From an uncultured Gammaproteobacteria bacterium (GTDB taxonomy: Bacteria > Patescibacteriota > Microgenomatia > Daviesbacterales > UBA10151): a DNA stretch of 13,875 bases. The notes under the pieces were generated by a model. That model was not told the DNA's origin, did no database searches, and worked only from the letters and a program-made list of their open reading frames with translations. Shown here in pieces: positions 1-13,875 of this stretch. Position numbers and translations under genes: made by a program. The number at the start of each line of letters is the position of its first letter. Position 1 is the stretch's first letter. The DNA lies in NCBI GenBank assembly GCA_964522265.1, contig CAZFVS010000017.1:1-13875 (forward strand). Reading direction: 5' to 3'.

Positions 1-852
1 TACAAAAAACAACGTCACAAAAAAATCACGCAGAGGTCTAATCTTGCATTGTAACTGCAGGAGATACGGCGACGACGCCAACCCTATCCCCGCGAGAAAC
101 GCTCCGATCACTACCGAAAAACCGCTTAGTGTTGCTATTGTGGTAAATAAGAAACACCAGGTTATCGCTGTTAAAAAAAGCAGTTCAGTATTTTTTGCAA
201 CAGCATCAAAAATCTTTTCCAACACATATTTTGAAAGTACAAATGTTAAAAAGAAAAGCAGCAATGCTTTGAAAACGAGGATCAAAAGCGGCAGTGATTG
301 TTGAAGACCCAGGTGTAAAAATGAGCTGCTGACCGATATCCCCATTAGAACCAATATCGCAACCAAGTCTTCCAAGAGGAGGATACCCAGTGAAAGCTTG
401 CCGTATAAAGAGGTAAGATCCCGCTTCTCAAGAAGCAATTTGATCACTACCAAGGTCGACGAAAAAGCCAAACCTATGCCTAAATAGAAACTTTCAATCT
501 GGTTGAAACCTAAATAGCCAGCTATGGCGTATCCTGCTAGCGTAGAGATAATGGTCTGGCCCAAAGATGTCATGATAATCGGTTTTCCAAGGCTTCTTAT
601 CTCCCGCAGATCTAGTTCCATACCTATCAAAAACAATACAAAAGCTATGCCAAGTTCCGGCAAAAAATTAAATATCCAAAGACTGTGAAAATCTATCGGG
701 CTGTTTTGGAACACCAACAGCGCTAAACCAGACAATGTAACACCTGAGACCAGATAAGCTATGACCAAAGGCAACCTCAGCCTGTACATAACAAAACCGA
801 AAAATGAAGCCAGTGATAGGACTAACGCAAATTGCAAAAAGATATTTTCCAT
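1..852 (-). CDS. Cation:proton antiporter, CPA2 (Kef/NapA-like) family; N-terminal 284 codons, 3' end beyond the left window edge
   Basis: Absent from the ORF track because it runs off the edge. My manual reverse-complement translation from ATG 852..850 gives 284 stop-free codons down to position 1. Sequence: MENIFLQFALVLSLASFFGFVMYRLRLPLVIAYLVSGVTLSG...PELGIAFVLFLIGMELDLREI...GLAFSSTLVVIKLLLEKRDL...LGILLLEDLVAI...GAFLAGIGLASSPY...PLRDFFVTLFFV. It is multi-TM, and these motifs are typical of Kef-type Na+/K+:H+ antiporters. The ATG shares one nt with the upstream stop (TAATG). Confidence 0.8.
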   Translation of the reverse strand, partial: MENIFLQFALVLSLASFFGFVMYRLRLPLVIAYLVSGVTLSGLALLVFQNSPIDFHSLWIFNFLPELGIAFVLFLIGMELDLREIRSLGKPIIMTSLGQTIISTLAGYAIAGYLGFNQIESFYLGIGLAFSSTLVVIKLLLEKRDLTSLYGKLSLGILLLEDLVAILVLMGISVSSSFLHLGLQQSLPLLILVFKALLLFFLTFVLSKYVLEKIFDAVAKNTELLFLTAITWCFLFTTIATLSGFSVVIGAFLAGIGLASSPYLLQLQCKIRPLRDFFVTLFFV

Positions 853-1637
853 TAAGAATTTATAATGTGTAACTTATCCAACGCTTCTTGTAAATCATGA
901 GGCAAATTACTTTTAAATTCAATCCATTTATCACTTACGGGATGCCTAAAACCTATTTTGCCGGCATGTAAAAATAGTCTCGGGCACCATCTTTTGTCTA
1001 ACCTGACAGTTTTTCTGCCGCCATACTTTTCATCCGAAACAACCGGATGCCCAATATACTTTAAATGTACCCTAATGTGATGCGTCCGTCCAGTTTTGGG
1101 ATAACACTTTAACAAAGTAAACTGGTTATAATGCATTTTATCCAGTTTCCTAGCTTGAATGTTGTTTAAATCATTAAAAATTGATTGAAAATTGAAAATT
1201 GAAAATTGAAAATTGCCCGCAGGTTTATATTCTGTCTCAGCTTCCTTACCTGTTGTTGAAACCTCAAATTTTTCCCTTTTTACAGGGTTTCTTTCTATGG
1301 CGCCTACAACCACTCCATTCCCCTCCACAAAACCATGAACAAGTGCTAAATATTCTTTTTTCACTATCCTATCTTTAAATTGGGACTGCAATTGTTCCAA
1401 AATATCTTGGGTTTTAGCAACCAGTAAAAGTCCTGAAGTATCCTTATCCAATCTATGTACTATCCCCATCCTCTCCAGTTTTGCCCCACTATGATACTCT
1501 AGAGTCTCATAGTGCTCCTTTAACCAACTTACCAAAGTCAAACCCTTATTTGTTGATGATTCATCAACTACCAGTCCAGGGGGCTTTTCAACCACCATCA
1601 GATATTCATCTTCAAAGATTATTGGGATTTTCACCAT
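852..1637 (-). CDS. RluA-family 23S/tRNA pseudouridine synthase (no N-terminal S4 domain)
   Basis: 261 aa ORF. Catalytic-Asp motif HRLDKDTSGLLLVAK, C-terminal motif KTGRTHHIRVHL, and N-terminus IIFEDEYLMVVEKPPGLVV. It carries a roughly 30-aa low-complexity insertion (AGNFQFSIFNFQSIFNDLNNIQARKLDKMHYNQ) between conserved blocks. Confidence 0.88.
   Translation of the reverse strand: MVKIPIIFEDEYLMVVEKPPGLVVDESSTNKGLTLVSWLKEHYETLEYHSGAKLERMGIVHRLDKDTSGLLLVAKTQDILEQLQSQFKDRIVKKEYLALVHGFVEGNGVVVGAIERNPVKREKFEVSTTGKEAETEYKPAGNFQFSIFNFQSIFNDLNNIQARKLDKMHYNQFTLLKCYPKTGRTHHIRVHLKYIGHPVVSDEKYGGRKTVRLDKRWCPRLFLHAGKIGFRHPVSDKWIEFKSNLPHDLQEALDKLHIINS
1185..1215. repeat. Heptanucleotide tandem repeat TTGAAAA x4 plus a partial copy (AATTTTC on the coding strand), inside the pseudouridine synthase CDS
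   Basis: Read directly: ttgaaaa at 1185-1191, 1192-1198, 1199-1205 and 1206-1212, then ttg at 1213-1215. It translates as NFQFSIFNFQS in the annotated frame. Confidence 0.95.
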
Positions 1638-1673
1638 GGGTTTATTGTACCTTCACAATATCACGAATGGAAA

Positions 1674-2075
1674 CTATTTTTTGGTAGCTTGCAGGTAGTT
1701 GTTGATTTCAGTTAAAACCTGGTCGGGGTTTAAGGCAGATTTAATCATGTAACCTGTACTCCCCAGCTCAAAGCACTGTTTTATTACAGCATCCTGACCT
1801 AAATTTGTTAAAACAACTATCGGACCGTTGGGATTTTTCGGGGGGTTGGTCTTATTATCCCTCAAAATCTGTAATCCGTCTTTTTTGGGCAGCATAATAT
1901 CCAGAATAATTAAAGCATACCCTCCTTCATATATTTTATTGGAAGCAGTTTCTCCATCGGCTGCTACATCTACCAAAAAACCGTCTGTCTGCAAAAGCTC
2001 CTGATAAAACTCTCTCAGGAACTGATCGTCTTCTACAATAAGGATTTTTTTATTAGGGTTTTGGTTGCTATCCAT
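1674..2075 (-). CDS. Single-domain (CheY-like) response regulator, receiver domain only
   Basis: 133 aa. Acidic pocket in ILIVEDDQ, phospho-acceptor Asp in LIILDIMLPKKDG, conserved Thr in VVLTNLG and Lys in GYMIKS. There is no DNA-binding or other output domain. Confidence 0.9.
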   Translation of the reverse strand: MDSNQNPNKKILIVEDDQFLREFYQELLQTDGFLVDVAADGETASNKIYEGGYALIILDIMLPKKDGLQILRDNKTNPPKNPNGPIVVLTNLGQDAVIKQCFELGSTGYMIKSALNPDQVLTEINNYLQATKK

Positions 2076-2081
2076 ATTTTA

Positions 2082-2110
2082 TTTATAACACAAGAGATTG
2101 ATTATTGCAA
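2082..2110 (-). promoter_or_regulatory. Candidate sigma70-type promoter for the response regulator gene (TTGCAA-17 nt-TATAAA, 6 nt before the ATG)
   Basis: Minus strand: TTGCAA 2110..2105, 17-nt spacer, TATAAA 2087..2082, then 6 nt to ATG 2075. No SD is visible. Chance matches are common in AT-rich DNA. Confidence 0.25.
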
Positions 2111-2127
2111 AACCGTGGAAGCTTTTT

Positions 2128-4347
2128 TCAAGGCATTACAGGCTCAAGCAGCTTAACTTCTCCTTTAACTTGCTTGGTATAAACCTCCGGATGAGCCAAT
2201 GTCTGGTTGGTGGCTGCAGGCAGGAGAAAAGTAAAAGTAGCTCCCTTACCTACACCCTCTGATTTGACCCAAATTCTTCCGCCCATCAGCTCAACCAGAC
2301 TTTTGCAGATGTAAAGACCCAAACCGGTTCCACCGGAAACAGCAGCTGCTGTATAGGAATTATCTAAACGGCCAAATTTCTTAAATAATGCCTGCTGTTC
2401 ATCAGCAGCAATACCCACACCGTTGTCTTTGATAGAAGTTTCAACTGTATTTCCATCAGAGAAGAAAGATACTGTAATCAACCCTCCTTCCGGGGTAAAT
2501 TTGACTGCATTTCCTACCAGGTTGAGCAACACTTGGTGGACTTTGTCGGGGTCGGAAAAAACTTTCGGGATTTTTGCATATTCAACCTTTAAGTTCAGAT
2601 TTTTCTCTTTAGCTTTGAGTCCGACCTCTAAGAAGACATCAGAAGAAAGAGCTGCAATATCGAAAATTCGAGGCACGATTTCTATCTTGCCAGATTCAAT
2701 CCGTGAGATGTTGAGCATATCATTCACCAGGTTTATGAGCCTCTCTGTTGAAAGAAACATTCGCTCTAAATACCTCTTCAGTTTATCAGAAAGAGGAATA
2801 TCAGACCTGTTTAAGGCCATCCATGCATAGGAGCGGATTACTGTCATCGGGGTTCTCAGCTCATGAGATGCAATTGATACAAAATCGTCTTTCAGCTGGT
2901 CCAGTTGTTGCAATTTGGCATTAACAACCCTCAAGTCTTGAGTAGCCTGAGTAATCTTACCCTGCAGTGTAATATTAAACTTTCTGATCTCCTCATAGTT
3001 TGTGGCATTTTGTATCGCCACGGCAACCTCAGGGGCAATAATCTCAAGCACTTTGATATCCTCAGGAGTATAGGGATCACCTGAAAGCTTCTCCCCTAAA
3101 ACTAAAAGGCCGATATTATTGCTTTCGCTGTATAGGGATTTTGCAACCGTCAGATCCAAAGACCTCAGGATCTCTTTATAATTTTCATTTTCGGGCAATT
3201 CTTCCAAAATAATTGTTTGTTTGGCCGCAGCCAAAGAAGCTATCTTATCTTCATCCAACTCAGGCAGTTTAGAAAACCCTTCGGAGGCAACCTGATAAAT
3301 ATACCCCTTTTCCGTTAAAATCAGCGCTACCCGGGAAATTTTCATCTGTTTGAGCAATTTTTGCAAGATCTGATGCATCAGATCTTCAAGCCTTAAGGTC
3401 GAAGACATGATCAATGCCAATTCATAGAGAAGTTTATTGGTATCATAATGATTTTTATAAAGGAACCGATCAGTGAGTTTTTCAAGGATTTTGCGGATGG
3501 GCTGGAAAGAGAAAGTCATGGAAAGTGCCAGCACCGCTGAAACTACAATAGTTTTGATAGCGACTATTGTGATACCCAGAAAGAGTGTTGACAACAGAGC
3601 AAATAAAACAGCGTAGGCAATCCCGAAGAATGCTATAAGCAGTATAAAAGATACTGTACGTGCTAAAACCAGACGTATATCAAGCAGCCTGTGCTTTAAG
3701 ATTGAATAAGCTATGGCAACCGCTGCGATCAGTAAAAAAGTCGGACTGACGGCGATAAACAGAGTAATACCGAATACAAGCGGTAAAATCAGGGTTGATA
3801 AAAGCGTCAGGCCGAAACTCGTTACTATACCAAAGGCTATGTATCTTAACTGCAGTTTCAAAAAACCAGTGGCTTTTCTGTATTTTTGGAACAAAACCCA
3901 TGATCCGGAAGAAATTGTTAAAATCTGCAGCATGGCGAAAAGCGGAACTGCAATTCCTGTTTGAATGTCCGGTTGACCATTCACAATTATCACATTGCTA
4001 AAAATAAACCCCAAAAATCCTAAAATTATATTTATCATCACCCAAACAGTGAGTAACAGGTGAATCGGCATACTTACAGTTGTTTTTACCTGGGGAAAAG
4101 TTTTGACAAATAGAAAAAATAACGGTCCAACCGGCACTGCAGAAAAAATAATAAATTTTGCCCAAAAAAGTGCATCCTGACTTGAGGTTGAATGAAGAGC
4201 CAAATAGTTAAAAATCGGGTAAAGACCGATGAAAAATATCAGTAGTGAAAAATAGATGTTAGTAGCACTTCTGGGATTTTTAGCAAAGACAAAAAGTACC
4301 AAAATAAAACAAGCTAGAGTGGTAACAAGAGAGACAGGCAGGTCCAT
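2128..4347 (-). CDS. Sensor histidine kinase: about 9 N-terminal TM helices (7TM-type sensor, no large periplasmic domain), GAF-like domain, HisKA, HATPase_c
   Basis: 739 aa. The first roughly 280 aa are almost entirely hydrophobic helices. A GAF-like region spans about aa 300-455 (LEDLMHQILQKLLKQMKISRVALIL...IGLLVLGEK...EDIKVLEIIAPEVAVAIQNA). H-box SIASHELRTPMT, N-box LLNLVGNAVKFTPEGG, G1 DNGVGI, G2 GGTGLGLYICKSLVELMGG. Confidence 0.92.
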   Translation of the reverse strand: MDLPVSLVTTLACFILVLFVFAKNPRSATNIYFSLLIFFIGLYPIFNYLALHSTSSQDALFWAKFIIFSAVPVGPLFFLFVKTFPQVKTTVSMPIHLLLTVWVMINIILGFLGFIFSNVIIVNGQPDIQTGIAVPLFAMLQILTISSGSWVLFQKYRKATGFLKLQLRYIAFGIVTSFGLTLLSTLILPLVFGITLFIAVSPTFLLIAAVAIAYSILKHRLLDIRLVLARTVSFILLIAFFGIAYAVLFALLSTLFLGITIVAIKTIVVSAVLALSMTFSFQPIRKILEKLTDRFLYKNHYDTNKLLYELALIMSSTLRLEDLMHQILQKLLKQMKISRVALILTEKGYIYQVASEGFSKLPELDEDKIASLAAAKQTIILEELPENENYKEILRSLDLTVAKSLYSESNNIGLLVLGEKLSGDPYTPEDIKVLEIIAPEVAVAIQNATNYEEIRKFNITLQGKITQATQDLRVVNAKLQQLDQLKDDFVSIASHELRTPMTVIRSYAWMALNRSDIPLSDKLKRYLERMFLSTERLINLVNDMLNISRIESGKIEIVPRIFDIAALSSDVFLEVGLKAKEKNLNLKVEYAKIPKVFSDPDKVHQVLLNLVGNAVKFTPEGGLITVSFFSDGNTVETSIKDNGVGIAADEQQALFKKFGRLDNSYTAAAVSGGTGLGLYICKSLVELMGGRIWVKSEGVGKGATFTFLLPAATNQTLAHPEVYTKQVKGEVKLLEPVMP

Positions 4348-4351
4348 AATA

Positions 4352-5377
4352 CTATACTAGCGCTTTTTCCAGATTCCTTCTAGGGGTATGATACGGAACA
4401 TTTGAGGAAAATCCGAGGCGGAAAAACATTTGAGGTATCCGGGGGACATTAAAAATTTCACCAAGCGCTTTCTTGGAAAATTTATCCTCTGTCATCGCTG
4501 CCATTACAGTGGTAGAAAGCCCTAAAACTGTCGCCTGCAAAGCAAGCTTTTCATAAGTCATGCCTGAGTATATCCAATCCCGCATATGATCATCAGGGCT
4601 TGCAATAATCCCAACGGCACTGCTGCTTTGGATCAACCGGCGATCTTTTTTGGCAAGCAGTTTCATAATTTGGGGAAAACGCCCAATCACATGCTTACCG
4701 ATCATTGCCGGGATACCTGTCTGCCCTACTACAAAAGCAGGCATACCATCATCCGCTTTCGTGTTATTGGTCCTCATCCAGTGCGAAAGCTCCACTGTAA
4801 AATCCTTTTTTTGGGCATATTCCGCGACAGCCTCTTGATGGATTTGAGAAACTCTATTGATAATTTCATCATCAGTGGTCAAAACTACTTTTGTATTGTC
4901 TGCAGAGATCTCACGCAAACATCTAAGTTGATCCGGATCAATTAATTTCTTTGAATAAACCAGTTTATTGGAATATCTTTGGGAAAGGGCTGGAAAAAGT
5001 TCTGCAAGACTCCGGTTACTGGTGCCGGTTTTTTTAAAAACCAATTGAATGCTTGATTCTTGTTTTGTGACTATTTCTATTTTTGGGAAGACAGTATATC
5101 CAAACTTTGCTGCGGCAATAATAGTATTTTGAGCCAGACATCCGAGAGAGAAAAAAAGGTTGGAGTCATCAGGATCAGCTTGCGGAAGTCTCCTGCTCCA
5201 ATCAGGTAATATGAGCGCAGTATTATTTGCGATTTTAATTTTCCAAGGTTGAGTATTATGAGTAGACGGAGCTAAAATCCCGAATCTCAAAAAAAATTTA
5301 ATCTCCTCTGCTATATCTCCGTTTTTAGGAAAATCCCTCTCTGAGATTTCCCAAGCACTGTAATTGTTTTCAACCAT
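4352..5377 (-). CDS. Nitroreductase-fold protein, double-domain Acg-like type (probable FMN-binding oxidoreductase)
   Basis: 341 aa, about twice the length of a classical nitroreductase. The N-terminal motif APSTHNTQPWKIKI resembles the (S/T)HN(S/T)QPW motif of Acg/Rv2032-type and Rv1355c C-terminal domains. AAGGA SD at 5389..5385, 7 nt before the ATG. The start overlaps the upstream gene by 8 nt. Confidence 0.65.
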   Translation of the reverse strand: MVENNYSAWEISERDFPKNGDIAEEIKFFLRFGILAPSTHNTQPWKIKIANNTALILPDWSRRLPQADPDDSNLFFSLGCLAQNTIIAAAKFGYTVFPKIEIVTKQESSIQLVFKKTGTSNRSLAELFPALSQRYSNKLVYSKKLIDPDQLRCLREISADNTKVVLTTDDEIINRVSQIHQEAVAEYAQKKDFTVELSHWMRTNNTKADDGMPAFVVGQTGIPAMIGKHVIGRFPQIMKLLAKKDRRLIQSSSAVGIIASPDDHMRDWIYSGMTYEKLALQATVLGLSTTVMAAMTEDKFSKKALGEIFNVPRIPQMFFRLGFSSNVPYHTPRRNLEKALV

Positions 5378-6500
5378 TGAGTAATCCTTTCGTTATTTTT
5401 ATAACCTCTTTTCTCTTTTCGTCATTATAGTCTAAATTAAAGAGTTTATCAAAAGAGATAAAATGTCTGCCTGAAGGAAGATCCTCACCCAATAACAATT
5501 TCCTCACCAAATATGCGGCGATTCCGCTTGAGGCAGTGACTGTATTACCAAGCTGAGGCCTGCCAACCAAAGTCTTATTAATTTTCAAAAGCGACTGCAG
5601 CGCCCTGGTAGGAATATTTTCCATACCAACTATTTCAATGGCATATTTTATTTTCTCCTTCTCCCCAATGGGCTTTGATAAAATCTCCTCAGGGATTCCG
5701 CCCAAAAGTCCATTAAAAAGCTCAATATTTTTATCAATATCATATCTTTCAATATCAACTAAAAACCCATCTCCTAAGTTAGTCACCATTAAAACTGGGA
5801 TGCCTCTTTTTTTGGCCTCCATCCTGAGCCTTATTTTCATCTCAAAATCATCAATCTCATCAAATAAAATTTCGGGGTTTTGTCGAGATAAAAAATTTTG
5901 CAGATTATTTTTGTTTAAACCTTTATCAAAAACAATTAAATTAGCATAAGGGTTTGCTTCATAAATTTGACGGGATACCAAAGATGATTTACTTTCCCCA
6001 ATTTGGTGCACCCCGGCCCGAACTCTGTTTAAATTGCTGGTAGATAAATTATCAAAATCTGTCAGTTTCAGTTGCCCAATCCCGCTGTATGCTAAACTTA
6101 CTGCAATACTGCCTCCAACCGACAATCCACAAACAGCCACACAGCTTTTTAAAAGTTTCTTTTGTTCATCCTCAGTGATTAAATCCTGGTTTCTGTTGGT
6201 ACGGAGCTTTTGAAAATCTTTCTCAGAAACCATATGGATCAAACAGCCATTCCAGGGAAAATAAACCCAATTTCCTTTTAAGTCTCCGTCATATTTTTCT
6301 AAAAACTTAGCAAATTTGGTTTTATAATCAGGTGAAAATTTCAGGGCTGGGAATTTTATCTCAAACAACTCCACAAGCTGACTCTTATAAATATCAACAA
6401 CTTTCCAAATCTTTTTCCCTGTCTTAAACTTTTCAAGATTTTCCCTGGTATAACCCTCTATTAAAATCTCCGGTTTTGGAATACTCATTTCTGCACCCAT
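5370..6500 (-). CDS. E1-like ThiF/MoeB-superfamily adenylyltransferase with a roughly 115-aa N-terminal extension; no catalytic Cys and no CxxC zinc motifs
   Basis: 376 aa. Rossmann/ATP motif VAVCGLSVGGSIAVSLAYSGIGQLKLTDFDNLSTSNLNRV, later Lys in GESKS and acidic motif FDEIDDFEMK (equivalent to the MoeB DxxDN region). The only two Cys residues lie in SCVAVCGLS. GGAGG at 6514..6510 sits 9 nt upstream of ATG 6500. An alternative ATG at 6488 would form an ATGA overlap with the upstream stop. Confidence 0.8.
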   Translation of the reverse strand: MGAEMSIPKPEILIEGYTRENLEKFKTGKKIWKVVDIYKSQLVELFEIKFPALKFSPDYKTKFAKFLEKYDGDLKGNWVYFPWNGCLIHMVSEKDFQKLRTNRNQDLITEDEQKKLLKSCVAVCGLSVGGSIAVSLAYSGIGQLKLTDFDNLSTSNLNRVRAGVHQIGESKSSLVSRQIYEANPYANLIVFDKGLNKNNLQNFLSRQNPEILFDEIDDFEMKIRLRMEAKKRGIPVLMVTNLGDGFLVDIERYDIDKNIELFNGLLGGIPEEILSKPIGEKEKIKYAIEIVGMENIPTRALQSLLKINKTLVGRPQLGNTVTASSGIAAYLVRKLLLGEDLPSGRHFISFDKLFNLDYNDEKRKEVIKITKGLLNG

Positions 6501-7975
6501 TGTTGTTTACCTCCGGGCCTAAAATATTTTGGGTTTTCATAGTCCCAAAAAATTACTTTAGGGATAACTTTCTTTGGGTACTCCTCGTATGTCTTTCTGT
6601 ATTCTGAATTTTCCTCTAAAAGTTTTTTTTGAATAGTATTCCTAACCTGTTTTTTTAACTCTTTACCTTCTTTAATTTTTTCTTTGAGTTCAACATTTAT
6701 TTCAAAAATTTGCCCTCCTTTTTTATTATATTTAATTAGCATGGTAAATTTGCCTGTAATTTGATCTTTCAAGCTTCCTGCCTGCAAGGCTTTCCTGACA
6801 GTCTCGGGATAAATCTGGAAGGCAAAAAAACTGACTGAAAAATCACTCCGTTCGTAAACATAGACAAAAGGCGCTTTAAAAACTGTATCTGAAATACCAG
6901 CTTTATCTACCTGATCATCAATATCAACACCGCTCCTGAGCAGTTTTTCCATCATCTCACTGTATCCTATTACCCCGCCATGGTCTTTTAAATCATAGCG
7001 TATTAGCGGATAACCGCTTTCTGCAGAACAGATTAAATTTCCATCAATACTTTCAAAATAAAAAAGTTCCGGGATGTACTGGCAAAGGGTTGGAAGCCTA
7101 TCAATATTGCCAAATATCTCTTTAAATAAGTTGGGGTTTTTAACAGCCAATCTTCTGATTAAAACAGACAGCGGTGTTTCATGGGCCATTGTCCCAAGGT
7201 CAACTGTTCCATAAATATTTAAAGTATCTTTATAGGGGTTTTTTAAACCGGCTTTTTCTATAACATAATCCCTGAACTGCTCACTAAAACCTTCTGCCGC
7301 AAAAACAAACTTTAAATTATAATCCTGCCAATTCACACCAAATTTTGGGCCATCATCCAATGCATCTTTTAAAAACGGACCGTAAGAACCAATTATTACC
7401 TGGTCAAATTCATGGCCTAAATTTTTTAAGGCTTTACTTATTTCTGCTTTACTGATACCCGGAGTAATAATACTCAATTTATACTTCCCTAAATTTTGGA
7501 TCATTTTAAGCGCCTGATAGGTAAAAAGGCCGCCAATCCATACCCCCATGGGAAATCCCACTATAAACAGCGTACTCTTTTCATCAATCCCGAAGTTCGT
7601 TGTTAGCATTAACTCCAAAGCTAGAGCATACTGCAGATCCTGTGAATTGTCCCTTGGAAAGTAAAACGGCTCACCGGTTGACCCCGAAGTTGTTGATATA
7701 ACCCAATTTTTGCCTGCAAATTCCCCATCCCAGCACAAAGATCTCCTTGGATAAACCCTCAGATAGTTAGCTTTACCAATTGTAGGTATTGACTTAAAAT
7801 CATTAATTGTTTTTATGGCAATAGGGTCGATTTTGTTTTTTTTCAGAAAGTCCTTGTAGGCAGGAACATTCCTGGACATTTTTTTGAAAAGATCAAGCAC
7901 GACACGATCGCCTCTTTTGGTCCAATATTCTTCAGGTTTGCTTTTGAGCTGATTTAATGAATCTACAGTGCTCAT
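6485..7975 (-). CDS. PaaK / coenzyme F390 synthetase-like adenylate-forming enzyme (phenylacetate-CoA ligase family)
   Basis: 496 aa. Phosphate-binding loop TTSGSTGEPFYFP, second core motif NIYGTVDLGTMAHE, and the hinge-like motif LIRYDLKDHG resembling RYRTGD of PaaK. It is longer than canonical PaaK. ATGA start/stop overlap with the upstream dehydrogenase. Confidence 0.75.
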   Translation of the reverse strand: MSTVDSLNQLKSKPEEYWTKRGDRVVLDLFKKMSRNVPAYKDFLKKNKIDPIAIKTINDFKSIPTIGKANYLRVYPRRSLCWDGEFAGKNWVISTTSGSTGEPFYFPRDNSQDLQYALALELMLTTNFGIDEKSTLFIVGFPMGVWIGGLFTYQALKMIQNLGKYKLSIITPGISKAEISKALKNLGHEFDQVIIGSYGPFLKDALDDGPKFGVNWQDYNLKFVFAAEGFSEQFRDYVIEKAGLKNPYKDTLNIYGTVDLGTMAHETPLSVLIRRLAVKNPNLFKEIFGNIDRLPTLCQYIPELFYFESIDGNLICSAESGYPLIRYDLKDHGGVIGYSEMMEKLLRSGVDIDDQVDKAGISDTVFKAPFVYVYERSDFSVSFFAFQIYPETVRKALQAGSLKDQITGKFTMLIKYNKKGGQIFEINVELKEKIKEGKELKKQVRNTIQKKLLEENSEYRKTYEEYPKKVIPKVIFWDYENPKYFRPGGKQQWVQK

Positions 7976-9030
7976 TCAAATTTTTTCAACAGTTTTTCAG
8001 CTATTTCATCCGCAATAGTATTGGTAGCACGCTTGGATTTTTTACTTTTTTCGATTATTGAGCTTAATGTTTTCTGAATTTTTATAACCTTTGCCCTCAG
8101 TCTTTCCTCATCATATTCCTTATGTTCATATTCATCAACAACACAAATCAGCCCGCCGGCATTAATTACATAATCGGGTGCATAAAGTATCCCGCGTTTA
8201 TGCAAAACTTCACCAACCTCCTTATCCTCAAGCTGACTGTTGGCAGAACCGGCGATAATCCTGCAGCTCAATGAAGATATGTTCTTGAAATTTATGGCAT
8301 TGCCTAATGCGCAGGGTGAAAAAACATCAACTTTTTGTTTATGAATTTCAGCAGGCTTGACAATTTCAACTTTCGGAAATTTTTGTTTAATACATAATAC
8401 TCTGGCGGAGCTGATATCGGAAACGTAAATTTTGCCTGCATTAAAGTATATCAGCTTCAAAAGCTCTATGCCTGTTTTACCAAGCCCCTGGATGGCAAAG
8501 GTTTTGCCTTGAAGACTTTTTTTACCGAAAACTGCTTTAAGACATATTTTAATGGAATAGTAAACCCCGAGCGCAGTATATTTTACGGGATCGTATCTTA
8601 AACCAACTATATGAGGGCTCACCGATGACATCAACCTAACGTCCGCCTCCTCTACTCCCAGATCTGCCCCGGTTACAAAGCGGCCGGATAACAGATTTAC
8701 AAACTCTGCATATTTTTTAAAAAAAGCTTTTCTCGATATTGAGTTTGCATGCTGGGTACTCATAAGAACCGCTTTTGAACCGCCGTAATTTAATCCAGCC
8801 AGAGCCGATTTATAGGACATTGTTTTGGATAACCTCAGGGCATCCTTCAGTGCATCAAATTCCGTTTTATATCTCCAAAGACGCGTTGCCCCAAAGGTAG
8901 GATTTTTAAAACCGCCTTTATGTATAGCTATCACACCTTTCAGACCGGTTTCCCTATCATAAATAAACTGTATCAGCTTATGGTCATCAAAATCCGGATG
9001 TGATTCAAAATTGAAATTTCTGTTCTGCAT
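7972..9030 (-). CDS. Glu/Leu/Phe/Val dehydrogenase superfamily, Leu/Phe/Val-dehydrogenase type (NAD-dependent amino-acid dehydrogenase)
   Basis: 352 aa. By my recall it aligns along its length with Bacillus leucine dehydrogenase: GLKGVIAIH, GATRLW, ALRLSKTMSYKSALAGLNYGGSKAV (catalytic Lys), dinucleotide fold FAIQGLGKTG, FSPCALGNAIN, IIAGSANSQL, ILYAPDYVINAGGL. Confidence 0.88.
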   Translation of the reverse strand: MQNRNFNFESHPDFDDHKLIQFIYDRETGLKGVIAIHKGGFKNPTFGATRLWRYKTEFDALKDALRLSKTMSYKSALAGLNYGGSKAVLMSTQHANSISRKAFFKKYAEFVNLLSGRFVTGADLGVEEADVRLMSSVSPHIVGLRYDPVKYTALGVYYSIKICLKAVFGKKSLQGKTFAIQGLGKTGIELLKLIYFNAGKIYVSDISSARVLCIKQKFPKVEIVKPAEIHKQKVDVFSPCALGNAINFKNISSLSCRIIAGSANSQLEDKEVGEVLHKRGILYAPDYVINAGGLICVVDEYEHKEYDEERLRAKVIKIQKTLSSIIEKSKKSKRATNTIADEIAEKLLKKFE

Positions 9031-9048
9031 AATTTAAGCAATTATGAT

Positions 9049-9077
9049 AGTTTACTAACCTATGGGGTATAAGTCAA
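9049..9077 (-). promoter_or_regulatory. Candidate sigma70-type promoter ahead of the enzyme cassette (TTGACT-17 nt-TAAACT)
   Basis: Minus strand: TTGACT 9077..9072, 17-nt spacer, TAAACT 9054..9049, then 18 nt to ATG 9030 with no SD. It lies in the only sizeable (70 nt) gap upstream of the cassette. No terminator hairpin is seen after the DksA-like stop, so read-through from upstream is also possible. Confidence 0.3.
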
Positions 9078-9100
9078 GTTCGGGCTGGGTATTTTTGTGC

Positions 9101-9454
9101 TCATTCTGTTTTTTTGGAGCTTTTTTGGGAGCAGGAGATACAAAGATGGGCATCAGGCATCACACCCAATCTTTCCGCTTCAATCATTTTGTTGCACTTT
9201 TCACATCTTCCATATTTGCCGCTTTTAAGTTTTTCAAGCGCCTTTTTGGTCCTTTCAAGTATCTGTTGTAAACTTATCTTCACTGCAACCGCCCTCGAAT
9301 GTACATCTGCCAACCAGGAATCTGTTCCTGGTTCCGAACTTTCGATAGGTCCACCACTCATGACCGGATCATCTTTTTCTAAAGTCTTAAGATCCTCTTC
9401 AACCTTCTTCTGCTTTCTAACAAGTAATTTTTTGATTTTATCCAGTGTATTCAT
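9101..9454 (-). CDS. DksA/TraR-family C4-type zinc-finger protein
   Basis: 117 aa. Coiled-coil-like N-terminal part and the C-terminal motif CEKCNKMIEAERLGVMPDAHLCISC (CxxC-17-CxxC). TAATG one-nt overlap with the lgt-like stop. Confidence 0.8.
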   Translation of the reverse strand: MNTLDKIKKLLVRKQKKVEEDLKTLEKDDPVMSGGPIESSEPGTDSWLADVHSRAVAVKISLQQILERTKKALEKLKSGKYGRCEKCNKMIEAERLGVMPDAHLCISCSQKSSKKTE

Positions 9455-10365
9455 TAAAATTGAGGTGGATTTGATTTAATGTTTAAAAACTTTAAGAGTT
9501 TTTTACATCTTCGGCCAAACCCAATACTTAAATCTACTCTAAAATTATACCAGTTTTTATAAATCTTGGAAACAACCTCTTGTCTTTTACCGGCACTTTT
9601 GAAAAAAGTCTTGAGCCACCTAAGATCTGCTGCGAAAGAGTGTTTATTTGCAACATAGAAGATCCTCAAGCTATAAATAATCACCAAGGTGGAACTCAAA
9701 ATACCTACCGGAACCGGTCCAATCCATTGCCTATTTCCATAAAAAAATTCCAATAAAAACTTAAAAATTCCGAGCATCAATAATCCCTCTGCTGCTATTG
9801 CACCATTGGGATGAAACCTTAAAACCCCTTTCCAAAGATATAAGAACCCTAAGAAAAAAAGTAAAGACTCAACTGCTTGGACAGGAAATCTTTTATCAAT
9901 CAATCCAACCTGGGTTACAGCAAAAGGCAGGTTCAATGCAAAACCATATTCACAACTGCCCAAAAGACAACCTATACTGGCAAAGGAAATCCCTAAAAAT
10001 ACTCCCGGGATAACAAGATCTACGACCTGCCAAAAGTCAAGTTTAAACCGCAGGCATAACCACTTCAGAATTACAAATGACCCAAAGAACCCTCCCCAAA
10101 ATGAAAGTCCTGGATAACGGTTGAATAAAACAGCTTTCAAGGGTTCACGAAATTGGTCCAGGTGGAAAATAACAAAAAGCAGCCTCGATAATATGAAACC
10201 TCCAGCCAGCGTCAGAAGAATCAGGTCCAGAAACCTCTCCTCATCAAGATCATAAACCTTAATAATTCTCCAGATAAAATATGTAGCAGAGAGACAGGCA
10301 AGGATTAAAAAAAACCCAAATGATGAGATAGGCAGAGAACCGATGGTAAACAGTACTGGCTGCAT
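9454..10365 (-). CDS. lgt: Prolipoprotein diacylglyceryl transferase-like integral membrane protein
   Basis: The N-terminus MQPVLFTIGSLPISSFGFFLILACLSATYFIWR matches the typical Lgt start. It is multi-TM, and SIGCLLGSCEYG resembles the Lgt GR(I/L)GCFLNGCCYG block. I place the start at ATG 10365 rather than the TTG at 10371 used by the ORF track. Confidence 0.65.
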   Translation of the reverse strand: MQPVLFTIGSLPISSFGFFLILACLSATYFIWRIIKVYDLDEERFLDLILLTLAGGFILSRLLFVIFHLDQFREPLKAVLFNRYPGLSFWGGFFGSFVILKWLCLRFKLDFWQVVDLVIPGVFLGISFASIGCLLGSCEYGFALNLPFAVTQVGLIDKRFPVQAVESLLFFLGFLYLWKGVLRFHPNGAIAAEGLLMLGIFKFLLEFFYGNRQWIGPVPVGILSSTLVIIYSLRIFYVANKHSFAADLRWLKTFFKSAGKRQEVVSKIYKNWYNFRVDLSIGFGRRCKKLLKFLNIKSNPPQF

Positions 10366-10372
10366 CCACAAT

Positions 10373-10402
10373 ATCTTACCAAAATTGCCAGAGTTTGACC
10401 AA
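10373..10402 (-). promoter_or_regulatory. Candidate promoter for lgt-like gene (TTGGTC-18 nt-TAAGAT, 7 nt before the ATG)
   Basis: Minus strand: TTGGTC 10402..10397, 18-nt spacer, TAAGAT 10378..10373, 7 nt, ATG 10365. No SD. Confidence 0.3.
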
Positions 10403-10414
10403 TACTGGTATACT
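10385..10414 (+). promoter_or_regulatory. Candidate divergent promoter for the small membrane protein (TTGCCA-18 nt-TATACT)
   Basis: Plus strand: TTGCCA 10385-10390, 18-nt spacer, TATACT 10409-10414, 13 nt to ATG 10428. The TTG start at 10395 in the ORF track would lie inside this promoter. Confidence 0.3.
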
Positions 10415-10427
10415 AACCTTAGAAGTC

Positions 10428-10871
10428 ATGACTGCAACTGCACATGCGTTAGTAGGCGGCGCAATTGCTGCCGGCGTAAAAGACCCTGTGCTGGGTATCA
10501 CTCTGTCTTTTGCAACCCATCCATTTTTAGACATAATCCCCCATTGGGATTTTGGCTGGGGGTGGAAGAAAAAGACTAAAATAACGCTTTTCTTTCAGGC
10601 GAGTTTTGATCTGGTGTTAGGTTTTGCTTTGGCTTATCTTTTTTTTGGTCAAAATATTAATTTCTGGTATTTTTCAGCCTGCGTTTTTGCTTCTGAAGTT
10701 TGGGACATCATGGAAGCACCTTACTGGTTTTTAAACTGGCGCTTCCCGCCCTTCTCCTGGATTTACAATGTACAGTCAAGGATGCAGGGCAAACTTAAAC
10801 TTCCCTGGGGAATATTAACCCAAGTTGCATCAGTTATCATCATAATCATTCTTCTGCAAAACTTTCAGTAA
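10428..10871 (+). CDS. Hypothetical small integral membrane protein (family not recognised; vague resemblance to YdjM/DUF457-type membrane hydrolases)
   Basis: 147 aa from ATG 10428. Sequence: MTATAHALVGGAIAAG...THPFLDIIPHWDF... followed by several hydrophobic segments. It is Trp/Phe-rich. No confident homology from memory. Confidence 0.5.
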   Translation: MTATAHALVGGAIAAGVKDPVLGITLSFATHPFLDIIPHWDFGWGWKKKTKITLFFQASFDLVLGFALAYLFFGQNINFWYFSACVFASEVWDIMEAPYWFLNWRFPPFSWIYNVQSRMQGKLKLPWGILTQVASVIIIIILLQNFQ

Positions 10872-10876
10872 TTTTT

Positions 10877-11764
10877 TTAATTTCTCAAATCCTTTAAATA
10901 TGCCGCAAAATCTTTACCAATTTCCGGATGGTCCAAACCATATTCAACCACAGCTTTTAAATAATCCAACTTATTACCCGTATCCCTGTATTTGGCATTC
11001 TGAATTTCAATAGCATACACAGGCAGATTTTTATCAATCATACCCTGGAGACCATGGGTATAGACCAGCTCCTGATCAGGACCAAGCCCTGATTTTGCCT
11101 CCTCAAGCGATGCGTAAATCCCCGGTGTTACCACTATCCCGGAAACTACCGCCAAGTCTGAAGGAGAATTTTCCTTGCTTCCGGGTTTTTCTATGATCCT
11201 GTTTAATTTGAAAACGCCATTCTCCATTTGATCTCCCCCAACAAAACCGTATTTTTTATAATCATCCTCGCCATGTACACGGAGAGCCCCCAGGATTGCA
11301 GCATCATATTTTTCGTAAGCTGAAAGCAGCTGTTTAGCCCTGGAGGGGGCTGCATCAACAAAATCATCTCCCCAAAAAACCATAAATGGGTCATCACCCA
11401 TGATATGCTGCGCGTTTAAAATCGGAGTAGCGTTACCGAGGGGCCCTTTTTGCCTGAGATATACAAATTCAGCCAGAGATGAAATTTTCCGCACAATCTC
11501 TAACTCTTTTTCTTTGCCGGCTCGGGCCAGTTTTTCTTCAAGTTCAAAGTTGTTGTCAAAATGATCCTCTATGCTTCTCTTATTCCAACCCGTGACAATC
11601 ACAATTACCTCAATCCCAACCTCAACCAGCTCTTCAACCACCCTTTGGATAATGGGTTTATCCACCAGAGGCATCATCTCCTTAGGCATGGCTTTGGTCT
11701 GAGGTAAAAATCTTGTACCAAACCCGGCTGCAGGAATTAAGGCTTTGGTAATTTTTTTAGCCAT
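10877..11764 (-). CDS. galU: UTP--glucose-1-phosphate uridylyltransferase
   Basis: The N-terminal signature KALIPAAGFGTRFLPQTKAMPKEMMPLVDKPIIQ is diagnostic of GalU, and VIVTG...KRSIEDHFD, YLRQKGPLGNA and EKP also fit. I place the start at ATG 11764 rather than the track's TTG at 11770. Confidence 0.92.
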   Translation of the reverse strand: MAKKITKALIPAAGFGTRFLPQTKAMPKEMMPLVDKPIIQRVVEELVEVGIEVIVIVTGWNKRSIEDHFDNNFELEEKLARAGKEKELEIVRKISSLAEFVYLRQKGPLGNATPILNAQHIMGDDPFMVFWGDDFVDAAPSRAKQLLSAYEKYDAAILGALRVHGEDDYKKYGFVGGDQMENGVFKLNRIIEKPGSKENSPSDLAVVSGIVVTPGIYASLEEAKSGLGPDQELVYTHGLQGMIDKNLPVYAIEIQNAKYRDTGNKLDYLKAVVEYGLDHPEIGKDFAAYLKDLRN

Positions 11765-11771
11765 ACCCAAA

Positions 11772-11777
11772 ATTATA
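11772..11777 (-). promoter_or_regulatory. Consensus -10 box TATAAT, 7 nt upstream of the galU ATG
   Basis: Minus strand: TATAAT 11777..11772, then TTTGGGT, then ATG 11764. There is no SD, and the -35 is weak. Confidence 0.35.
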
Positions 11778-11831
11778 CTATCAGTTTTTTGGAAATTATG
11801 CTAGTGTTAAATAAGGGTATTTTAGATCTGA

Positions 11832-12623
11832 ATGGAATTGGGGAACAAAAATTACTATATCGCGGATACGCATGTCCACAGTAAATTCAGTGATGGTCTT
11901 CACTCTCCTTGGGAAATCCTCAAACAGGCTAAAAAAGCAGGTCTTAATGTTGTGGCTTTAACTGATCATGACACCACAGCAGGTATTACGCCACAACTTT
12001 CAGAAAAAGCCCAAAAGCTGAATATAGGACTGATTAGAGCTTGTGAAATTACCACAGCCCAAGGACATCTGATTGCACTTGATAAAAATAATACCTTTCC
12101 CAACAGACCTTTTGAGGAATTCTATTCTTTGGCAGATACAGTGGAGGTTGTGAGCGATTACGGAGGTATTATTCTCATCCCTCATTTGGGTTTTTGTATA
12201 TCACCAGGCTCAGTCGCGCCTGCAACATTGAATGACCTTTATCAAACAGGCAGACATGTTTCAGCAATTGAAACAGCCCATCCCAGTTTCAATACCAGGC
12301 ATACAATCCAGGCACTGCAAACCGCCAGACAATATAACATTGCAGAAATCGGGGTTAGTGATGACCACTGGGGAAATGTCGGCAGAAAGTTCGTAACCCA
12401 CTACCCAAAAATGTCTGGAGATCCGGTTAAGGATTTTTTTGCCGCTTTGGACAAAAATACCACTAGACCGGAAGTCTCAAAATATCACCCAATAAACATT
12501 CCTTTTAGCTGGAAACTCTACCAAAATACAGCAGCAAATTTTAGAGGCTTGGACAGGAAAATACCGAGGATAGGCAGGTTAATCTTGACACATTTTCGGT
12601 TAAATATATCACGTATTATTTAA
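11832..12623 (+). CDS. PHP-domain metal-dependent phosphoesterase (TrpH/YciV-like)
   Basis: 263 aa. N-terminal PHP motif ADTHVHSKFSDGLHSPWEILKQAKKAGLNVVALTDHDTTAG, plus further His/Asp ligands in IPHLG and VSDDHW. Confidence 0.8.
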   Translation: MELGNKNYYIADTHVHSKFSDGLHSPWEILKQAKKAGLNVVALTDHDTTAGITPQLSEKAQKLNIGLIRACEITTAQGHLIALDKNNTFPNRPFEEFYSLADTVEVVSDYGGIILIPHLGFCISPGSVAPATLNDLYQTGRHVSAIETAHPSFNTRHTIQALQTARQYNIAEIGVSDDHWGNVGRKFVTHYPKMSGDPVKDFFAALDKNTTRPEVSKYHPINIPFSWKLYQNTAANFRGLDRKIPRIGRLILTHFRLNISRII

Positions 12624-13173
12624 CCCTCTCCACATACTCTCCGCTCCTGGTATCAATCTTAACCTTTTCCCCAGCATCCATAAACATCGGGACTTTCACA
12701 ACTAACCCATTATCTAAGGTTGCCTCTTTATATACATTTGCGACGGTGTTCCCCTTTTCGGAAGGGCCTGTTTCGGAGATTGTATATATCAGGCTGTTCG
12801 GCAGCTCTATCCCCAAAGCCTCCTCTCCCGAGACTATTAAAATCACCTCTAAACCCTCTTTTAGGTATTTCGCCTGTTCGGCTAAAACATTTTTCGGGAG
12901 GGCAAATTGTTCAAAAGATTCAGGGTCCATAAAATTAAAATTATCATCTTTGTAGAGAAATTGGGCTTTTTTCTTTTCAACACCTGCCTCATCAACCCTG
13001 GCTCCGGTAATGAAGGATTTTTCAGTCACGGAGCCTGTCCTTAAATTTCTGACTTTGACTTTGATCGTACCAGACCCACGACCCATCTTAGTATGCTCAT
13101 AAGAGATCACCTGCAATATCTGCCCGGAATCCTTAAAACAGGCGCCATTTTTAAGTTCTGTTACGTTTAACAT
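12616..13173 (-). CDS. efp: Translation elongation factor P
   Basis: 185 aa with full-length EF-P architecture: LKNGACF...GQILQVISYEHTKMGRGSGTIKVKVRNLRTG...FMD...F...VKVPMF...GEKVKIDTRSGEYVERV. Its 3' end overlaps the convergent PHP gene by 8 nt. Confidence 0.93.
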   Translation of the reverse strand: MLNVTELKNGACFKDSGQILQVISYEHTKMGRGSGTIKVKVRNLRTGSVTEKSFITGARVDEAGVEKKKAQFLYKDDNFNFMDPESFEQFALPKNVLAEQAKYLKEGLEVILIVSGEEALGIELPNSLIYTISETGPSEKGNTVANVYKEATLDNGLVVKVPMFMDAGEKVKIDTRSGEYVERVK

Positions 13174-13180
13174 GAAGATT

Positions 13181-13209
13181 AGTTTAGTTCAGGCACAAGA
13201 TAAATGCAA
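13181..13209 (-). promoter_or_regulatory. Candidate efp promoter (TTGCAT-17 nt-TAAACT, 7 nt before the ATG)
   Basis: Minus strand: TTGCAT 13209..13204, 17-nt spacer, TAAACT 13186..13181, AATCTTC, ATG 13173. No SD. Confidence 0.35.
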
Positions 13210-13259
13210 CTTTTACCCAACATTATCTGATTCAATTACTCTTACCCAATTTTTTATCC

Positions 13260-13706
13260 CTACTTGACTGATGAAATCCCGCATCGGTTTGGTGCAATTT
13301 TTTTGCTGGCCCATACACTTTTTTGCCAATGCATAAAACCCCATTGTTTGAGCTTTGACCTTAGCAGATCTCTTGCCTGTCTCCTTTTTTCCGGAATATC
13401 AAAAATTATTATTCTCCACTTTCCATCCCATTCTGTCTGTTCGTTACGGATACTGGCCCAAATTGCCTGGTCTCTACCGCTATCAGTTAATTTAAATGCC
13501 AATTTTCCATCACTTACAAAATCAATCAAACCATTTTCCCGCAATCTTTTTAAAGCTTTTGAGAGCGCTGACTTCTTAATAGGTCTGGGGTATCCATAAA
13601 GATGTTTATAATAATTGATTGCAAAATCTTCAAAGCTAACATAACCATCAACCGCTTTCTCTAACCCCAGTAGAATAAAATCTCCTAATTTTTTATTTGT
13701 ATTCAT
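13260..13706 (-). CDS. PaaX-like transcriptional regulator (N-terminal winged-helix, C-terminal Cas2/VapD-like fold domain)
   Basis: 148 aa from ATG 13706. The N-terminal part (LSKALKRLRENGLIDF) looks like a wHTH. The C-terminal WDGKWRIIIFDIPEKRRQARDLLRSKLKQWGFMHWQKSVW matches the conserved PaaX core (WDGxW..v.F.iPe..R..RD.lr..L...GF). The 17 extra N-terminal codons in the ORF track start at a TTG and simply read through the upstream tandem repeat. Confidence 0.7.
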   Translation of the reverse strand: MNTNKKLGDFILLGLEKAVDGYVSFEDFAINYYKHLYGYPRPIKKSALSKALKRLRENGLIDFVSDGKLAFKLTDSGRDQAIWASIRNEQTEWDGKWRIIIFDIPEKRRQARDLLRSKLKQWGFMHWQKSVWASKKIAPNRCGISSVK

Positions 13707-13715
13707 GATTTTCAG

Positions 13716-13745
13716 TATATTCGCAAACCTTATATTCGCAAACCT
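13716..13745. promoter_or_regulatory. Perfect 15-bp tandem direct repeat (TATATTCGCAAACCT x2) overlapping the predicted core promoter of the PaaX-like gene; candidate operator
   Basis: Copies at 13716-13730 and 13731-13745. On the coding strand TTGCGA (13741..13736), 16 nt, TATACT (13719..13714), 7 nt, ATG 13706. Copy one supplies the -35 and copy two runs into the -10. The repeat is certain; its function is inferred. Confidence 0.5.
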
Positions 13746-13766
13746 TACGATAAGCAAAGTAACTTT

Positions 13767-13804
13767 GTTGACATTATTATCACGATCGTAGTATTAATGT
13801 CAAC
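13767..13804. promoter_or_regulatory. 38-bp imperfect palindrome with 10-bp perfect arms, centred on CGATCG; each arm carries TTGACA (possible divergent promoter/operator)
   Basis: Arms GTTGACATTA 13767-13776 and TAATGTCAAC 13795-13804, with centre CGATCG at 13783-13788. Minus strand reads TTGACA (13803..13798)-16 nt-GATAAT (13781..13776). Plus strand has TTGACA 13768-13773 with a weaker -10 (TATTAA 13792-13797). Confidence 0.4.
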
Positions 13805-13852
13805 GGCTGCAATGTTCACTGTCAGGGTCATTGCATTCTAAGGAATTAAAGG

Positions 13853-13875
13853 ATGGGACAATCTAACCTGTCAGC
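13853..13875 (+). CDS. Possible 5' end of a plus-strand gene running off the right edge (MGQSNLS...)
   Basis: ATG at 13853 is preceded by TAAGGAA (13839-13845) at SD-like spacing. Only 7 codons are visible, so the product cannot be called. Confidence 0.2.

Follow-up and report, generated by a model that had tools for sequence, protein, structure and literature searches.

The locus considered here raises the question of what is made by four overlapping minus-strand genes in a 13,875-nucleotide stretch (the window) of a Patescibacteria contig. An earlier note on this DNA had proposed that these genes encode a single unit in which an amino acid or 2-oxo acid is processed by two carboxylate-activating enzymes that use ATP and by two redox enzymes, and had recognised no characterised pathway in the combination. 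The four open reading frames were confirmed at 7972..9030, 6485..7975, 5370..6500 and 4352..5377, and direct reading of the sequence bore out the overlapping junctions described for them: an ATGA overlap at 7972-7975 between the dehydrogenase and ligase genes, a 16-nt overlap at 6485-6500 (ATGGGTGCAGAAATGA) between the ligase and E1-like genes, with GGAGG 9 nt upstream, and an 8-nt overlap at 5370-5377 (ATGGTTGA) between the E1-like and flavoprotein genes, with AAGGA upstream. All of the motifs previously listed were found (NYGGSK and QGLGKTG; TTSGSTGEP; GLSVGGS...DFD...SNLNR; THNTQPW). The proposed families were recovered by profile searches for the dehydrogenase (PF00208), the E1-like enzyme (PF00899) and the flavoprotein (PF00881/Acg), but the ligase was PaaK-like by Foldseek and had no match in Pfam. 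The start of the E1-like gene is ambiguous, with an ATG at 6500 and a second in-frame ATG at 6488 that would turn the junction into an ATGA overlap; of 129 related loci, 65 have a start codon at −16, largely because this position is embedded in the conserved K/Q-W-V codons of the ligase C terminus. Gene overlaps are by themselves unremarkable for a compact genome; it is conserved synteny and gene fusion that place this cassette beyond chance.

Synteny was compared across many lineages of the Patescibacteria (CPR), using 52 E1-seeded loci (GTDB) and 80 ligase-seeded loci (metagenome). The E1-seeded loci contained the ligase (LIG; 51/52), the flavoprotein (NR; 51/52), a histidine kinase (HK; 47/52) and either a dehydrogenase (DH) or an aminotransferase (43/52), while E1 was present in 78 of the 80 ligase-seeded loci. 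In both sets, ligase and E1 were nearly always adjacent, and the flavoprotein was usually adjacent too. The neighbourhood was kept in about 130 loci, with gene order permuted in more than 30 ways. Natural fusions comprised DH::LIG::E1 (L012/P0310), DH::LIG (P0260), LIG::E1 (P0243), E1::LIG (P0311) and E1::NR (L016, L065, L066, L070 and L083), and NR::ABH and E1::ABH fusions were also detected. The synteny and the fusions argue against chance adjacency and, together with the chain of fusions and the replacement of dehydrogenase by aminotransferase described below, indicate that the four genes form one functional unit, as had been proposed.

The ThiF/E1-like ATP-dependent enzyme (376 aa; 5370..6500, minus strand) carries an N-terminal extension of ∼100 aa. 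Its best NCBIfam family was NF005901 (Rv1355c), with 293 bits over profile positions 23-345, the next family scoring 92 bits. Comparison with a bona fide Rv1355c-family protein of Mycolicibacterium gave 34% identity over 337 residues (E 5e-55), and the two proteins share the N-terminal extension, an LRxxRNxxxIT signature and the nucleotide-site Asp. Residues D150, N156-R159, D217 and R226 are invariant in the E1 family. The enzyme had been described as Cys-free; C86, C120 and C124 are present, although the family as a whole conserves no Cys. The AF2 model had a pLDDT of 88.4, and the top PDB sequence match was TcdA, another cyclodehydratase. Sequence similarity thus makes the E1-like enzyme a homologue of the TrzS/Rv1355c cyclase half, and it is proposed as a candidate cyclodehydratase forming a 5(4H)-oxazolone.

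The adjoining gene (4352..5377, minus strand) encodes a 341-aa Acg-type flavoprotein of the nitroreductase superfamily, 'FDO' subgroup, matched by PF00881 and by the Acg family model NF047509 (214.5 bits versus a cut-off of 199). It aligned end to end with Acg (2ymv) and has the conserved residues APS-HN-QPW, R134, E196 and P332-R333. Its score was higher on this general Acg-family model than on the TrzS-family model (72 bits for the C-terminal half of NF005901), and similarity to the FDO half of TrzS was only distant (pairwise E 0.017). We know of no function for the M. tuberculosis members of the Acg family. The flavoprotein is proposed as a candidate C-alpha/C-beta desaturase of the oxazolone. 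It was undetectable in eight LIG-E1-HK loci having enough flank, indicating that desaturation would not be universal. Known FDOs use O2 and many CPR inhabit anoxic settings, which counts against oxazolone synthesis.

A ThiF-like enzyme paired with an Acg-type flavoprotein is a characterised oxazolone synthetase pair, so the claim that no characterised pathway was touched is not supported. TrzS, TyzB/C and OxzB have been demonstrated experimentally to cyclise N-acyl aromatic amino acids with ATP and then to desaturate them (PMC12856293, PMC10404671, bioRxiv 10.1101/2020.06.11.147165). TrzS is Rv1355c, and TrzAS (Rv1356c/Rv1355c) is the N-acyl tryptazolone pathway of Mycobacterium, Rhodococcus and relatives (PMC12856293). 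The ThiF-like ATP-dependent cyclase and the Acg-type flavin-dependent oxidase are common to TrzAS and the module, and the ThiF-FDO fusion order of TrzAS also occurs in some CPR relatives, whereas the two halves are separate genes here. The module differs from TrzAS in lacking a TrzA-type N-acyltransferase, in scoring below the equivalog cut-off, in the remote similarity of its flavoprotein half and in adding a PaaK-fold ligase, an amino-acid dehydrogenase and a two-component system; the hosts are Actinomycetota for TrzAS and Patescibacteria for the module. TyzACB (Rv2336-Rv2338c), the N-acyl tyrazolone pathway (PMC10404671), has by description the split layout, with a separate ThiF homologue (TyzB, the cyclase) and a single-domain FDO (TyzC, the desaturase; ∼340-370 aa) in one operon and an aromatic amino acid as substrate, as proposed for the module. 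Its substrate is supplied by an acyl-CoA-dependent N-acyltransferase, TyzA, and it lacks the ligase, dehydrogenase and kinase. OxzAB, the oxazolone synthetase system of Pseudoalteromonas rubra (bioRxiv 10.1101/2020.06.11.147165), likewise pairs an ATP-dependent ThiF with a nitroreductase and has a small molecule, not a polypeptide, as its substrate, but is a proteobacterial fusion enzyme with the N-acyltransferase OxzA and without ligase, dehydrogenase or kinase partners. 

Oxazolone chemistry is suggested for the module because Rv1355c/TrzS is the best family of the E1-like enzyme, with 34% identity that includes the N-terminal extension, and because the CPR E1::NR fusions span the TrzS model end to end (351-396 bits). 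Both the split genes (293 + 72 bits) and the fusions (≤396 bits) fall below the 476-bit Rv1355c equivalog cut-off. We put at about an even chance the reading that the cassette is the core of a Patescibacteria-wide module building an amino-acid-derived heterocycle via oxazolone-synthetase chemistry, with its own two-component system.

The divergent PaaK-fold adenylate-forming ligase (496 aa; 6485..7975, minus strand) was assigned from its AlphaFold model and Foldseek. NCBIfam matches were weak (FlxY, and PaaK and F390 at only ∼30 bits). The AF2 model (pLDDT 86.9) matched PaaK1/2 with an E value of ∼1e-21, at 14-16% identity, with BT_0428 (a putative acyl-CoA ligase), 2-hydroxyisobutyryl-CoA ligase and ClxA as further neighbours. 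The two-domain fold is common to these enzymes and the module ligase, which keeps the P-loop, the R-Y-x-x-x-D motif and the C-terminal catalytic Lys; unlike them, it is ∼70 residues longer and is not set among paa or benzoxazole genes. The P-loop TTSGSTGEP, R326-Y327-D331 and C-terminal G488-K490 are invariant in the family, which forms 531 clusters (50% identity, E≤1e-30), and the ligase is the most conserved protein of the module. It is proposed to make the N-acyl amino acid, because the module is without an acyltransferase and gaps of a few nucleotides could not accommodate one, because its motifs for adenylation are intact and because ClxA, a condensing enzyme not known to use CoA, is among its PaaK-fold neighbours. 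The usual products of PaaK-type enzymes are CoA thioesters, which counts against direct amide formation.

The first gene (7972..9030, minus strand) encodes a 352-aa amino-acid dehydrogenase of the Leu/Phe/Trp-DH branch (PF00208 and PF02812). Structure-database matches included LeuDH 8hpe (1.4e-69) and TrpDH 5b37 (6.5e-65), and the top NCBIfam match was ScyB TrpDH, at 280 bits below the cut-off of 600. The pocket is TrpDH-like and not LeuDH-like, with Gly at LeuDH-A113, Leu at LeuDH-V291 and FGATR; among 28 module dehydrogenases, the Gly and the catalytic Lys were present in all 28 and the Leu in 24. Judged from these residues, the enzyme has an aromatic-type side-chain pocket and is predicted to interconvert an amino acid and a 2-oxo acid, which accords with the use of aromatic amino acids in every known oxazolone pathway. 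It is homologous over its full length to ScyB/NpTrpDH 5b37, PheDH 1c1d and LeuDH 1leh, sharing the catalytic Lys, the Rossmann motif and the TrpDH pocket positions, but differs in scoring below every equivalog cut-off, in a one-residue insertion (KGGFKNPTFGATR) in the substrate loop and in its place within a ligase-E1 pathway, to which it is in some cases fused. Over the E1-seeded and ligase-seeded loci, the dehydrogenase occurred in 73 and a class-I aminotransferase in 37, never together, the aminotransferase being present where the dehydrogenase was absent. This mutual exclusion points to interconversion of amino acid and 2-oxo acid as a required step.

The four-gene unit stood, but its extent had been drawn too small. 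A 739-aa sensor histidine kinase (2128..4347, minus strand; Pfam HisKA_7TM, GAF, HisKA and HATPase_c) starts 4 nt past the flavoprotein stop. It is itself part of the conserved module, adjoining the other genes in 47 of 52 E1-seeded loci (four of the five misses being contig ends) and adjoining the enzymes in 56 of 80 ligase-seeded loci, many of which are truncated. A receiver-only (CheY-like) response regulator of 133 aa (1674..2075, minus strand) lies 52 nt downstream of the kinase; PF00072 was the only Pfam match, and no output domain was found in that search. A similar REC-only gene was located within 7 kb in 21/52 E1-seeded and 33/80 ligase-seeded loci. CqsA/CqsS, LuxM/LuxN and agr are operons of a signal synthase and its cognate sensor kinase. 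The module resembles them by analogy, with proposed enzymes for a small hydrophobic molecule beside a polytopic membrane histidine kinase; it has no sequence relationship to them, and its response regulator, unlike those operons, is without a DNA-binding domain. The most likely product of the module is a small molecule derived from an amino acid, which the module may also sense.

Given the observed gene set, conservation, fusions and homologies, a route can be proposed in which we infer the identity of the product and the direction of the first step from context. The aromatic-type dehydrogenase, or the class-I aminotransferase in Saccharimonadia, would interconvert amino acid and 2-oxo acid; the ligase would then adenylate a carboxylic acid, possibly this 2-oxo acid or a derivative, both steps being suggested by gene context. 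By forming an amide between the adenylated acid and an amino acid's amino group, the ligase would yield an N-acyl amino acid and so replace the acyl-CoA-dependent N-acyltransferases OxzA, TyzA and TrzA. By extension from the homologues, the ThiF-like enzyme would adenylate the free carboxylate, the amide oxygen closing the 5(4H)-oxazolone ring, and the flavoprotein would desaturate C-alpha/C-beta to give a conjugated oxazolone. Context further suggests that the 7TM kinase and receiver-only regulator may sense this membrane-soluble product in an autoinducer-like circuit or control its production. No description of the ligase and dehydrogenase front end or of the kinase coupling was found in the literature searched. 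New relative to known oxazolone-type enzymes are the divergent PaaK-like ligase in place of the N-acyltransferase, the added aromatic-type dehydrogenase or aminotransferase, and the attached sensor kinase and receiver-only response regulator. Together, the four enzyme genes and the kinase gene are a module that is conserved across the ultra-small Patescibacteria.

The same enzymes could instead form an amino-acid-recycling cycle yielding a dehydro-amino-acid conjugate or primary amide, an account that we consider unlikely. The ligase would load an acid on a carrier amino acid, E1 and flavoprotein would produce an unsaturated azlactone, an alpha/beta hydrolase or water would open the ring to an N-acyl-dehydroamino acid, to be hydrolysed in turn to R-CONH2 and a 2-oxo acid, and the dehydrogenase or aminotransferase would rebuild the amino acid. 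Every enzyme thereby gains a role, including a fifth, an alpha/beta hydrolase related to enol-lactonases and C-C hydrolases that occurs in 22/52 E1-seeded and 6/80 ligase-seeded loci, in many cases as a fusion with the flavoprotein or E1, and the interchangeability of dehydrogenase and aminotransferase is accounted for. Ready ring opening of oxazolones by water or alcohols has also been reported (PMC12856293). This cycle is a purely chemical construct, however, for which the literature search gave no precedent; this window and most loci lack the hydrolase, and the conserved sensor kinase is left unexplained. A little less probable still is a regulated stress or dormancy module, in which an Acg-type protein, as in the mycobacterial DosR regulon, would sequester flavin or give redox protection under the adjacent two-component system while the other enzymes served general amino-acid metabolism. 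The Acg-family score above cut-off, the alignment with 2ymv and the kinase at 47/52 E1-seeded loci are consistent with this, but bona fide TrzS also matches the Acg model, making that match non-discriminating, and the near-obligate ligase-E1 pairing, the DH::LIG::E1 and E1::NR fusions and the LIG-E1-HK loci without flavoprotein would be unexplained.

Modification of a peptide or protein C terminus, RiPP/TOMM-like or ubiquitin-like, with E1 activating a polypeptide carboxylate and the flavoprotein oxidising the resulting heterocycle, appears improbable. In its favour, TOMM systems pair an E1-like enzyme with an FMN dehydrogenase, the E1 model is similar not only to ThiF but also to MccB, PaaA and UBA5, and its N-terminal alpha/beta domain is of the kind found in peptide-binding E1-like enzymes. 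Against this, the absence of YcaO, ubiquitin-like and ThiS/MoaD proteins and of a precursor peptide, remarked on in the earlier note, holds in the window and the related loci, as does that of E2 and JAB proteins; no conserved small ORF was found near the module in 132 loci, recurrent small ORFs being shadows of large genes; E1 has no conserved Cys; and TrzS-type enzymes, which use small molecules, have this N-terminal extension too (PMC12856293). Very improbable is a catabolic, energy-yielding route from an aromatic amino acid via an arylpyruvate to an arylacetyl thioester, with the PaaK-like enzyme running towards ATP and E1 and flavoprotein as unrelated neighbours. Such routes normally begin with a dehydrogenase or aminotransferase, which suits the module, and the ligase has phenylacetate-CoA ligases PaaK1/2 and BT_0428 as structural neighbours. 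Its identity to PaaK enzymes is only 14-16%, no recurrent 2-oxoacid oxidoreductase or decarboxylase was found in the module, and E1 is the most constant partner of the ligase (78/80); the fusions of these two, found in both orders, argue strongly against this route.

No terminator-like site was found at any gene junction from 9030 to 1674, the few minus-strand consensus matches all lying inside coding sequence. A weak, tentative promoter-like site (TTGACT-17-TAAACT; 9049..9077, minus strand) lies within the 70-nt gap that precedes the dehydrogenase gene, matching only 9/12 consensus positions, and such sites were not strongly enriched over shuffles. The module has six genes here, against five to seven in relatives, and its enzyme genes are probably transcribed together with those of the two-component system.

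Calling of open reading frames in the window recovered four minus-strand genes at exactly the coordinates given in the earlier note (4352-9030), encoding a dehydrogenase (7972..9030), a PaaK-fold ligase (6485..7975), a ThiF/E1-like protein (5370..6500; E1) and an Acg-type flavoprotein (4352..5377). Reading of the minus strand reproduced the three overlapping junctions described there: ATGA at 7972-7975 between the dehydrogenase and ligase, ATGGGTGCAGAAATGA at 6485-6500 between the ligase and E1, with GGAGG 9 nt upstream, and ATGGTTGA at 5370-5377 between E1 and the flavoprotein, an 8-nt overlap with AAGGA upstream. All of the motifs that had been quoted were found in the window proteins. Profile searches upheld the proposed families for three of the proteins (ELFV_dehydrog_N/ELFV_dehydrog, ThiF, and Nitroreductase with the Acg model NF047509), while the ligase had no Pfam match and gave only ~30 bits with PaaK/F390 models. 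The unit had been taken to end at 4352 but continues beyond this point. A 739-aa histidine kinase (2128..4347) with HisKA_7TM, GAF, HisKA and HATPase_c domains (PF16927, PF01590, PF00512 and PF02518) starts 4 nt past the flavoprotein stop, and a 133-aa receiver-only response regulator (1674..2075; PF00072) is located 52 nt past the kinase.

None of the gene junctions between the dehydrogenase and the regulator had a terminator-like site, as the few minus-strand matches to the consensus were all intragenic. The dehydrogenase is preceded by a gap of 70 nt, which contains a weak promoter-like site. The gene on the other side of this gap encodes a DksA/TraR-type zinc-finger protein (9101-9454, minus strand) and has a 1-nt overlap with the end of lgt (9454-10371, minus strand); as it is on the same strand as the dehydrogenase and only 70 nt upstream, read-through into the cassette is possible. 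The E1 start could be at 6500, as originally assigned, or alternatively at 6488. The start codon at −16 was present in 65 of 129 related loci, mainly because it is embedded in the conserved K/Q-W-V codons of the ligase. Within 6485-6514 of the window, both the GGAGG of E1 and the upstream ATG fall inside the C-terminal P-G-G-K-Q-x-W motif of the ligase, which contains the catalytic Lys, and hence these coupling signals are dual-coded; the GGAGG is retained in ~10 of the 129 loci. The GC contents of the ligase and E1 genes were slightly lower (0.35-0.37 versus ~0.40). A horizontal-transfer island was considered and rejected, this small dip being no evidence of recent transfer. No match was obtained in the window with Rfam or in a tRNA scan.

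Two sets of related loci were assembled. A scan of GTDB species representatives with E1 yielded 50 loci, which with look-ups and the window gave 52 non-redundant loci, and the ligase-seeded set consisted of 80 metagenome loci, many on truncated contigs. The first contexts examined had an identical gene set in differing orders, and this pattern was maintained: the same genes clustered across genomes (52 + 80 loci), but the gene order of the window, the recurrence of which had been raised as a check in the earlier note, was replaced by more than 30 distinct arrangements. The ligase was adjacent in 51 of the 52 E1-seeded loci (and, as the seed, in 80/80 of the other set) and E1 in 78 of the 80 ligase-seeded loci (52/52 where it was the seed). 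Corresponding figures were 51/52 and 56/80 for the flavoprotein, 47/52 (four of the five misses being due to contig ends) and 56/80 for the 7TM-type kinase, and 21/52 and 33/80 for a receiver-only regulator within 7 kb. A dehydrogenase was present in 30/52 and 43/80 loci and a class I/II aminotransferase (PF00155) in 13/52 and 24/80, while the two were never found in one locus (0/52 and 0/80).

Natural gene fusions were also detected. These joined the dehydrogenase, ligase and E1 in a single protein (L012/P0310, 1242-1252 aa), the dehydrogenase to the ligase (P0260), the ligase to E1 (P0243) or, in reverse order, E1 to the ligase (P0311), and E1 to the flavoprotein (loci L016, L065, L066, L070 and L083); an alpha/beta hydrolase was likewise fused to E1 or to the flavoprotein. 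On the strength of the fusions, ligase-E1 and E1-flavoprotein complexes are predicted. Homologues of E1 numbered in the hundreds at 47-60% identity, including those of Woyke-, Levy- and Magasanikbacteria. The ligase family comprised 531 clusters at 50% identity (E ≤ 1e-30) with 55-66% identity between lineages, implying an important function. Named lineages with the module were Saccharimonadia and Woese-, Woyke-, Gottesman-, Levy-, Roizman-, Magasanik-, Lloyd-, Staskawicz- and Doudnabacteria, a span of Saccharimonadia, Microgenomates-type and Parcubacteria-type groups. Chance adjacency is contradicted by this synteny, and the genes almost certainly serve one pathway.

Several loci departed from the general pattern. 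The only one outside the Patescibacteria (CPR), L024 from a Margulisiibacteriota single-cell genome, has the ligase, flavoprotein, dehydrogenase and E1 in another order with no kinase within 10 kb and could reflect transfer or contamination. Modules of CPR type were present in MAGs titled 'uncultured Gammaproteobacteria' (L007, L010, L022, L027, L028, L033, L045 and L054), labels that are probably wrong; the genes flanking L027 and L028 are the same as in Magasanikbacteria loci. A complete Saccharibacteria genome (L048; CP064992.1, about 7200-14300) contains a decayed-looking module, with the aminotransferase and the kinase each split in two open reading frames, a truncated E1 of 295 aa and a shortened, inverted flavoprotein. 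In a sub-type consisting of aminotransferase, ligase, E1 and kinase (L073, L088, L095, L109, L118, L127, L128 and L134), the flavoprotein was undetected despite enough contig, and from these eight loci the ligase and E1 are taken as the minimal core.

The combination of genes had not been recognized as any characterized pathway, but the E1 and flavoprotein pair resembles the oxazolone synthetases OxzB, Tyz and TrzS in its predicted chemistry. Three papers describe these enzymes, those of de Rond et al. (bioRxiv 10.1101/2020.06.11.147165), who discovered the oxazolone synthetase OxzB, a protein with a ThiF and a nitroreductase domain, Grigg et al. and Kleetz et al. (PMC12856293), the last reporting that TrzS (Rv1355c) both cyclizes and desaturates N-acyl-Trp, with cyclization occurring first. 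In all three systems, the substrate comes from an acyl-CoA-dependent N-acyltransferase. Like OxzB, TyzB (cyclase) plus TyzC (desaturase; PMC10404671) and TrzS, the module has a ThiF-like domain adjoining or fused to a flavoprotein of the flavin-dependent oxidase (FDO) type; unlike for them, no partner N-acyltransferase (OxzA, TyzA or TrzA) was detected in the domain scans of the window or among the recurrent families of the loci.

E1 matched the N-terminal half of the Rv1355c family model NF005901 (profile positions 23-345 of 722; next family, 92 bits) and the flavoprotein matched the C-terminal half, while the CPR fusions of E1 to the flavoprotein matched this TrzS model from end to end. The scores, 293 bits for E1, 72 bits for the flavoprotein and 351 to 396 bits for the fusions, are below the equivalog cut-off of 476 bits, and by this measure the pair is a distant relative of TrzS and not an equivalog. 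A bona fide member of the Rv1355c family, encoded on a Mycolicibacterium plasmid and scoring 1015 bits on the same model, was 34% identical to E1 over 337 aa (E = 5e-55), in an alignment covering the N-terminal extension, the LRxxRNxxxIT signature and the nucleotide-site Asp. In this alignment, the invariant D217 of the window E1 (DEIDDF) is paired with the Asp of EECDS. Substitution D217A in TrzS of M. smegmatis abolished cyclase activity, and D217 of the window E1 may be the equivalent residue. The flavoprotein scored 214.5 bits on NF047509 (cut-off, 199; residues 30-339 versus profile positions 3-318) and was aligned over its full length with Acg (2ymv; residues 31-337). Its relationship to the FDO half of the Rv1355c family is more remote (pairwise E = 0.017), and bona fide TrzS likewise matches the Acg-family model. 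We consider it fairly probable, on these sequence comparisons, that the pair carries out an oxazolone-type cyclization and desaturation.

A structural model of E1 (pLDDT, 88.4) had AclA (9egb) as its nearest structure in Foldseek, followed by ThiF, MccB, UBA5, PaaA and MoeB; the top PDB sequence match was TcdA, itself a cyclodehydratase. AclA of Tenacibaculum discolor (PDB 9egb-9egd; Foldseek E = 3e-14, sequence E = 1e-7) was deposited in 2025 'in complex with substrate', and no publication on it was found in the literature searched. On a Streptomyces plasmid (L056; Streptomyces sp. NBC_01426, 6878-8652), a stand-alone ThiF homologue (390 aa; 33% identity to the window E1, covering 88% of its length) shows translational coupling with a GNAT acetyltransferase, and no flavoprotein is nearby. 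This locus may be another acyl-amino-acid cyclization variant.

The dehydrogenase has both ELFV domains (PF02812 and PF00208), with K86 and GLGKTG invariant in 28 module homologues, and falls in the Leu/Phe/Trp branch, scoring 280 bits on the ScyB TrpDH model against a curated cut-off of 600. Its pocket agrees with Nostoc TrpDH (5b37) and not with LeuDH at three positions, with Gly in place of A113 of LeuDH, Leu in place of V291 and Gly-Ala rather than Gly-Gly before Thr-Arg; among the module dehydrogenases, the Gly was present in 28/28 and the Leu in 24/28. These positions, which we take to have the substrate meaning ascribed to them for LeuDH and PheDH, suggest an aromatic or bulky substrate, which would fit the Tyr, Phe and Trp of the known oxazolone pathways. 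The strict alternation of dehydrogenase and aminotransferase implies that interconversion of an amino acid and a 2-oxo acid is a required step. Aminotransferase loci are mostly from Saccharimonadia, and shared descent may add to this alternation; the aminotransferase remains adjacent through internal rearrangements (L113, L117 and L132).

For the ligase, PaaK-type NCBIfam models gave 26 to 30 bits against equivalog cut-offs of 646 to 700, while its AlphaFold model (pLDDT, 86.9) superimposed on PaaK1/2, BT_0428, 2-hydroxyisobutyryl-CoA ligase and ClxA with Foldseek E values of 1e-21 to 1e-14 at 14-16% identity (E = 7e-22 for 2y27; target-normalized TM-scores of 0.65-0.72 among the top matches). 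The P-loop, R326-Y327-D331 (R-Y-x-x-x-D) and the C-terminal Gly-Lys (K490) are invariant in 30 homologues. The window ligase thus shares the fold and adenylation motifs of the PaaK family but not its paa gene context, its neighbors being E1, the flavoprotein and the kinase. Domain scans of the window detected no acyltransferase, none was recurrent in the related loci, in which a hydrolase and the aminotransferase were the only recurrent extra families, and the GNAT adjoining the Streptomyces ThiF homologue had no relatives in the loci when used as a query. A gene beside the plasmid Rv1355c homologue, considered as a TrzA-like acyltransferase, turned out not to be one. Given that no acyltransferase was detected, that the intergenic gaps are too small to hold a gene for one, and that E1 has no partner more constant than the ligase, with fusions of the two occurring in either order, the simplest interpretation is direct amide formation by the ligase. 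The structural matches include ClxA and McbA, enzymes of the PaaK fold or other ANL type that carry out condensations without CoA. Synthesis of an N-acyl amino acid by the ligase itself, via an acyl-adenylate, is, therefore, a leading but tentative proposal to which we assign slightly less than an even chance.

Other roles for these enzymes were weighed against this proposal. E1 might activate the C terminus of a peptide or protein, as in TOMM/RiPP-like or ubiquitin-like (Ubl) systems. The earlier note had observed that YcaO, Ubl, ThiS/MoaD and a precursor peptide were all absent, and this was borne out by the Pfam scan of the window, the recurrent neighbors and a small-ORF comparison in 132 loci. 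A peptide substrate is unlikely without YcaO or Ubl and with no conserved small open reading frame in these loci, and a Ubl or sulfur-carrier E1 is similarly opposed by the absence of a Ubl, ThiS or MoaD partner from the window and its recurrent neighbors. The protein is not 'Cys-free' as had been stated, having three cysteines, but none of these is conserved and no Cys occurs in invariant or 90%-conserved columns, which argues further against a Ubl-type enzyme. Placement of the ligase in a catabolic route is highly implausible, since the fusions would be left unexplained. A Dos-like flavoprotein stress module also seems improbable, as it would not account for the ligase-E1 core, which persists in the eight loci without the flavoprotein.

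An alternative that retains the cyclization is that an unsaturated azlactone is opened and hydrolyzed to an amide and a 2-oxo acid, the latter being recycled by the dehydrogenase or aminotransferase. This scheme is chemically attractive, and an enol-lactonase-like alpha/beta hydrolase in 28 loci is a possible ring opener; nevertheless, we regard it as an outside prospect. The hydrolase, a fifth enzyme of ~290 aa that is absent from the window, has HsaD/BphD C-C hydrolases and the PcaD enol-lactonase as its top NCBIfam matches and may open or transfer an azlactone. Its gene lies separately between those of E1 and the kinase, or else the hydrolase is joined to the C terminus of the flavoprotein or E1 (L004, L006, L008, L010, L012, L015, L017, L019, L020, L025-L028, L037, L044, L045, L070, L077, L089, L091, L100, L103 and others).

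Genomes this small have few two-component systems. Here, a 7TM domain at the N terminus, HisKA and HATPase_c domains and a cognate receiver protein were all found, and the persistence of the 7TM kinase beside the enzymes in almost all loci, whatever their gene order, points to a functional link. The kinase would either sense a hydrophobic product or control its synthesis; sensing of the product is possible, though rather less likely than not. The receiver regulator has no output domain. According to the Tyz and Trz authors (PMC10404671 and PMC12856293), the physiological role of oxazolones is not known, with signaling being a speculation, and the Trz authors (PMC12856293) noted a resemblance to signaling molecules. 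A more speculative and rather doubtful extension is that the module is a self-contained chemical signaling system of Patescibacteria, in which scavenged aromatic amino acids would be converted by the ligase, E1 and flavoprotein to an azlactone (oxazolone) or related N-acyl-dehydroamino-acid signal, with the co-transcribed 7TM kinase as its sensor and the CheY-like regulator as a relay to an output other than transcription, for example pili or attachment. If true, CPR bacteria would have their first autoinducer-type circuit, and bacterial oxazolones would be assigned a physiological role for the first time. Oxazolones are otherwise known from producers that include mycolic-acid Actinomycetota, a group on which some Saccharibacteria live as epibionts, and hence the compound could also serve in cross-talk between epibiont and host.

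The genomes of Patescibacteria are small (~1 Mb), poor in regulators and nearly devoid of biosynthesis, and yet many lineages have retained this compact set of enzymes and kinase. No description of the CPR version of the module was found in the literature searched, and its genes are unmentioned in the main text of a Patescibacteria genetics paper (PMC10633639). The chemical core of the module is of an already known kind, the new elements being the ligase front end, the dehydrogenase/aminotransferase step, the kinase coupling and the CPR-wide distribution. For natural-product enzymology, a new branch of PaaK-fold ligases would provide an acyltransferase-free entry to oxazolone chemistry; for oxazolone biology, the attached sensor kinase is a first genomic handle on the signaling idea; and for CPR biology, a small molecule and a receptor are put forward as candidates for signaling in organisms whose recognition of hosts is little understood.

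Three further genes of the window were noted. A 165-aa protein with the PaaX central (Cas2-like) domain is encoded on the minus strand at 13260-13757, 4 kb from the ligase. PaaX is a repressor that responds to phenylacetyl-CoA. A role for this gene as a module member regulating the PaaK-like ligase was considered; only 2 of the 131 other loci carry it (L114 and L129), and it probably lies outside the module. At the left end, a gene for a Na+/H+ exchanger-family membrane protein (1-849, minus strand; PF00999) has an open frame that runs off the contig, which ends within the gene. Between lgt and a sugar-nucleotidyltransferase gene, the plus strand carries a single gene, a hydrophobic open reading frame of 158 aa with no Pfam family (10395-10871).
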